Shown: in pieces, positions 1 through 36,776 of the stretch
How the letters are laid out: the number at the start of each line of letters is the position of its first letter
Numbering within the stretch: the first letter of the stretch is position 1
IMG/VR virus record: IMGVR_UViG_2737471842_000006
Coordinates: 1 to 36,776 of that record
DNA: 36,776 nucleotides
Reading direction: 5' to 3' (one strand)
From: a virus
Lineage: Duplodnaviria > Heunggongvirae > Uroviricota > Caudoviricetes
The notes under the pieces: model-generated
What the model saw: the letters and a program-made list of their open reading frames with translations, nothing else
The model's database searches: none
What the model was told of the DNA's origin: nothing
Program-made: the position numbers and the translations under genes

Positions 1-192
1 TCAGGAGCATTTCTGATTAACGCCACCGTTAAGAATCCACCCTTCAACAGCTTCACGAAGGTATGATTTGGGGTGGGTTCTGACTGGCTTCGGAAATCCG
101 TGCCGTTTGGTATAGTTCCAGATTGTCTGACGTGATGAAACACCGAGCTTGTTCATCACTTCTTTCTCAGGAATCAGGCTGGTATCGGTCAT
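1..192 (-). CDS. xis: AlpA/Xis-family small DNA-binding protein (putative excisionase); ORF runs off the window start, so C-terminus is missing
   Basis: Translation MTDTSLIPEKEVMNKLGVSSRQTIWNYTKRHGFPKPV resembles AlpA/excisionase helix-turn-helix proteins; sits at the far end of the leftward early operon where xis belongs; no stop codon before position 1. Confidence 0.5.
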   Translation of the reverse strand: MTDTSLIPEKEVMNKLGVSSRQTIWNYTKRHGFPKPVRTHPKSYLREAVEGWILNGGVNQKCS

Positions 193-269
193 CTTAATTC
201 TCCAGGCAAAAAGAAACCGCCATATAGCGGCTCTATCAGATATGTACAGGCCTCATCGAGTGTGAGGCG

Positions 270-614
270 TTAGTCCCTGCGTAGCTCGCTGATTCTTCTG
301 TAAGTCTCTGGTGCTTTGTTTCCGTGTATCTTCATTTCAGACTTCAACAGAGCAACGAGAGAATCCCATTCGTTGAGGATGCCTTTGAATGCCGGAACGC
401 GCTTTGCAACCTTGTCGAATGAATCTCTGATTTCTGGAATCTGCTCAACAAGTGCAACGCATCGCCGAAAGTCTGCTGCGTCATGTGGAGCGCCGAAGTG
501 ATGACCATAGATATTCTTTTTCAGGCCACATGCGATTGAGGCAAGAGTTGCGCTACTGATGCCGACATCGCCAGTTGATTGCCATTTCAAAACCTTCATA
601 GCCAAATCTGACAT
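270..614 (-). CDS. hypothetical early-left (ea region) protein, about 114 aa
   Basis: ORF 270..641; internal ATG at 614 is preceded by GGAG at 7 nt spacing (MSDLAMKVLKWQ...); no family recognised. Confidence 0.45.
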   Translation of the reverse strand: MSDLAMKVLKWQSTGDVGISSATLASIACGLKKNIYGHHFGAPHDAADFRRCVALVEQIPEIRDSFDKVAKRVPAFKGILNEWDSLVALLKSEMKIHGNKAPETYRRISELRRD

Positions 615-626
615 TTCTTGTCTCCA

Positions 627-652
627 ATAAAAAACCGCCATCAGGCGGCTTG
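627..652 (-). terminator. putative rho-independent terminator (minus strand)
   Basis: Minus-strand reading gives stem CCGCC/GGCGG with 4-nt loop followed by a T-run; lies between the Zn-ribbon gene and the next ea gene. Confidence 0.3.
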
Positions 653-714
653 GTGTTCTTTCAGTTCTTCAATTCGAATATTGGTTACATTGTTTTCATA
701 TATGAATAAATAAA

Positions 715-894
715 TTAGCTTTTTTCGTTGCCTTCGCGTTCTTTATTAATTTTGACAAAATCGTTTTTACCACGCTCTCCAAATGCGTCTTTAGAGTCGT
801 TGTATCCGCAATCGCAGCACACATAATCATCAGACCATCCACGCATTGTTTTTTCTTTTGCAATATTTCCAGAACCGCATTTTGGACAAGACAT
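715..894 (-). CDS. small zinc-ribbon protein (CPKC...CCDC), about 59 aa
   Basis: ORF 715..927; ATG at 894 preceded by GGAGG at 7 nt spacing; two Cys pairs MSCPKCGSG...YVCCDCGY. Confidence 0.45.
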   Translation of the reverse strand: MSCPKCGSGNIAKEKTMRGWSDDYVCCDCGYNDSKDAFGERGKNDFVKINKEREGNEKS

Positions 895-990
895 ATCACT
901 ACCTCCAAAGCATGAGTGAGATGACAACGTAACATTGATTGGAGATTAACAATAGATTGCTGATGTAAAAGATATGTATAAGCTTCGCTT

Positions 991-1542
991 TCAAAGTGGA
1001 GGCTCTGGTAGCGGCATCCAGTGGGTTACATTGCTAATCAGACCATATTCATTAGTTTGAGGATGGTTGCCGCTATCGTCTCCGTATTTAAGACTCTCCA
1101 TAAAGCCATAATGCCTATCCCCATTAACGCTCACAAAGCCGTAATAAGCTGATATAACGCCGATCTCACACGTAACCAGTAAAGGAAAACTAGTTCTCCA
1201 ATTTAGCTCGCCAATTACAGGCATTCGATCACTACAGCTTATCCAACCATCCGGAGTTACCGGCACTGGCTTGGCGGTATAAAGCGGTGTTATATCTGCC
1301 CGAAAATTACATGCTTTATGCAGCCGCACCCACCGTTCGACTTCTGCTTTGTCAGAATACATACCAGTGAACGTGTTATATTCACGGTCAATTTGCGTGA
1401 AGGTTACCTTCCACGCCACCGGCTCTGCTTCCAGCGATGCCAGCGCAATCCGTGCCAGTTCCATTTGTTCACCACGGGTAAGCCCGTTTTCAAGCGGGGA
1501 TTTAATGAACAATTCGATACGTTCTTTAGTGATAGTGCTCAT
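991..1542 (-). CDS. DUF551-type phage protein
   Basis: 183-aa ORF; C-terminal HWMPLPEPP motif typical of DUF551 phage proteins; AAGGAG RBS upstream of ATG at 1542. Confidence 0.6.
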   Translation of the reverse strand: MSTITKERIELFIKSPLENGLTRGEQMELARIALASLEAEPVAWKVTFTQIDREYNTFTGMYSDKAEVERWVRLHKACNFRADITPLYTAKPVPVTPDGWISCSDRMPVIGELNWRTSFPLLVTCEIGVISAYYGFVSVNGDRHYGFMESLKYGDDSGNHPQTNEYGLISNVTHWMPLPEPPL

Positions 1543-1543
1543 A

Positions 1544-2044
1544 TCACTCTCCTTTGATGCGAATGCCAGCGGCGCGGATTGCAGCGATGACTTCAGAAAC
1601 TTTGTATGCCATTACCGTTTGGTAATCATCGTGAAAATCTGTTCGATGAAGCATGCTGCTACGTTCTGGGAGTGATATTTCCCGTGCTTCTAGTTCTGCA
1701 ATGCGCTTCTCTGCGGCTTCCAGCTCAACGCGCAGCCTCCCAACCGTAAGTGCAATATCCTCGTTCTCCTGGTCGCGGCGTTTTATGTATTGCTGGTTTC
1801 TTTCCCGTTCATCCAGCAGTGCCTGCACTACTTCAGGGTTGAAAGCTGCGATATAACGAGCGTTGTTCTCTGCGTTTTTCTGTTCGTCGAATCCTGGCCA
1901 GTCGACAATATCTCCGTGATGATTATCACCTAGTGTGTGTACGGCGTACGTGCCGTATTTGCCCGGCGAAATAAATGCGACCCATTCACCCTGTGTTGCC
2001 TGCTTTGCTAACTCACGCAGTGCCTGATGGTCAATCTTGCTCAC
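1544..2044 (-). CDS. Ead/Ea22-like protein
   Basis: 166-aa ORF; N-terminal GEWVAF...NARYIAAFNPEVVQALLD domain plus C-terminal coiled coil as in Ea22-like proteins; GTG start preceded by AGGAGG and overlapping the upstream stop (GTGA). Confidence 0.6.
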   Translation of the reverse strand: MSKIDHQALRELAKQATQGEWVAFISPGKYGTYAVHTLGDNHHGDIVDWPGFDEQKNAENNARYIAAFNPEVVQALLDERERNQQYIKRRDQENEDIALTVGRLRVELEAAEKRIAELEAREISLPERSSMLHRTDFHDDYQTVMAYKVSEVIAAIRAAGIRIKGE

Positions 2045-2490
2045 TGGTTGCCTCCTTTGCGAAGCTCTGCGGCGAACTCGTTAAGTGATATGTAGCAATC
2101 TCCAAATGTTAACGAACCGCTCGACTGCATATGCTCCATAGCCATCTCCACGCCCTGCGCCCGTACTTCAACCAGGAATGCGTCGGTGGCTGGGGTTTCA
2201 GTAACATCATCTTCCCATTCGCTAAACTCCTCACGACAAAAGTCATTAAATTCCTTCTCAGATTGCTTAAGCGAGGTATTTTCAGCAGCCATCTTCGTGC
2301 ATTTAGCCTCAAGGTTATCAATCGTGATTCCAGCAGAACGACACTCCCGCAACGCCGTTTCCAGTTTTGATTCAAGTTCACCGAACTTACGGACAAGATA
2401 TTCAGCGTTTGTTTCGTTAACCTTTAAATCTCGTGGGATGCATTGACCTTTCAGAAATCCATCCATCTCAATTAGTGACATTTGTTTCAT
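2041..2490 (-). CDS. hypothetical coiled-coil protein
   Basis: 149-aa ORF translationally coupled to neighbours (ATGA overlap at 2487-2490, TGA/GTG overlap at 2041-2044); no family recognised. Confidence 0.5.
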
Positions 2491-2651
2491 TTCTTCCCAC
2501 TCCGCAACATCGCATTCAGATATTTGTTTTGATTTACTGACAGAAAAGAATTTCTCTTAAGCAATTCCTCTCTCGATGGCATTGGCTTTACGCGTTGGCG
2601 AATAATCATTTCTGCCGGAAGAATGCCGGGATTGTATGCAAGTCCTCTCAT
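2487..2651 (-). CDS. possible small ORF (about 54 aa) in the ea operon
   Basis: In-frame ATG preceded by GAGGAA at about 6 nt; stop overlaps the next start (ATGA); fills a gap in an otherwise tightly packed operon. Confidence 0.3.
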
Positions 2652-2661
2652 GGTAAATTCC

Positions 2662-2955
2662 TCAGTCATTACTGATAGCGCCATAACGTGAGCGGTAATT
2701 ACGCAGGCGCGGGTCAATTTCAGGGAAGTGGGTATATGTGGCTTTGCGGAATGGTCGGATTGATGTCTGGTAAATTCGCTCGCGTTCTTCTTTCTCTGCA
2801 AGCCATATACAGTGGCGAAATTCCTTTTCCTCTTTCGTTTCCTGCGGTAGAGACATTATCCGGTCGTAGTTTTTTCTGAATTTATCCAGCACCTCCGATA
2901 CGGAATTGCCGGAACAGCGGCGCACGTCGTCCGCACCATACAGAGGCGCTGGCAT
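2662..2955 (-). CDS. hypothetical protein, 97 aa
   Basis: ORF with AAGGA RBS 7 nt upstream of ATG at 2955; downstream of erf/ssb where P22 carries abc genes, but no similarity to them could be confirmed from memory. Confidence 0.5.
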
Positions 2956-2978
2956 AATTAAATCCTTATTGTTCTAAA

Positions 2979-3362
2979 TCAGAATGGGATGGAATCGTCG
3001 TATACAGGAGTGTTCTGCTGGTTACTACTTTGCCGCTGCGGGCCATTTCCTGAAGCTGCAAATCCAATCTTTGCATTCAGTAATTCAAGAGTGATTGATT
3101 GACCATTTTGCCCCTGATAAACATCAACCCTGATGTTTTCTCCGGTAATTTCCACAATTCCACCTTCAACAAGAACACTACGGTAGTAATCCGCTTGCGC
3201 TCCCGGCTTGGCAAATACAACGGCGCTGTAGTTTGTCCATTCTTTCTTTTTTGTCTGGCGATCGTAATACTGAACGCCAGCACGGATGTTGAATCCGATA
3301 TTTTCCCCGGCCTGAAACTCTCTTGCGGGCTTGTTTAGTCTTACAGTAATCGAATGTGCCAT
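2979..3362 (-). CDS. phage single-stranded DNA-binding protein (Ea10-like), 127 aa
   Basis: MAHSITVRL... ends in a Gly/Gln-rich linker and the acidic tip DDSIPF, the hallmark SSB C-terminal motif; start ATG overlaps the erf stop (TAATG). Confidence 0.6.
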   Translation of the reverse strand: MAHSITVRLNKPAREFQAGENIGFNIRAGVQYYDRQTKKKEWTNYSAVVFAKPGAQADYYRSVLVEGGIVEITGENIRVDVYQGQNGQSITLELLNAKIGFAASGNGPQRQSSNQQNTPVYDDSIPF

Positions 3363-3967
3363 TAAGCAGCCGCTCCTTCTAATTCGTCTCGTCTGATGTT
3401 GTAAACGTCCTGCGCTTTGTGCTGCTCCGGTGTGCCTTCGAGCATCTTCCACGCTTTGGCGAACGCCTGTTTAAGCTCTTCTACGGTGTTTTTCTGCATT
3501 GCTGCGTCAGTGAATGCTTTTAGAACCTGTTCAGGTGTAGGTGATGGTTTTGATTGCTTTGCTGCTGCGTTCTGCTGATGTTTATGCTCGTCGGTATCTG
3601 CATCTTTCGCATCATCAATGCCGAACAAACCATTTAGGCAATACTTGCGCGCATAAGAACTTGTAGCTCCAGTAACTTGTGCAGAATCCATTCCTTTCTT
3701 GCTTTCTTCCTCTCGTGCAAGAGCGGTTGCCGTATGACTGTTTTCGCCATCGGTAATAGTTGCCGTAGCTTTCACGTAATACCGATCACCAATCAACACA
3801 ACTTCATCGCTGATTGATAAAAACAGGCCATTCAGTAACGGCTTAACGCCTTCAAGAATGTCTTCGCAGCTTCTGTATTTATATTTGCCGAATGAGTTGT
3901 ACTGATTCTTTGGCGCGTTCAGATTCTCCTGAATAGCTGCCAGTCTTGCGTAAAATTCTTTGCTCAT
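3362..3967 (-). CDS. erf: Erf single-strand annealing recombinase
   Basis: Translation from MSKEFYARLAAIQENLNAPKNQYNSFGKYKYRSCEDILEGVKPLL closely matches remembered P22 Erf; about 200 aa from the ATG at 3967. Confidence 0.85.
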   Translation of the reverse strand: MSKEFYARLAAIQENLNAPKNQYNSFGKYKYRSCEDILEGVKPLLNGLFLSISDEVVLIGDRYYVKATATITDGENSHTATALAREEESKKGMDSAQVTGATSSYARKYCLNGLFGIDDAKDADTDEHKHQQNAAAKQSKPSPTPEQVLKAFTDAAMQKNTVEELKQAFAKAWKMLEGTPEQHKAQDVYNIRRDELEGAAA

Positions 3968-4068
3968 ATGATTGTTCTCAGAATGGACACGGCCCAAGGA
4001 AATAACGCTGATTTAATACTTCGACTCGGGACAAATTAAGGCATACCCGCATTCCTTCGCGGTCGCCA

Positions 4069-4227
4069 TTATGGCGATACCAGAGAGCTTTCTGCGTGTA
4101 CATGCGTCTCTGTAACTTGCTCTCCTTCACTGTGGTTGCAAGTGACATGAATATCTCCTTCGTTACCGATTAATTCTTTCATCTGACGAATGAATTCTTC
4201 GTCTGACCAGTTATCTGTAAAACTCAT
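4069..4227 (-). CDS. small ORF in the arf position (about 52 aa); an alternative overlapping frame 3978..4148 is equally possible
   Basis: ATG overlaps the kil stop (ATGA); the alternative frame has GGAG at 7 nt spacing; neither was in the ORF track (<60 aa). Confidence 0.25.
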   Translation of the reverse strand: MSFTDNWSDEEFIRQMKELIGNEGDIHVTCNHSEGEQVTETHVHAESSLVSP

Positions 4228-4376
4228 TTCCTGCGATACCACGGAAGGTTGATAGCTGATTTCATCGCTTTATTTGCTTCAAGCCACATTTTTGAATCAC
4301 CAATAAATCTGGCTATTACTGCTTTGTTCTGTGCAGCACGAAGCATCTGGTGATTAATGGCTATTTCATTGCGCAT
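4224..4376 (-). CDS. kil: Kil-like host cell-division inhibitor, 50 aa
   Basis: Hand translation MRNEIAINHQMLRAAQNKAVIARFIGDSKMWLEANKAMKSAINLPWYRRK; the IARFIGDSKMW segment resembles lambda Kil (IATFIGDEKMF); GGAGG RBS; directly downstream of cIII-like gene. Confidence 0.55.
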   Translation of the reverse strand: MRNEIAINHQMLRAAQNKAVIARFIGDSKMWLEANKAMKSAINLPWYRRK

Positions 4377-4495
4377 AACGCCTCCAGTTGTTTCTTTGCT
4401 GCTCTGATTAATTGTTTAACTCGGCGTGATAATTCAGATTCGTGCGGGTAGAAAGCGGACATGACGCCGCTACCCGCGAGCTGAAAGTGCATCAT
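4361..4495 (-). CDS. c3: cIII-like regulator (P22 c3-like), about 44 aa
   Basis: MMHFQLAGSGVMSAFYPHESELSRRVKQLIRAAKKQLEALCAMK preceded by AAGGAG; position between N region and kil. Confidence 0.5.
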   Translation of the reverse strand: MMHFQLAGSGVMSAFYPHESELSRRVKQLIRAAKKQLEALCAMK

Positions 4496-4578
4496 GGGTA
4501 ACTCCTTATATTTGATTGCATAACGAAAATGCCTCTCGTGAAGCATTATTGGTATGCGGTAAAGCCGCGCTCAGGCGG

Positions 4579-4827
4579 CTACTCTATTTCTTCTTCGAAT
4601 GATTTTATTAGTCGGTCAATAACATCATCCGTTTCAATATCATTTCCGTCTGATTGCTTTAATACATCTATTGATTCTGCAGCGGTAAATTCCATCGCTG
4701 TGAGAAACTCGACAATTGTACACTCAACGACATATCGTTCTTCATCTGTACGACATGAGATAAAAGAGCATTTAATTGCTGTTATTACTTTTTGTTTAAG
4801 CTCTGCAGGGTAATCAGTTTTTATCAT
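4579..4827 (-). CDS. hypothetical acidic protein, 82 aa
   Basis: ORF with GGAG RBS 6 nt upstream of ATG at 4827; first gene after the tL1-like terminator. Confidence 0.5.
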   Translation of the reverse strand: MIKTDYPAELKQKVITAIKCSFISCRTDEERYVVECTIVEFLTAMEFTAAESIDVLKQSDGNDIETDDVIDRLIKSFEEEIE

Positions 4828-4840
4828 CGTTTACTCCGTC

Positions 4841-4869
4841 AAAAAAAACTGCCCTCACATTGGAGGGCA
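4841..4869 (-). terminator. rho-independent terminator (tL1-like) on the leftward transcript
   Basis: Minus-strand stem GCCCTC/GAGGGC with 6-nt loop followed by eight T; lies downstream of N. Confidence 0.5.
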
Positions 4870-5082
4870 AAGAAGATTTCCAATAATCAGAACAAGTCGG
4901 CTCCTGTTTAGTTACGAGCGACATTGCTCAGTGTATTCACTCGTTGGAATGAATACACAGTGCAGTGTTTATTAGTATGCCTGTCTTTTAACCACATCAG
5001 GCTCGGTGGTTCTCGTGTACCCCTACAGCGAGAAATCGGATAAACTCTATTCACCCCTACAGAGAGCAAAAGAGAAACGCCG

Positions 5083-5664
5083 ATGAACAACTCATGGTGG
5101 CAGGAACTAATGCATTTTTTCCTGCAAGGAATGACACTTAAACAGTTGATTCATATGCTAATCATCCTAATCATATTGATTATTGTTATGCCTGTAAGCG
5201 TAAAAGAATGGATAAACCTGCATAATCCAGAAATCCTTCCTCATTACTGGATGTATTACATCCTGTTGTTTTGCGTTAGCTATGTGCTTAACGGCGTTGT
5301 TAATTCCGCTTATCACGCTGTGACTGAAAGAATTGAGATATTCGCTGCTCAGAAGCGCAAATCTAAAGAAGAGAAATACGTGCAAGATTTGTTTGATTCG
5401 TTAACTCTTGGAGAAAGAGCGTATTTGGCATTCGCTGTAGCCGCTAATAACCAGCTAAAGACAGAAAAGGGAAGCCCTGAAGCAATCTCATTGCTCGAAA
5501 AAGGGCTTCTTATTCGGGTACCTTCTGCTACTGGATATCCTGAAATCGACCGTTTTGTTATCCCGGAACGCTATAGAAATGAGTGCTACATTAGGTTTGC
5601 TGGGAAGAAAGACAGTCTTATGGATGAACTTATCGCTCAGGATAAGCATGGCAAAAACAAGTAA
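5083..5664 (+). CDS. sieB: SieB-like superinfection exclusion / abortive infection membrane protein
   Basis: 193-aa ORF with two strongly hydrophobic N-terminal segments (LIHMLIILIILIIVMPV; YILLFCVSYVLNGVV); matches my memory of P22 SieB; AT-rich; opposite strand to the pL operon. Confidence 0.6.
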   Translation: MNNSWWQELMHFFLQGMTLKQLIHMLIILIILIIVMPVSVKEWINLHNPEILPHYWMYYILLFCVSYVLNGVVNSAYHAVTERIEIFAAQKRKSKEEKYVQDLFDSLTLGERAYLAFAVAANNQLKTEKGSPEAISLLEKGLLIRVPSATGYPEIDRFVIPERYRNECYIRFAGKKDSLMDELIAQDKHGKNK

Positions 5665-5680
5665 TTAGCAAATTAATTTA

Positions 5681-5953
5681 TCATCTCGCCGTCAGTTGTT
5701 TTGATTTCCGGTAGCCTGCCGCGTAAATGGCTACGTTTGGCAGGCAAATACTTCCACTGCATTCATCTGCCTTCTTGCAGCGAAGGCTTCCGAGTGATGC
5801 TGCTTTGTCTGCTCTGACGCAACCAGAGAGCTTTAGCGCAATTTTTCGCGCCAGTCGCTGTTCTTGCATTGCCTGCTCACGTTGAGCCTGTCTGCGTGCT
5901 CTGCGGCGATTTCTGGCGTTATCGTCAGCCAGATATGTAATGACTACTGCCAT
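5681..5953 (-). CDS. 24: N-like transcription antiterminator (P22 gene 24 family)
   Basis: N-terminal arginine-rich motif DNARNRRRARRQAQREQ and C-terminal YAAGYRKSKQLTAR like P22 gp24; GGAGG RBS; sits between nutL and tL1. Confidence 0.75.
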   Translation of the reverse strand: MAVVITYLADDNARNRRRARRQAQREQAMQEQRLARKIALKLSGCVRADKAASLGSLRCKKADECSGSICLPNVAIYAAGYRKSKQLTAR

Positions 5954-6058
5954 GTTGACCTCCGATGATTGACTTTGGCGGTGACGCGCCGGGTGCTTAT
6001 CTTCCGGTTGCCGTCGTGCAGCTGCATTTCACGTCACCCCAAAGCCAACTACTCTTTG

Positions 6059-6103
6059 GTTCCCGCATTTCGGCGGGACAATCCCATCAATGTTAAAGAG
6101 CCT
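6059..6103 (-). promoter_or_regulatory. nutL (boxA GCTCTTTAACA plus boxB hairpin)
   Basis: Minus-strand boxA-like GCTCTTTAACA followed by stem-loop TCCCGC-CGAAAT-GCGGGA; the same boxB recurs in nutR. Confidence 0.5.
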
Positions 6104-6124
6104 GCCAATCTGTTCCGTTTGGCT

Positions 6125-6240
6125 ACCAGCGTCCTGCCGATGACTTAAATTTAAGATTTCTTTAACTATTGGTCAAGAGCGTTTTTGAAGAAAACTTAAA
6201 TTTTGTTGCGAAGCTTAAGTTTTGCTTTGATTTTTAAAGG
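6125..6240 (-). promoter_or_regulatory. OL operators and pL promoter
   Basis: Repeated TTAAG...CTTAA operator half-sites; minus-strand TTGACC, 17 nt, TAAATT. Confidence 0.45.
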
Positions 6241-6268
6241 AAAGAAAAAAAGGGGCGAATGCCCCTTA
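6237..6268 (-). terminator. rho-independent terminator at the 3' end of c2
   Basis: Stem AGGGGC/GCCCCT with 4-nt loop followed on the minus strand by a long T-rich run; overlaps the c2 stop codon. Confidence 0.45.
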
Positions 6269-6916
6269 TGGAAGGTTTGCTATTTTTGCATCGACAACTA
6301 CACCGATGATTTTGCAGTTCCCGTTGATCTCAATCATCGGATATTGTGGGTTAAGTGGTTTTAGAAACCTTCTGCCAGCATCAATAACTAACTTCTTGAA
6401 AGTTGCCTCGTTTTCTCCTTCGAGCTTTGCCACTACCAGCTTCCCATTACGAGGTTCTACTTCAGGATCGACTAGTATTATCATCCCTTCCGGGATGCTA
6501 AGACCGGCTGGAGCCGTCATCGAATCACCCTTTACGTCCAGCCAAAACGAATCTTCTGAACAATCTACGGTTGTATCGTACCAGTTATCTATTGCACGCT
6601 TATGATATGGCTCTACAGCTTCCATCCAACATCCTGCGCTTACCCAACTAATTAGAGGATACGAACCTCTTGGATCATGCCTGCTGTGATAGGCAATGTT
6701 TGAAAGACTATCTTCTCCTTTCAACAAGTAATCAGGGGAGCACTGTAAAGCCTTGGCTAAAGCCAATAGGTTTTCGCCATTGGGCTCAGTTTCAGAACGC
6801 TCCCATTGGGAAATAGCAACATTAGACACGCCAACCATCTTGCCAAGGGCAGCCTGCCTAATCTTAAGTTCTTTTCTGCGAGCGCGAATACGCTCACCCA
6901 TCAGTTGTGTATTCAT
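6266..6916 (-). CDS. c2: c2 repressor (P22 CI-type, LexA-like autocleaving)
   Basis: 216-aa translation MNTQLMGERIRARRKELKIRQAALGKMVGVSNVAISQWERSE... is near-identical to remembered P22 C2 along its length. Confidence 0.9.
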   Translation of the reverse strand: MNTQLMGERIRARRKELKIRQAALGKMVGVSNVAISQWERSETEPNGENLLALAKALQCSPDYLLKGEDSLSNIAYHSRHDPRGSYPLISWVSAGCWMEAVEPYHKRAIDNWYDTTVDCSEDSFWLDVKGDSMTAPAGLSIPEGMIILVDPEVEPRNGKLVVAKLEGENEATFKKLVIDAGRRFLKPLNPQYPMIEINGNCKIIGVVVDAKIANLP

Positions 6917-6996
6917 AGTTAAGACATCTTAAATAAACTTGACTTAAGATTCCTTTGATAGATAATTTAAGTGTTCTTTAATTTCGGAGCGAGTCT
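6917..6996. promoter_or_regulatory. OR1-OR3 operators with divergent PRM and PR
   Basis: Three P22-type 18-bp operators (AGTTAAGACATCTTAAAT; ACTTAAGATTCCTTTGAT; ATTTAAGTGTTCTTTAAT); PR -35 TTGACT at 6939 and -10 GATAAT at 6961. Confidence 0.6.
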
Positions 6997-7182
6997 ATGT
7001 ACAAGAAAGATGTTATCGACCACTTCGGAACCCAGCGTGCGGTAGCTAAAGCGTTAGGCATTAGCGATGCAGCAGTCTCTCAGTGGAAGGAAGTCATCCC
7101 AGAGAAAGACGCCTATCGACTGGAAGTCGTTACAGCTGGCGCCCTGAAGTATCAAGAAAGTGCTTATCGCAAAGCGGCATAA
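6997..7182 (+). CDS. cro: Cro repressor
   Basis: 61-aa MYKKDVIDHFGTQRAVAKALGISDAAVSQWKEVIPEKDAYRLEVVTAGALKYQESAYRKAA matches remembered P22 Cro; GGAG RBS. Confidence 0.85.
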   Translation: MYKKDVIDHFGTQRAVAKALGISDAAVSQWKEVIPEKDAYRLEVVTAGALKYQESAYRKAA

Positions 7183-7188
7183 GCAAAT

Positions 7189-7233
7189 TGCTCTTTAACA
7201 GTCATGGTCCTTATTCCCGCCGAAATGCGGGAA
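7189..7233 (+). promoter_or_regulatory. nutR (boxA TGCTCTTTAACA plus boxB hairpin)
   Basis: boxA at 7189-7200; boxB stem-loop TTCCCGC-CGAAAT-GCGGGAA at 7214-7233. Confidence 0.55.
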
Positions 7234-7290
7234 TACAACGCGCATCAGTTGGTGCGTATAACTTCTTATTTGTTAAGGAAATACTTACAT

Positions 7291-7569
7291 ATGCAACTTA
7301 CAAGTACTCGCAAGAAAGCGAATGCAATTACAAGCAACATCCTGAATCGAATTGCTGTACGTGGTCAGCGAAAGGTTGCTGATGCATTAGGGATCAATGA
7401 ATCGCAAATTTCGCGATGGAAAGACAGCTTTATCCCAAAGATGGCCATGCTTCTGGCTGTGCTGGAGTGGGGTGTTGAAGACGAGGAATTAGCGGAGCTG
7501 GCAAAGAAAGTAGCCATGGTGCTGACAAAAGAAAAGCCTCAAGACTGCGGCAACAGTTTTGAGGCCTGA
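7291..7569 (+). CDS. c1: c1 (cII-like) transcriptional activator
   Basis: 92 aa from ATG 7291, MQLTSTRKKANAITSNILNRIAVRGQRKVADALGINESQISRWK..., matching remembered P22 C1; the ORF-track start at 7204 would overlap nutR and is rejected. Confidence 0.8.
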   Translation: MQLTSTRKKANAITSNILNRIAVRGQRKVADALGINESQISRWKDSFIPKMAMLLAVLEWGVEDEELAELAKKVAMVLTKEKPQDCGNSFEA

Positions 7570-7603
7570 TGTAGAAAGACTGGATCAATCCACAGGAGTA
7601 ATT

Positions 7604-7765
7604 ATGACAAAGCGTCGTAAGAAATACCAGGAAAAAGAAGAGATTCGACACCCTGATTCACCTGAGGGATTAGTGGTAGCCGCAGCAAATAACAGGGCGT
7701 TCGCAGAGCGCCTTGTTGGTATTTACAGACTAGCCAAAGCAGGAGTGAAACATGGGCGTCGTTAA
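7604..7765 (+). CDS. small basic hypothetical protein, about 53 aa
   Basis: MTKRRKKYQEKEEIRHPDSPEG... with GGAG RBS; between c1 and the replication initiator. Confidence 0.3.
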   Translation: MTKRRKKYQEKEEIRHPDSPEGLVVAAANNRAFAERLVGIYRLAKAGVKHGRR

Positions 7766-8642
7766 GTTAGCTGATTACAGGCATAACCCTGTACAACATC
7801 AGGAGGCATCCAGTATGGGGTATGTCTCTATACACCGCCAGTTTATGGACAGCAGGCTCTATAAGGACTCTCAGGCAGTACATCTTTGGCTTCACTTAAT
7901 CCTCAAGGCTAATCACGAATCTACTGTCGTCAATACGGATATCGGTCCGATAACTGTTGATCGCGGTCAGATGATAACTGGACGCCCGTCGCTGGTCAGA
8001 GAAACATTCATCCCAGACAACAAAGTTCGGAGCTTATTACGGACTTTTGAGTCGAAAGGGATGCTTAATATTTGCGCGATGGGGAAGAAATTTAGCCTGT
8101 TTACAATCGTTAAATATGACGATTTTCAGTCAAAAAATTGTCCAACGGTTGTCCAACGGTTGTCCAACGCAAACACCAGTAATGGCGCGGCTCTCAGCGG
8201 AGATTGTCCAACGGTTGTCCAACAGTTGTCCATAAACAATAATATAAATAATATCTCTAATACTGACGTATTAGAGAGTGCTACAGCAGACAAAAAGTCT
8301 GACAAGAAAAAACCTTCCGTCAGCTGTCAGGATGTTGTCGATGCTTACCACGAAATCCTTCCTGAAGCGCCAAGAATCCGCGCACTGAATGACAAGCGTA
8401 AAAACCAGATCCGAACGTTCTGGCGCAAAGCCGGAGTGATAACCCGCCAGCTTGACGGGCATGGGTTCACGATGCAGGACTGGAGAAATTATTTGAGCTA
8501 CGTAGGCGAAAATTGCCGATGGATGTTCGAAGAACGCCCAAACCATCAACGCGGAACCGTCTGGCACAAAAAGGGATTTGATTTCCTGCTTAACGACAAT
8601 ACCTACCTGAAAGTTCGTGAGGGTGAACACGATGACCGATAA
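7752..8642 (+). CDS. 18: replication initiator (lambda O-like, P22 gene 18 family); alternative start at 7815
   Basis: Conserved order c1 - initiator - helicase; central part of the gene carries the origin iterons; both candidate ATGs (7752, 7815) have strong AGGAG-type RBS. Confidence 0.7.
   Translation: MGVVKLADYRHNPVQHQEASSMGYVSIHRQFMDSRLYKDSQAVHLWLHLILKANHESTVVNTDIGPITVDRGQMITGRPSLVRETFIPDNKVRSLLRTFESKGMLNICAMGKKFSLFTIVKYDDFQSKNCPTVVQRLSNANTSNGAALSGDCPTVVQQLSINNNINNISNTDVLESATADKKSDKKKPSVSCQDVVDAYHEILPEAPRIRALNDKRKNQIRTFWRKAGVITRQLDGHGFTMQDWRNYLSYVGENCRWMFEERPNHQRGTVWHKKGFDFLLNDNTYLKVREGEHDDR
8138..8270. repeat. replication origin inside the initiator gene: TTGTCCAACGG iterons plus AT-rich region
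   Basis: Three tandem 11-bp units at 8138-8170, a 33-bp spacer, then about 2.5 more units at 8204-8236, followed by an AT-rich stretch. Confidence 0.6.
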
Positions 8643-10068
8643 TTTTTATGCGCCGCCCCATAGCATCGAGGCAGAGCAGGCGGTGATTGGTGGATTGCTT
8701 CTGGATGATGACAGCAGTGAGCGCGTCCAGAAAGTTCTGGCGATGCTGAAGCCTGATTCATTTTACAGCCGACCACACAAAATCCTTTTCGAAGAAATAA
8801 CCAGAATGCACCGGGAGCAAAAGCCAGTAGATGGCCTGACGCTTTTCGATGAACTGGAGCGTAAATCGTTAACTGTGTCTGTTGGCGGTTTTGCTTATAT
8901 CGCTGAGATCGCAAAGAACACGCCAAGCGCAGCAAACATCGTTGCCTATGCAATGCAGGTTCGTGAAACCGCAATGGAACGCTACGCCATCAACCGCATG
9001 ACTGAAGCGACGGAATTGCTCTATTCCCGCAACGGAATGACTGCAACGCAGAAGTACGAAGCTATTCAGTCGATTTTCACGCAACTGACAGACCATGCAA
9101 AAACCGGATCGCGTCGCGGCCTTCGTTCATTTGGTGAGGTCATGGAAGACTGGGTTAGCGACCTTGAGAAGCGATTTGACCCATCAGGCGAACAACGGGG
9201 AATGAGCACAGGGATCCCATCGCTGGACAGGATGCTGTCACCGAAAGGTCTGGTGAAAGGCTCTCTGTTTGTCATTGGCGCTCGCCCTAAGATGGGGAAA
9301 ACGACGCTATACAGCCAGATGGCAATCAATTGCGCAGTGTATGAGAAAAAGCCCGCTTTGATGTTCAGCCTTGAAATGCCAGGTGATCAGATACTGGAAA
9401 AACTGGTAGGGCAGAAGTCTGGTGTTAACCCGAATATTTTTTACCTTCCGGCGACAAATGACGCTGATGACGGCTATCAGGGTGATTACGATGGTGACTT
9501 CAACAGGGCGATCGAAACAGCTAATCGCTTGAGTGAAATCGACATGCTTTACATCGACGACACGCCGGGATTATCTCTGGCTCAAATCGTCAGCGAAAGC
9601 CGTCGAATCAAGCGAGAAAAAGGATGTGTTGGCATGATTCTGGTCGATTACCTGACACTAATGACCGCTGAGAAGGCCGATCGCAACGACCTTGCTTACG
9701 GCATGATCACCAAAGGACTGAAGAACCTTGCCAAAGAGCTTGATTGCGTTGTTGTGCTTCTGACGCAGCTTAACCGCGCACTGGAAAGCCGAACCAATAA
9801 ACGCCCACTACCAAGTGACTCACGAGATACAGGGCAGATTGAACAGGATTGCGATTATTGGGTGGGGATCCATCGTGAAGGTGCTTTTGATGACAGTGTT
9901 CCACCTGGTGAAACCGAACTAATCCTTCGTCTCAATCGTCATGGCAATACCGGCACGGTGTATTGCATTCAGGCAAATGGCGCTATTTATGACACAGACC
10001 AACAGTCTGCTGAAATGCGCCGCCGTGAACGCGAGGAACCGCAGTCCAAGAAGAAAGGAGGATTCTGA
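8632..10068 (+). CDS. 12: DnaB-family replicative helicase (P22 gene 12 family)
   Basis: Walker A GARPKMGKT and typical DnaB C-terminal domain; ATG 8632 overlaps the initiator stop; the ORF-track start at 8617 is a GTG extension. Confidence 0.85.
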   Translation: MTDNFYAPPHSIEAEQAVIGGLLLDDDSSERVQKVLAMLKPDSFYSRPHKILFEEITRMHREQKPVDGLTLFDELERKSLTVSVGGFAYIAEIAKNTPSAANIVAYAMQVRETAMERYAINRMTEATELLYSRNGMTATQKYEAIQSIFTQLTDHAKTGSRRGLRSFGEVMEDWVSDLEKRFDPSGEQRGMSTGIPSLDRMLSPKGLVKGSLFVIGARPKMGKTTLYSQMAINCAVYEKKPALMFSLEMPGDQILEKLVGQKSGVNPNIFYLPATNDADDGYQGDYDGDFNRAIETANRLSEIDMLYIDDTPGLSLAQIVSESRRIKREKGCVGMILVDYLTLMTAEKADRNDLAYGMITKGLKNLAKELDCVVVLLTQLNRALESRTNKRPLPSDSRDTGQIEQDCDYWVGIHREGAFDDSVPPGETELILRLNRHGNTGTVYCIQANGAIYDTDQQSAEMRRREREEPQSKKKGGF

Positions 10069-10096
10069 TGACCATCTACATCACTGAGCTAATAAC

Positions 10097-10130
10097 AGGC
10101 CTGCTGGTAATCGCAGGCCTTTTTATTTGG
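10097..10130 (+). terminator. rho-independent terminator (tR2-like)
   Basis: Stem AGGCCTGC/GCAGGCCT (8 bp) with 8-nt loop followed by TTTTTATTT; between helicase and ninB. Confidence 0.5.
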
Positions 10131-10144
10131 GGGAGAGGGAAGTC

Positions 10145-10585
10145 ATGAAAAAACTAACCTTTGAAATTCGATCTCCAGCACATCAGCAAAATGCTATTCA
10201 CGCGGTACAGCAAATTCTTCCAGACCCAACCAAACCAATCGTAGTAACCATTCAGGAACGCAACCGCAGCTTAGACCAGAATCGAAAGCTTTGGGCTTGC
10301 CTTGGTGACGTCTCTCGTCAGGTTGAATGGCATGGTCGCTGGCTGGATGCAGAAAGCTGGAAGTGTGTGTTTACCGCAGCATTAAAGCAGCAGGACGTTG
10401 TTCCTAACCTTACCGGGAATGGCTTTGTGGTAATAGGCCAGTCAACCAGCAGGATGCGTGTAAGCGAATTTGCGGAGCTATTAGAGCTTATACAGGCATT
10501 CGGTACAGAGCGTGGCGTTAAGTGGTCAGACGAAGCGCGACTGGCTCTCGAATGGAAGGCGCGATGGGGAGACAGGGCGGCATGA
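10145..10585 (+). CDS. ninB: NinB recombination protein
   Basis: [73 protein letters not shown] matches remembered NinB; GGGAGAGGGA RBS. Confidence 0.8.
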
Positions 10586-10758
10586 GGCGACAGCGACGAA
10601 GTATCACCGACATAATCTGTGAAAACTGCAAATACCTTCCAACGAAACGCTCCAGAAATAAACGCAAGCCAATCCCAAAAGAATCTGACGTAAAAACCTT
10701 CAATTATACGGCTCACCTGTGGGATATCCGGTGGCTAAGACATCGTGCGAGGAAATGA
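10582..10758 (+). CDS. ninD: NinD-like zinc-finger protein
   Basis: [36 protein letters not shown]... ; ATG overlaps the ninB stop (ATGA). Confidence 0.6.
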
Positions 10759-11129
10759 CAATGGATTATTCACAGTTAAGTGATTTTGAAATTAACAGAA
10801 TGGTAGGAGACATAATTTTTAAGGGCCTTTGGGCATGTAAGCCTGAAACATCAGGGAATAACACAAATAAATGGTATTACGGAAATGCTGATACAAGTCT
10901 TGAGCCATTAAACCCTTTACCTGACTACTGCAATGATCCGAGAGCTGCATGGCCTGTAATCGCAAAACATCAGATCAGCATATGTGCATACGAAAGAAAT
11001 AATCCTGGAATGAAGAATGAATATTGGTGGGAGGCGGATAGATTTTGTGAATTTATTACCATAGACAATAACCCACTCCGCGCCGCCATGATTGTATTTC
11101 TCATGATGCAGGACGCCAATAATGCTTAG
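10755..11129 (+). CDS. ninX: NinX-like (DUF2591-type) protein
   Basis: Position after ninD and recollection of the NinX/DUF2591 family; start chosen at the ATG after GAGG. Confidence 0.45.
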
Positions 11130-11298
11130 CCCATCCCAATCCCTTCAATACCAGAAAGAAAGCGTCGAGCGAGCTTTAACGTGCGCTAACTGCGGTCAGA
11201 AGCTGCATGTGCTGGAAGTTCACGTGTGTGAGCACTGCTGCGCAGAACTGATGAGCGATCCGAATAGCTCAATGTACGAGGAAGAAGACGATGAATGA
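11122..11298 (+). CDS. ninF: NinF-like small Cys-rich protein, 58 aa
   Basis: Hand translation [58 protein letters not shown]; not in the ORF track (<60 aa); overlaps both neighbours by a few nt. Confidence 0.5.
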   Translation: MLSPSQSLQYQKESVERALTCANCGQKLHVLEVHVCEHCCAELMSDPNSSMYEEEDDE

Positions 11299-12013
11299 GT
11301 TAATAAATGGCAATGCCATCAAAATGACAAGCATTGAAATCGCTGAGTTGGTGGGTAAGCGTCATGACAATGTGAAACGTACCATCGAAACGCTGGCTAA
11401 AAATGGTGTTATCCGGCTTCCTCAAATTGAGGTTTCCGAAAGAATCAATAACTTAGGGTTCAATGTTCAGTACGAGCATTACGTCTTCGAGGGCGAACAA
11501 GGTAAGCGAGACAGTATTGTCGTTGTTGCCCAGTTGTCGCCAGAGTTCACCGCTCGCCTTGTTGACCGCTGGCGAGAGCTTGAAGAAGCTGCGGTTAATA
11601 TCCCCAAAACGCTACCGGAAGCGTTGCGCCTTGCTGCCGATCTTGCTGAGCAGAAAATGCAACTGGAAAACCAGCTCGCAATTGTCGCACCTAAAGTTGA
11701 GTTTGCCGATCGCGTTGGCGAGGCCAGCGGAATTTTGATTGGAAACTTTGCAAAGGTTGTTGGTATTGGTCAAAACAAACTGTTTGCGTGGATGCGTGAT
11801 CACAAAATCCTTATTGCTTCAGGTTCCCGGCGCAATGTGCCAATGCAGGAATATATGGATCGCGGCTATTTCACAGTGAAAGAAACAGCGGTCAACACAA
11901 ATCACGGAATACAGATATCGTTCACCACAAAAATCACCGGGCGCGGTCAACAGTGGCTGACCAGAAAGTTGCTCGATAACGGAATGCTGAAAGTAACAGG
12001 GGAGGCTGCTTAA
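11291..12013 (+). CDS. Rha-family regulator fused to KilA-C-type antirepressor domain
   Basis: N-terminal IKMTSIEIAELVGKRHDNVKRTIETL is Rha-like; the C-terminal half resembles KilAC domains. Confidence 0.6.
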   Translation: MNELINGNAIKMTSIEIAELVGKRHDNVKRTIETLAKNGVIRLPQIEVSERINNLGFNVQYEHYVFEGEQGKRDSIVVVAQLSPEFTARLVDRWRELEEAAVNIPKTLPEALRLAADLAEQKMQLENQLAIVAPKVEFADRVGEASGILIGNFAKVVGIGQNKLFAWMRDHKILIASGSRRNVPMQEYMDRGYFTVKETAVNTNHGIQISFTTKITGRGQQWLTRKLLDNGMLKVTGEAA

Positions 12014-12303
12014 TGGCTAACCTACGCAAAGAAGCACGCGGCAGAGAATGCCAGGTACGTATTTACGGCGTATGCAATGGCAATCCTGAAACTACAGTTC
12101 TGGCACATTACCGGATGGCTGGAATTTGCGGAACGGGAATGAAGCCTGACGACCTGATCGGTGCATGGGCTTGTAGCGCGTGTCACGATGAAATCGACCG
12201 ACGCACCCATAATCTCGACAACAAAGACGCCAGACTTTACCACCTCGAAGGCGTGATCAGGACGCAGGCGATACTGCTGAAGGAGGGGAAGATTAAGTCA
12301 TGA
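12013..12303 (+). CDS. Cys/His-rich nin-region protein (DUF1364-like)
   Basis: 96-aa ORF with C13, C21, C39, C54, C57, H58; tight coupling to rusA. Confidence 0.45.
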   Translation: MANLRKEARGRECQVRIYGVCNGNPETTVLAHYRMAGICGTGMKPDDLIGAWACSACHDEIDRRTHNLDNKDARLYHLEGVIRTQAILLKEGKIKS

Positions 12304-12662
12304 ACGAATATCAGTTTGTGCTTCCATACCCGCCGTCGGTGAATACCTACTGGCGAAGACGGGGAAGCCAATACTACATCAGCGATAAAGGCCAGAAATA
12401 CCGAAAAGACGTTCAGCAAATCATCCGCCAACTTAAGTTAGACATTTTCACCAAATCACGACTCCGCATCAAAGTCATCGCAGACGTTCCAGACTCCCGC
12501 CGCCGCGACCTCGACAACATCCTGAAAGGTTTACTCGACTCCCTTATCCACGCCGGATTTGCGGAAGACGACGAGCAATTCGATGATATTCGCGTAATTC
12601 GTGGTGTGAAAGTACCAGGCGGACGGCTTGGAATAAAAATCACCGAACTGGAGAACGTATGA
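12300..12662 (+). CDS. rusA: RusA Holliday-junction resolvase
   Basis: PYPPSVNTYWRRRG...DSRRRDLDNILKGLLDSL...GGRLGIKITEL matches the RusA catalytic motif pattern. Confidence 0.8.
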   Translation: MNEYQFVLPYPPSVNTYWRRRGSQYYISDKGQKYRKDVQQIIRQLKLDIFTKSRLRIKVIADVPDSRRRDLDNILKGLLDSLIHAGFAEDDEQFDDIRVIRGVKVPGGRLGIKITELENV

Positions 12663-12847
12663 ACGCCACAATTCAAACGATACCAGAGCTTCTTATCCAG
12701 ACACGAGGCAATCAGACCGAAGTGGCGAGGATGCTTTCCTGCGCAAGAGGAACAGTGCTCAAGTACAACCGAGACAGCAAAGGCGAGCGTCACGTAATAG
12801 TTAACGGCGTCCTGATGGTCAAACAGGGCAAGAGGGGAAGACCATGA
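12659..12847 (+). CDS. ninH: NinH-like protein
   Basis: TIPELLIQTRGNQTEVARMLSCARGTVLKY resembles lambda NinH (GNQTEVARRLKCSRGTV). Confidence 0.65.
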   Translation: MNATIQTIPELLIQTRGNQTEVARMLSCARGTVLKYNRDSKGERHVIVNGVLMVKQGKRGRP

Positions 12848-13467
12848 GACTCGAAAGCGTAGCTAAATTTCACTCGCCAAAAAGCCCGATGATGAGCGAC
12901 TCACCACGGGCCACGGCTTCTGACTCTCTTTCCGGTACTGATGTGATGGCTGCTATGGGGATGGCGCAATCACAAGCCGGATTCGGAATGGCTGCATTCT
13001 GTGGTAAGCACGAACTCAGCCAGAACGACAAACAAAAGGCTATCAACTATCTGATGCAATTTGCACACAAGGTATCGGGGAAATACCGTGGTGTGGCAAA
13101 GCTTGAAGGAAATACTAAGGCAAAGGTACTGCAAGTGCTCGCAACATTCGCTTATGCGGATTATTGCCGTAGTGCCGCGACGCCGGGCGCAAGATGCAGA
13201 GATTGCCACGGTACAGGCCGTGCGGTTGATATAGCCAAAACAGAGCAGTGGGGGAGAGTTGTTGAGAAAGAGTGCGGAAGATGCAAAGGTGTCGGCTATT
13301 CAAGAATGCCAGCAAGCGCTGCATATCGCGCTGTAACGATGCTAATCCCAAACCTTACCCAACCCACCTGGTCACGCACTGTTAAGCCGCTGTATGACGC
13401 TCTGGTGGTGCAATGCCACAAAGAAGAGTCAATCGCAGACAACATTTTGAATGCGGTCACACGTTAG
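12844..13467 (+). CDS. 23: late-gene antiterminator (Q-like, P22 gene 23)
   Basis: 207-aa translation beginning MRLESVAKFHSPKSPMMSDSPRATASDSLSG matches remembered P22 gp23; last gene before the late promoter region. Confidence 0.8.
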   Translation: MRLESVAKFHSPKSPMMSDSPRATASDSLSGTDVMAAMGMAQSQAGFGMAAFCGKHELSQNDKQKAINYLMQFAHKVSGKYRGVAKLEGNTKAKVLQVLATFAYADYCRSAATPGARCRDCHGTGRAVDIAKTEQWGRVVEKECGRCKGVGYSRMPASAAYRAVTMLIPNLTQPTWSRTVKPLYDALVVQCHKEESIADNILNAVTR

Positions 13468-13509
13468 CAGCATGATTGCCACGGATGGCAACATATTAAC
13501 GGCATGATA

Positions 13510-13538
13510 TTGACTTTTTGAATAAAGTTGGGTAAATT
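13510..13538 (+). promoter_or_regulatory. candidate late promoter pR'
   Basis: TTGACT, 17 nt, TAAATT downstream of the Q-like gene. Confidence 0.35.
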
Positions 13539-13678
13539 TGACCCAACGATGGGTTAATTCGCTCGTTGTGGTAGTGAGATAAAAAGAGGCGGCGCTTACT
13601 ACCGATTCCGCCTAGTTGGTCACTTCGACGTATCGTCTGGAACTCCAACCATCGCAGGCTGAGAGGTCTGCAAAATGC

Positions 13679-13739
13679 AATCCCGAAACAGTTCGCAGGT
13701 AATAGTTAGAGCCTGCATAACGGTTTCGGGATTTTTTAT
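13679..13739 (+). terminator. tR'-like terminator ending a short late leader RNA
   Basis: Perfect 11-bp stem AATCCCGAAAC/GTTTCGGGATT enclosing an internal hairpin, followed by TTTTTAT. Confidence 0.5.
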
Positions 13740-14135
13740 ATCTGTGCAACAGGTAAGAGCATTCTCCCTTATGGGGCTTGGCTTAAATGCACCGAGTGCT
13801 CTTATCGTTGTGCTGAATTAAGCGAATGCCGGAAGCAGAACCGGATCACCAAATGCGTACAGGCGTCATCGCCGCCCAGCAACAGCACAACCCAAACTGA
13901 GCCGTAGCCTCTGGCTATCCTGAATTCATCAGTGATAGTTACGCTGCGGCATTCTACGCATGACCTTCGTGAAAGCGGGGGGCAAGAGGCTGCGCTAACA
14001 ACCTCCTGCCGTTTTGCCCGTGCATATCGGTCACGAACAAATCTGATTACTAAACACAGTAGCCTGGATTTGTTCTATCAGTAATCGACCTTATTCCTAA
14101 TTAAATAGAGCAAATCCCCTTATTGGGGGTAAGAC

Positions 14136-14459
14136 ATGAAGATGCCAGAAAAACATGACCTGTTAGCCGCCATTCTCGCGGCAAAGGAACAAGGCATCGG
14201 GGCAATCCTTGCGTTTGCAATGGCGTACCTTCGCGGCAGATATAATGGCGGTGCGTTTACAAAAACAGTAATCGACGCAACGATGTGCGCCATTATCGCC
14301 TGGTTCATTCGTGACCTTCTCGACTTCGCAGGACTAAGTAGCAATCTCGCTTATATAACGAGCGTGTTCATCGGCTACATCGGTACTGACTCGATTGGTT
14401 CGCTTATCAAACGCTTCGCTGCTAAAAAAGCCGGAGTAGAAGATGGTGGAAATCAATAA
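14136..14459 (+). CDS. 13: holin (P22 gene 13 / lambda S class I)
   Basis: [36 protein letters not shown]... with dual-start MKM motif and transmembrane segments; matches remembered P22 gp13. Confidence 0.8.
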
Positions 14460-14919
14460 TCAACGTAAGGCGTTCCTCGATATGCTGGCGTGGTCAGAGG
14501 GAACTGATAACGGACGGCAGAAAACCAGAAATCATGGTTATGACGTCATTGTTGGCGGAGAGCTATTCACTGATTACTCCGATCACCCTCGCAAACTTGT
14601 CACGCTAAACCCCAAACTCAAATCAACAGCAGCCGGACGTTACCAGCTTCTTTCCCGTTGGTGGGATGCCTATCGTAAGCAGCTTGGCCTGAAAGACTTC
14701 TCTCCGAAAAGCCAGGACGCTGTGGCATTGCAGCAGATTAAAGAGCGTGGCGCTTTACCGATGATTGACCGCGGTGATATTCGTCAGGCAATCGACCGTT
14801 GCAGCAATATCTGGGCTTCACTGCCGGGCGCTGGTTATGGTCAGTTCGAGCATAAGGCTGACAACCTGATTGCAAAATTCAAAGAGGCTGGCGGAACGGT
14901 CAGAGAGATTGAGGTATGA
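14443..14919 (+). CDS. R: endolysin, lambda R-type lytic transglycosylase
   Basis: [51 protein letters not shown]... is near-identical to remembered lambda R. Confidence 0.85.
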
Positions 14920-15353
14920 GCAGAGTCACCGCGATTATCTCCGCTCTGATTATTTGCATCATCGTCTGCCTGTCATGGGCTGTTAATCATTACCGTGATA
15001 ATGCAATCGCCTACAAAGAGCAGCGCGATAAAGCCACATCCATCATCGCTGATATGCAGAAGCGGCAACATGATGTAGCAGAACTCGACGCCAGATACAC
15101 AAAGGAGCTTGCTGATGCTAACGCGACTATCGAAAGTCTCCGTGCTGATGTTTCTGCTGGGCGTAAGCGCCTGCAAGTCGCCGCCACCTGTGCAAAGTCA
15201 ACGACCGGAGCCAGCAGCATGGGCGATGGAGAAAGCCCAAGACTTACAGCAGATGCTGAACTCAATTATTACCGTCTCAGAAGTGGAATCGACAGGATAA
15301 CCGCGCAGGTTAACTACCTGCAGGAATACATCAGGACGCAATGCCTTCGATGA
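14916..15353 (+). CDS. Rz: Rz i-spanin
   Basis: [31 protein letters not shown]... matches lambda Rz N-terminus; N-terminal TM plus coiled coil. Confidence 0.8.
15115..15300 (+). CDS. Rz1: Rz1 o-spanin lipoprotein, embedded in Rz in the +1 frame
   Basis: AAGGAG RBS 7 nt before ATG 15115; signal peptide with lipobox LLGVSAC; Pro-rich mature part ([13 protein letters not shown]). Confidence 0.65.
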
Positions 15354-15527
15354 TAGCGATAATTTTACTCATCATCCTTCACATCTGGCTCTGTAGACAG
15401 GGTGATGATCACTTCTGGAGTGAATCCAGATTAAACATCTCATTGCTGATGCTTGATATTGAGCATCTTGCGCGCAGTAAGGGGCTGCGTTGAGATAAGA
15501 GCCAGTTCATTACAAATACCAGGATTT

Positions 15528-15552
15528 AGCCTCGCATTCGCGGGGCTTTTTA
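15528..15552 (+). terminator. rho-independent terminator after the lysis cassette
   Basis: Stem GCCUCGC/GCGGGGC (one G-U pair) with 4-nt loop followed by TTTTTAT. Confidence 0.4.
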
Positions 15553-15695
15553 TATCTGAATTTCACAGCGCATCTCACGCGCATATTAACGAGAGCCTTT
15601 CAGTAAGCGAGCCTGAGAAATGCCGTTATAGGTGGCGACCTCTCTCGGGCGGCTTTTCTGTGAGACAGGCTCACTTTCTAAAAGGTAAAGACGCT

Positions 15696-16220
15696 ATGAA
15701 TAATCATTCAGTTATTCCAGCCTTCGACTTCCGAGAAATGGTGCAAGCCAAAAACGGAGAGGTCGTTACCACATCCAGAAAAATTGCCAAGTACTTCGGC
15801 AAGCGACACGGTGATGTTCTCAGGAAAATCGAGCAGGTTAAGGCTGATTGCTCGCGTGAGTTTAGCCAACGCAATTTTGCGTCGGCTGATTATATCGATG
15901 AGCAGGGCAAGGTTCGCCCGATGTACAGCCTGACGAAAGATGGCTGGATCATGGTTGTGATGGGGTTCACCGGGAAAGCTGCTGCGGCAATCAAGGAGAG
16001 CTATATCGCAGCATTCAACTGGATGGCAGAGCAACTGAGCCGCCGCATGGCAATTGGCGAAGAAATGCAGCACCGCTACGCCATCAAAGAAACACGCTCA
16101 AAGCTGAAAGGTACGATCGGCAGTCGGTTAATGAACGAACGGAAGAAAGAGAAGCGTGTCCTGGCTGTCGAGCATGAATACATCTTGCAGGTGACACAGC
16201 CTGAACTGCTGATTAATTGA
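15696..16220 (+). CDS. rha: Rha-family phage regulatory protein
   Basis: MNNHSVIPAFDFREMVQAKNGEVVTTSRKIAKYFGKRHGDVLRKIEQV... is Rha-like; the ORF-track start at 15453 is a long unsupported extension. Confidence 0.6.
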   Translation: MNNHSVIPAFDFREMVQAKNGEVVTTSRKIAKYFGKRHGDVLRKIEQVKADCSREFSQRNFASADYIDEQGKVRPMYSLTKDGWIMVVMGFTGKAAAAIKESYIAAFNWMAEQLSRRMAIGEEMQHRYAIKETRSKLKGTIGSRLMNERKKEKRVLAVEHEYILQVTQPELLIN

Positions 16221-16521
16221 AGATGTCATTACAAAGCCTATCTACGGGTGGGCTTGATAATGAAACCGGAGTTAATTTCTGGTCACTAATTAACGGCAGT
16301 ACCACGAAACAACCCAAGCCAGTAAGTGGGGAAATAACACTGGCAGCCACTGAAAGATGAACCTCCTGCCTTATGGCAAAAAAAGATTCTTTGTGGTGGC
16401 GGACTGATGGAAAGACATCGGTTATTGCAGAGGCCATTCAATGAGTGGTCTCGACAATGGCTTATACCCTACACGGGATAACTTAACTGATATCCCTTTT
16501 AACGGATAAACGGAGCCAACA

Positions 16522-16764
16522 ATGGCAGAGATTATTCCCATGACTGAAGAACAGAAATTCCAGTTAGAGATTTACAAACTGGTCATGAACCAGAACGCAG
16601 CCGCAGAGGAAGTATTTCAGTTCATTGGCACTGACGAGCTGAAGCTTGAGCTATTCAAAATTCACTTCCAGTCAGGCGGCGCTAATTCAGATATCACGAC
16701 CCGCACTATCGAAGCGGTGCGTAAATCGAAGGAAGCGTTAGACCTGTTCACTACCGGAGTGTAA
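16522..16764 (+). CDS. hypothetical protein, 80 aa
   Basis: ORF with CGGAG RBS; no family recognised. Confidence 0.45.
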   Translation: MAEIIPMTEEQKFQLEIYKLVMNQNAAAEEVFQFIGTDELKLELFKIHFQSGGANSDITTRTIEAVRKSKEALDLFTTGV

Positions 16765-16767
16765 GAG

Positions 16768-17055
16768 ATGACTGAACAAGAAATGCCGAGATACCAGTGC
16801 CACAAAAAAGTTCGCGCCCTGAAGATTGGCTCTATAGAACATAAGCCAAACCCAGATCAGTCTGGTAAGACTGGCTCTTCTAGTTATGGGGCAATTATTC
16901 ATCCGGATGATAAGAAATACGCAGCATTTGATGTTAGCGCGGAATATATCTGTAAGCACCGACCAATGTCTGGAGGCTATTACGTTGTCTATGAGGATGG
17001 ATATGAATCATATTCTCCTGCTGAGGTATTTGAGTCTGGATATTCAAAATTATAG
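16768..17055 (+). CDS. hypothetical protein, 95 aa
   Basis: ORF with GGAG RBS; no family recognised. Confidence 0.45.
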   Translation: MTEQEMPRYQCHKKVRALKIGSIEHKPNPDQSGKTGSSSYGAIIHPDDKKYAAFDVSAEYICKHRPMSGGYYVVYEDGYESYSPAEVFESGYSKL

Positions 17056-17064
17056 GAATCCTCT

Positions 17065-17244
17065 ATGACAAGCGTCGTTGATCTTGGTAAGGAGAAGAAA
17101 TTCCCAATTACTCAAGAGCTATACGAGCGGCTTGAAAGCGTCATCCATGATTACGATGGTGAAATCAGTTTATGCGAGGCGATTGGCACACTCGAATTGC
17201 TGAAGCAGTCACTGATTGAAGGCGCGAAAGAGTCCTCAGCCTGA
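17065..17244 (+). CDS. hypothetical small protein, about 59 aa
   Basis: MTSVVDLGKEKKFPITQELYERLESVIHDYDGEISLCEAIGTLELLKQSLIEGAKESSA; AGGA RBS; not in the ORF track. Confidence 0.3.
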   Translation: MTSVVDLGKEKKFPITQELYERLESVIHDYDGEISLCEAIGTLELLKQSLIEGAKESSA

Positions 17245-17267
17245 AATAACAACTAAGTGAGATGAAT

Positions 17268-17756
17268 ATGGCAGCACCAAAGGGCAACCGATTTTGGGAG
17301 GCCCGCAGTAGTCATGGGCGAAACCCTAAATTCGAATCGCCCGAGGCGCTGTGGGCTGCTTGTTGTGAATACTTCGAGTGGGTTGAAGCTAACCCGCTAT
17401 GGGAGATGAAGGCGTTCTCGTATCAGGGTGAAGTGATACAAGAGCCTATCGCCAAGATGCGAGCGATGACCATTACCGGCCTCACTCTGTTCATTGATGT
17501 GACGCTTGAAACATGGCGCACATATCGCCTGCGAGAAGATTTATCTGAAGTCGTTACGCGAGCAGAGCAGGTCATCTACGACCAGAAATTCTCTGGCGCA
17601 GCCGCTGACCTTCTCAACGCTAATATCATCGCCCGTGATTTGGGCCTCAAAGAGCAGTCGCAAATTGAAGACGTGACACCTGATAAGGGAGATCGCGATA
17701 AGCGACGCTCTCGTATCAAGGAGCTATTCAACCGTGGAACTGGACGCGATTCTTGA
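17268..17756 (+). CDS. 3: terminase small subunit (P22 gp3)
   Basis: [50 protein letters not shown]... matches remembered P22 gp3; 162 aa. Confidence 0.85.
17535..17556 (+). other. pac: pac site (headful packaging initiation) inside the small terminase gene
   Basis: GAAGATTTATCTGAAGTCGTTA matches my recollection of the 22-bp P22 pac sequence within gene 3. Confidence 0.45.
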
Positions 17757-19233
17757 TAACTTGAGCGACGAAGAGCAAATCGAATTGCTCGAGCTACTCG
17801 AAGAAGAAGAGAACTACCGGAACACACACCTGCTATATGAATTTACGCCATACAGCAAACAGCGTGAGTTCATCGACGCCGGACATGACTATCCAGAGCG
17901 ATGTTTTATGGCTGGTAACCAGCTTGGTAAGTCATTTACTGGTGCTGCTGAAGTCGCGTTTCACCTTACAGGGCGTTATCCGGGCACAAAAGGCTATCCT
18001 GCTGATGGTAAATATGGTGGGGAGTGGAAAGGTAAGCGTTTCTATGAGCCTGTTGTCTTCTGGATTGGCGGCGAGACAAACGAGACTGTAACCAAAACGA
18101 CTCAACGCATCCTGTGTGGTCGTATTGAAGAGAATGATGAGCCAGGCTACGGTTCCATACCTAAAGAAGACATCATTAGCTGGAAGAAGTCTCCTTTCTT
18201 TCCGAACCTTGTTGATCACCTTCTGGTTAAGCATCACACGGCTGATGGCGTTGAAGATGGCATTTCAATCTGCTACTTCAAACCATACTCGCAAGGCCGT
18301 GCTCGCTGGCAGGGTGACACAATCCACGGCGTGTGGTTTGACGAAGAGCCACCATACAGCATTTATGGCGAAGGTCTTACCCGTACCAACAAATACGGGC
18401 AATTCTCAATTCTGACGTTTACCCCGCTGATGGGGATGTCTGACGTTGTTACCAAGTTCCTGAAGAATCCCAGCAAGTCGCAGAAAGTGGTCAACATGAC
18501 CATCTATGACGCTGAGCACTACACCGACGAGCAGAAAGAGCAAATCATCGCATCCTATCCTGAGCATGAGAGAGAGGCGCGTGCTCGCGGTATTCCTACG
18601 ATGGGTAGCGGGCGAATCTTCCAGATACCGGAAGAGACGATTAAGTGTCAGCCGTTTGAGTGCCCTGATCACTTCTACGTAATTGGCGGGATGGATTTCG
18701 GATGGGATCACCCGCAGGCGCAGGTTCAGCTTTGGTGGGATAAGGACGCAGACACAATCTACGTTTCACGCGTGTGGAAGGCGAAAGAAAAAACAGCCGT
18801 TCAGGCATGGGGAGCTGTTAAATCATGGGCGCATAAAGTGCCAACAGCATGGCCTCATGACGGAAACCAGCATGAGAAGGGCGGCGGTGAGCAGCTCAAA
18901 GGGCAGTATGCAGATGCTGGTTTTATGATGTTGCAGGAGCATGCGACATGGCCTGATGGCGGTAATGCTGTTGAGCCTGGCATCACTGAATTGCGAGACA
19001 TGATGCTTGATGGTCGCTTCAAAGTATTCAACACCTGTGAGCCATTCTTTGAGGAGTTTCGCCTCTATCACCGTGATGAAAACGGGAAGATCGTCAAGCT
19101 TAACGATGACGTTCTCTCCGCCGTTCGCTATGCATACATGATGCGCCGCTTCGCCAAAATGATGCGCGACATCAAAAAACCAAAAGAGAAAAAGATACCA
19201 GCCCCAATCAGGCCCATCGCACGGAGAACTTAA
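17734..19233 (+). CDS. 2: terminase large subunit (P22 gp2)
   Basis: 499-aa ORF with ATPase and nuclease domains; matches remembered P22 gp2; GTG start overlapping the gp3 end. Confidence 0.9.
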
Positions 19234-21399
19234 ATGGCCGACGAAAACAGACTCAATTCCATTCTGTGTAAGTTTGACGCAGACTGGATGGCGAGCGATG
19301 AAGCCAGAACCGAGGCGACAAATGACCTGTATTTTAGCCGAGTGTCGCAATGGGATGACTGGCTATCAAACTACACGACCCTGCAATATCGCGGACAATT
19401 CGATGTTGTTCGCCCGGTGGTCAGGAAACTGGTCGCAGAGATGCGCCGTAATCCTATCGACGTTCTCTTCCGACCCAAAGACGGCGCTAATCCTGATGCA
19501 GCCGATGTGTTGATGGGGATGTATCGTACTGATATGCGCCATAACACGGCAAAGATTGCCGTTAACGTTGGCGTTCGTGAGCAGATAGAGTCTGGCGTTG
19601 GCGCATGGCGTCTGGTCACGCAGTACGAAGACAACGACCCAACAAGCAACAATCAGGTAATCCGACGCCTTCCAATCCATGAAGCCTGCTCACACGTCAT
19701 ATGGGACGCCAATAGCAAGCAGATGGATAAGAGCGACGCTAAGCACTGCACGGTGATTAACGCCTTGTCACGCAATGGCTGGAAAGAGTTCGCAGAGGAT
19801 TACGGTATTGATCCGGACACCCTGCCATCTTTCCAGAATCCGAACGATACATGGCTGTTTCCGTGGGTATCGAATGATGTCGTCTACGTCGCTGAGTATT
19901 ACGAGGTCGAAGAGAAGAAGGAGAAAGCCTTCATCTACCGCGACCCGCTGACAGGTGAGCCGGTCAGCTATTACCAGCAGGATATCAAAGACGTCATCGA
20001 CGACCTGGCTAATCGTGGATTCATTAAGGTAGCAGAGCGTAAGGTGAAGCGTCGTCGTGTGTATAAGTCGATCATCACCTGCACGCAGATACTGAAAGAC
20101 CGCGAGAAGATAGCCGGAGAGCATATTCCAATCGTTCCAGTGTATGGCGAATGGTCATTCGCTGGTGACAAGGAGTGCTACGAAGGAGTGGTAAGGCTGA
20201 CGAAAGACGGTCAACGCCTTCGTAACATGATCATGTCGTTCAACGCCGATATTGTTGCTCGTTCACCGAAGAAGAAACCGACCTTCTTCCCTGAGCAAAT
20301 CGAAGGCTACGAATACATGTACGGTGGAAATGATGACTATCCGTACTATCTGCAGAACAAGACCGATGAAAACGGTAACGACCTTCCGATTGGTCCAATC
20401 TCCTACATGGAAAACCCTGAAGTGCCGCAAGCCAACGCTTACATGCTTGAGGCTGCCACCAACGCAGTGAAAGAGGTGGCTAGTCTTGGCGTGGATGCGC
20501 AGGCTGCAAATGGTCAGGTCGCTTTCGATACCGTCAATCAACTAAACATGCGGGCAGACCTTGAGACATACGTGTTTCAGGATAACCTGGCTACCGCAAT
20601 GCGACGTGATGGCGAGATTTATGCCTCAATGGTCAACGATATTTATGACGTACCTCGTCATGTAACGCTGACACTTGAAGATGGAAGCGAGAAAGACGTT
20701 CAACTCTACGCGCAAGTTGTAGATTACCAGTCCGGCAATGTGGTCACACTCAACGACATTCGCGGTCGCTATGAGTGCTATACAGACGTTGGACCATCCT
20801 TCCAGAGTATGAAGGAACAGAACCGCGCAGAGATTCAGGAGTTACTCACCAAGGTTCCACAAGGTACTCCAGAGTTCCAGATGCTGATGCTGCAATACTT
20901 CACGCTGCTTGATGGTAAAGGCGTCGAGATGATGCGAGAGTACGCGAACAAGCAACTGGTGATGATGGGGCTGAAGAAACCAGAAACACCTGAAGAGATG
21001 GAGATGGTACAGCAGGCTCAACAGCAGCCGCAGCAGCCATCAGCAGAGCAAATTCAGGCGCAGGGTATCCTTCTGCAAGGTCAGGCTGAATTGCTCAAGG
21101 CAGAGAACCAACAGGCGCAGATTCAGGTTGAAGCCGCCAAGGTTGAAGCCCAAAACCAACTCAACGCCGCGAAGATTGCAGAAATCTTCAACAATATGGA
21201 CCTCGACAAGCAGGCAGAACTGCGTGAGTACCTCAAGCTCGTAGGTCAATTCCAGCAACAGCGCAGCAAAGATGCTCGTGCTAACGCTGAGCTGCTTCTT
21301 AAAGATGCAGACCAGACTCATTCACAACGCATGGATTTCGCGAATCTTATGCGTCAAGTTCAAATCCCCTCCGGCGGAGTAGCCGAGACACCTCAATAA
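19234..21399 (+). CDS. 1: portal protein (P22 gp1)
   Basis: 721-aa ORF including the Gln/Ala-rich C-terminal barrel segment typical of P22 portal. Confidence 0.9.
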
Positions 21400-21412
21400 G
21401 AGAGAGTTAATC

Positions 21413-22324
21413 ATGGACCAAACCACCGACATTCAGGCTTCTGAAGAATTAACCCTGCCCGGCAATCATGCAGCGGCATCTGCTGATGGCTTAGTTGTCG
21501 ATAATGCCAACGACAACGCAGGTCAGGAAGAAGGCTTCGAGATTGTCCTGAAAGACGATGAGAAACCAAAACAAGACCCGGCAACTAATGCTGAATTTGC
21601 CCGTCGCCGCATCGAACGCAAACGCCAGCGTGAGCTTGAGCAACAGATGGAAGCGGTTAAGCGTGGAGAGTTGCCGGAGCACCTGCGGGTGAACCCTGAG
21701 TTACCAAAACAACCAGACCCTAACGATTATCTTTCCGAAGATGCACTGGCTAAGTACGACTATGACCAGAGCCGCGCACTGGCTGCCTTCCAGCAGGCAA
21801 ACAGTGAATGGCAGATCAAGGCTATGGACGCACGAAGCCAGGCTGTCGCCGAGCAGGGTCGCAAAACTCAGGAGTTCACCCAGCAATCAGCGCAATACGT
21901 CGAGGCAGCCCGTAAGCACTACGACGCAGCGGAAAAGCTCAATATCCCTGACTATCAGGAGAAAGAGGATGCATTCATGCAACTGGTGCCGCCAGCAGTC
22001 GGTGCCGACATCATGCGCCTCTTCCCGGAGAAATCCGCTGCTCTCATGTATCACCTTGGTGCTAATCCTGAGAAAACACGCCAGTTGCTGGCGATGGACG
22101 GGCAATCCGCGCTGATTGAACTCACTCGACTGTCAGAACGTTTAACTCTCAAGCCTCGAGCCAAACCTGTTTCAGAAGCCCCGCTACCTGATGAACCCAT
22201 TCAGGGACACGCTGTTGCTGCAAATATATCTGCGATTGAAAAGCAGATGGAAGCGGCAGCAAACAAAGGGGATGTAGAGACATACCGCAAGCTCAAGGCG
22301 CAACTGAATAAAGGAATTCGATAA
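21413..22324 (+). CDS. 8: scaffolding protein (P22 gp8)
   Basis: 303-aa ORF; long stretches match remembered gp8 ([75 protein letters not shown]). Confidence 0.85.
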
Positions 22325-23619
22325 TGGCATTAAATGAAGGTCAACTGGTCACGTATGCTCTGGATGAAATCATCGAAACCGTCCAGAACCTGACGCCAAT
22401 GGCGTCCAAAGTGACAAAATACACCCCTCCGGCAGAATCCATGCAGCGTTCAAGCAACACCGTGTGGATGCCTGTTGAGCAGGAAGCGCCAACCCAGACT
22501 GGCTGGGATTTAACTGGCAACGCAACCGGGATTCTGGAGCTCTCCGTGAAATGCAACATGGGCGATCCGGATAACGATTTCTTCGAGCTTCGTGCAGATG
22601 ACCTGCGTGATGAGCGTTCTTACCGTCGCCGCATTCAGGCATCAGCCAAAAAACTGGCGAATAACATTGAGTCAGCGATTGCCAAACAGGCAACTGAAAT
22701 GGGCTCGCTTGTTGTTCACGATACCCGCGCAATTGGTCCATCTACTGGCCTGTCTGGCTGGGATTTTGTGTCTGATGCAGAGCGCCTGATGTTCTCCCGA
22801 GAACTCAACCGCGACATGGGAATCAGTTACTTCCTGAACCCCGACGATTACCGCAAAGCAGGCCGCAACCTGGTAGATGGTGACATCTTTGGGCGCGTTC
22901 CTGAAGAAGCGTATCGCAACGGTACTATTCAGCGTCAGATTGCTGGCTTTGATGAAATTCTTCGCTCACCGAAACTTCCGGCAGTTACCAAGTCAACCGC
23001 TACTGGTGTAACTGTGACTGGAGCGCAGAAGTTTAAGCCGCAGGCATACACCCTTGATACCGATGGTAACAAGGAGAACGTCGACAACCGTGTTGCAACG
23101 GTGACCGTATCCTCCACCACCGGGTTTAAGCGCGGAGACAAAATCAGTTTCACTGGTGTGAAATTCCTGTCTCAGATGGCGAAGAACGTGCTGACTGATG
23201 ACGCGACTTTCTCAATCACCCGTGTGATCGATGGTACTCACATCGAAATCACGCCGAAGCCTATTGCGCTGGATGACGCGTCACTGACAAAAGAAGAGAA
23301 GGCTTACGCTAACGTAAACACATCTCTTGCTGATACCACTCCGGTAAACGTTCTTAACGTGGCAACAACCACCGCTAACGTGTTTTGGGCTGATGACTCA
23401 ATCCGTCTGCTGTCTCAGCCGATCCCGGTAACCCATGAACTGTTTGCTGGTATGAAAACGTCTTCCTTCAGCATTCCTGGTATTGGTGTTAACGGCATCT
23501 TCGCAACGCAGGGCGATATCAACACTCTGTCTGGTAAGTGCCGTATTGCTGTGTGGTATTCAGCATGTGCTGTACGACCAGAGGCAATTGGTGTTGGTCT
23601 GCCTAACCAGACCGCGTGA
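22324..23619 (+). CDS. 5: major coat protein (P22 gp5 family)
   Basis: 431-aa ORF ([23 protein letters not shown]...); ATG overlaps scaffold stop. Confidence 0.9.
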
Positions 23620-23625
23620 TAACCA

Positions 23626-23650
23626 GAGGGAGCTTCGGCTCCCTTTTCTA
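23626..23650 (+). terminator. rho-independent terminator immediately after the coat gene
   Basis: Stem GAGGGAGC/GCTCCCTT with loop TTCG followed by TTTCT. Confidence 0.5.
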
Positions 23651-23662
23651 TTGGAGATACCA

Positions 23663-24262
23663 ATGAGCGTAATGATTTTTCAGGCTGGCGGAGATACCAA
23701 AATATGGGGACGCAAGCTGAAAACGAAAACCGTTGATCCTGATGATGTAGCTGTGCACTTAGCAAATGGCTGGTATAAGCACCCTGACGATGTTCCTGAT
23801 GATCCTCTTGTTGGTGATCAAATTGGGAGTGTTGGCGGAGGTGAAACTTCCCCAGTTGATATGGGCGAAGTGTCCGACGGTTATCACACTTTTAACGAGC
23901 TTTACGCTCACCGAGTGCGCCTCTTCTCATCGCTGATGCATGCTTACGCTGAGCTTTCGTGGTGGTCTCGCAAACACAGTGACGGTGAAGAGTGGGATGG
24001 CTGGATCATTGCTGGTATCACCACTCCAGAAGGCGAAATCACTTATCACCTACCTGTTGAAGAAATCGAGTTCCTTCCTGAAGGTACTGAGCTTGAGTTC
24101 GGGAAAGAGTGGGATGGTCATGAAGCAAATGATGTTCTTGGACGACTCCTGAGTTTGCGTCCGGCTATTGCAGAGCCAGAGCCAGAGCCAGAAGAAAAAC
24201 AGCGTAAAAAGCCTAGTCGAAAACCTAAGGCGGCAGCAGATGAACCTGACAACGAAGGGTGA
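23663..24262 (+). CDS. hypothetical acidic protein (199 aa) between coat and gene 4; not part of the P22 gene set
   Basis: ATG 23663 after GGAGATACCA; Asp/Glu-rich body, (EP)n linker PEPEPEPEE and basic tail [11 protein letters not shown]; the ORF-track start at 23483 is an upstream extension into the coat gene. Confidence 0.55.
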
Positions 24263-24740
24263 TTTAGTCCTTGCGGCATTACGTAAGCTCGGTGTTGCAT
24301 CAAATGCCACGTTAACCGATGTCGAACCGCAGTCTATGGAAGACGGCGTCAACGACCTTGAAATGATGATGGCTGAATGGCTTGGCGGTGATGTGTCACC
24401 TGGTATCAACGTTGGCTACATTTTTGCTGATGCAGATGTCGCTCCGGATCCGGGCGATGAGCACGGTTTATCAAATAACGCTATCAATGCCGTCATTTTC
24501 AACCTTGCCTGCCGCATTGCTCCAGATTATGCGCTGGAAGCGTCTGCAAAACTTATAACCACTGCCAGATACGGTAAAGAGCGACTCGTCAAACTGTCTG
24601 CAATGGATAGGGCAAAAGCCGCTAAATGTAAGTCCGGTTATCCAAACCGTATGCCTGCTGGTAGCGGTAACCAGTTGGCGAAGTGGAATGGTTGGAATTA
24701 CTTCCACCGAAAGGAATCTTGCGATAACGGGAGCGAATAA
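24240..24740 (+). CDS. 4: head-completion / tail-adaptor protein (P22 gp4)
   Basis: From [47 protein letters not shown]... matches remembered gp4; the ORF-track start at 24168 is an extension. Confidence 0.8.
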
Positions 24741-26159
24741 ATGCCGATTCAGCAACTTCCGCTTATGAAAGGTGTCGGCAAAGACTTTCGAAACGCCGAC
24801 TATATCGACTATCTGCCAGTGAATATGCTGGCTACACCCAAAGAAATCCTGAACAGCAGCGGATATCTTCGCTCATTCCCGGGCATTGCCAAACGTTCTG
24901 ATGTGAACGGTATATCGCGCGGCGTCGAGTACAACATGGCGCAGAGTGCTGTGTATCGCGTGTGTGGTGGGAAGCTGTACAAAGGAGAAAGTGAAGTCGG
25001 TGATGTTGCCGGAAGTGGTCGAGTATCAATGGCGCATGGTCGGACATCACAGGCGGTAGGCGTTAATGGTCAACTGGTCGAGTATCGCTATGATGGCACG
25101 GTTAAAACCGTCTCAAACTGGCCTGCAGACAGTGGATTTACTCAGTATGAGTTAGGTTCAGTCCGCGACATTACACGCTTACGTGGGCGTTATGCGTGGT
25201 CAAAAGACGGCACTGATTCATGGTTTATCACTGACCTTGAAGACGAATCGCATCCTGACCGATACAGCGCACAATATCGTGCTGAGTCTCAGCCTGACGG
25301 CATCATTGGCATCGGAACATGGCGAGACTTCATCGTCTGCTTTGGTTCATCGACGATTGAATATTTCTCCCTGACTGGTGCAACCACCGTTGGTGCCGCT
25401 TTGTATGTTGCACAACCATCGCTGATGGTGCAGAAAGGTATTGCCGGAACCTATTGCAAAACGCCATTCGCTGATTCCTATGCGTTCATCAGCAATCCGG
25501 CAACAGGTGCTCCGTCTGTATACATCATCGCCTCCGGTCAGGTATCACCAATCGCCAGCGCGAGCATTGAGAAAATACTACGCTCCTACACTGCTGATGA
25601 ACTGGCTGATGGCGTGATGGAATCGTTGCGGTTTGATGCTCATGAGTTGCTGATTATTCACCTGCCGCGCCATGTTCTTGTTTACGACGCATCTTCAAGC
25701 GCCAATGGTCCGCAATGGTGTGTGTTGAAAACAGGCCTGTATGACGATGTGTACCGCGCTATCGACTTCATTTACGAAGGCAACCAAATAACGTGCGGCG
25801 ATAAGCTTGAATCGATGACAGGGAAATTGCAGTTCGATATCAGCAGCCAGTACGACAAGCAACAGGAACACCTGCTGTTTACTCCGTTGTTCAAAGCAGA
25901 TAACGCCAGAGTTTTCGACCTTGAAGTTGAGTCGTCAACTGGCGTTGCGCAGTACGCCGACCGCTTGTTCCTTTCTGCAACCACTGACGGCATCAATTAC
26001 GGGCGTGAGCAGATGATTGAGCAGAATGAACCGTTCGTTTACGACAAACGTGTTTTGTGGAAGCGAGTAGGGCGCATCAGGAAAAATGTCGGCTTCAAAT
26101 TGCGCATTATCACGAAGTCACCTGTCACTCTGTCTGGCTGCCAGATAAGGATCGAGTAA
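24741..26159 (+). CDS. 10: tail hub protein (P22 gp10)
   Basis: 472-aa ORF matching remembered gp10 over its length. Confidence 0.85.
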
Positions 26160-26860
26160 TGGCTGATTCGAATCTCAATGTGCCGGTAATCATTCAGGCT
26201 ACACGGCTCGACACATCAATCCTTCCACGCAATATATTCAGCCAGTCTTACCTGCTGTATGTCATTAATCAGGGGGCTGATGTCGGCGCAATTGCCGGGA
26301 AGGCAAATCAGGCTGGTCAGGGCGCTTACGATGCTCAGGTGAAAAACGATGAACAGGATGTCGAACTGGCTGATCACGACGCAAGAATCACCGCAAACAC
26401 AAAAGCGATAAATCTCCTTGAGGTCAGGTTAACAACTGCCGAAGGGAAGATAGTCGTACTGCGTAGCGATGTTGATTACTTGCTGGATGAGGTTATCGAT
26501 ATTCAGGCGCATCTGGTCACTGTTGACCAAAGACTGGATGACGTAGAAAACGATGTCTCTGGCATTAAGAGTGATTACGTATCGAAAACCGTAACCGAAT
26601 TGCAGTCTCTTGCGTCACCGCTGGATGTAAAAACATCATATTCAGTTGATGGAATTCAGGTTGTTGGAGCAAGAAATACCGGATGGACTGCAGCCACAGG
26701 TACGCCACTTCTTGGCTCATTCAACGCTAACCAGTCATACACGGTCGGCACTACGTACACACAATCCGAAGTCGCAGCTCTCGCTACAGGTTTGCAGCAG
26801 GCGCGGCAGCGTACTCTGGCGCTTGAAACAGCACTTAGATTACATGGGCTGATTGACTGA
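26159..26860 (+). CDS. 26: tail needle protein (P22 gp26)
   Basis: [73 protein letters not shown]... with trimeric coiled-coil heptads; TAATG overlap with gp10. Confidence 0.85.
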
Positions 26861-27315
26861 TGATTACATTCAAACCAACGCGAAACATCGACCTGATCGA
26901 AGCAGTAGGAAATCACCCTGACATCATCGCCGGGAGCAACAACGGTGATGGATACGACTACAAGCCTGAATGCCGTTACTTTGAGGTGAACGTGCACGGG
27001 CAGTTCGGCGGCATTGTTTACTATCAGGAGATTCAGCCGCTTACATTCGATTGCCACGCCATGTACCTGCCAGAGATTCGCGGATTCAGCAAGGAAATCG
27101 GGCTGGCGTTCTGGCGATACATTCTGACTAACACCACCGTTCAGTGCGTCACATCGTTCGCTGCACGCAAATTCCGCCACGGGCAGATGTACTGCGCAAT
27201 GATTGGCCTTAAGCGTGTAGGAACCATCAAGAAATACTTCAAAGGCGTGGATGACGTGACGTTTTACAGCGCCACACGCGAAGAACTAATCGACTTCCTG
27301 AATCACGGGAGATAG
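26860..27315 (+). CDS. 14: head assembly / ejection-associated protein (P22 gp14)
   Basis: 151-aa ORF in conserved position, overlapping the needle-gene stop. Confidence 0.7.
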   Translation: MITFKPTRNIDLIEAVGNHPDIIAGSNNGDGYDYKPECRYFEVNVHGQFGGIVYYQEIQPLTFDCHAMYLPEIRGFSKEIGLAFWRYILTNTTVQCVTSFAARKFRHGQMYCAMIGLKRVGTIKKYFKGVDDVTFYSATREELIDFLNHGR

Positions 27316-27317
27316 CC

Positions 27318-28010
27318 ATGTTATATGCATTTAAGCTGGGCAGAAAACTGCGCGGCGAGGAACCTTATTGCCCTGAAAAGGGTGGGAAAGGTGGCAGTTC
27401 TGATAAAAGCGCAAAGTATGCCGCAGAAGCTCAGAAGTATGCAGCAGACCTGCAAAATCAGCAGTGGCAGACGATCATGAAAAACCTTGCTCCGTTCACG
27501 CCTCTTGCGGAGCAGTATGTTAACCAGCTTCAAAACCTTTCCAGTTTAGAAGGTCAGGGGCAGGCACTTAATCAGTATTACAACTCTCAGCAGTATAAAG
27601 ACCTTGCAGGTCAGGCTCGTTACCAGAGTCTTGCTGCTGCGGAGGCGACGGGGGGACTTGGTTCGACAGCCACAAGCAATCAACTGGCTACGATCGCGCC
27701 GACTCTCGGTCAGTCTTGGTTATCAAACCAGATGAGCAATTACAACAATCTGGCAAACGTTGGGCTTGGTGCGCTGCAAGGTCAGGCAAACGCCGGGCAG
27801 ACGTACGCCAACAACATGAGCAGCATTGCACAGCAAAGCGCAGCTCTTGCCGCTGCTAATGCCAATAAACCATCAAGTCTTCAGACTGCAATTAGTGGCG
27901 GAACGTCTGGTGCGATTGCCGGTGCAGGTCTTGCCAGCCTTTTGGGAACATCAACACCTTGGGGCGCTGGCATTGGTGCTGGTATCGGATTGCTTGGCTC
28001 GTTGTTTTAA
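27318..28010 (+). CDS. 7: ejection protein gp7
   Basis: MLYAFKLGRKLRGEEPYCPEKGGKGGSSDKSAKYAAEAQKYAADLQNQ... with Gly/Ala-rich C-terminus; matches remembered P22 gp7. Confidence 0.8.
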   Translation: MLYAFKLGRKLRGEEPYCPEKGGKGGSSDKSAKYAAEAQKYAADLQNQQWQTIMKNLAPFTPLAEQYVNQLQNLSSLEGQGQALNQYYNSQQYKDLAGQARYQSLAAAEATGGLGSTATSNQLATIAPTLGQSWLSNQMSNYNNLANVGLGALQGQANAGQTYANNMSSIAQQSAALAAANANKPSSLQTAISGGTSGAIAGAGLASLLGTSTPWGAGIGAGIGLLGSLF

Positions 28011-28019
28011 GGGGTAATC

Positions 28020-29426
28020 ATGGCTACTTGGCAAGGATCAAATGGCGGATTGTTGGCTGGTATCGGCGGCGTCAACTCAAACGCTCCGAGCGTAAATGAC
28101 ATCGGCAATACGCTTCAGCTTATCAGGCAGAACAATGATATTGAGCGTTCAGGCGCTAACAATGTTGGGCTGACTGCTTTGCAAGGCCTTTCAGGTATTG
28201 CAGGGGTGTTTCAGCAGGAAAAGCAGGCTCAGCGGCAGAAAGAATTTCAGCAGGCGTACGCTAATGCTTATGCGTCTGGTGATCGCGGTGCTTTGCGTCA
28301 GTTGGCTACTCAATATCCAGACCAGATTGAATCCGTTCGTAAAGGAATGGGATTCATTGATGAAGACCAGCGTAATTCTATCGGCACCTTAGCGGCTGGC
28401 GCACGCCTTGCGTCATCGTCTCCAGAAGCAATGCAATCATGGCTGCAAAACAACGCCAAGGAACTGACTCGCGTCGGTGTTGACCCTAACAGCGTTGCTC
28501 AGATGTATCAGCAGAATCCTTCAGGATTTGGTGAGTTTGTTGATCACCTTGGGATGGCTGCGCTTGGTCCGATTGATTACTTCAATGTTCAGGACAAGAT
28601 GGCTGGTCGTGAAATTGACCGAGGCAAACTTGCAGAGACAATCCGCAGCAATCAGGCTGGAGAAGCACTTCAGGCGAGAGGGCAAAACCTTTCCTATCAG
28701 TCAGCAATGACTGGACACAATATCGCAGCACAACGCTTGGCTCTGGATCAGCAAGAGTTCGGGTTTAAGATGCAGCAAGCACAGGAAAAGGCTCAGCAGT
28801 TGATTAGCGAAGCACCTAAGCTGTCAGTAAACATGGAAAAAGGCATCGAGACGGCTGTAAACAATGCTACAGCATCATCAAACTCAGCCAATTCCATGAG
28901 TGCGCTTGCTCAACAGTTCAGAGCAGAAAAACCAACGACAGGTTTGTTCGGTAACGCACAGAACATGTTCGCAAAACTTACCGGAAGCGATACAACATTG
29001 CGTGATTTGCGCATCCGCCAAAATGCCCTTGTTAACAGTCAGGTTCTTAAATTCCTACCTCCCGGCCCCGCAACGGATAAAGACGTTGAGATCGTTCGGC
29101 AGGGTGCACCAACTGACATGGATAACCCTGAGACGGTCGCAAGATGGCTTGATGCGATGGCAAACCTTGAGCGACGAAACGCGCAGTTTAATGAGTTTAA
29201 AGCCGAGTGGATGAGCGCGAATGGCAATCCAGGACAATCGCGTAATGGCGGTCAGATATTGGGGTTGGATGTTAAAAAAGGTGAATCATTGGGGAGTGCC
29301 GTTAAGCGGTATATGTCAATGAATACTGACGCAGCGCCAGCACAAGATTCGACACCTTCAGGAGAACCACGGAATCAGGTTGGATCATATACCTCAAAAT
29401 CAGGCATTCAATTTACGGTGGAATGA
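28020..29426 (+). CDS. 20: ejection protein gp20
   Basis: 468-aa ORF in conserved position between gp7 and gp16. Confidence 0.75.
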
Positions 29427-31264
29427 TGAAAGTAACTGCAAACGGTAAGACATTTACCTTTCCTGATGGTACGAGCACCGAAGATATTGGCACCGCCATT
29501 GATGAGTATTTTGCTGGTCAGGCTGTTCAGCAACAAACAGTTAATCAGGCCAATAATGCACCAACACGGGAAGAACCATCATTGATGCAACAAGCTGGTG
29601 ATTGGCTCACAGGTGGTCAAAGTGCAGGGCAAATTGCAGAACAGGCTGGTCGTGGTCTGGTAAACATACCATTTGACGTATTGCAGGGTGGCGCAAGTCT
29701 GATTAATGCAATCAGCCAGGGGCTTGGCGGCCCCAAGGTTTTGGATGATGTTTATCGCCCTGTCGAGCGACCGACAGACCCTTATGCGCAAGCTGGAGAA
29801 ACAATTGGCGGGTATTTAGTTCCAGGAGTTGGAACGGCAGGAAGCATGGCTATTGGATCACTGGCAGAGGCCGCAAATCAGAAAGGCGATTTCGCACAAA
29901 ATGCAGCTAAAAATGCCGGAGTTAACCTTGCCGCTCAGGGTGTTCTTTCCGCAGCAGCAAAGGGAATAGGGCGTGGAATAACGGCTATAAAAGGTGATAT
30001 TGCGCCAGAAGTGGCGAAGAAAATTGCCACATCAGAATCGATGGGCGTGACACCAATGACATCTGATGTTATCCCGCCGAAAAATGCTTTCACTCGCGGA
30101 CTTACTCAGGATGCTGAGGGGGCTTTGCTCGGGACAGGCTCAAAGCGAGCTGAGCAATATGCAACGCGTAGTAAGCTGGTAAGCAATTATTTTGACCGTT
30201 TTGGTGAGTACAACCCTGATGATGTGGTGAAATCTCTTACCACCACGTTAAGGGGGCGGAAGGATGCCGCTGGCGCTGTTATCAATGACGTCACCAATAA
30301 AATGGGTAATGCCGCAGTTGATACCACAAATACCATGAATGCTCTGAATACAGCGATCGCAAGACAGGAACGGCTTGGGACGTCTGCCAATCAAAGCCTG
30401 CTTACATCCTTGCGTAACCTGCGTGAAGAATTAGCAAACCCTGCAACTGATTTGGATGTTACGTTTGATCTCTTGCGTCAGCACAGAACAGCATTTAGAT
30501 CTAATGTTCAGGGAGATGCTATGGTCTTCCCCAACCAGGCAAAAGCAGCTACCAATATGGTAGAGAATGCAATGTCAAAAGACCTTCGTAACGCAGTTGC
30601 AAAAAACCTCGGTGCGTCAGACGCAGCAAAATACCTTAAAGCAAATTCCGATTATGCAAACGTTTATAATAAGGTGCTTAATAAAAACATTGCTAACAAG
30701 CTCAACAAGGCAAGCAGTGAAGCCAGTCCTGAACTTATAAATACTGTTGTATTAAGCAGAAAACCATCTGACGTGAAACGAATCTGGAGCGCATTGGATG
30801 ATAAAGGGAAAGATGCTATGCGTGCAGCTTACGTCAGCAAAATAGCGGAAAAGGCCGGGGACTCTCCAGCCAAGTTCATCACTGAAGTTAATAAGCTGAA
30901 ATCTCAGTCAGGCGGTGAAATTTACAACACTATTTTTTCTGGAAAGCACATGAAAGAGCTTGATGCTCTTCATGAAGTTCTACAGCAAACAGCAAGGTCA
31001 GACACCGCAAATGTAGTAACTCAGACGGGGCAATCGCAAGCCAACAGGATAAGGACGATTGGCGCAACTGCGACCCTTGGCGTATCAATGGGGCTTGAGG
31101 CTGGTTTTGGTGCAATGATGCGCTTGTATGAGTCCAAAGCAGCAAGGAATGCTCTCTTACGTCTGGCAAACACTAAAGCTGGAACGCCAGCCTATGAAAG
31201 AGCGTTGAGTAACGCTGCAAATGCCATCAGGCCGCTGCTTGCTACTGAGGCAACACAGCAGTAA
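29423..31264 (+). CDS. 16: ejection protein gp16
   Basis: 613-aa ORF in conserved position; last gene of the ejection-protein trio. Confidence 0.75.
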
Positions 31265-31288
31265 CGTATGGGAAATTGGATTCAATCG

Positions 31289-31678
31289 CTAACATTTTCT
31301 TTTTACTTTTCCAACAAAAGCTTTGGTTGAATCCATATTTCCATAACCGGAAATGGTTTTTGACATTAAAACTGTTCCAGTAGGATGTATTACCCATGAG
31401 TCGATAACGCGTTGAGTTTCGCCATTCGCGCCGATTCCTATGATGGAGTTTTTAGACAATGCTTTGTAAGCCATGCCGCCCGCATCTGTCCCAGAATATG
31501 TGATGCTGGCATCTTCACCGTTTGTCTTAATGATGAATGTTCCACTAAAACCATCTTCTTCCGGATGGAAATTATTTCGTTCTGAATAGCTTATTCCGCG
31601 CATATCTCCAACGACCCAGCACTCTGCTGTAGCCCCAAAAGATATGAATAAGAACATAGCAGTAAGAAATTGCTTCAC
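31289..31678 (-). CDS. exported small protein (signal peptide, two Cys), function unknown
   Basis: MKQFLTAMFLFISFGATA-ECW...: cleavable signal peptide, mature about 111 aa with Cys at both ends; AT-rich; convergent with gp16. Confidence 0.55.
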   Translation of the reverse strand: MKQFLTAMFLFISFGATAECWVVGDMRGISYSERNNFHPEEDGFSGTFIIKTNGEDASITYSGTDAGGMAYKALSKNSIIGIGANGETQRVIDSWVIHPTGTVLMSKTISGYGNMDSTKAFVGKVKRKC

Positions 31679-31795
31679 GACAACCTCCTTAGTTTTGAGC
31701 AGGATACCATGAAAAAAGTAAACATCTTTTGCCTACTTCACATTTGAATGGTTTGTCATTAGGATGTTTCCGGTTTTTTAAATATGGAAATTGAT

Positions 31796-32215
31796 ATGAA
31801 GAGGATTATTGGCGTCGTTGCTGGCGCTATATTGTTATCTGGGTGCGCAACTATTGTTGGTGACGAAACGCAGCTTGTGCAAGTGAACAGCAATCCTTCC
31901 GGTGCGAGCTTTAAGGTAAAAGACGAATCAGGCGTGATTGTTGCGCAAGGTAAGACCCCGCAAGGAGTAACTCTTGCCAAGTCAGATGGTAGTTATTTTG
32001 GCAAAAAGAGCTACCAGATCACTATGGAAAAGGATGGGTACGAACCAGTTACCCTGCCAATCAAAGCCAATGCTAATGGCTGGTATATTGGTGGAAACCT
32101 TGTGTTTGGTGGGTTAATTGGTTGGCTTGCTGTAGATCCTTTTAATGGTGGGATGTATACCTTCAAGCCAAAAGAGGCAAACGCATCTCTTATGCCATCA
32201 ACAAAGCAAGACTAA
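31796..32215 (+). CDS. lipoprotein with PEGA-like domain and Gly-rich C-terminal hydrophobic segment; alternative start 31784
   Basis: MKRIIGVVAGAILLSGC lipobox; NPSGASFKV...GKTPQGVTL...DGYEPVTLPI resembles PEGA motifs; C-terminal GGNLVFGGLIGWLAV. Confidence 0.55.
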   Translation: MKRIIGVVAGAILLSGCATIVGDETQLVQVNSNPSGASFKVKDESGVIVAQGKTPQGVTLAKSDGSYFGKKSYQITMEKDGYEPVTLPIKANANGWYIGGNLVFGGLIGWLAVDPFNGGMYTFKPKEANASLMPSTKQD

Positions 32216-32223
32216 TAAATAGG

Positions 32224-32247
32224 ACCCACCTTCAGGTGGGTTTTTTG
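32224..32247 (+). terminator. rho-independent terminator after the lipoprotein gene, overlapping the mnt 3' end
   Basis: Stem ACCCACC/GGTGGGT with loop TTCA followed by TTTTTTG. Confidence 0.5.
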
Positions 32248-32483
32248 TACAAATCCTTCAGCGTATCAAACACCATCTTCTTAACAAGCTCTGACTGCTC
32301 ATCAGCGAGTCGTTCTGCATCGTCGCGATATCCAGTCACAGGCGATGGTTTTGATAGAGCATCTTGGACGATTTGTAACAACTCGGAGTTCATTGATCTC
32401 CCATTCGCCTCCGCCCTGAATTTTAATTTCTCCCTTACTTCCATAGGCATACGGAAGTTAAAGTGCGGATCATCTCTAGCCAT
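32232..32483 (-). CDS. mnt: Mnt repressor (immI)
   Basis: 83-aa MARDDPHFNFRMPMEVREKLKFRAEANGRSMNSELLQIVQDAL... matches remembered P22 Mnt. Confidence 0.85.
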   Translation of the reverse strand: MARDDPHFNFRMPMEVREKLKFRAEANGRSMNSELLQIVQDALSKPSPVTGYRDDAERLADEQSELVKKMVFDTLKDLYKKPT

Positions 32484-32505
32484 GCCATCACTCCAAGTTA
32501 GTGTA

Positions 32506-32559
32506 TTGACATGATAGAAGCACTCTACTATATTCTCAATAGGTCCACGGTGGACCTAT
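32506..32559. promoter_or_regulatory. Pant promoter with Arc operator and Mnt operator
   Basis: -35 TTGACA 32506-32511, -10 TATATT 32529-32534; Arc operator ATGATAGAAGCACTCTACTAT between them; perfect palindrome ATAGGTCCACGGTGGACCTAT (Mnt operator) at 32539-32559. Confidence 0.6.
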
Positions 32560-32573
32560 ATTGTGAGGTGAAT

Positions 32574-32735
32574 ATGAAAGGAATGAGCAAGATGCCGCAG
32601 TTCAATTTGCGGTGGCCTAAAGAAGTATTGGATTTGGTCCGCAAGGTGGCGGAAGAGAATGGCAGGTCTGTTAACTCTGAGATTTATCAGAGAGTAATGG
32701 AAAGCTTTAAGAAGGAAGGGCGCATTGGCGCGTAA
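32574..32735 (+). CDS. arc: Arc repressor (immI)
   Basis: [53 protein letters not shown], 53 aa, matches remembered P22 Arc. Confidence 0.85.
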
Positions 32736-32737
32736 AG

Positions 32738-32810
32738 TTGAAGCCCCAACTGCGGGAACAGTCAGGGCTTCGGTTGTCAGTAAATCCGTGGAGAAAAACC
32801 AACATGAATA
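32738..32810 (-). ncRNA. sar: possible sar antisense RNA across the arc-ant junction and ant ribosome-binding site
   Basis: Established P22 biology places a small antisense RNA here; the interval contains hairpin GAAGCCC...GGGCTTC; boundaries are approximate. Confidence 0.3.
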
Positions 32811-33706
32811 GTATAGCAATTTTAGAAGCAGTGAACACCTCTTACGTACCATTCAACGGTCAGCAAATTATCACCGCCATGGCTGCCGGAGTTGCATACG
32901 TTGCGATGAAGCCAATCGTTGAAAACCTTGGAATGAGTTGGGGTACTCAGCAACAAAAACTTATGAAACAACTAGATAAGTTCAACTGTATTCATATGAA
33001 TATGGTTGCCGCTGATGGGAAGCTTCGTAAGCTACTCTGCCTTCCTTTGAAGAAGTTAAATGGATGGCTGTTCAGCATCAACCCTGAGAAAGTTCGTGCT
33101 GACATCCGCGATAAACTGATTCAGTACCAGGAAGAATGCTTTACTGTGCTGCATGACTACTGGACGAAGGGAAAGGCAGAAAATGCACGTAAGAAAACAT
33201 CTGTTGATGACAGGACTCCGCTTCGTGATGCTGTAAATATGCTAGTCAGCAAAAAGCATCTAATGTACCCAGAAGCTTATGCAATGATTCATCAGCGTTT
33301 CAACGTGGAAAGTATTGAAGAGCTTGATTCATCTCAGATACCGCAAGCAGTAGAGTACATCCACAGGGTAGTGCTTGAAGGCGAGTTCATCGGCAAACAA
33401 GAGAAGAAAACCAACGAGATTTCTGCAAAAGAAGCAAACAGCCTTGTATGGTTATGGGATTATGCCAACCGTTCACAGGCATTATTCCGTGAACTGTATC
33501 CGGCATTAAAACAAATTCAATCGAACTATTCCGGCAGATGCTACGACTATGGTCATGAGTTCTCGTATGTTATCGGAATGGCGAGAGACGTTTTAATCAA
33601 TCACACACGAGATGTTGATATCAATGAGCCAGACGGACCAACTAATCTTTCCGCATGGATGAGACTTAAGAATAAAGAATTGCCTCCTTCAGTACATAAC
33701 TACTGA
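32804..33706 (+). CDS. ant: Ant antirepressor
   Basis: 300 aa from [47 protein letters not shown], matching remembered P22 Ant. Confidence 0.85.
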
Positions 33707-33723
33707 CAGATAACCAACGCAAC

Positions 33724-33748
33724 GACCCAGCTTCGGCTGGGTTTTTTT
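33724..33748 (+). terminator. rho-independent terminator after ant
   Basis: Stem CCCAGC/GCTGGG with loop TTCG followed by seven T. Confidence 0.55.
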
Positions 33749-33806
33749 ATGCCCAAAATTCACCGTAGCCATGCTGCGGCGATTCCTTGTATCTGGAGCA
33801 AATTAA

Positions 33807-35627
33807 ATGACAGATATCACCGCAAATGTTGTGGTAAGCATGCCTTCGCAACTCTTCACTATGGCTCGTTCTTTTAAAGCGGTTGCCAATGGCAAAATTT
33901 ATATCGGAAAAATTGACACTGACCCGGTAAATCCTGAAAACCAGATTCAGGTTTATGTAGAGAATGAAGACGGTTCTCACGTTCCTGTTGCACAGCCAAT
34001 CATCATTAACGCTGGCGGGTATCCTGTATATAACGGACAGATTGCCAAGTTCGTAACTGTGCAAGGCCATTCTATGGCTGTTTATGATGCGTACGGTGTG
34101 CAGCAGTTCTATTTTCCGAATGTGCTGAAGTATGACCCTGACCAACTTAGGCAGGATCTTGCAGGACCAGATGGATATTATCTTATCCCATCTCTTATAC
34201 AGAAATGGAAAGATGATGGTGATTTACGTGGTTGGGGAATAGGAGAAGATGCATTTAACGCAGCTATGACTGAGATATCAGAAAGTGGCGGCGGCGTTCT
34301 TTATGTGAATGAAGACATCATTTTTAGTACAATTCCTATCATGCATAAGCCTGGGGTTACTGTTTACTGGAATAATCATCGTGCAATTGTTCCTGCCGGT
34401 TTGAGTTCAACATATGCGTATATAATGGATGGTGGTGCCGACACGCCTGTATACGATAATACCGATCATTTCACGCTAGCTAACAAGACGAATTGTTATA
34501 ATCTGCATCTTGAGGCATCTGACTATACTGTCGGTGTGAATGCTATTGGTGTATGCGTTAGGCATTGCTACGGATATACGTATGAAGGAGGGGCAATTAT
34601 TGGTTTCAATAATGGTGGTTATTACGATGAATTATGCTATGAAGGTAAAGTTAGTAAATTTACTATGGTTGTGTCCAACTCTAGAGCGGAACAATCAATA
34701 GGATTAAACAGTAATACTACGGATACTTGGTATTCGGAAATTTCCCCTGTTGGTTACGCATATGGCGGTAAAATGAATAGGAGTGGTAATAGCTTAGATA
34801 AGTTTCATCCTTGGGGGAATACTATCGATGATCGTGTTGGCTTAATGGGTAAAATGCATGTGGGATTGTGGGTTACTGAAAACGGAGGCTTTTCTACCTA
34901 CACCAATCTAATTTTGGACACTCCAGTAAGAAGAGATTCTAGTTCAGGTCCATCTAGAACTAATGGTGGTGTGGGTTTGATAAATGATGCGTGGGATACC
35001 AGTTTTGACGGTGTAATCGTCTCATGCTCTAAGCATGATATGGTGGCAAAAAGCACCCTACCAGTAATAACCTCATCACAAGGTGTAACCTATAAAGATC
35101 TTTCAGTTAGTAATCCTGAATACGCAACTGACATATGGGTATCATTTGAAAATAATTCTGGAATAGCTTTAAATCATATTATTGGATATGGATATGCACA
35201 ATTGATGCGTAATGGCGCTGGCATAAGCTCAACATCAGGAGCTGCTTTCGCTCCTGCAAATGGAGTTACCATTTCATTACAGACACTATCTTCTGGAATT
35301 TGGTATAACACATTAAACTTTTCCATCAGGACAACAATAACAGCCACATCATCTGCATCAAGCGATGTAATTGTTAATATTGCTCCTATGTATGGAGTGA
35401 GAAATGGATTTGGAGGGGCAGTTAAGGGAGGGCTAGATGCTTTCTTTTATGCAACCGCAAATACAGCAAAACAACTATATGATGTTTATGTTGAAGTAAC
35501 CTCTGCTAACACCGCCAAGTTTTTATTAACATTCATTGACGGAACAACAAGATATGCTAGATGGACAGATGTATCTAACGGATCTGCAAGGGCTATTTCT
35601 GTATCATGTAATATAGAGGTTAAATAA
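33807..35627 (+). CDS. tailspike protein: P22/Sf6-type N-terminal head-binding domain fused to a divergent receptor-binding domain
   Basis: First about 110 aa ([46 protein letters not shown]...VLKYDPDQ) are the conserved head-binding domain; the rest does not match P22 gp9 as I remember it and is visibly more AT-rich. Confidence 0.85.
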
Positions 35628-35631
35628 CAAT

Positions 35632-35660
35632 CTACAGCCACTATGTAAAAGTGGCTGTAG
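35632..35660. terminator. hairpin between convergent tailspike and acyltransferase genes
   Basis: Perfect 10-bp stem CTACAGCCAC/GTGGCTGTAG with 9-nt loop; T-rich only on the minus-strand side. Confidence 0.4.
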
Positions 35661-35669
35661 GGACTGTGA

Positions 35670-36776
35670 CTACTTGTTAAACCTGCACTCTATGTGTTTA
35701 TAAGTAAATGCAGATGCTAAGATCGTTATTGAAAGACAAATCACAGAGTATATTATTAACTGAGTTGTGTTTGTTTCAGACAGATTAACAAACTTAGAGG
35801 CTATTCTGTAAAATACATGCAGCACTGGTTGATGCAGTAAGTAAATGCTATAGCTAATTTCCCCTAAGAAAGCGATAGACGGAATGCTTAATAACCTTGG
35901 TTTTAGCACAACGCAAGACGCAAACATAAGTGATATCATGATAAATCGATAAAAGCTATATTGTTTTACATCGAAATAGAATGACATATAAAACAAAAAC
36001 GCAAAAACTATATATATAACTGCTCTAAGTGATGTTTTTTCTATGTTTATTTCTTTGATTTTTGCGCAAAGAGCCCCAGCTACAAAGTACGACCACAACA
36101 CTTTATCTTCATAGAAATCGTTGATCAATACAAAGCACCCAAAAGCAATTACCATGTACTTGAATTTTTTAGTATAGAGAGCAGTCGCTAAGAATGGGAT
36201 AGATGCATAAAACTTCCACTCATATGGGAGTGTCCACAATACTATATTTAAAGTAGCATCTCTATGTTCGCCCCAGTATAGCTCAGTTCCAAAAAAACCA
36301 AACCCAAATATTTTAAGTAATTGAGTGACAAATAAAGGAAGGTCTAATTTCCCTAACATCTGTGAAAAATATATTATAGATATTAAAGTAGCGGTAAATA
36401 GATATAATGGAACTAATCTCTTTATTCTTTTTGCGTAAAATGATGTAAAGTCTATTTTATTATTTGAAAGTATTTTTGAAGAGAACAGAAATCCAGTTAT
36501 GCAAAAAAATATCTGAACACCCAAGGCACCAGATTGGCTGAAAAGATAAAAGTTAGAGTAATCAATATTCTTAGTTTTTATCAACATATCACCAATGGCG
36601 TAAGCAGAGTGGTTGATGAAAACGGCGATACATGCAAAACCCCTGAGTCCTTCAATGTACTGAATTTTGCCCTGATCTGTAGACTTTCTAATGAAAATAG
36701 ATGTTGCCATTATTGGTACAGCAAGCATGACCAAATAGATGCAAAAGAAAGACAATGGGTAGTTATAAAGCGGCAT
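35670..36776 (-). CDS. integral-membrane acyltransferase (acyltransferase-3 / O-antigen acetylase family); start codon at the last three bases of the window
   Basis: 368-aa ORF, multi-pass hydrophobic, strongly AT-rich; resembles OafA/Oac-type O-acetyltransferases; sits where P22-like phages keep serotype-conversion genes. Confidence 0.7.
   Translation of the reverse strand: MPLYNYPLSFFCIYLVMLAVPIMATSIFIRKSTDQGKIQYIEGLRGFACIAVFINHSAYAIGDMLIKTKNIDYSNFYLFSQSGALGVQIFFCITGFLFSSKILSNNKIDFTSFYAKRIKRLVPLYLFTATLISIIYFSQMLGKLDLPLFVTQLLKIFGFGFFGTELYWGEHRDATLNIVLWTLPYEWKFYASIPFLATALYTKKFKYMVIAFGCFVLINDFYEDKVLWSYFVAGALCAKIKEINIEKTSLRAVIYIVFAFLFYMSFYFDVKQYSFYRFIMISLMFASCVVLKPRLLSIPSIAFLGEISYSIYLLHQPVLHVFYRIASKFVNLSETNTTQLIIYSVICLSITILASAFTYKHIECRFNK

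Follow-up and report, generated by a model that had tools for sequence, protein, structure and literature searches.

Which functions are encoded in the run of seven small genes that separates the recombination genes from the excisionase-like gene of a P22-like phage, and do these genes make up one unit? The question is raised by the viral sequence IMGVR_UViG_2737471842_000006 (36,776 nt in total, hereafter the window), in which the genes in question, denoted g1 to g7, all lie on the minus strand (Table 1). The first-pass annotation described them as a single tightly coupled block of genes of unknown function in a variable accessory slot where host-takeover or anti-defence genes are typically kept. 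We favor, with a probability of roughly 0.75, the reading that these genes form the distal portion of the leftward early operon (PL) in a temperate coliphage of the P22 type; the stretch comprises four units and is colinear with the abc2-to-xis segment of P22.

Table 1. Features of the region between erf and the AlpA/xis-like gene, with flanking genes (window coordinates)
Feature	Position	Strand	Evidence or context
Seven ORFs g1-g7	270-2955	all (-)	flanked by erf and SSB-like gene and by AlpA/xis-like gene
Gp33-like ORF, 52 aa, upstream of erf	4069..4227	(-)	phrog_2123
erf	3362-3967	(-)	PF04404, E 2.1e-44; phrog_44
SSB-like gene with DDSIPF tail	2979-3362	(-)	upstream flank, adjoins erf
g1, Abc2, anti-RecBCD protein 2, 97 aa	2662..2955	(-)	PF11043; phrog_656; PDB 8b1t/8b1u match
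g2, DUF2737 protein, 54 aa	2487..2651	(-)	PF10930
g3, EaE/Oad2-family protein, 149 aa	2041..2490	(-)	tblastn to HK446 gp27, alignment
g4, Ead/Ea22-family protein, 166 aa, GTG start	1544..2044	(-)	PF13935
g5, EaA-like protein, 183 aa	991..1542	(-)	PF04448 (DUF551) and EaA leader
96-nt spacer 5' of eaG, nearly invariant	895..990	(-)	
g6, EaG, CxxC...CxxC zinc-ribbon protein, 59 aa	715..894	(-)	phrog_2945, P22 eaG identity
Intrinsic-terminator-like hairpin and T tract 3' of eaG; module boundary	625..651	(-)	terminator scan
g7, all-helical protein, 114 aa, large unnamed family (phage 434 'ORF114')	270..614	(-)	phrog_1229
Second terminator-like hairpin, closes g7 cassette	207..233	(-)	terminator scan, direct repeat
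AlpA/excisionase-like gene, left boundary	1..192	(-)	phrog_66, PF05930 weak

Gene order, junctions and the end of the recombination module

The seven ORFs are present as described, and each is preceded, 7-9 nt 5' of its start codon, by a Shine-Dalgarno motif of the GGAG/AGGA type, in agreement with the consensus ribosome-binding sites noted in the first-pass annotation. Upstream on the same strand are genes for a repressor, an N-like antiterminator, an anti-restriction protein, cIII, kil, the gp33-like ORF, erf and ssb; at the other end, the counterpart of the AlpA/xis-like gene in Sf101 is annotated as an AlpA family regulator. The tight coupling ascribed to the whole run extends over g1-g5 only. 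Within this part, the gaps are 23 nt (ssb-g1), 10 nt (g1-g2) and 1 nt (g4-g5), and the starts of g3 and g4 overlap the stops of g2 and g3 in the sequences ATGA and GTGA, respectively, whereas g6 and g7 are located behind gaps of 96 nt and 100 nt, the latter containing a terminator-like hairpin. Given these uneven junctions, five genes are tightly coupled rather than seven.

Profile HMM searches, which the first-pass annotation had proposed, yielded Pfam matches above the respective cut-offs for g1, g2, g4 and g5, and its labels of zinc-ribbon, DUF551, Ea22-like and coiled-coil proteins agree with the profile matches. Two of the three ORFs that it left unassigned are clearly represented in Pfam, namely Abc2 (g1) and DUF2737 (g2), so that the statement that no function could be assigned from sequence is wrong: g1 encodes a known RecBCD hijacker, and the block consists neither of seven unknowns nor of a single tightly coupled unit. 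A search of the seven proteins against PADLOC gave no matches, NCBIfam gave sub-threshold zinc-ribbon matches for g6 and nothing else, and a literature search on the P22 ea gene names retrieved nothing relevant. Functions of g2, g5, g6 and g7 are, in what follows, proposals.

The g1 protein matches PF11043 over its full length (209 bits, cut-off 25, E 8.7e-63, residues 1-97 on profile positions 1-97), belongs to phrog_656 ('abc2 anti-RecBCD') and is identical to P22 Abc2 (PDB 8b1t chain A, 8b1u), a protein of equal length, at 88 of the 97 residues. The gene also shares with its P22 counterpart the position beside Erf: erf, which encodes an annealing protein, and the ssb-like gene are immediately upstream and belong to the same recombination module. 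We identify g1 as Abc2, which would, in functional terms, close the Erf/SSB/Abc2 module. The structure of P22 Abc2 on RecBCD has been solved (PDB 8B1T/8B1U; Wilkinson et al. 2022, PMC9836394), and the protein binds the RecC subunit and alters the response of RecBCD to Chi (PMC9836394, PMC12315714). The nine substitutions in g1 are mostly located in the C-terminal third, and binding of RecC by g1 is predicted; the protein would reprogram RecBCD instead of blocking it, favoring recombination mediated by Erf and SSB.

The adjacent g2 protein is covered by PF10930 over the entire profile (1-53/53, 105 bits, cut-off 25, E 1.5e-30) and is the equivalent of P22 orf56 and HK97 gp38. DUF2737 follows abc2 in all 41 of 41 related loci, and the taxa in whose phage records it appears are nearly those of Abc2. 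This unbroken linkage suggests that DUF2737 is an unrecognized member of the P22-type recombination and RecBCD-hijack module, and the first of the four proposed units would be the end of this module, consisting of Abc2 and its constant companion.

A hypervariable core between conserved flanks

The slot was compared across 80 related loci that were selected through eaG and are consequently biased to close relatives; in this set, protein identities of 94-99% were obtained for the flanking genes, against medians of 47, 47 and 35% for the homologs of g3, g4 and g5, and DUF2737 and eaG are 0.7 to 3.8 kb apart. The slot is, as the first-pass annotation held, a variable one, with conserved flanks around a hypervariable g3-g5 core. 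This core is the second proposed unit, which would be translationally coupled to the first.

The g3 protein aligns over its full length with gp27 of phage HK446 (tblastn coverage 100%, identity 55%, E 4e-45; BLASTP 100/181 identical, E 1e-56). The alignment reveals a conserved N-terminal part of 66 residues that is almost identical in the two proteins, a 15-residue motif and an LRKGGNQ tail, both of which are shared, and variable segments in between (residues about 67-98 and 113-140), where the differences reside; two insertions of gp27 are missing in g3 and the C-terminal subdomain is different. Residues 1-43 are a shared leader that recurs on other proteins in tblastn searches. The gene maps of HK446, HK75 and P22 place the gene in the same position, directly after DUF2737 and downstream of abc2; in HK446, an additional gene separates abc2 from DUF2737. 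According to an unreviewed preprint (bioRxiv 10.64898/2026.07.10.737580), HK446 gp27, denoted Oad2, binds and inhibits the tetramer of the P2 OLD nuclease, of which Gp33 is the trigger. The mapping of g3 to Oad2 is confirmed by the identity of 54% between HK446 gp27 and HK75_28, which is the figure stated in the preprint. The phage analyzed here, like HK446, also encodes a Gp33-type trigger, identical to HK446 gp33 at 46 of 52 residues.

Under the preferred reading, g3 may bind and inhibit an OLD-type abortive nuclease, and nucleases of this type would be triggered by the phage's own genes that manipulate RecBCD, e.g., the Gp33 homolog. Inhibition of P2 OLD has been reported for HK446 gp27 only, and the HK75 homolog is reported to be inactive (bioRxiv 10.64898/2026.07.10.737580). 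Given that g3 and Oad2 share only 55% of their residues and that the equally divergent HK75 protein is reported to be inactive, we propose anti-OLD activity of g3 as a hypothesis at the level of the family, drawn from this single preprint. By combining an OLD trigger of the Gp33 type with a divergent member of the Oad2 family, this phage offers a natural test of inhibitor specificity and could show which part of such inhibitors determines it.

The g4 protein shows the N-terminal and coiled-coil signature of PF13935 (119 bits, cut-off 27), which it has in common with lambda Ea22; within the coiled coil (residues 64-120), its identity to P22 EaD is 67%. It consists of an N-terminal domain, the coiled coil and a short C-terminal domain unlike that of lambda Ea22: a search of PDB sequences at E<=1 returned chance matches alone and none to the lambda Ea22 C-terminal domain, which indicates that g4 lacks this domain. 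The g5 protein begins with a leader of 40 residues that also occurs in P22 EaA and in DUF550 proteins; its middle part is a small alpha/beta domain, and DUF551 makes up the C-terminal part (PF04448, 44 bits, cut-off 22). Compared with P22 EaA, 38 of the first 40 residues are identical, whereas the DUF551 domains are 33% identical. Structure prediction, the other approach proposed in the first-pass annotation, was informative for part of the block: the AF2 model of g5 has pLDDT of 65-89 for residues 1-90 and of about 27 for the DUF551 part, whereas g7 was modeled confidently, with no structural neighbor in the PDB.

Ea22 of lambda and of Stx phages modulates the lysis-lysogeny decision in favor of lysogeny (PMC10834534, PMC7093339), and g4, as a relative, might act in the same direction. 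It is possible, if somewhat doubtful, that all the genes after Abc2, like those of the lambda exo-xis region, modulate the choice between lysis and lysogeny, the induction of the prophage and the physiology of the host, with no role in immunity. The two regions occupy the equivalent place between recombination genes and xis and share the Ead/Ea22 family; the lambda region, as well as that of Stx phages, alters lysogenization and induction; and DUF551 is also present in YfdS of the cryptic prophage CPS-53, from a gene cluster that inhibits replication initiation when overexpressed. Nevertheless, apart from Ea22, the lambda exo-xis genes orf60a, orf61, orf63, orf73 and ea8.5 have no homologs here, g4 lacks the C-terminal domain of lambda Ea22, and relatives of g7 are found in conjugative elements and megaplasmids, which make no lysis-lysogeny decision.

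eaG, the two hairpins and the g7 cassette

The core is followed by a third proposed unit, the strongly conserved zinc-ribbon gene eaG and, probably, an intrinsic terminator. Together with the intergenic region downstream, eaG is 98% identical to P22 at the nucleotide level, it is conserved at 95-100% across the 80 related loci, and the junction to the next gene is 98% identical to that of P22 through the terminator, the ribosome-binding site and the opening bases of the ORF that follows. By sequence, g6 is the ortholog of P22 EaG. The Lar restriction-alleviation family (PF14354) was considered for g6 and rejected: the score of 23.0 bits is below the cut-off of 28.6 and only the CxxC...CxxC part aligns, BLASTP against the Lar-family protein of the related prophage L133 aligns 15 residues only (E 0.015), and in that prophage Lar and Eag are encoded by distinct genes. 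The 96-nt spacer upstream shows almost no change: its 79 copies from related loci, taken with the adjoining sequence, collapse into 19 distinct 130-nt sequences that vary almost exclusively outside the spacer. A putative 31-aa hydrophobic ORF with a TTG start (899-994) is located in the spacer, which has no significant fold (z -0.31).

The hairpin after eaG (651-632, followed by a T tract) has an 8-bp stem and a T-rich tail in the terminator scan and has the same sequence as an annotated terminator in this place in P22; such assignments of promoters and terminators are consensus scans, and the 7 terminator-like sites found are not above the shuffled expectation of 5.0. A second hairpin (233-214) follows g7, and the two, which bracket the gene, form a direct repeat (207-232 and 625-650) with 81% identity over 26 nt. 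The homology breakpoints are located at window position 625, in most of the related loci, and at 238-269. Located between these boundaries, g7 is present in 29 of the 80 related loci, at 96-99% identity, and would represent the fourth unit, a presence/absence cassette in the eaC slot between two related terminator hairpins. Transcription of the entire stretch from PL, with N-dependent read-through of both hairpins, is predicted.

The g7 protein is 96.5% identical to ORF114 of phage 434, has no match in Pfam, NCBIfam or PADLOC, and is predicted to be all-helical (pLDDT 93.6). Its family is large (2445 clusters at 50% identity, E<=1e-3), with invariant positions SS...PxDxxDxxRC...W kept across phyla; conserved positions in g7 are S20/S21, D45, D48, R51, C52 and W83. 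Phages, Mu-like elements and conjugative elements carry the relatives in their early or leading regions, and megaplasmids encode them as well. One instance lies in the early region of a Mu-like element and another adjoins a relaxase/VirB4 region, and the neighbors, e.g., RadC, DNA methylases, GemA and YopX, are of a kind usual in mobile elements. Three candidate relationships of g7 were discarded: homology to P22 EaC, which occupies the same slot (hhalign probability 0.1%); a relationship to DUF550 (PF04447) and MazZ-like dATP/dGTP pyrophosphohydrolases, given that proteins with both domains are in-frame recombinant chimeras; and a conserved partner gene in distant mobile elements, where the similar-sized neighbors are not homologous. 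The family is very widespread on mobile elements and has neither a name in the curated libraries nor a similar solved structure, and if its partner were identified, thousands of hypothetical proteins would gain an annotation in one step.

These distributions, together with the variable core, bear on the suggestion that the whole block is an anti-defence island in which each of the seven proteins neutralizes another host immune system early after infection. Abc2 targets RecBCD, the family of g3 includes an OLD inhibitor, the variable core within conserved flanks matches the accessory-region signature that Silas et al. used to find counter-defence genes (10.1101/2023.04.06.535777), and the relatives of g7 have the locations and neighbors described above; the first two of these findings sustain the first-pass expectation of host-takeover or anti-defence genes for g1 and the g3 family. 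The expectation does not extend to the Ea22-type proteins, which are documented as pro-lysogenic developmental factors; eaG, DUF2737 and g7 are conserved at 94-99%, whereas arms-race genes would be expected to diversify fast; and none of the seven sequences was detected in the text supplementary files of the two accessory-gene papers of Silas et al., which were searched with the g2-g7 peptides. We regard an island of this kind, with all seven genes involved, as unlikely. A further proposal is that the g7 family, as a structurally novel one, serves generally in establishment or anti-defence by acting on a conserved host target and that, in addition, the variable segments of the EaE/Oad2 proteins are specificity cassettes against OLD-family nucleases; taken jointly, the two parts make up a speculative scheme. 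The OLD-family immune nucleases considered there are of the ABC ATPase-TOPRIM type.

It is improbable that g7 is a moron, i.e., a cassette with its own transcription that is expressed in the prophage and helps the lysogen, for instance by superinfection exclusion or defence: the downstream hairpin and the discrete presence/absence polymorphism would fit, but a consensus scan, which alone is weak evidence, detected no sigma-70-like promoter 5' of the gene (615-714), the ribosome-binding site and start-codon context are the same as those of P22 eaC, the gene is in line with the PL operon, and PADLOC gave no match.

Mosaicism and colinearity with P22

The exact gene arrangement of the region was found in no genome in our comparison, and in-frame chimeras between neighboring genes of the region are present in databases. 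Known families are combined here into a new mosaic, produced by ordinary lambdoid mosaicism, and as a whole this textbook pattern changes little. That most of the small genes are dispensable filler, maintained by linkage and frequent recombination with no specific host target, would fit the extreme mosaicism but is hard to credit for intact, translationally coupled ORFs with good ribosome-binding sites, of which eaG, DUF2737 and g7 are this highly conserved across phages of E. coli, Shigella and Salmonella and one belongs to a family with residues invariant across phyla. Under the four-unit reading, genes would be exchanged between phages by recombination at the conserved flanks, at the coding segments of shared N-terminal leaders and at the terminator repeats.

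The gene order in P22 (NC_002371) is abc2-orf56-eaE-..-eaD-..-eaA-eaG-terminator-eaC-xis, and the same order and orientation are retained here from erf to xis. The identity is about 90% for Abc2, about 75% for orf56/DUF2737 and 98% (nucleotide) for eaG with the terminator and ribosome-binding site. In between, the correspondence is limited to parts of the proteins: EaE and g3 have only the central motif in common, EaD and g4 only the coiled coil, and EaA and g5 only the leader and DUF551. The P22 genes orf45, eaF and eaI are absent, the place of abc1 is taken by the SSB-like gene, and the eaC slot is filled by the unrelated g7. In the study of Silas et al., abc2 served as a control gene (10.1101/2023.04.06.535777), and the region shares with the accessory regions defined there the arrangement of variable genes between conserved flanks, beside this counter-defence gene.

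Gene order and variability between erf and xis

Both the ORF listing and a reading of the minus strand yield seven consecutive leftward genes at 270-2955, between erf/ssb and xis (designated g1 to g7 in leftward order), in agreement with the first-pass annotation. The tight coupling that it attributed to all seven is seen in g1-g5, which are closely packed (gaps of 23 nt between ssb and g1, 10 nt between g1 and g2, and 1 nt between g4 and g5; ATGA overlap at g2/g3 and GTGA overlap at g3/g4), and not in g6 and g7, which are set off by terminators and by spacers of approximately 100 nt (96 nt for g5-g6, 100 nt for g6-g7; the g7-xis gap is 77 nt). A GGAG/AGGA motif lies 7-9 nt upstream of all seven starts in the junction table, and the two terminator-like hairpins form a 26-nt direct repeat with 81% identity.

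Features of the early-left region and other window features discussed in the text
Feature	Coordinates	Strand	Remarks
xis	1-192	-	AlpA/excisionase-like; flank beyond g7
Second hairpin	233-214	-	terminator-like; 3' of g7
g7	270-614	-	114 aa
First hairpin	651-632	-	terminator-like, with T tract; inside g6-g7 gap
g6	715-894	-	59 aa
g5-g6 spacer	895-990	-	96 nt
Hydrophobic ORF	899-994		31 aa, TTG start
g5	991-1542	-	183 aa
g4	1544-2044	-	166 aa, GTG start
g3	2041-2490	-	149 aa
g2	2487-2651	-	54 aa
g1	2662-2955	-	97 aa
SSB-like gene	2979-3362	-	DDSIPF tail; flank between erf and g1
erf	3362-3967	-	upstream flank of g1-g7
56-aa ORF	3978-4148	-	phrog_1723 'recombinase'
52-aa ORF	4069-4227	-	phrog_2123 'recombinase'
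82-aa ORF	4579-4827	-	phrog_14587 'anti-restriction protein'
sar antisense RNA	32736-32803	-	Rfam RF00262
Acetyltransferase-like ORF	35670-36776	-	368 aa; phrog_3333, phrog_6705

By sequence, the window belongs to a P22-like (Lederbergvirus-type) coliphage, with IME10 and Sf101 as the nearest relatives. Upstream of g1-g7, the same strand carries a CI/C2-type repressor, an N-like antiterminator, an 'anti-restriction' PHROG, cIII, kil and the 52-aa ORF. The 82-aa ORF between cIII and the N-like gene, a full-length match to its PHROG (E 5e-48), is a further early-left accessory gene outside 270-2955. The sar RNA (95.6 bits) indicates a P22-type immI (ant) region, and the O-antigen acetyltransferase-like ORF, the ATG of which lies in the final bases of the window, suggests a serotype-converting phage resembling Sf101.

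Using tblastn and blastn, we compared the region with 80 IMG/VR loci chosen as encoding EaG. The median protein identities of the flanks are 99% for Erf, 97% for Abc2, 94% for DUF2737 and 97% for EaG; those of the g3, g4 and g5 homologs are 47, 47 and 35%, respectively, and the distance from the DUF2737 gene to eaG ranges from 0.7 to 3.8 kb. The earlier notion of a variable early slot rich in host-takeover functions finds support in the g3-g5 core and from Abc2 and the Oad2 family discussed below. Homology breakpoints cluster at 625, where the first terminator ends, and at 238-269, in the vicinity of the second one, and g7 accordingly represents a discrete cassette, present in 29 of the 80 loci with 96-99% identity. 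Sequence comparison identifies exchange within genes as well, in the form of shared g3 and g5 leaders and g7 chimeras. The exact arrangement of 270-2955 was detected in no phage record (best coverage 65%) and in no complete E. coli genome (best coverage 75%); of the 5426 E. coli genomes, 3774 contain pieces of the stretch. The spacer between the DUF551 gene (g5) and eaG (g6) is almost invariant across 79 related loci and holds a hydrophobic ORF with a start codon overlapping the g5 stop; this constancy may reflect coding, a regulatory site or recent ancestry, the variation being too low to separate these.

Assignable genes and a possible link to OLD nucleases

In the first-pass annotation, none of the seven genes could be assigned a function, a view that does not stand. 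The g1 product matches PF11043 over its full length (209 bits; phrog_656 agrees) and shares 88 of 97 residues with the P22 Abc2 chain on RecBCD (PDB 8B1T/8B1U), which identifies it as Abc2. P22 Abc2 binds RecC at its Chi-recognition domains, and the enzyme is co-opted instead of being blocked (PMC9836394); a 2025 survey describes a lambdoid 'Rec module' of Abc2, SSB and an annealing protein (PMC12315714). In line with the published work, docking of Abc2 on RecC would redirect RecBCD towards Erf/SSB recombination. The g2 product is DUF2737 (PF10930), the counterpart of P22 orf56 and HK97 gp38. This gene follows abc2 in all 41 related loci (in 15 of these, with one gene inserted between them), and the two families show near-identical taxon distributions in the phage collection (225 records for Abc2 and 245 for DUF2737). 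The constant linkage and matching distribution suggest that DUF2737 is functionally part of the Abc2/Erf module, and it might act together with Abc2.

The g3 protein belongs to no Pfam family. A tblastn search aligned it with HK446 gp27 at 100% coverage and 55% identity (E 4e-45). HK446 gp27 corresponds to Oad2, which binds the P2 OLD nuclease and stops its toxicity and defence, and which has been called a relative of P22 EaE (bioRxiv 10.64898/2026.07.10.737580, July 2026); the mapping is confirmed by the identity between gp27 and HK75_28, 54%, the figure given in the preprint for the HK75 homolog. That homolog was reported to be inactive, and HK446 gp33 to be the trigger of the nuclease (same preprint). 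In the window, the 52-aa ORF shares 46 of 52 residues with gp33; it overlaps the 56-aa ORF by 80 nt in another frame. Hypothetically, manipulation of RecBCD by the phage itself would trigger an OLD-type abortive nuclease, which g3 would neutralize. We regard neutralization of some member of the OLD immune family as possible although somewhat short of an even chance, and that of P2 OLD itself as unlikely, because g3 and the inactive HK75 protein are equally distant from Oad2, with the differences of g3 located in variable segments. By tblastn, residues 1-43 of g3 recur with 70-98% identity in proteins that differ elsewhere.

The g4 product is assigned to the Ead/Ea22 family (PF13935, 119 bits; 67% identity to P22 EaD, coiled coil); a PDB sequence search showed that the solved C-terminal domain of lambda Ea22 is absent. 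Ea22 is pro-lysogenic in lambda and Stx phages (PMC10834534, PMC7093339), and by analogy g4 probably shares this role despite the different C-terminal domain. The g5 protein is classified as EaA-like, matching P22 EaA at 38 of the first 40 positions and with DUF551 at the C-terminal end (AF2 model of this half with pLDDT of about 27); its leader is also found on EaA and DUF550-DUF551 proteins. The g6 gene, with the downstream intergenic region, shows 98% nucleotide identity to P22 and is identified as eaG. Lar was rejected as a candidate for g6, the profile score being below threshold and the true Lar-family gene of a related prophage being unrelated.

The g7 family

The sole library match of g7 is phrog_1229, a PHROG without an assigned function, and the protein shares 96.5% identity with 'ORF114' of phage 434. 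Among 1.84 billion cluster representatives, a profile search recovered 2445 clusters with E<=1e-3 and 432 with E<=1e-10; their members have neither Pfam domains nor informative names. Invariant in the family are W11, S20, P43, D45, D48, R51, C52 and W83, and nearly so G18, S21 and G30. The family is represented in Proteobacteria, Chloroflexota, Actinobacteria and Acidobacteriota as well as in Vibrio phages, actinophages and 109 Pseudomonas megaplasmids; a Dehalococcoidia (Chloroflexota) genome (OZ240223.1) encodes the domain three times, as the C-terminal half of ~235-aa proteins, and in one representative the domain is fused to a CCA-adding enzyme that also carries an HD domain. Relatives are found in a Mu-like prophage, flanked by kil and gemA/mor, on a phage-like contig alongside a DEAD helicase and an N6/N4 methylase, and in a conjugative element alongside MobA/VirB4 and an Mrr_N-methylase; neighbors in 36 distant loci include RadC (five times), Mu Gp11_C, GemA, DNA methylases, YopX, dUTPase, NADAR and DUF4326. 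In mobile elements, such contexts are early or leading regions. A conserved partner gene was considered and rejected, given that similar-sized neighbors share no homology. The distribution of the family favors a function upon entry into a new cell over one specific to lambdoid development, and g7 might be an establishment or anti-defence factor. Four database proteins are in-frame chimeras of g7 parts with DUF550 (PF04447) or Ea22-like neighbors; these are recombination scars and could mislead domain-based annotation by placing g7-like sequence under the PF04447 label.

Predicted expression and comparison with P22

By analogy with the early-left operons of lambda and P22, as generally understood, the g1-g7 block would be read leftward from PL, the N-like antiterminator would allow RNA polymerase to continue past both hairpins to g7 and xis, and translation of g1-g5 would be coupled through their overlapping or abutting stops and starts.

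Established here are the identity and order of the genes, their junctions and variability, and the boundaries of the modules. The 270-2955 stretch is a real but ordinary ea or exo-xis-type accessory region of a P22-like phage. Its gene families had been catalogued previously and the novelty is in their mosaic combination; the remaining points of interest are the pairing of Gp33-like and Oad2-like proteins and the g7 family, which is large, unnamed and novel in structure.

In P22 (NC_002371), the order is abc2-orf56-eaE-orf45-eaF-eaD-eaI-eaA-eaG-terminator-eaC-xis. The hairpin following eaG in the window (625-651) is identical to P22 6439-6459, annotated as terminating the antisense 'aI' RNA, a transcript with its start within eaC according to the P22 annotation; the aI promoter is presumably absent from the window because it sits in eaC, which is replaced by g7. 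The 'ea' region of the window is colinear with that of P22 but contains fewer genes, with g7 in the place of eaC, and homology between the two covers eaG, the hairpin and the RBS and ends within the first bases of the following ORF.

What the first reader, a model, noticed from the sequence alone, without database searches (positions are those of the whole stretch)
5083..5664. AT-rich SieB-like exclusion gene on the opposite strand, wedged between N and tL1
The membrane protein is encoded convergently with N inside the leftward pL operon, so it must have its own promoter and would be expressed in the lysogen while the operon is repressed. Composition is much more AT-rich than its neighbours. 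SieB-type proteins abort lytic growth of superinfecting phages, so the resident phage needs an escape function; which gene provides it here is not evident.
Basis: partly seen in the sequence, partly recalled or inferred. Interest (0 to 1): 0.45.

Follow-up and report, generated by a model that had tools for sequence, protein, structure and literature searches.

The report
Known sieB/esc/sas phage exclusion module
This is an ordinary, full-length copy of the well-studied phage P22/lambda superinfection-exclusion gene sieB, and the "missing" self-protection function is carried by the same locus: a shorter in-frame product (Esc) and an antisense RNA (sas).

Summary
The ORF is real: 5083..5664 (+), 193 aa, convergent with an N-type antiterminator gene (5681..5953, -) inside the pL operon. 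It is a true SieB: Pfam PF14163 E=1e-25, 84% identical to P22 SieB, 99% to the annotated HK140 gene, 27% to lambda SieB.

Its own promoter is present. Window 5016..5046 is 31/31 identical to the promoter annotated for P22 sieB, which puts the RNA start at 5053.

Esc is the in-frame product from Met25 (5155..5664), the only internal Met conserved across diverse homologues. The sas antisense RNA (5087..4978, -) is 107/111 identical to published P22 sas.

"AT-rich" is only partly right: 39.9% GC against 47.0% for the window and 52.0% for N, but the left neighbour is 34.5%. A conserved intrinsic terminator at 4870..4849 (-) fits "between N and tL1", though I could not verify the name.

Side notes: a 69-nt block (4978..5046) is near-invariant across three divergent sieB allele classes, and the predicted C-terminal domain looks like a winged helix.

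Verdict: already known; low interest.

The parts
5083..5664 (+). sieB coding sequence (193 aa, 22.5 kDa): superinfection exclusion protein B
   Evidence: ORF. Pfam PF14163 E=1.1e-25 and PHROG 1301 E=6e-124. 84% identical to P22 SieB, 99% to HK140, 27% to lambda.
5155..5664 (+). esc: in-frame internal product from Met25 (169 aa, 19.5 kDa), the inhibitor of SieB
   Evidence: P22 record BK000583 annotates esc at 29830..30336, 72 nt after the sieB ATG. That maps to window 5155. Met25 is at least 90% conserved in 19- and 20-sequence alignments of diverse homologues, while Met10 and Met17 are not.
5016..5046 (+). psieB promoter, repressor-independent and active in the prophage
   Evidence: 31/31 identical to the promoter feature of P22 BK000583 (29690..29720). 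The consensus sigma-70 scan did not detect it.
5053..5053 (+). Predicted sieB transcription start, giving a 30-nt 5' UTR
   Evidence: Homologous position of the 'sieB RNA start site' at 29727 in BK000583.
4978..5087 (-). sas antisense RNA homologue; its 5' 35 nt pair with the sieB 5' UTR, Shine-Dalgarno region and start codon
   Evidence: 107 of 111 aligned positions match the P22 sas sequence published from RNA-seq (PMC13397905; alignment). It forms a perfect 35-bp duplex with sieB mRNA 5053..5087, -68.6 kcal/mol.
4978..5046 (.). Near-invariant 69-nt block (body of sas plus psieB) shared by all sieB allele classes
   Evidence: 100% identity at 68 of 69 positions, and 82% at position 4996, across 45 distinct haplotypes. 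Of the 69 nt, 47 (5000..5046) were the search pattern itself. Identity falls to background on both sides when compared with lambda.
4931..4958 (-). Stable hairpin just 3' of the sas block on the leftward transcript; role unknown
   Evidence: RNA fold -18 kcal/mol for 4925..4965. Present in all loci with a window-like left junction.
4849..4870 (-). Intrinsic terminator of leftward transcription (tL1-like) bounding the cassette
   Evidence: 8-bp stem with 5 GC pairs plus a T8 run, -12.7 kcal/mol. Conserved in 16 other distinct left-flank variants, and replaced by a different GC hairpin at the same place in L108.
5681..5953 (-). N-type antiterminator gene, convergent with sieB
   Evidence: Pfam PF25694 N_peptide E=2e-15 and PHROG 271. 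HK140 annotation.
6062..6101 (-). nutL (boxA GCTCTTTAAC at 6101..6092; boxB-like hairpin at 6077..6062)
   Evidence: Motif search. Same relative position as the nutL annotated in P22 and HK140.
6148..6176 (-). pL promoter (TTGACC-17-TAAATT)
   Evidence: Scan hit identical in its hexamers to the P22 hit. The P22 hit coincides with the annotated early-left promoter 30892..30920 of BK000583.

Best explanation
The locus is an orthologue of the P22/lambda sieB-esc-sas superinfection-exclusion module, carried by an E. coli P22-like temperate phage.

In the lysogen the pL operon is repressed. The repressor-independent promoter psieB (5016..5046) then transcribes sieB rightward from about 5053. Two proteins are translated from this mRNA. 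Full-length SieB (193 aa) is an inner-membrane protein with an N-terminal hydrophobic domain and a cytoplasmic C-terminal domain. Esc (Met25 to the end, 169 aa) is the shorter product.

When a heterologous lambdoid or P22-like phage superinfects, SieB aborts its lytic cycle midway by shutting down macromolecular synthesis (abortive infection).

When this phage itself grows lytically, leftward transcription through N runs antisense across sieB and yields sas RNA (about 5087..4978). The 5' 35 nt of sas pair with the sieB 5' UTR, Shine-Dalgarno region and AUG. This blocks SieB synthesis, while Esc, which starts 68 nt beyond the duplex, continues to be made and neutralises existing SieB.

Shown here: homology, gene order, the identical promoter, the conserved Met25, the conserved sas sequence and its complementarity, and the terminator. 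Taken from the literature: the exclusion phenotype, Esc inhibiting SieB, and the sas switch. Inferred: that sas derives from pL read-through rather than from its own promoter, that Esc acts by mixing with SieB in the membrane, and that the system is active in this particular phage and host.
For: Family membership: (118 homologues, all those named being called 'superinfection exclusion protein B').

Synteny with HK140, P22 and lambda (ral or anti-restriction gene, then sieB rightward, then N leftward).

Promoter, RNA start and esc annotation in P22 BK000583, mapped base-for-base onto the window.

sas: the published P22 sequence (PMC13397905) is 107/111 identical to window 5087..4978, and forms a 35-bp duplex covering the start codon.

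Met25 is the only internal Met conserved across the three allele classes and across homologues of 36-86% identity.

Literature statements on the mechanism: PMC12197685, PMC10883804, PMC3224144, PMC12888859, PMC10002423, PMC7380047.

Against: No experiment on this allele exists. The allele is 16% diverged from P22 SieB, mostly in the C-terminal domain.

There is no recognisable Shine-Dalgarno sequence before the Met25 AUG. Gene callers often pick Met10, which has AGGA 4 nt upstream; 184-aa versions appear.

The consensus promoter scan does not detect psieB, and finds no better-than-chance promoter for sas.

Predicted folds of sas and of the sieB 5' region are no more stable than shuffled controls (z = -0.8 to -1.5).

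The window's sequence left of 4978 differs from P22 where the RNA-seq 3' end of P22 sas lies, so the 3' end of sas here is unknown.

The primary papers (Ranade & Poteete 1993) could not be opened. Mechanistic details therefore rest on secondary citations, on the BK000583 annotation, and on my recollection.
Confidence: 0.9

Rival explanations
1. The gene is a conserved but functionally silent passenger in this E. coli phage. It is a SieB homologue that no longer excludes any phage its host meets, or whose product has a different membrane role such as modulating lysis or lysogeny frequency.
For: CRISPRi knock-down of lambda sieB has no effect on plaque formation (PMC10695390). A P22 sieB-esc transposon insertion gave only a twofold change in lysogeny frequency, which the authors left unexplained (PMC12888859). 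PADLOC and NCBIfam have no model that matches the protein.
Against: The ORF is full-length. This pattern indicates purifying selection on the whole regulatory module. Dispensability for plaque formation is expected of an exclusion gene.
Confidence: 0.06
2. Self-protection in this phage is provided by a separate gene elsewhere in the early-left operon, rather than by Esc and sas.
For: There is no Shine-Dalgarno sequence before Met25. No independent sas promoter was detected. The left flank differs from P22: ral is replaced by an 82-aa PHROG 14587 gene.
Against: Esc at Met25 is annotated for P22. Met25 is the only conserved internal Met. sas is 96% identical to the P22 RNA. The literature attributes escape to esc and sas. 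No other candidate gene was identified.
Confidence: 0.03

Closest known systems
Salmonella phage P22 sieB / esc / sas (Ranade & Poteete 1993; GenBank BK000583 29690..30336)
   Same: 84% protein identity. Same length within one residue. Same position, convergent with the N-type gene 24. The annotated promoter is identical over 31 nt, with the same RNA start position. Met25 (the Esc start) is conserved. The sas region is 107/111 identical.
   Different: The host is E. coli rather than Salmonella. The C-terminal domain carries most of the 16% divergence. The 5' UTR is 1 nt shorter. The sequence left of 4978 is unrelated to P22: there is no ral, and instead a hairpin, an intrinsic terminator and an 82-aa anti-restriction-family gene.
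Enterobacteria phage HK140 gp46, and sieB of Stx1 phage VT1-Sakai and lambda-like phages 2E9 and 1H12
   Same: 98-99.5% DNA identity across sieB and N. The genes are annotated as superinfection exclusion protein or sieB. VT1-Sakai and the lambda-like phages match in one piece from about window 4842, so they share the terminator-sas-sieB cassette.
   Different: HK140 carries ral between the terminator side and sas, seen as a three-piece match with about 540 bp of extra sequence. These phages belong to other genera with different virion modules.
Phage lambda sieB (git), 34482..35036
   Same: Same Pfam family, same place and orientation between ral and N, and the same 69-nt upstream block at 100% identity. 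The Esc-equivalent Met aligns, at lambda 34560.
   Different: Only 27% protein identity. The 5' UTR and first codons, which are the part that pairs with sas, are unrelated (33% and 3% identity in the two 30-column alignment bins starting at 5062 and 5088). A GGAG lies before the nearby internal Met codons in lambda (read from the alignment).

Membership tests
SieB superinfection exclusion protein family (Pfam PF14163) | Significant match to the family profile over most of its length | tested here: met
   PF14163 E=1.1e-25, 90.4 bits against a cut-off of 26, profile positions 2-144 of 147. PHROG 1301 full-length, E=6e-124.
SieB superinfection exclusion protein family (Pfam PF14163) | Close sequence relationship to an experimentally characterised member (P22 SieB) | tested here: met
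   84% identity over the full length to P22 SieB, and 27% to lambda SieB.
SieB superinfection exclusion protein family (Pfam PF14163) | Small membrane protein with an N-terminal hydrophobic domain | tested here: met
   Kyte-Doolittle 19-residue means reach 3.0 at residues 22-40 and about 1.5 at 55-75. The AF2 model has helices at 19-35 and 56-105. Topology was not determined.
P22-type sieB-esc-sas module | Gene lies in the pL operon between the N-type antiterminator and ral or anti-restriction genes, on the opposite strand | tested here: met
   The same order is seen in P22, lambda and HK140.
P22-type sieB-esc-sas module | Own promoter psieB and mapped RNA start upstream of the gene | tested here: met
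   Sequence identity of 31/31 to the annotated P22 promoter, and the RNA start maps to 5053. Promoter activity itself was not tested.
P22-type sieB-esc-sas module | In-frame internal start giving Esc (Met25 in P22) | tested here: met
   An ATG at 5155 aligns with the P22 esc start. Met25 is at least 90% conserved, whereas Met10, Met17 and Met36 vary. Translation from it was not tested.
P22-type sieB-esc-sas module | Antisense RNA sas complementary to the sieB translation-initiation region | tested here: met
   107/111 identity to the published P22 sas sequence. It forms a 35-bp duplex over the 5' UTR and AUG. There is no Rfam family for sas, so no covariance-model test was possible.
P22-type sieB-esc-sas module | Prophage-dependent abortive exclusion of heterologous phages, with immunity of the carrier phage | not testable with these tools
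   This requires plaque or efficiency-of-plating assays. It is known only from the literature on P22 and lambda.
Lambda tL1 terminator | First terminator of the pL transcript downstream of N, overridden by N | tested here: inconclusive
   An intrinsic terminator at 4870..4849 (-) is the first strong one after N and is conserved. I could not retrieve coordinates for lambda tL1. From memory lambda tL1 is Rho-dependent, which a hairpin scan cannot detect. The leftward RNA has only modest C>G stretches at 5680..5601 and 5440..5321.

The most novel reading that the evidence does not exclude
The antisense RNA sas may be modular. Its 5' 35 nt, which pair with the sieB 5' UTR and start codon, differ between sieB allele classes and would set self versus non-self specificity. 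Its 3' body (window 4978..5046) is near-invariant in the P22/window-type, lambda-type and a third 179-aa type of sieB, even though the proteins share only 27-50% identity. That conservation extends about 40 nt beyond what the promoter needs. The body could therefore be a conserved scaffold for processing, stability or a binding factor, or a fixed recombination joint for swapping sieB alleles. Separately, the well-predicted C-terminal domain of SieB looks like a membrane-tethered winged helix, which would point to sensing of a phage nucleic acid or protein at the membrane.
Probability: 0.25. Interest if true: 0.4.

Novelty: already known. Interest (0 to 1): 0.12.

Why it matters
It matters little beyond correct annotation. 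The region should be labelled sieB, esc (from Met25), psieB and sas. Automated callers that start the gene at Met10 (the 184-aa versions) are probably wrong. The only leads with some value are two. First, the 69-nt upstream block stays near-identical while the protein diverges to 27% identity. Second, the molecular mechanism of SieB is still unknown, and a membrane-anchored winged-helix domain gives a concrete hypothesis to test.

Tried and rejected
- The primary papers (Ranade & Poteete 1993, J Bacteriol and Genes Dev), the lambda ribosome-profiling paper and the Casjens & Hendrix lambda review could not be opened. Details come from secondary papers and from the BK000583 annotation.
- A literature search on 'SieB' alone returned only botanical 'Sieb.' papers.
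- PADLOC and NCBIfam have no model matching the protein. Rfam has no sas family; its only hit in the window is sar RNA.
- The consensus sigma-70 scan does not detect psieB. It gave one antisense promoter-like site inside sieB (5198..5170), no better than chance and not conserved in P22. I therefore rejected an independent sas promoter as unsupported.
- RNA folds of sas and of the sieB 5' region are not more stable than shuffles. I found no support for a structural switch that hides or frees the Esc start.
- Met10 (AGGA 4 nt upstream) and Met17 were considered as the Esc start and rejected. They are not conserved in the third allele class or in distant homologues, and P22 annotates Met25.
- The protein-based scan of viral contigs returned only relatives of 91-100% identity. 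Allele diversity had to be reached through the DNA block instead, which biases the conservation estimate inside the 47-mer used as the pattern.
- The position and nature of lambda tL1 could not be established.

Full report
**Observation**

It starts with ATG at 5083, stops at 5662-5664, and encodes 193 codons on the + strand. A 90-aa gene of the N antiterminator family lies at 5681..5953 on the - strand (Pfam PF25694 E=2e-15). The two genes are convergent, with 16 bp between their stop codons.

Further right on the - strand are these features:
- A boxA (6101..6092) and a boxB-like hairpin (6077..6062).
- A promoter-like site at 6176..6148 (TTGACC-17-TAAATT). The P22 hit with the same hexamers coincides with the early-left promoter annotated in P22 record BK000583.
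- A P22 c2-type repressor gene at 6266..6916.

To the left on the - strand are an 82-aa gene of PHROG 14587 ('anti-restriction protein') and cIII. The ORF is therefore embedded, in the opposite orientation, in the pL operon.

The window as a whole is a mosaic E. coli P22-like phage. Its closest relatives are IME10, HZ41 and others, at about 96-97% identity over 46-66% of the first 25 kb.

**Composition**

| Region | GC |
|---|---|
| sieB | 39.9% |
| Whole window | 47.0% |
| N | 52.0% |
| Upstream spacer | 44.7% |
| 82-aa gene on the left | 34.5% |

sieB falls in the lowest 6% of same-length windows. The gene is AT-rich relative to the genome and to N, but not relative to its left neighbour.

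**Identity**

- The protein matches Pfam SieB (PF14163) at E=1.1e-25 over almost the whole profile, and PHROG 1301 at E=6e-124.
- It is 84% identical to P22 SieB, 99% to the annotated HK140 protein, and 27% to lambda SieB.
- Megablast finds the region in 384 phage records, where it is annotated as sieB or superinfection exclusion protein. One example is Stx1 phage VT1-Sakai, at 99.5%.
- A search of about 5.8 billion proteins returned 118 homologues. All of those that carry a name are called superinfection exclusion protein B, and they come from Escherichia, Salmonella, Citrobacter, Yersinia and others.

**Promoter**

The curated P22 record BK000583 annotates four features:
- a sieB promoter at 29690..29720;
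- a 'sieB RNA start site' at 29727;
- sieB at 29758..30336;
- esc at 29830..30336.

Aligned to the window, the promoter corresponds to 5016..5046 and is identical at 31 of 31 positions. The RNA start maps to 5053, the sieB ATG to 5083, and the esc ATG to 5155. The promoter is non-consensus and was not found by the generic scan. P22 sieB is described as one of four systems expressed from the prophage (PMC10883804).

**The escape function**

It is in fact textbook knowledge for P22 and lambda:
- sieB encodes both SieB and Esc. Esc is an in-frame truncated form that inhibits SieB.
- A superinfecting or growing P22 makes the antisense RNA sas. This RNA blocks SieB synthesis but lets Esc synthesis continue.

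The source is Ranade & Poteete 1993, as summarised in PMC12197685, PMC3224144, PMC10002423 and PMC12888859. Both parts are present in the window.

*Esc.* The ATG at 5155 is codon 25, giving a 169-aa, 19.5-kDa product against 22.5 kDa for SieB. Independent comparative support comes from the conserved upstream block, behind which three sieB allele classes are found: the P22/window type, the lambda type, and a 179-aa third type. Across those classes, and in alignments of homologues down to 36% identity, Met25 is at least 90% conserved. Met10, Met17 and Met36 are not. Many automated gene calls begin at Met10 (184-aa entries), probably because AGGA lies 4 nt upstream of it. No Shine-Dalgarno sequence precedes Met25.

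*sas.* A recent RNA-seq study gives the P22 sas sequence as 127 nt (PMC13397905). Its first 111 nt align with window 5087..4978 (- strand) with three mismatches and one gap. The RNA starts 5 nt inside sieB, so it overlaps the predicted sieB mRNA (from 5053) by 35 nt. That overlap covers the 5' UTR, the purine-rich ribosome-binding region and the AUG. The duplex is perfect, as expected of a cis-antisense pair (-68.6 kcal/mol). The Esc AUG lies 68 nt beyond it.

I found no credible separate promoter for sas, and BK000583 annotates none. Published descriptions say that the superinfecting phage makes sas. I therefore infer that it derives from pL transcription reading through N. This step is inference.

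**Terminator and left boundary**

The first strong intrinsic terminator on the - strand after N is at 4870..4849. It has an 8-bp stem with 5 GC pairs followed by T8.

The window differs from P22, lambda and HK140 immediately left of 4978. Those phages continue with about 23 nt more of shared sequence and then ral. The window, together with VT1-Sakai and several lambda-like phages, instead has a 107-nt spacer containing a stable hairpin (4931..4958; -18 kcal/mol when 4925..4965 is folded), followed by the terminator.

Besides the window, 16 distinct left-flank variants share this junction:
- The terminator hairpin is retained in 15 of them, with changes only in and next to the loop.
- In one locus (L108) a different GC hairpin replaces it at the same position.
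- The sequence to the left of the terminator falls into several unrelated types.

This argues for a functional terminator that also marks a mosaic boundary. From memory it is Rho-dependent, which these tools cannot test. The leftward RNA shows only modest C>G stretches.

**Conserved block**

Window 4978..5046 is identical in P22, lambda, HK140 and the third allele type. Identity to lambda drops to background on both sides, reaching 33% and 3% in the two 30-column alignment bins starting at 5062 and 5088.

Among 45 distinct haplotypes, 68 of the 69 positions are 100% conserved and position 4996 is 82% conserved. There is a caveat: 47 of these 69 nt were the search pattern itself. Only the 22 nt at 4978..4999 and the flanks are unbiased.

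The block covers the promoter plus about 40 nt further upstream, and this is also the body of sas. By contrast, the part of sas that pairs with sieB mRNA is the variable part. From memory, the lambda sieB promoter was originally identified by its homology to that of P22, so the conservation is at least partly known.

**Protein architecture**

An AlphaFold2 model built from a 20-sequence alignment has mean pLDDT 81.8, with values above 85 for residues 71-190 and 58-72 for the N-terminal 60 residues. It predicts three parts:
- N-terminal helices, including the hydrophobic segment at 19-35;
- a long helix at 56-105;
- a compact C-terminal domain at about 109-172 with helix-strand-helix-strand-strand-helix order.

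SieB therefore looks like a membrane-anchored winged-helix-like domain. This is a moderate-confidence structural lead, not a mechanism.

Esc would lack the first 24 residues: the N-terminal amphipathic helix and the start of the first hydrophobic helix. It would keep the rest of the protein. That is compatible with, but does not prove, inhibition by forming mixed assemblies with SieB.

**Verdict**

The gene has its own conserved promoter. The escape function is provided by the same locus through Esc and sas. Nothing about the locus departs from the known P22/lambda system except the already common variant of the left flank. I classify it as already known and of low interest. The two side leads are the invariant sas/psieB block and the winged-helix-like domain.

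Noticed in passing
window 32736..32803 (-), with 32232..32483 (-), 32511..32735 (+) and 32738..33706 (+): There is an Rfam sar RNA hit (95.6 bits) antisense to the start of an ant-like gene, with Mnt-like and Arc-like ORFs beside it. This is a P22-type immI region. No obvious sieA is present; instead there are a 129-aa ORF (31289..31678, -) and a 143-aa lipoprotein-like ORF (31784..32215, +).
   Followed up: partly
window 4978..5046: This 69-nt block is near-invariant across P22-type, lambda-type and a third (179-aa) sieB allele class, whose proteins are only 27-50% identical. It extends about 40 nt upstream of the promoter and equals the 3' body of sas, whereas the mRNA-pairing 5' part of sas is allele-specific.
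   Followed up: partly
window 4849..4977; loci L106, L108, L138, L139, L144 and others: A terminator-plus-hairpin spacer left of sas is shared by phages carrying any of the three sieB allele types. It is followed by several unrelated downstream genes, and in L108 a different hairpin occupies the terminator position. It looks like a mosaic recombination joint.
   Followed up: partly
[not shown]
   Followed up: partly
window 5110 (Met10): Many database entries for this protein are 184-186 aa and start at Met10, which has AGGA 4 nt upstream. The P22 annotation and sequence conservation instead favour Met1 for SieB and Met25 for Esc. This is probably a recurrent mis-call.
   Followed up: partly
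window 4579..4827 (-): An 82-aa gene of PHROG 14587 ('anti-restriction protein') occupies the place where P22, lambda and HK140 carry ral. It has no Pfam or NCBIfam match, and at 34.5% GC it is the most AT-rich gene in the neighbourhood.
   Followed up: no
window 5974..5993 (+): A weak terminator-like hairpin on the + strand lies in the N leader. sieB transcripts from the prophage would first run antisense through all of N. Possible interference with N expression was not examined.
   Followed up: no

Follow-up and report, generated by a model that had tools for sequence, protein, structure and literature searches.

By its sequence, one of the two genes that occupy the sieA position of an Escherichia coli P22-like prophage belongs to the phage 434 Hex family as a divergent member, and its divergently oriented neighbor encodes an unrelated lipoprotein. 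The prophage was analyzed over a stretch of 36,776 nucleotides (the window), and the two genes are referred to here as orfA and orfB. On balance, we think it probable that this part of the prophage is a cargo hot spot whose two lysogenic-conversion genes are independent and have separate histories; of these, orfA would encode a periplasmic Hex-type exclusion factor and orfB an outer-membrane lipoprotein. The homologies, the export signatures, the independent assortment of the genes and the prophage transcription of an orfB orthologue are shown directly, whereas the periplasmic location, the exclusion activity and target of orfA and any activity of orfB are inferred.

A first-pass annotation of the window had reported a divergent pair of genes for exported proteins between the ejection genes and immI, and both open reading frames are present as described (Table 1). 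In P22 the slot is taken by sieA, a minus-strand gene 23 bp past gene 16; orfA lies on the same strand, 24 bp past the gene 16 homologue. The latter carries the annotation "P22-gp16 family phage DNA ejection protein" in a near-identical E. coli prophage, and the same 613-aa gene has been assigned PF26808 in related loci. On the other side, the pair is bounded by a terminator that it shares with mnt: the hairpin itself (32224 to 32241) follows directly on the orfB stop codon, with the T-run after it, and overlaps the mnt 3' end. The epsilon34 record has a rho-independent terminator annotated at the equivalent place. The insert had also been called visibly AT rich. Its GC content is 0.41 across 31300 to 31900, against 0.50 immediately to the left and 0.44 to 0.45 to the right, but this AT-richness is modest, and the 3' third of gene 16 is likewise at 0.40 to 0.43. 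A tblastn search of the window with P22 SieA returned no P22-type homologue (best E value, 3.8, with the P22 type of SieA as the only query). Both genes were taken as real because they belong to conserved families and because an orfB orthologue is transcribed.

Table 1. Features of the cargo slot and its borders (window coordinates)
Feature	Position	Strand	Basis
P22 gp16-family DNA-ejection protein, 613 aa, last late-operon gene ahead of the cargo slot	29423..31264	+	ORF
orfA, 129-aa predicted exported protein, divergent phage 434 Hex/Sf6 gp38 family (phrog_2651)	31289..31678	-	Homology and P22 layout
Predicted Sec signal peptide of orfA, residues 1-18, MKQFLTAMFLFISFGATA, cleaved before E	31625..31678	-	Hydropathy, Cys positions, family-wide conservation
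Divergent intergenic region, 117 bp, mosaic junction	31679..31795		Ends of the Emek and epsilon34 matches, alignment
Shine-Dalgarno sequence TAAGGAGGT for the orfA GTG start	31683..31691	-	Read from the sequence
Candidate orfB promoter TTCACA-17-TAGGAT, 9/12 matches	31737..31765	+	Consensus match only
orfB, 139-aa lipoprotein (epsilon34 gp15/Gally GALLYPH_14/WP_000821222 family, phrog_6823)	31796..32215	+	Homology
orfB lipobox L-S-G-C, residues 14-17, Ala at +2	31835..31846	+	Sequence; Cys17 and Ala18 invariant in 52 homologues
orfB beta-sandwich, transthyretin/PEGA/CnaB-like, residues 25-93	31868..32074	+	AlphaFold model, confident
orfB conserved Gly-rich hydrophobic motif NGWYIGGN..FGGLIGW..VDPFNGGMY, residues 94-121	32075..32158	+	Family alignment
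Hairpin terminator ACCCACC-TTCA-GGTGGGT and T-run, ends the orfB transcript, overlaps the mnt 3' end	32224..32247		Sequence and epsilon34 annotation
mnt (Arc-family repressor), start of immI (arc, ant, then tailspike)	32232..32483	-	ORF and homologous records

Inspection of the primary structure of the orfA product confirmed the signal peptide and terminal cysteines reported at first pass. A short charged n-region (MKQ) is followed by a hydrophobic core, FLTAMFLFISFGA, and an A-T-A/E cleavage site, and this N-terminal stretch is the only hydrophobic one in the protein. There are two cysteines: Cys20, which together with Trp21 lies directly beyond the predicted cleavage site, and Cys129, the last residue. 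A disulfide probably joins the second mature residue to the C-terminal residue, and the protein is predicted from these features to be located in the periplasm as a soluble protein of ~12 kDa. A lipoprotein was ruled out by the lack of a lipobox. Searches of PDB sequences and profiles returned no homologue of orfA, and a single-sequence AlphaFold2 model was unusable (mean pLDDT, 40.7).

Neither protein had been matched to a nameable family. For orfA, a family was found by tblastn against 2.3 Gb of phage DNA, which retrieved 434 Hex, Sf6 gene 38 and homologues in HK446, HK633 and Sf101 over the full length at 27 to 28% identity (E values, 2e-5 to 5e-4). Pairwise BLASTP of orfA with Hex gave an E value of 3e-12 over 133 columns, with 27% identity. 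Both proteins matched phrog_2651 (E values of 2.9e-61 for orfA and 1.4e-58 for 434 Hex), and hhalign of the orfA and Hex subfamily alignments gave a probability of 99.6% and an E value of 7e-24. The two are of the same size, share a signal peptide followed by Cys-Trp and a C-terminal ending of the form FVG-x-V-x(2,3)-C, and are carried by prophages in a slot expressed during lysogeny. With only 27% identity between them, the specificity of orfA may differ from that of Hex.

Seventy diverse sampled members of the family were aligned. A hydrophobic N-terminal core and a first cysteine just past the cleavage site were present in every member. Residue -1 was A, S or G in 63 of the 70, a C-terminal cysteine was present in 69, and the number of mature cysteines was even, 2 or 4, in every member. 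A Pfam search with the 70 proteins returned no family. From these signatures, the Hex family looks exported.

Such hallmarks are hard to reconcile with the published mechanism. The only biochemical study of Hex (PMC3564112) assigns the 434 protein a cytoplasmic role as a "repressor protection protein" which hinders RecA-stimulated autocleavage of the repressor and stabilizes lysogeny. In that study, spontaneous induction was recA dependent and ~30-fold higher in hex- lysogens, and a 61-residue Hex fragment inhibited the cleavage of 434 and P22 repressors in vitro. The window prophage also has a repressor-sized ORF of 216 aa (6266 to 6916). However, every sampled family member has a signal peptide of the cleavable type and paired cysteines, and a protein sent out of the cytoplasm has no access to RecA or cI. 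Export is never considered in PMC3564112; the words "signal," "periplasm" and "membrane" are absent from its text. Full-length Hex was toxic, the active fragment was derived from fusion or guanidine purification, and the stable fragment begins at Glu43 of the authors' 158-aa ORF, which is the first residue past the predicted cleavage site. Genomic context also argues against an anti-RecA function: orfA is unlinked to the repressor gene in the window, and its Aeromonas relatives are found in integrase/resolvase islands, where the called neighbors include no HTH or S24 repressor gene. We therefore regard it as very unlikely that orfA acts on RecA-stimulated repressor cleavage.

Hex-type genes directly follow cI, overlapping the S24 repressor gene at its end, and Hex is transcribed from PRM. 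In contrast, orfA is found in the sieA slot, with gene 16 (to which it is convergent) on one side and mnt on the other; elsewhere, genes of its type are found in mnt-rap1a-orfA operons. The difference is one of genomic context and does not concern the protein itself. In these other prophages, orfA adjoins a Rap1a-type T6SS immunity gene, which could point to a non-phage target.

The exclusion phenotype of the family comes from the genetics of Hex, whose name stands for "heterologous exclusion." According to the account given in PMC3564112, it was so named for shutting P22 out of Salmonella lysogens: Salmonella lysogenic for lambda imm434 excludes P22, and this exclusion is missing from hex- lysogens. 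The first-pass proposal of envelope-level exclusion thus gains a homologue defined genetically by P22 exclusion for orfA, but does not extend to the pair as a system. The original 1980 paper of Susskind and Botstein aside, we found no literature on Hex beyond PMC3564112 and none on the orfB lipoprotein, and the literature found does not state the stage at which Hex blocks P22.

The position of orfA invites comparison with SieA, which PMC10883804 describes as an inner-membrane protein with predicted transmembrane helices and as a block to the DNA-delivery conduit of gp7, gp20 and gp16. The two genes share slot and orientation and are prophage-expressed cargo, and the SieA and Hex families are both tied genetically to P22-type exclusion. 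They differ in that orfA has no sequence similarity to SieA and only the N-terminal hydrophobic stretch of a predicted soluble protein; orfB, likewise, has only a signal peptide and a weakly hydrophobic segment. In the explanation we favor, orfA would be a superinfection-exclusion factor working in the periplasm, most plausibly on the step at which incoming P22-like phages cross the envelope or deliver their DNA, and would serve as a functional stand-in for inner-membrane SieA in SieA's own slot. A more far-reaching proposal is offered only tentatively, and we would call it possible but on the unlikely side. The Hex family, orfA included, might consist of small periplasmic, disulfide-locked proteins that halt P22-like phages in the envelope, for example, by binding the gp20/gp16/gp7 conduit or the tail needle. 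By the same proposal, orfA would be a soluble SieA analogue moved into the sieA slot, the 2013 anti-RecA mechanism would be an artifact, and orfB would, separately, be a conserved outer-membrane lipoprotein which temperate phages of several morphotypes have recruited to a place near their DNA-delivery genes and which alters the envelope.

The orfB product had been described as a 140-aa lipoprotein. By its sequence it is a lipoprotein, but its length is 139 aa from the ATG at 31796; an upstream in-frame ATG at 31784 would give 143 aa, and 31796 is the likely start because homologues begin at this MK(R/K) position. The lipobox noted at first pass is present, of the form [LVI][ASTVI][GAS]C, and closes the signal peptide with no Asp at +2, as expected of a bacterial lipoprotein processed by Lgt, LspA and Lnt. 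The residue after the lipobox cysteine directs Lol sorting, and the orfB product is predicted from its sequence signals to be sorted to the outer membrane.

PEGA-like motifs had previously been suggested for orfB. The match to PF08308 is weak (E value, 0.0037; 17.6 bits versus a gathering threshold of 20.8), and the predicted beta-sandwich is compatible with PEGA. The fold is generic and without functional implication, and the C-terminal Gly-rich motif is not part of PEGA. Within the family this motif is conserved more strongly than any other block, and model confidence is low there (pLDDT, 51 to 65). It had been likened to a glycine zipper. The segment is indeed rich in glycine and hydrophobic, but its 19-residue Kyte-Doolittle mean (approximately residues 95 to 113) is only ~1.3, low against the ~1.6 usual for a membrane-spanning helix, and a true transmembrane helix was considered unlikely.

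Profile searches and structure prediction, which the first-pass annotation had recommended, placed orfA in the Hex family and gave orfB its beta-sandwich, but did not uphold the suggested likeness to Cor, Llp or MliC/PliC, for which there was no fold or profile match. The assignment of orfB to Cor (phrog_1119) was rejected, as the match (E value, 0.0034) was confined to residues 1 to 20 and reflects the lipoprotein signal peptide alone. Neither Llp nor an FhuA complex was among the matches listed in the fold search, and orfB had no informative structural or profile match and no PDB sequence homologue. Searches of Pfam, NCBIfam and PADLOC with both proteins gave no lysozyme inhibitor (MliC/PliC/Ivy) or anti-phage defense match at an E value of <=1. 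The C-terminal motif of orfB had a sub-threshold match to LEPBI_I2678 in NCBIfam (26 bits versus a cutoff of 240). Cor (phi80/N15/HK022) and T5 Llp are outer-membrane lipoproteins with which these phages inactivate the FhuA receptor. The resemblance of orfB to them is by analogy only: it is a small, prophage-expressed phage lipoprotein with outer-membrane sorting signals, encoded near tail or DNA-delivery genes. There is no homology, and orfB is larger, combines a beta-sandwich with a Gly-rich motif and has chromosomal family members.

orfB is the orthologue of epsilon34 gp15, with 96 to 99% identity to that protein and to GALLYPH_14 of Gally. Both orthologues occupy the same position upstream of mnt and have the same terminator; their leftward neighbors differ and are unrelated to orfA (epsilon34 has an hkcB-like gene there, and Gally has a 171-aa ORF). 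The NCBI name for WP_000821222 is [quoted passage not shown] The family is well conserved (54 to 80% identity), with 672 matches across Enterobacterales and Pasteurellaceae. Some relatives are prophage cargo, located between the tail chaperone and tape-measure genes or between gpI and gpJ, and other copies in Enterobacter and elsewhere are chromosomal and not in prophages. The family is thus found outside mobile elements, which speaks in part against the first-pass proposal, but it is uncharacterized and not a housekeeping one. In the explanation we favor, the family resides in enterobacterial chromosomes, and temperate phages have taken it up more than once, next to tail or DNA-delivery genes.

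Transcript data were available for the orthologue in LF82. In the B1, B6, MB1 and MB6 samples (four conditions), GALLYPH_14 reached log2 fpkm values of 9.4 to 11.0, compared with 3.6 to 4.1 for the adjacent ejection gene and 9.9 to 12 for the C2 repressor. Expression was low in overnight LB (log2 4.8 to 6.2), and the macrophage-versus-LB comparison gave a log2 fold change of 3.84 (q, 1.4e-31). To judge by the LF82/Gally orthologue, orfB is transcribed from the prophage and separately from the late operon. The earlier proposal that the slot is expressed from the prophage therefore stands for orfB through this orthologue, and for orfA it is implied by the mnt-rap1a-orfA operons found elsewhere.

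The first-pass annotation had read the two genes as one co-functional envelope-level exclusion module driven from a common divergent promoter region. They are indeed neighbors in divergent orientation, separated by the 117-bp spacer that it described, export is predicted for both products, and 45 complete E. coli genomes carry this exact pair, with at least 98.6% identity among the matches listed. However, most carriers have only one of the genes: among 5,426 E. coli genomes, orfA was found in 147, orfB in 124 and both in 45. Phage records with orfA and no orfB, and the reverse, also exist, and each gene has several alternative neighbors. In Emek, UPEC129 and many prophages, orfA is paired with other cargo or lies in the mnt-rap1a-orfA operon; orfB has the unrelated leftward genes of epsilon34 and Gally, and its relatives are solitary in siphovirus tail operons and in chromosomes. 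As the genes assort independently, we conclude that they are two separate morons, and we consider a single module highly improbable.

The spacer is itself a mosaic, with breakpoints inside it. By alignment, the initial ~30 bp move together with orfA and the remainder with orfB; the Emek match stops at about 31709 of the window, and the epsilon34 match begins at about 31681. The orfA GTG start lies 4 nt past its Shine-Dalgarno sequence, in a leader that also precedes a different leftward gene in epsilon34 and is partly kept in Emek. The -10 element of the candidate orfB promoter is TAAGAT in Gally, where the orthologue is transcribed. A promoter scan of the spacer for orfA yielded no candidate above threshold.

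We also considered that one or both genes serve the host, orfB as a Bor/Lom-like fitness or virulence lipoprotein and orfA as a periplasmic inhibitor or immunity protein against non-phage envelope attack (T6SS or lytic enzymes). Consistent with this notion are the rise of the orfB orthologue from overnight LB to the B1, B6, MB1 and MB6 samples, the chromosomal copies and the cotranscription of orfA relatives with a Rap1a/Tai-family immunity gene. The conservation of the orfB family points the same way, unlike the fast-evolving SieA, whose types share <30% identity (PMC10883804). Against it, the sole genetic phenotype known in the orfA family is, in the account of PMC3564112, phage exclusion. 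The searches of Pfam and NCBIfam matched no immunity family, and orfB has been inserted repeatedly next to DNA-delivery or tail genes, across four prophage architectures. The exclusion lipoproteins Cor and Llp are likewise encoded beside such genes. We judge host service fairly improbable as an account of the slot, although for orfB the chromosomal copies and the induction in cell culture and macrophages are no less compatible with a role in host fitness than with exclusion. In the favored explanation of two independent cargo genes, the orfB lipoprotein may bind a conserved envelope component and might thereby mask a receptor or contribute to host fitness.

These results correct the reading of the slot from an undescribed two-gene system to a pair of ordinary morons, each mobile on its own, in a position well known to be variable. 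The orfB family gene is highly expressed in the most active prophage of the Crohn's-associated strain LF82, a prophage that the original analysis classed as moron free. A "hypothetical" protein carried by 147 of 5,426 complete E. coli genomes is now tied to the Hex family, and only a small number of prophage genes have, like hex, a classical exclusion phenotype. The export hallmarks of the family call its published mechanism into question, and existing P22 tools, namely ejection-protein hybrids and SieA escape mutants, make the mechanism of Hex exclusion directly testable.

The window represents an E. coli prophage of the P22-like (Lederbergvirus) type. A 1.4-kb segment spanning orfA (a 129-aa ORF) and orfB (a lipoprotein ORF) is carried by 45 complete genomes; among these, the match in the chromosome of E. 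coli strain 19451123 was 99.9% identical, and the remaining full-length matches listed were at least 98.6% identical. orfA lies 24 bp past the gene 16 homologue, on the minus strand; in P22, the superinfection exclusion gene sieA likewise is on the minus strand, 23 bp past gene 16. No homologue of P22-type SieA or of ORF59a was found in the window. A 117-bp spacer separates orfA from orfB, and the terminator that follows orfB is annotated identically at the corresponding place in epsilon34. Checking of the coordinates and of the P22 layout confirmed the first-pass annotation's description of the ORFs, spacer, terminator and sieA position, and both ORFs are genuine genes. Its description of the interval as a visibly AT-rich insert needs softening: the GC content is 0.41, a mild bias only that is matched at the end of gene 16. 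At the far end of the window, the GC content is 0.30 to 0.34 downstream of the tailspike gene (GC profile 35800-36700); related prophages (L034 to L037) carry acyltransferase, hexapeptide-repeat, glucosyltransferase or integrase genes at the post-tailspike position.

Features of the gene 16-mnt interval and its surroundings
Feature	Position	Strand	Remark
gp16-family ejection protein	29423-31264	+	
orfA, 129 aa	31289-31678	-	
Leader of ~30 bp, including the Shine-Dalgarno sequence TAAGGAGGT	31679-31709		about 2499-2530 in locus L001; about 3080-3110 in locus L002
orfB, 139 aa	31796-32215	+	
Hairpin terminator	32224-32241, plus T-run		3' of orfB, overlapping the end of mnt
mnt, Arc-family repressor	32232-32483	-	
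arc, ant, tailspike			downstream of mnt
368-aa ORF	35670-36776	-	reaches the last base of the window

orfA starts with a GTG codon 4 nt past TAAGGAGGT. The RefSeq version of an orthologue (L003:3190-3558) is shorter (122 aa) and corresponds to a start at Met8, which would remove the charged start (n-region) of the signal peptide. The GTG 21 nt upstream of Met8 has a near-perfect Shine-Dalgarno sequence and restores the n-region, and close homologues have an MK start at the equivalent position. Searches of Pfam, NCBIfam and PADLOC gave no match to orfA; it does match phrog_2651 (E = 2.9e-61). When 50,697 phage records were searched in translation, two Salmonella phages, Emek and ST-35, proved to carry nearly identical copies, and full-length matches at 27 to 28% identity were found in phage 434, lambda imm434, Sf6 (gene 38), HK446, HK633, Sf101, Huey and Chlobot. 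In the latter phages the relative is the gene adjoining the repressor; that of phage 434, annotated as "repressor protection protein," is hex. The 434 Hex protein also matches phrog_2651 (E = 1.4e-58), pairwise BLASTP aligned it with orfA over the whole length (E = 3e-12), and profile-profile comparison of the two subfamily alignments gave a probability of 99.6% (E = 7e-24). The claim that orfA belongs to no nameable family was therefore wrong. Sequence homology, which is solid, makes orfA a new and divergent addition to an exclusion family that is known but poorly understood.

The name Hex stands for "heterologous exclusion," and hex and cI form one transcript from PRM (Shkilnyj et al. 2013, PMC3564112). 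In the account given there, citing Susskind and Botstein (1980), Salmonella lambda imm434 lysogens exclude superinfecting P22 and hex- lysogens do not. Because orfA belongs to this family, the earlier guess of an exclusion function gains homology support for orfA, though not in the form of a novel paired system. The role proposed for Hex is cytoplasmic, namely that a fragment of the protein prevents the 434 and P22 repressors from undergoing RecA-stimulated cleavage. The same paper reports that overexpressed full-length Hex is toxic (PMC3564112). It never raises a signal peptide or export, although a signal peptide is present in each of the family members sampled here.

A profile built from both subfamilies was searched against 1.84 billion proteins, and 191 clusters (50% identity representatives) were found, nearly all of 120 to 140 aa. 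Searches of Pfam, solved structures and defense-system models revealed none that covers members of the family. Scoring of a 70-member sample for an export signature found a hydrophobic N-terminal core and an invariant cysteine, one residue past an AxA-like site, in every member; position -1 was A, S or G in 63 and a C-terminal cysteine was present in 69, while the mature cysteine count was 2 or 4 throughout. The family looks like Sec-exported, disulfide-bonded periplasmic proteins, and this signature disfavors the alternative that orfA and Hex protect the repressor in the cytoplasm. Translation of the 434 locus (L015:1929-2405) showed that the 158-aa reading frame of the published study has 24 extra N-terminal residues relative to the 134-aa protein. 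Glu43, at which the stable fragment sHex begins (PMC3564112), is therefore Glu19 of the 134-aa Hex, the first residue past the predicted signal-peptidase site between ANS and ECW. The sHex start offers incidental support for processing at this site, and may be a coincidence, since the fragment was derived from a cytoplasmic MBP fusion.

The first-pass annotation had joined orfA and orfB in a candidate two-gene exclusion module. In a set of 5,426 complete genomes of E. coli, orfA was present in 147, orfB in 124 and the contiguous pair in 45. Epsilon34 has orfB and the entire spacer but a hkcB-like leftward gene, in Gally/LF82 orfB is beside a 171-aa leftward ORF, and in Emek orfA is beside unrelated rightward genes. 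An alternative setting of orfA includes a Panacea-domain gene and ClpP. The two genes thus assort independently, which argues against a two-gene module, and the evidence does not support reading the pair as a novel exclusion system. In E. coli ETEC1747, a truncated orfA adjoins a Rap1a/Tai gene, and in many P22-like prophages mnt, rap1a and orfA lie in that order on one strand with abutting coordinates (L034 to L037, 4399-5390), an arrangement suggestive of an operon driven by the mnt promoter; orfA of these loci also is 24 bp from a 613-aa gp16. Rap1a proteins (PF18602) are periplasmic immunity proteins against T6SS effectors. This neighborhood suggests that orfA could be a non-phage periplasmic immunity protein, and is the sole pointer to that role.

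Mosaic breakpoints fall within the orfA-orfB spacer, such that the ~30-bp leader accompanies the leftward gene, and the rest of the spacer accompanies orfB. The same leader precedes orfA in both the window and Emek, and the hkcB-like gene in epsilon34; it looks like a boundary for the exchange of cargo genes. The breakpoints and varied neighbors therefore mark the gene 16-mnt interval as a cargo hot-spot, consistent with the "ant moron" description (PMC2629481) and with the presence of sieA in only 22 of 66 P22-like phages (PMC10883804).

orfA occupies the sieA slot, belongs to the Hex family and has export signals. After export, the protein would be free in the periplasm, held closed by a disulfide between Cys20 and Cys129, and may act at the envelope against superinfecting phages. 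In P22-like phages, gp7, gp20 and gp16 form a periplasm-spanning conduit, on which SieA acts (PMC10883804). Since SieA acts on the conduit and Hex excludes P22, the most economical hypothesis is that orfA blocks conduit assembly or the passage of the needle and ejection proteins; it is held tentatively, as less likely than not. A generic role, in which orfA excludes some phage, is likelier and is roughly an even call.

orfB is 96 to 99% identical to epsilon34 gp15, Gally GALLYPH_14 and one vB_EcoP-720R6 gene, and its family comprises 672 matches in Enterobacterales and Pasteurellaceae. Alignment of 52 homologues (54 to 80% identity) revealed two nearly invariant blocks, the lipobox with the residues just after it (C-A-T-I-V-G) and NGWYIGGN..FGGLIGW..VDPFNGGMY. 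The AlphaFold2 model from this alignment has a confident beta-sandwich (residues 25-93), a low-confidence Gly-rich helical segment and a terminal hairpin; fold searches returned only generic transthyretin/CnaB/PEGA-like sandwiches. In E. coli lambdoid prophages (listed in 710 index blocks), relatives separate the tail chaperone genes (G/T) from the tape-measure gene; in Proteus prophages, three of four loci have a relative immediately upstream of the tape-measure gene. Another lambdoid prophage type has a relative flanked by gpI and gpJ, and an Actinobacillus prophage has one close to Q and an antirepressor. In Enterobacter, relatives are at ordinary chromosomal loci, and a longer form is found elsewhere. 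The orfB product is an already known hypothetical lipoprotein, conserved and repeatedly captured by phages.

In E. coli lambdoid siphovirus prophages L005 to L010 (e.g., strain ED1a), the homologue at the tail position is 67% identical; in most of them an inserted porin gene (PF00267) separates the gpM- and gpL-like tail genes. gpL is followed by a ClpP gene and, in L006, also by an Arc-family repressor and an antirepressor. A 129-aa homologue (80% identity) encoded by two Enterobacter genomes (L029 and L030, 5001-5390) is in a conserved chromosomal, non-prophage setting, with an aldehyde dehydrogenase/ABC-transporter operon on one side and TehB-like, GhoT/OrtT and SrfB/Virul_Fac genes on the other.

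Transcription of the orfB orthologue GALLYPH_14 (L004:2511-2930) was assessed in published RNA-seq data for E. coli LF82 (PMC9928086, Tables S1 and S4), expressed as log2(fpkm+5). Values were 6.2 and 4.8 in overnight LB, 9.8 and 10.2 in B1, 10.5 and 10.2 in B6, 11.0 and 11.0 in MB1, and 9.4 and 9.5 in MB6 (bacteria in THP-1 macrophages at 6 h; B1, B6 and MB1 are the source's sample labels). Across all ten samples the adjoining ejection gene GALLYPH_12 gave 3.6 to 4.1 and the C2 repressor 8.9 to 12.0, which places GALLYPH_14 among the most highly transcribed Gally genes outside overnight LB (MB6 versus LB, log2FC 3.84, q = 1.4e-31). Its transcription is independent of the late operon. Gally was described as lacking morons (PMC9928086) because only the overnight-LB data with a 5-fold cutoff were used, and GALLYPH_14 was missed. 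GALLYPH_13 (L004:1891-2406) and GALLYPH_14, divergent and by mnt, were at log2 7.9 to 11.0, versus ~3.6 to 4.1 for flanking late genes, in four of five conditions.

orfB has lipoprotein signals, is strongly conserved and, as its Gally orthologue, is expressed from a prophage. Its +2 residue is Ala, so it would be placed in the inner leaflet of the outer membrane, where its invariant motifs may bind a conserved envelope component. The benefit could lie in receptor masking, in the manner of Cor and Llp, or in host fitness, in the manner of Bor; the conservation of the family, the existence of chromosomal copies and the pattern of induction tilt us slightly toward host fitness. The strong, overlooked prophage expression of the orfB family in LF82 is worth carrying forward, as is the export signature of the Hex family, which is in tension with the published cytoplasmic mechanism.

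Follow-up and report, generated by a model that had tools for sequence, protein, structure and literature searches.

Genomic Context of the Tailspike Gene

The window analysed in this study (the whole stretch of viral DNA, 36,776 nucleotides) carries an ATG-started open reading frame of 606 amino acids at 33807..35627 on the plus strand, with which the virion module of a P22-like prophage ends. The upstream genes are arranged as gp7-gp20-gp16-mnt-arc-ant-tailspike, which is the P22 set; in P22-like phages the tailspike gene follows mnt-arc-ant, and the gene found here occupies the same position. The antirepressor gene (32738-33706), which matches P22_AR_N and P22_AR_C, is separated from the tailspike start by a terminator-like hairpin with a T-run (33724..33743, plus strand), detected by a consensus scan.

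Downstream, a membrane acyltransferase of the Acyl_transf_3 family (368 aa; 35670..36776, minus strand; PF01757, E = 2e-34 over residues 39-354) is encoded convergently and is the last prophage gene before dacD. Between the two convergent genes, inspection of the sequence and a consensus scan identified a hairpin with an 11-bp stem (35632..35660, minus strand); as its T-rich tail is on the minus strand, this hairpin probably terminates transcription of the acyltransferase gene.

The first 25 kb of the window shows 96.6% nucleotide identity to E. coli phage IME10 across 66% of the length, and the P22 matches to this region are weaker than those of IME10. A look-up of another open reading frame of the window, 270-641, gave no record. 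A prophage of the E. coli draft assembly GCA_000798275.1 matches the window at 100% identity. It is inserted between sbcB and dacD of the E. coli chromosome, has an integrase gene just beyond the left end of the window, and is flanked by host DNA that agrees with complete E. coli genomes at 99.9-100% identity. Because of the IME10-like genome, the P22 gene order, and the E. coli flanks, the product of 33807..35627 is assigned as the tailspike of a temperate P22-like (Lederbergvirus-type) E. coli prophage.

Head-Binding Domain and the Exchange Point

An earlier note on this DNA, made from the sequence alone, had described a conserved head-binding domain of about 110 residues ending at VLKYDPDQ, followed by a region unrelated to P22 gp9. 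The head-binding (tail-attachment) domain was indeed found at aa 1-113 (33807..34145, plus strand), where PF09008 (Head_binding) matches with an E value of 3e-67 and positions 1-113 of its 113 are covered; VLKYDPDQ occupies aa 106-113 and its last nucleotide is 34145. In a sequence search against all PDB chains, Sf6 gp14 (7sg7) matches aa 1-119 (E = 3e-64), and phmmer matches to 2xc1, 8tvr, and 5gai (P22 gp9 and relatives) span aa 1-115 only. All of these matches (Sf6 gp14, P22 gp9, HK620-type) end at aa 114-119, and the same search of all chains returned none for the remaining ~490 residues. At the nucleotide level, megablast alignments with 32 phage and 1131 E. coli records end at query nt ~330-386, three records excepted; three E. 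coli chromosomes align across the entire tailspike gene at ~80%. Homology to P22 gp9 residues ~125-666 was detected in the remainder neither by phmmer against PDB nor by megablast beyond nt ~386, and no C-terminal alignment to P22 gp9 at high identity was found. Since PDB and megablast matches stop at the same place, the abrupt end of P22-type similarity is considered real.

The domain shares 88-96% amino acid identity with other E. coli P22-like tailspikes and 13-27% with other anchors. PF09008 is common to P22 gp9, Sf6 gp14, HK620 gp9, the CUS-3 endosialidase, and the window tailspike, which also follows the same plan of anchor, beta-helix, and C-terminal domain. The exchange point at aa ~113-115 is the one known from P22, Sf6, HK620, and CUS-3, and according to a previous study the first 124 aa of HK620 were taken as the Lederbergvirus anchor (PMC10408124). 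The junction thus coincides with a known exchange point for receptor modules, as the earlier note had proposed. Past aa ~119 the window tailspike differs from these P22-like proteins, with no detectable sequence similarity, and structural alignment of its module with them gives ~10% identity and TM-scores of 0.25-0.35. A feature annotated in CUS-3 as "bsq1 boundary sequence" was considered as a domain junction and rejected, as it corresponds to the ant-tailspike intergenic region.

By homology, aa 1-113 would plug the trimeric spike onto a P22-type tail hub, and attachment to the tail through this domain is shown at that level. It is textbook knowledge that tailspikes are built from modules; the chimerism as such is therefore not new.

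Distribution of the Receptor-Binding Module

The part of the protein behind the anchor is shared with other phages and prophages at 65-90% amino acid identity, on anchors that are not homologous to each other, which bears out the view of the gene as a chimera of a P22-type anchor and a foreign module. The anchor types bearing the module include PF18668, PF18668 together with the T7 tail-fibre N-terminus PF03906, the Kuttervirus TSP anchor, and an anchor without Pfam assignment. Module identity is 66-70% in the Kayfunaviruses pO91 and PH1061 (T7 tail-fibre N-terminus), 73% in Salmonella phage LPST94 (Kuttervirus tailspike anchor), 71% in the Hafnia myovirus Meifeng (PF18668 anchor), and within the range of 65-73% in ECO340P1. 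It reaches 89-90% in PF18668-anchored prophages, whose upstream genes look siphovirus-like (tape measure, DUF1833, NlpC/P60, and an 821-aa tip protein). The module is also carried by 712-aa proteins without a recognised anchor in Hafnia, Citrobacter, and Yersinia. Overall, the hosts of the family comprise E. coli, Salmonella, Hafnia, Citrobacter, Yersinia, and Buttiauxella, at 65-78% identity. Draft assemblies also encode members of the family, corresponding to about 140 clusters.

Apart from two identical Kayfunavirus anchors, the anchors are mutually 11-42% identical, and the modules across these anchors are 56-100% identical, depending on the segment. Protein similarity to modules on other anchors starts directly after YDPDQ, at the motif LRxxLAxPDGY, and nucleotide similarity to the PF18668-anchored loci begins at 34206 and continues into the next gene. 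The gene is therefore a modular tailspike, consisting of a P22 anchor and an uncharacterised receptor-module family, and the phenomenon as such is well known. The P22 anchor would have been fused long ago, at aa 113/114, to this module, which T7-like, Kuttervirus, myovirus, and siphovirus-type phages carry on other anchors.

A previous study described one receptor-binding domain subtype that had spread horizontally over Lederberg-, Kutter-, and Kayfunaviruses, each with a genus-specific anchor (Pas et al. 2023, PMC10408124). The module family found here shows the same genera and the same anchor pattern, and no description of this family was found in that study. Likewise, the paper on Ackermannviridae TSP subtypes makes no mention of LPST94.

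Predicted Fold and Candidate Active-Site Residues

Scans against Pfam, PHROGs, and NCBIfam identified no family covering the module; PHROG matches were limited to its first ~45-65 residues, and the domain scans gave a sub-threshold CsgC-like match on the C-terminal beta-sandwich. The family appears to be small, since an exhaustive HMMER search of 1.84 billion representatives recovered just 31 proteins at E<=1e-3. The AlphaFold2 monomer model of the module, built with 44 homologues (mean pLDDT 81, pTM 0.74), begins with helices, continues with a long series of short strands, and ends in a C-terminal beta-sandwich. The top Foldseek matches of this model were the tailspikes of Det7, HK620, K2-2, CBA120, and Sf6, with low TM-scores (0.25-0.40) and ~10% identity. 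The beta-helix receptor-binding domain guessed in the earlier note is supported in that both the model and the Foldseek ranking, which puts tailspikes first, point to it, and the module is predicted to fold as a right-handed parallel beta-helix.

Its nearest solved folds are Det7 gp208, CBA120 TSP2, and the AlgE4 A-module, which are 9-13% identical to it and have no sequence family in common with it (Pfam, NCBIfam, PDB). As the chemistries of these three proteins differ, no function was transferred from them. The polar residues R293, D306, H334, W336, N338, D371, R375, R384, N386, D394, W396, and N456 are invariant in homologues with identities as low as 28%, and E279, K349, and E448 are near-invariant (protein numbering, which is module numbering +111). 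Judged by conservation, D306, D371, and D394, together with the near-invariant E279 and E448, are candidate catalytic carboxylates.

The shared fold class invites the alternative that no recombination took place and that the C-terminal part is a strongly diverged descendant of the P22 gp9 endorhamnosidase domain, and P22 tailspike (5gai) is among the weak Foldseek matches (E = 2e-3). Such divergence is hard to reconcile with an identity that drops from 88-96% to undetectable within a few codons, or with a nucleotide similarity to the PF18668-anchored loci that runs from 34206 on into the next gene. It is effectively refuted by the occurrence of the same module, at up to 90% identity, on anchors non-homologous to that of P22, and we regard it as extremely improbable.

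Base Composition along the Gene

The sequence behind the junction had also been described as visibly more AT-rich and as rich in Gly, Asn, Ser, and Thr. The latter is clear, as the combined share of these residues rises from 23% in the anchor to 36% in the module. The shift in base composition is modest, confined to third codon positions, and not localised at the junction. GC over all positions drops from 0.440 (aa 1-113) to 0.394 (aa 114-606), a difference that is not significant (Fisher p = 0.12). Third-position GC (GC3) falls from 0.434 to 0.272 across the junction (p = 0.001), and second-position GC moves in the opposite direction, from 0.319 to 0.458. A change-point scan of overall GC detected no significant break (p = 0.32), and the scan of GC3 placed the best break at codon 417 instead of codon ~114. 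With no break in overall GC and a GC3 optimum at codon 417, the composition cannot be used to place the junction, and a GC break was rejected as its locator.

The shift could simply result from the amino acid and codon usage of a Gly/Ser/Thr/Asn-rich beta-helix lying in the lower-GC right arm of the prophage, in which case it would mark neither a foreign origin nor the junction. The insignificant overall difference, the opposite movement of second and third positions, and the break at codon 417 all fit this explanation, and so does the regional background: GC is 0.478 upstream of the tailspike gene as a whole (window 1-33806), but already 0.44-0.45 throughout the region from ~30 kb onward. Against it, GC3 is lower in the module than in the anchor to which it is joined in eight of nine unrelated phage backgrounds, among them T7-like phages of 50-52% GC, which argues that low GC travels with the module; moreover, amino acid composition has little effect on GC3, and the linked acyltransferase gene is lower still (0.33). 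We therefore consider a purely local origin of the shift improbable. The continuation of the low-GC tract into the acyltransferase gene had not been recorded in the earlier note, and neither had a further junction, which lies inside the module.

A Second Mosaic Junction inside the Module

This second mosaic junction, at ~34290-34590, was found by a three-way comparison of informative sites between the window, GPEC1292 (a P22-like prophage), and L009 (a PF18668-anchored prophage). From 33807 to ~34290, 180 informative sites are shared with GPEC1292 and six with L009; between 34107 and 34286, the P22-like relative accounts for 53 and the PF18668-anchored one for none. The start of the module, a helical neck or cap at aa 114-~161 (34146..34290, plus strand; helices of the model at module residues 2-48), is accordingly the version common to E. 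coli P22-like tailspikes, and over aa 114-160 it shares 98-100% identity with GPEC1292, 30COLEC, and MB06231, compared with 50-60% for modules on other anchors. A transition zone of mixed ancestry follows (aa ~162-260; 34291..34586, plus strand), with 33 sites shared with the P22-like and 22 with the PF18668-anchored relative. From 34587 to ~35726, ~300 sites are shared with L009 versus 30 with GPEC1292. The beta-helix body and the C-terminal beta-sandwich (aa ~261-606; 34587..35627, plus strand) hence represent an allele closest to that of a siphovirus-type prophage from a non-E. coli host, and the module bodies of the window and GPEC1292 are 59-77% identical. None of the 5426 complete E. coli genomes matches the host flank of the L009-type prophage, so its host is not E. 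coli; the best Slp match is from Hafnia paralvei, at only 71% amino acid identity.

From 34206 to the end of the window, and ~190 bp further into the host contig, the sequence is 93% identical to L009-L012, a stretch that spans the intergenic hairpin (100% conserved in L009-L012) and the whole acyltransferase gene. It was considered that the receptor module and the acyltransferase had moved as one cassette from a PF18668-anchored prophage. This idea was rejected and corrected, because the three loci have almost the same acyltransferase gene (98-100% identity), which in the window is if anything nearer to that of the P22-like relative, while the module body differs.

The pattern suggests a later allele replacement that would cover ~34590-35730, probably via crossovers in the conserved neck on the left and in the near-identical acyltransferase gene on the right. 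The module body would thus be a replaceable island, flanked by the anchor and neck on one side and by the acyltransferase on the other. The mosaic pattern is evident from the alignments, and a change of host range by allele replacement between conserved flanks is the mechanism that we infer from it. The locus offers a clean natural case of receptor-module allele replacement between an anchor with its neck and a conversion gene, which may be useful for understanding and engineering host-range switches.

The Downstream Acyltransferase Gene

The acyltransferase gene is 98-100% identical at the nucleotide level in GPEC1292 and L009-L012, where it lies at the same 43-nt spacing from the tailspike gene, and it is conserved to this degree while the adjacent module differs by 25-40%. 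It is present in only one of the 5426 complete E. coli genomes. Its best phage relatives are OacB of Sf101 (30%), GtrC of BTP1 (26%), and the O-antigen acetylases of g341c and SPN1S; in all four phages the homologue adjoins the tailspike. The protein is a candidate O-antigen O-acetyltransferase for lysogenic conversion; its identity to characterised enzymes is only 25-30%.

A tailspike gene followed by an O-antigen modification gene is a known arrangement (PMC10408124). In Sf6 and Sf101 (tailspike, then oac or oacB) and in BTP1 (tailspike, then gtrC), an acyltransferase stands beside the tailspike at the prophage end, and the window locus resembles them in having a convergent AT3-family gene directly downstream, at the att-proximal end of a P22-like prophage. 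It differs in the insertion site, which is sbcB/dacD here and a tRNA gene in the compared prophages. Unlike in Sf6, Sf101, and BTP1, the acyltransferase of the window is also found, at 98-100% nucleotide identity, behind a non-P22 tailspike in a prophage of siphovirus-type appearance from another species.

The enzyme would probably O-acetylate, in the lysogen, the polysaccharide recognised by the tailspike, and such O-acetylation would block the adsorption of phages with the cognate module. The exclusion of cognate phages is presumed from family membership and gene position.

Taken as a whole, the explanation that we favour, and hold to be likely, comprises a P22-anchored tailspike, an exchangeable polysaccharide-binding module, recombination at two levels, and a linked acyltransferase.

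Possible Receptor and Enzymatic Activity

The exchangeable unit (aa 114-606), in which a helical neck is predicted to lead into a right-handed parallel beta-helix followed by a C-terminal beta-sandwich, would most likely bind a surface polysaccharide, probably O-antigen and possibly that of serogroup O91, and would most likely depolymerise it via the carboxylates of the beta-helix. Binding and probable cleavage by a trimeric beta-helix are put forward here from the predicted fold.

Only three of the 5426 complete E. coli genomes carry the module, namely GPEC1292, MB06231, and 30COLEC. GPEC1292 and MB06231 carry O91 wzx and wzy, and in 30COLEC the cluster is of the O21 family, its wzx is frameshifted, and the prophage is reduced to a remnant. 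The O91 wzy gene, which strains named O91 and O91:H21 carry in 100% identical form, occurs in 27 of the 5426 genomes (0.5%), so that two O91 strains among three carriers correspond to a hypergeometric P of 7e-5, for three genomes that are possibly not independent. In the window host, the O-antigen locus lies ~19 kb to the left of the prophage. Among the six complete genomes closest to its O-locus-linked flank (sbcB to hisG), four are on the O91 wzy list (D6 being O91), one is O173 (G3X16-2), and one is absent from the list, which hints at O91 for the window host but is ambiguous. A lytic relative carrying the module is named pO91, and no paper on this phage was found in a literature search.

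Across aa 301-470, the window allele is ~62% identical to the allele of the O91 lysogen and pO91, so its specificity may differ from O91; one and the same acyltransferase is found next to the window allele and next to the allele of the O91 lysogen GPEC1292. In view of the three possibly related genomes, the 62% allele identity, and the pairing of one acyltransferase with both alleles, we keep O91 specificity as a hypothesis, which for the module family is about as probable as its opposite and for the window allele itself is less probable. According to the survey of STEC serogroup-specific receptor-binding proteins, in which specificity was inferred from the serogroup of the prophage host, no O91 receptor-binding protein subtype was reported, and no Lederberg- or Uetakevirus prophage was found in the O91 strains screened (Pas et al. 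2023, PMC10408124).

The link to O91 might be a coincidence, with a receptor other than O-antigen as the target of the module. The spread of the family at 65-78% identity over the enterobacterial hosts listed above would fit this, as would the one carrier with an O21-family cluster and a broken wzx, and receptor-binding protein subtypes found in prophages of several serogroups were thought to aim probably at another receptor (Pas et al. 2023, PMC10408124). However, two of the three carriers are O91 against a background of 0.5%, a relative is named pO91, and the dissenting genome, 30COLEC, is the one with a remnant only. Furthermore, the temperate members have O-antigen modification genes after the module, either the AT3 acyltransferase or the gtrABC-type glucosylation genes that follow it in two other family members. 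The P22-like tailspikes that have been characterised are known to act on O-antigen or K1 capsule. A chance association with O91 is thus judged quite improbable, more so than another departure from the favoured explanation, namely that the module is a beta-helix other than an endoglycosidase, i.e., a polysaccharide lyase, an epimerase-like enzyme, or a binding-only adhesin. O91 contains a glucuronic acid derivative, a type of substrate used by lyases, which would suit the first of these. Yet the matches to the hydrolytic tailspikes Det7 gp208, CBA120 TSP2, HK620, and Sf6 are equally strong, the invariant carboxylates fit either chemistry, and the fold is common to all these chemistries and does not discriminate between them. 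With no close structural relative and neighbours of differing chemistry, hydrolase, lyase, and binder are not separable by fold. We consider an activity other than that of an endoglycosidase unlikely, and continue to favour a depolymerising tailspike directed at a surface polysaccharide.

A further-reaching reading, which we offer as tentative and rather doubtful, would take the module family as the missing O91-specific tailspike depolymerase and assign two roles to the dedicated acyltransferase gene: lysogenic conversion with exclusion, and service as a conserved arm of homology through which prophages of podovirus and siphovirus type could swap alleles across enterobacterial genera. The window allele might in that case be an escape variant, able to accept the O91 antigen in its acetylated form; the basis named for the escape idea is an identity of 62% in the central beta-helix, yet with pairing to the same acyltransferase. 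O91 is among the commoner non-O157 Shiga-toxin-producing E. coli serogroups, and if the O91 specificity is true, the family would provide a recognition and depolymerase module for typing, detection, and tailocin or phage retargeting.

The receptor-binding module of the tailspike (residues 114-606 of the window's protein) was lower in both GC and GC3 than its own anchor and upstream flank in eight of the nine phage backgrounds, with Kuttervirus LPST94 as the sole exception; for this comparison, loci L002, L003, L004 (Hafnia phage Meifeng), L005, and L009 (a PF18668-anchored prophage of a non-E. coli host) were set against the window. Within the window locus, the closest relative of the module body differs from that of the anchor/neck and of the neighboring acyltransferase, and internal recombination breakpoints were placed at 34290-34590, inside the module, and at about 35730, at the acyltransferase gene's 3' end.

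This AT3 acyltransferase gene (35670-36776, minus strand; 368 aa, GC 0.33), which is convergent to the tailspike gene and is a candidate O-antigen O-acetyltransferase, is 98-100% identical among two E. coli P22-like prophages (the window and L001, 7864-8970) and one non-E. coli prophage with siphovirus-type tail genes (L009, 7986-9092), and was found in one of 5426 complete E. coli genomes. Its start codon is the exact end of the window. Between the two convergent genes lies a perfect hairpin with an 11-bp stem (35632-35660), which has a T-tail on the minus strand only and is 100% conserved in the unrelated prophage loci L009-L012. A strong terminator-like hairpin followed by a T-run (33724-33743, plus strand) separates the antirepressor gene from the start of the tailspike gene, suggesting that the tailspike is expressed by read-through or from its own promoter.

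In the temperate myovirus Hafnia phage Meifeng (L004, 2590-7248), the gene cluster that comes after the receptor module is gtrABC, for glucosylation, and not an acyltransferase gene, which indicates that the conversion system paired with the module varies by host. In E. coli 30COLEC (L015, 4953-9566; L014, 12296-13530), a prophage remnant has a module-family tailspike, with HNH, ASCH, and integrase genes upstream of it in place of virion genes and gtrA, gtrB, and a gtrC-type gene after it, and the wzx gene of the strain (O21-family) is annotated as frameshifted.

Upstream of the window tailspike is a P22-type immI region (32511-33706), which includes genes resembling arc and mnt as well as an antirepressor, Ant, with P22_AR_N and P22_AR_C domains. 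The prophage integrase (L025, 11523-12701) is situated just beyond the left end of the window (position 1). The genes sbcB and dacD flank the inserted prophage, and the host O-antigen gene cluster lies about 19 kb from it.

Follow-up and report, generated by a model that had tools for sequence, protein, structure and literature searches.

The window analysed here, a 36,776-nucleotide stretch of phage DNA, closes with a tailspike gene and an acyltransferase gene that converge on a short hairpin (Table 1). The tailspike carries a P22-type head-binding domain (PF09008; Pfam E 3e-67) followed by a receptor-binding domain (RBD) of the pO91 family. No solved relative of this RBD was found in the PDB, where sequence matches cover tailspike residues 1-119 only. 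The original prediction described the second gene as a multi-pass membrane acyltransferase lying directly after the tailspike on the opposite strand, AT-rich and foreign in composition, with its start codon at the window edge, and on each of these points it was borne out. The two ORFs converge, the encoded protein has a full-length PF01757 match with intact catalytic motifs, and the ATG begins at the final base of the window. GC content is 33.2% in the acyltransferase gene and 39.2% in the C-terminal part of the tailspike gene, compared with 47.8% in the remainder of the window; GC3 is 0.34 for the acyltransferase, 0.30 for the tailspike and 0.58 for one head gene. The acyltransferase gene is thus compositionally foreign to the phage backbone.

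Table 1. Features at the right end of the window
Feature	Position	Strand	Basis
Tailspike, 606 aa: P22-type head-binding domain (aa 1-113) and 486-aa pO91-family RBD	33807..35627	+	PF09008 and RBD matches
In-window part of the 2,746-bp mobile block	34199..36776		BLAST to epsilon15-like prophages
Perfect hairpin between the convergent stop codons: 11-bp arms (35632-35642 / 35650-35660), 7-nt loop	35632..35660		Inverted-repeat and folding scans
AT3-only membrane acyltransferase, putative O-antigen O-acetyltransferase (lysogenic conversion gene)	35670..36776	-	ORF, 368 aa, PF01757

The source contig, JUDK01000001.1 (GCA_000798275.1), matches the window with 0 mismatches over 11,107 nt and extends the sequence past position 36776. 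An in-frame TGA lies 9 nt 5' of the acyltransferase ATG and a GGTGA lies 7 nt 5' of it, so the ORF is complete and the ATG at the window edge is its true start. The extension disposes of the possibility, allowed for in the original prediction, that the gene is a truncated pseudogene. No partner gene, a possibility that the same prediction had left open, was found upstream: going away from the ATG, the source contig has a non-coding stretch of 314 bp, then 55 bp left over from the 3' end of an intS-type integrase gene, then about 330 bp in common with Shigella phage Sf101, and finally the att core. A 64-amino-acid uncharacterised ORF call without a Pfam hit also lies upstream of the acyltransferase. 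The 13-bp att core, TTTCACGATTACG, is located about 700 bp upstream of the ATG, where it is fused to the first sbcB codons (MMNDGKQQSTFLFHDY) and adjoins dacD. The attachment site of Sf101 is the same site in sbcB (PMC4159516). At the other end, just ahead of window position 1, are the prophage integrase gene and a reconstituted sbcB, and the flanking host DNA matches E. coli chromosomes at 100% identity. Together, these junctions indicate a prophage integrated in E. coli sbcB at the site used by Sf101.

In a promoter scan of the upstream region, no coding-strand sequence matched the sigma-70 consensus at 9 or more of 12 positions. Two weak candidates that the scan did not call, TTATCA-N18-CATTAT and a TATCAT -10 element, are the sole promoter candidates; they fall within the proximal ~70 bp, a segment almost identical in P22-like and epsilon15-like contexts. 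The promoter is predicted to lie about 25-40 nt 5' of the ATG. Phase variation of the Dam/OxyR type was considered and rejected. Unlike gtrABC cassettes, the window gene has no GATC cluster upstream, with no GATC within 550 bp of the ATG in the source contig and a single one 558 bp away.

The hairpin is perfect and intergenic, as originally described, but its stem is 11 bp long, not 10. Its arms are 100% complementary and fold with -21.8 kcal/mol on the plus strand and -21.4 on the minus strand (z-scores -3.8 and -4.8), which none of 200 shuffled sequences equalled. The terminator scan found it terminator-like in the acyltransferase direction, with the T-rich tail ATTGTTATTT, and it is probably a bidirectional intrinsic terminator. 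All 13 acyltransferase-carrying loci have the identical hairpin. A specific association with the tailspike–acyltransferase pair was nevertheless rejected, because a diverged copy (GCCACT...AGTGGC) stands behind the tailspike in a prophage of E. coli MB06231 in which the adjacent slot is empty, which argues that the hairpin belongs to the tailspike.

Protein family, conserved motifs and selection

The PF01757 (Acyl_transf_3) match spans residues 39-354 and model positions 2-324 of 326, with an E-value of 2e-34 and 119.6 bits against a cutoff of 31. A second Pfam domain, including an SGNH domain, was not found, and the protein stops at residue 368, right after the AT3 domain. In this AT3-only architecture it resembles Oac (OacA) of Shigella phage Sf6 and OacB of Sf101.

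Conserved residues were assigned by alignment with OacB, Oac, phiV10 Oac and 44 database homologues. The family is characterized by the R-X10-H (H25 in OafA), FFxITG and RxxR motifs (PMC9558356), and the R/K-X10-H motif is essential (PMC8952252, PMC9558356). The window protein retains all three. R-X10-H is formed by R45 and H56 in IEGLRGFACIAVFINH, with H56 invariant and R45 at least 90% conserved across 45 homologues; FFxI(S/T)G(F/Y) is present as GVQIFFCITGFLF; and RxxR is present in KRIKRLVP, where R117 and R120 correspond to R73 and R76 of Oac. F90, R117 and R120 are invariant among the homologues, and R45, H56, F90, R117, R120, W181 and Y312 are all invariant or nearly so. In OacB, the residues equivalent to R45, H56, F90, R117 and R120 are R47, H58, F98, R116 and R119, and changing each of them to alanine abolished serotype conversion (PMC8952252). 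All five conserved essential residues of OacB are thus kept. W71 and S146 of OacB, which are essential without being conserved in the family, have no counterpart in the window protein.

The AlphaFold2 model (pLDDT 87.2, pTM 0.88) is all helical, with about 11-12 long helices, set against the 10-TM helical-bundle core of the TmAT superfamily. It shows one extra N-terminal helix, a point of difference from Oac, which has 333 residues. In a Foldseek search of the PDB with this model, the best matches were to human HGSNAT and were weak (E 0.07-0.15, probability 0.8-0.96, TM 0.29-0.42); no AT3 chain was among the PDB hits.

Similarity to characterized enzymes is low. OacB, the best phage match, is 30% identical by tblastn (E 6e-18) and 26% identical in the multiple alignment, in which identity falls to about 19% for Oac and about 17% for phiV10 Oac. 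A megablast search of 50,697 phage records with the acyltransferase gene returned no match, and NCBIfam contains no specific family or equivalog for the protein, giving only a sub-threshold SucT hit. Its own 90%-identity cluster comprises 71 members, mostly full-length at 368 residues with several partial or truncated, and the named members are all from E. coli. Assemblies carrying the gene include GCA_012246905.1, GCA_013069065.1, GCA_025609495.1, GCA_043010025.1, GCA_016672245.1, GCA_019584135.1, GCA_012892075.1, GCA_977064895.1 and GCA_029848515.1. For the nearest relatives beyond this cluster, none of which has been characterised, identity is 51% and at most 42%. In E. coli, public databases next yielded homologues at 34-38% identity, and these lie convergently behind the tailspikes of epsilon15-like prophages. 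By sequence comparison, then, the acyltransferase is not orthologous to any named or characterised enzyme.

Substitution patterns indicate purifying selection on the gene. Between the most distant copies, which come from two phage genera, 20 synonymous and 14 non-synonymous changes give a dN/dS of 0.18; values range from 0.11 to 0.18, and closer pairs give 0.0-0.11.

A conversion-gene slot and a block shared between phage genera

The original prediction placed the gene in the serotype-conversion locus of P22-like phages, and comparison with related phages and prophages agrees with this placement. An equivalent slot is occupied by three conversion genes whose function has been proven by experiment: oac in Sf6, oacB in Sf101 and oac in phiV10. 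In Sf6, the tailspike gene is followed by a terminator, then by oac and intS on the opposite strand and by attP; in Sf101, the tailspike gene converges with oacB, which is followed by the att site in sbcB; in phiV10, the tail fibre gene converges with oac, which is annotated as 'acetylates the host O-antigen; functions in superinfection immunity'. The window gene is likewise encoded by a temperate phage, lies directly behind and convergent with the tailspike gene, and is near int and att. The window prophage also encodes SieB for exclusion.

Sister prophages display the slot in several states. An identical 368-residue protein is encoded by P22-like prophages at three chromosomal sites, namely sbcB, torT and argW, with an intact intS adjacent at the last. 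At argW, related tailspikes are found in three complete E. coli genomes, GPEC1292, 30COLEC and MB06231. The interval between tailspike and intS holds the acyltransferase in GPEC1292 (98.3% nucleotide identity) and in the further argW locus L007, gtrABC in 30COLEC, and nothing in MB06231. A stretch of 219 bp, made up of the int 3' end and the next 164 bp, is 98% identical upstream of gtrA and upstream of the acyltransferase. These arrangements identify the tailspike–intS interval as a cassette slot for O-antigen modification genes. The GPEC1292 prophage is defective, having lost most phage genes, apparently including the head genes, and has kept the tailspike, acyltransferase and int genes.

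The mobile block consists of the RBD from about residue 131, the hairpin, the acyltransferase gene and 167 bp upstream of it that lie beyond the window end, and it has a GC content of 36.7%. A single, ungapped-like BLAST segment aligns it with the epsilon15-like prophages L039-L042 at 97.05% identity over 2,746 bp (96.7% in L041). The tailspike of these prophages is 713 residues long, has a different N-terminal anchor and converges with the acyltransferase, and the neighbouring genes encode a holin and an endolysin. The acyltransferase of these epsilon15-like (Uetakevirus-like) prophages is the cluster member P0124. Since the 97% identity extends across the whole block despite the different tailspike anchor, the RBD and the acyltransferase move as a unit. 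The right edge of the block, at position 36943 of the extended sequence, lies close to position 36932, where similarity to the gtr prophage stops, and these two edges define the cassette boundary. The pairing of acyltransferase and tailspike proposed in the original prediction is thereby substantiated, with RBD and enzyme lying in one block that recurs in an unrelated phage genus. On this evidence, the two have crossed between two phage genera as one piece, together with the terminator and presumably a promoter.

Among the known systems, Oac of Sf6 is another AT3-only O-acetyltransferase of a P22-like phage and shares the RxxR residues. The same gene order as in Sf6, including intS and attP (argW), is matched by loci L001 and L007. 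The Sf6 tailspike, in contrast, has an unrelated RBD, in keeping with a PDB match to the Sf6 tailspike that is confined to residues 1-119 of the window tailspike, and the host O-antigens differ, with a rhamnose backbone in S. flexneri and probably O91 for the window phage. [quoted passage not shown] It differs in the cassette that lies between the int remnant and the tailspike gene, and its RBD has no similarity to that of the window phage. The oac gene of phiV10, a phage of E. coli O157, resembles the window gene in being an AT3 gene immediately behind and convergent with the tail fibre gene. The Uetakevirus prophages L039-L042 go further and pair the same acyltransferase (about 96% amino acid identity) with the same RBD. 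The window phage, unlike phiV10 and the epsilon15-like phages, is of the Lederbergvirus (P22-like) type.

The gtrABC cassettes of P22, SfV/SfX and the 30COLEC prophage use the same tailspike–intS slot for what is presumed to be the same purpose. They differ in comprising three genes, for the flippase GtrA, the bactoprenol glucosyltransferase GtrB and the serotype-specific GtrC, whereas the slot in the window phage holds a single AT3 gene, and in adding glucose via Und-P-Glc and not an acyl group. The OafA and OafB enzymes of Salmonella (GtrC family II, including BTP1 GtrC) also contain an AT3 domain with R-X10-H and RxxR motifs and O-acetylate the O-antigen, and some of them are prophage-borne. 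In these proteins, however, a fused periplasmic SGNH domain carries out the final transfer, whereas the window protein ends after the AT3 domain. Overall, the gene represents a so far uncharacterised, probable example of the phage AT3-only O-antigen acetyltransferases in its classical location, and the kind itself is well known.

Receptor recognition and a probable O91 link

Tail proteins of the Kayfunaviruses pO91 and PH1061, two Kutterviruses and one Hafnia phage match the RBD at 66-73% identity. Identity to the pO91 protein is 70%, and the matched gene encodes the sole gp17-position tail protein of pO91. According to two reviews citing Chen et al. 2023, the receptor-binding protein of pO91 is O91-specific (PMC11891642, PMC13433624).

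Two subtypes can be distinguished within the RBD family. Subtype A, found in GPEC1292, MB06231, 30COLEC and L007, is more than 90% identical internally and 81-84% identical to pO91. Subtype B includes the window tailspike, those of the torT and sbcB loci and the Uetakevirus copies; it is 72-74% identical to subtype A, and the specificities of the two subtypes may differ. The same acyltransferase is paired with both, with a dS of 0.02 for the enzyme compared with about 1.1 for the RBDs, suggesting that both subtypes recognize the glycan that it modifies.

Carriers of this RBD family are associated with the O91 serogroup. GPEC1292 and MB06231 have O91-family wzx/wzy, and 30COLEC, also a host of subtype A, has an O21-family cluster with a frameshifted wzx. 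Two of the three complete genomes with the RBD family of the window are therefore O91, a strong enrichment because O91 wzy is present in only 27 of 5,426 complete genomes. The acyltransferase gene occurs in one of the 27 complete O91 genomes, GPEC1292, which is the only complete genome to carry it. On contig DAFMDA010000021.1, O91 wzy lies about 26 kb from a prophage in sbcB, and the left arm of this prophage is 99.8% identical to that of a module carrier. In addition, the exact acyltransferase EFO2975817 is 1,969 GenBank numbers from the O91 wzy fragment EFO2977786, and the subtype-B tailspike HGC1861587 is 1,012 numbers from the O91 wzy fragment HGC1862599; such close numbers would place each pair in the same or sister genomes.

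The host flanks are 98-99% identical to O91 and O21 genomes alike and do not discriminate between them. Against O91 stand the O21-family cluster of 30COLEC and the his-side flank, whose closest complete genomes (99.5%) all fall outside the 27 with O91 wzy. Assemblies holding one O91 wzy fragment showed no overlap with the listed acyltransferase-carrier assemblies. In its published form the O91 repeat unit lacks O-acetyl groups (PMC8244359), which fits the rarity of the gene and gives no positive support. The identity of the RBD to the reportedly O91-specific pO91 tail protein, together with the O91 wzy of carriers, makes the E. coli O91 O-antigen the rather probable acceptor of the acyltransferase.

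Proposed role and alternative explanations

By analogy with the proven phage enzymes, this prophage AT3-only enzyme is likely to O-acetylate the O-antigen during lysogeny, shielding the lysogen from phages with an RBD of the same family. Transcription in the lysogen would begin at a weak promoter belonging to the gene and located in the 167-bp upstream segment, and the transcript would end at the hairpin common to the tailspike and acyltransferase genes. By comparison with Oac, OacB and phiV10 Oac, the enzyme would reside in the inner membrane and take acetyl groups from cytoplasmic acetyl-CoA. Acetyl would pass through a transmembrane pore with R45/H56, FFxITG and R117xxR120 and, once in the periplasm, be esterified to a hydroxyl group on an O-antigen sugar, most likely in the E. 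coli O91 O-unit. Tailspikes of the same RBD family would then bind or cleave the acetylated O-antigen poorly, protecting the lysogen from superinfection by its own phage and by lytic phages with the same RBD. The serological epitope of the lysogen would change as well.

An alternative that leaves the chemistry intact is that the O-antigen is acetylated for a benefit other than self-exclusion, such as defence against the Kayfunaviruses and Kutterviruses that share the RBD, antigenic change and immune evasion, or release of progeny that are not trapped on the debris of lysed cells. The occurrence of the RBD family in lytic Kayfunavirus, Kuttervirus and Hafnia phages is consistent with such a benefit, as is the pairing of an identical enzyme with two RBD subtypes that differ by a dS of about 1.1. 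The defective GPEC1292 prophage has also retained its tailspike, acyltransferase and int genes, and SieB already provides exclusion in the window prophage. Self-exclusion is nevertheless the phenotype actually measured in Sf6 and phiV10, and we regard these other benefits, which are compatible with the main explanation, as possible but distinctly less probable.

The acylated target could instead be another envelope glycan, such as ECA (as with WecH), colanic acid, a group 4/K capsule or osmoregulated periplasmic glucans, with the position behind the tailspike serving as a convenient insertion point for a moron. AT3 enzymes are functionally broad and also modify ECA, capsules, peptidoglycan, OPGs and antibiotics (PMC9558356), and in E. 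coli phages some RBP subtypes follow receptors that are not the O-antigen (PMC10408124). Identity to the proven O-antigen acetylases does not exceed 30%, and NCBIfam offers no specific equivalog. This explanation is unlikely given that the slot holds O-antigen modification genes in Sf6, Sf101, phiV10 and 30COLEC (gtrABC), that the gene is co-inherited with an RBD homologous to a reportedly O91-specific RBP, and that its carriers are enriched for one O serogroup. Least probable by far is that the gene is a silent or decaying AT-rich passenger, possibly silenced by H-NS and now functionless. The GC content of only 33% and the failure to detect a consensus promoter would fit a passenger, but most cluster members keep a full-length ORF (several entries are partial or truncated), the dN/dS values are 0.11-0.18, the conserved catalytic residues are all kept, and the gene has persisted both in a degraded prophage and through a move from one phage genus to another.

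O-acetylation of the O-antigen thus remains the preferred reading. More tentatively, the 2.75-kb block may be a self-contained 'recognise-and-mask' cassette that moves between P22-like and epsilon15-like podophages and creates an O-acetylated form of O91 not described before. What this locus adds to the known conversion genes is modest and consists of the 2.75-kb RBD–enzyme module found across genera and the prediction of the O-acetylated O91 variant. O91 is a main non-O157 serogroup of Shiga-toxin E. coli, and phage RBPs are under development for its detection. If the prediction is true, the acetylated variant would be invisible to serotyping based on wzx/wzy, and it may escape O91-specific phages, tailspike or RBP reagents and antibodies. 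As an AT3-only protein with a predicted, chemically well-defined acceptor, the enzyme could also serve as a model for AT3 action in the absence of an SGNH partner. The locus also makes it clear that an RBD and the enzyme predicted to mask its receptor are heritable as one recombination unit across phage genera, and such joint inheritance helps to explain why O-antigen modification genes are so frequently found behind tailspikes.

Window ends and the region upstream of the acyltransferase gene

Both ends of the window fall exactly at gene boundaries: position 1 is the end of a 63-amino-acid xis-like gene, which overlaps int, and position 36776 is the ATG of the acyltransferase gene. The integrase gene and both att junctions therefore lie just outside the window. 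In L006, a locus with sequence past the window end, the acyltransferase gene is preceded upstream by a 55-bp remnant of intS, yet the prophage integrates in sbcB via a different integrase. The same intS remnant is found in phage Sf101 upstream of its O-antigen acetylation gene, oacB. The presence of this remnant in both places suggests capture of the conversion region from an Sf6-like phage. A small ORF without a Pfam match is also called here, in a stretch that shares homology with the part of Sf101 around orf17.

Features in the window and upstream of the acyltransferase gene
Feature	Location	Strand	Description
SieB superinfection-exclusion gene	window 5083-5664	+	PF14163, E 1e-25
Lipoprotein-like moron, 143 aa	window 31784-32215	+	lipobox LLSGC; weak, sub-threshold PEGA match
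64-aa ORF	L006 9457-9651	-	called between att site and int remnant
intS (argW-type) integrase 3'-end remnant, 55 bp	L006 9627-9681 (320-374 bp past window position 36776)

Accessory genes and related prophages

The presence of SieB gives the prophage a second exclusion function, independent of the putative O-antigen modification. The lipoprotein-like moron is flanked by the gp16 ejection-protein gene and mnt; three sister prophages (L003, L008 and L009) instead have a Rap1a-like gene (PF18602) in this part of the genome.

The related prophage of E. coli GPEC1292 (L001 3180-11300) is a deletion remnant in which an ejection-protein gene is directly joined to a ral fragment. Most phage genes are lost, the head genes apparently among them. 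The remnant, which adjoins argW, retains an intact tailspike gene, acyltransferase gene and intS. In E. coli 30COLEC, the prophage (L021) combines a subtype-A (pO91-like) tailspike with gtrABC, and the host O-antigen cluster belongs to the O21 family, with a frameshifted wzx (L027 22296-23530). The host serogroup is at odds with the specificity predicted for this tailspike.

Proximity of the sbcB site to the O-antigen gene cluster

The O-antigen gene cluster lies only ~17-26 kb from the sbcB attachment site (L036 12883-20552, and L054, the same E. coli region in GCA_021485615.1). From sbcB the region runs to the his operon, wzzB, ugd, gnd and wzy. Given this distance, one recombination or transduction event could co-transfer the converting prophage and the O-antigen locus that it presumably modifies.
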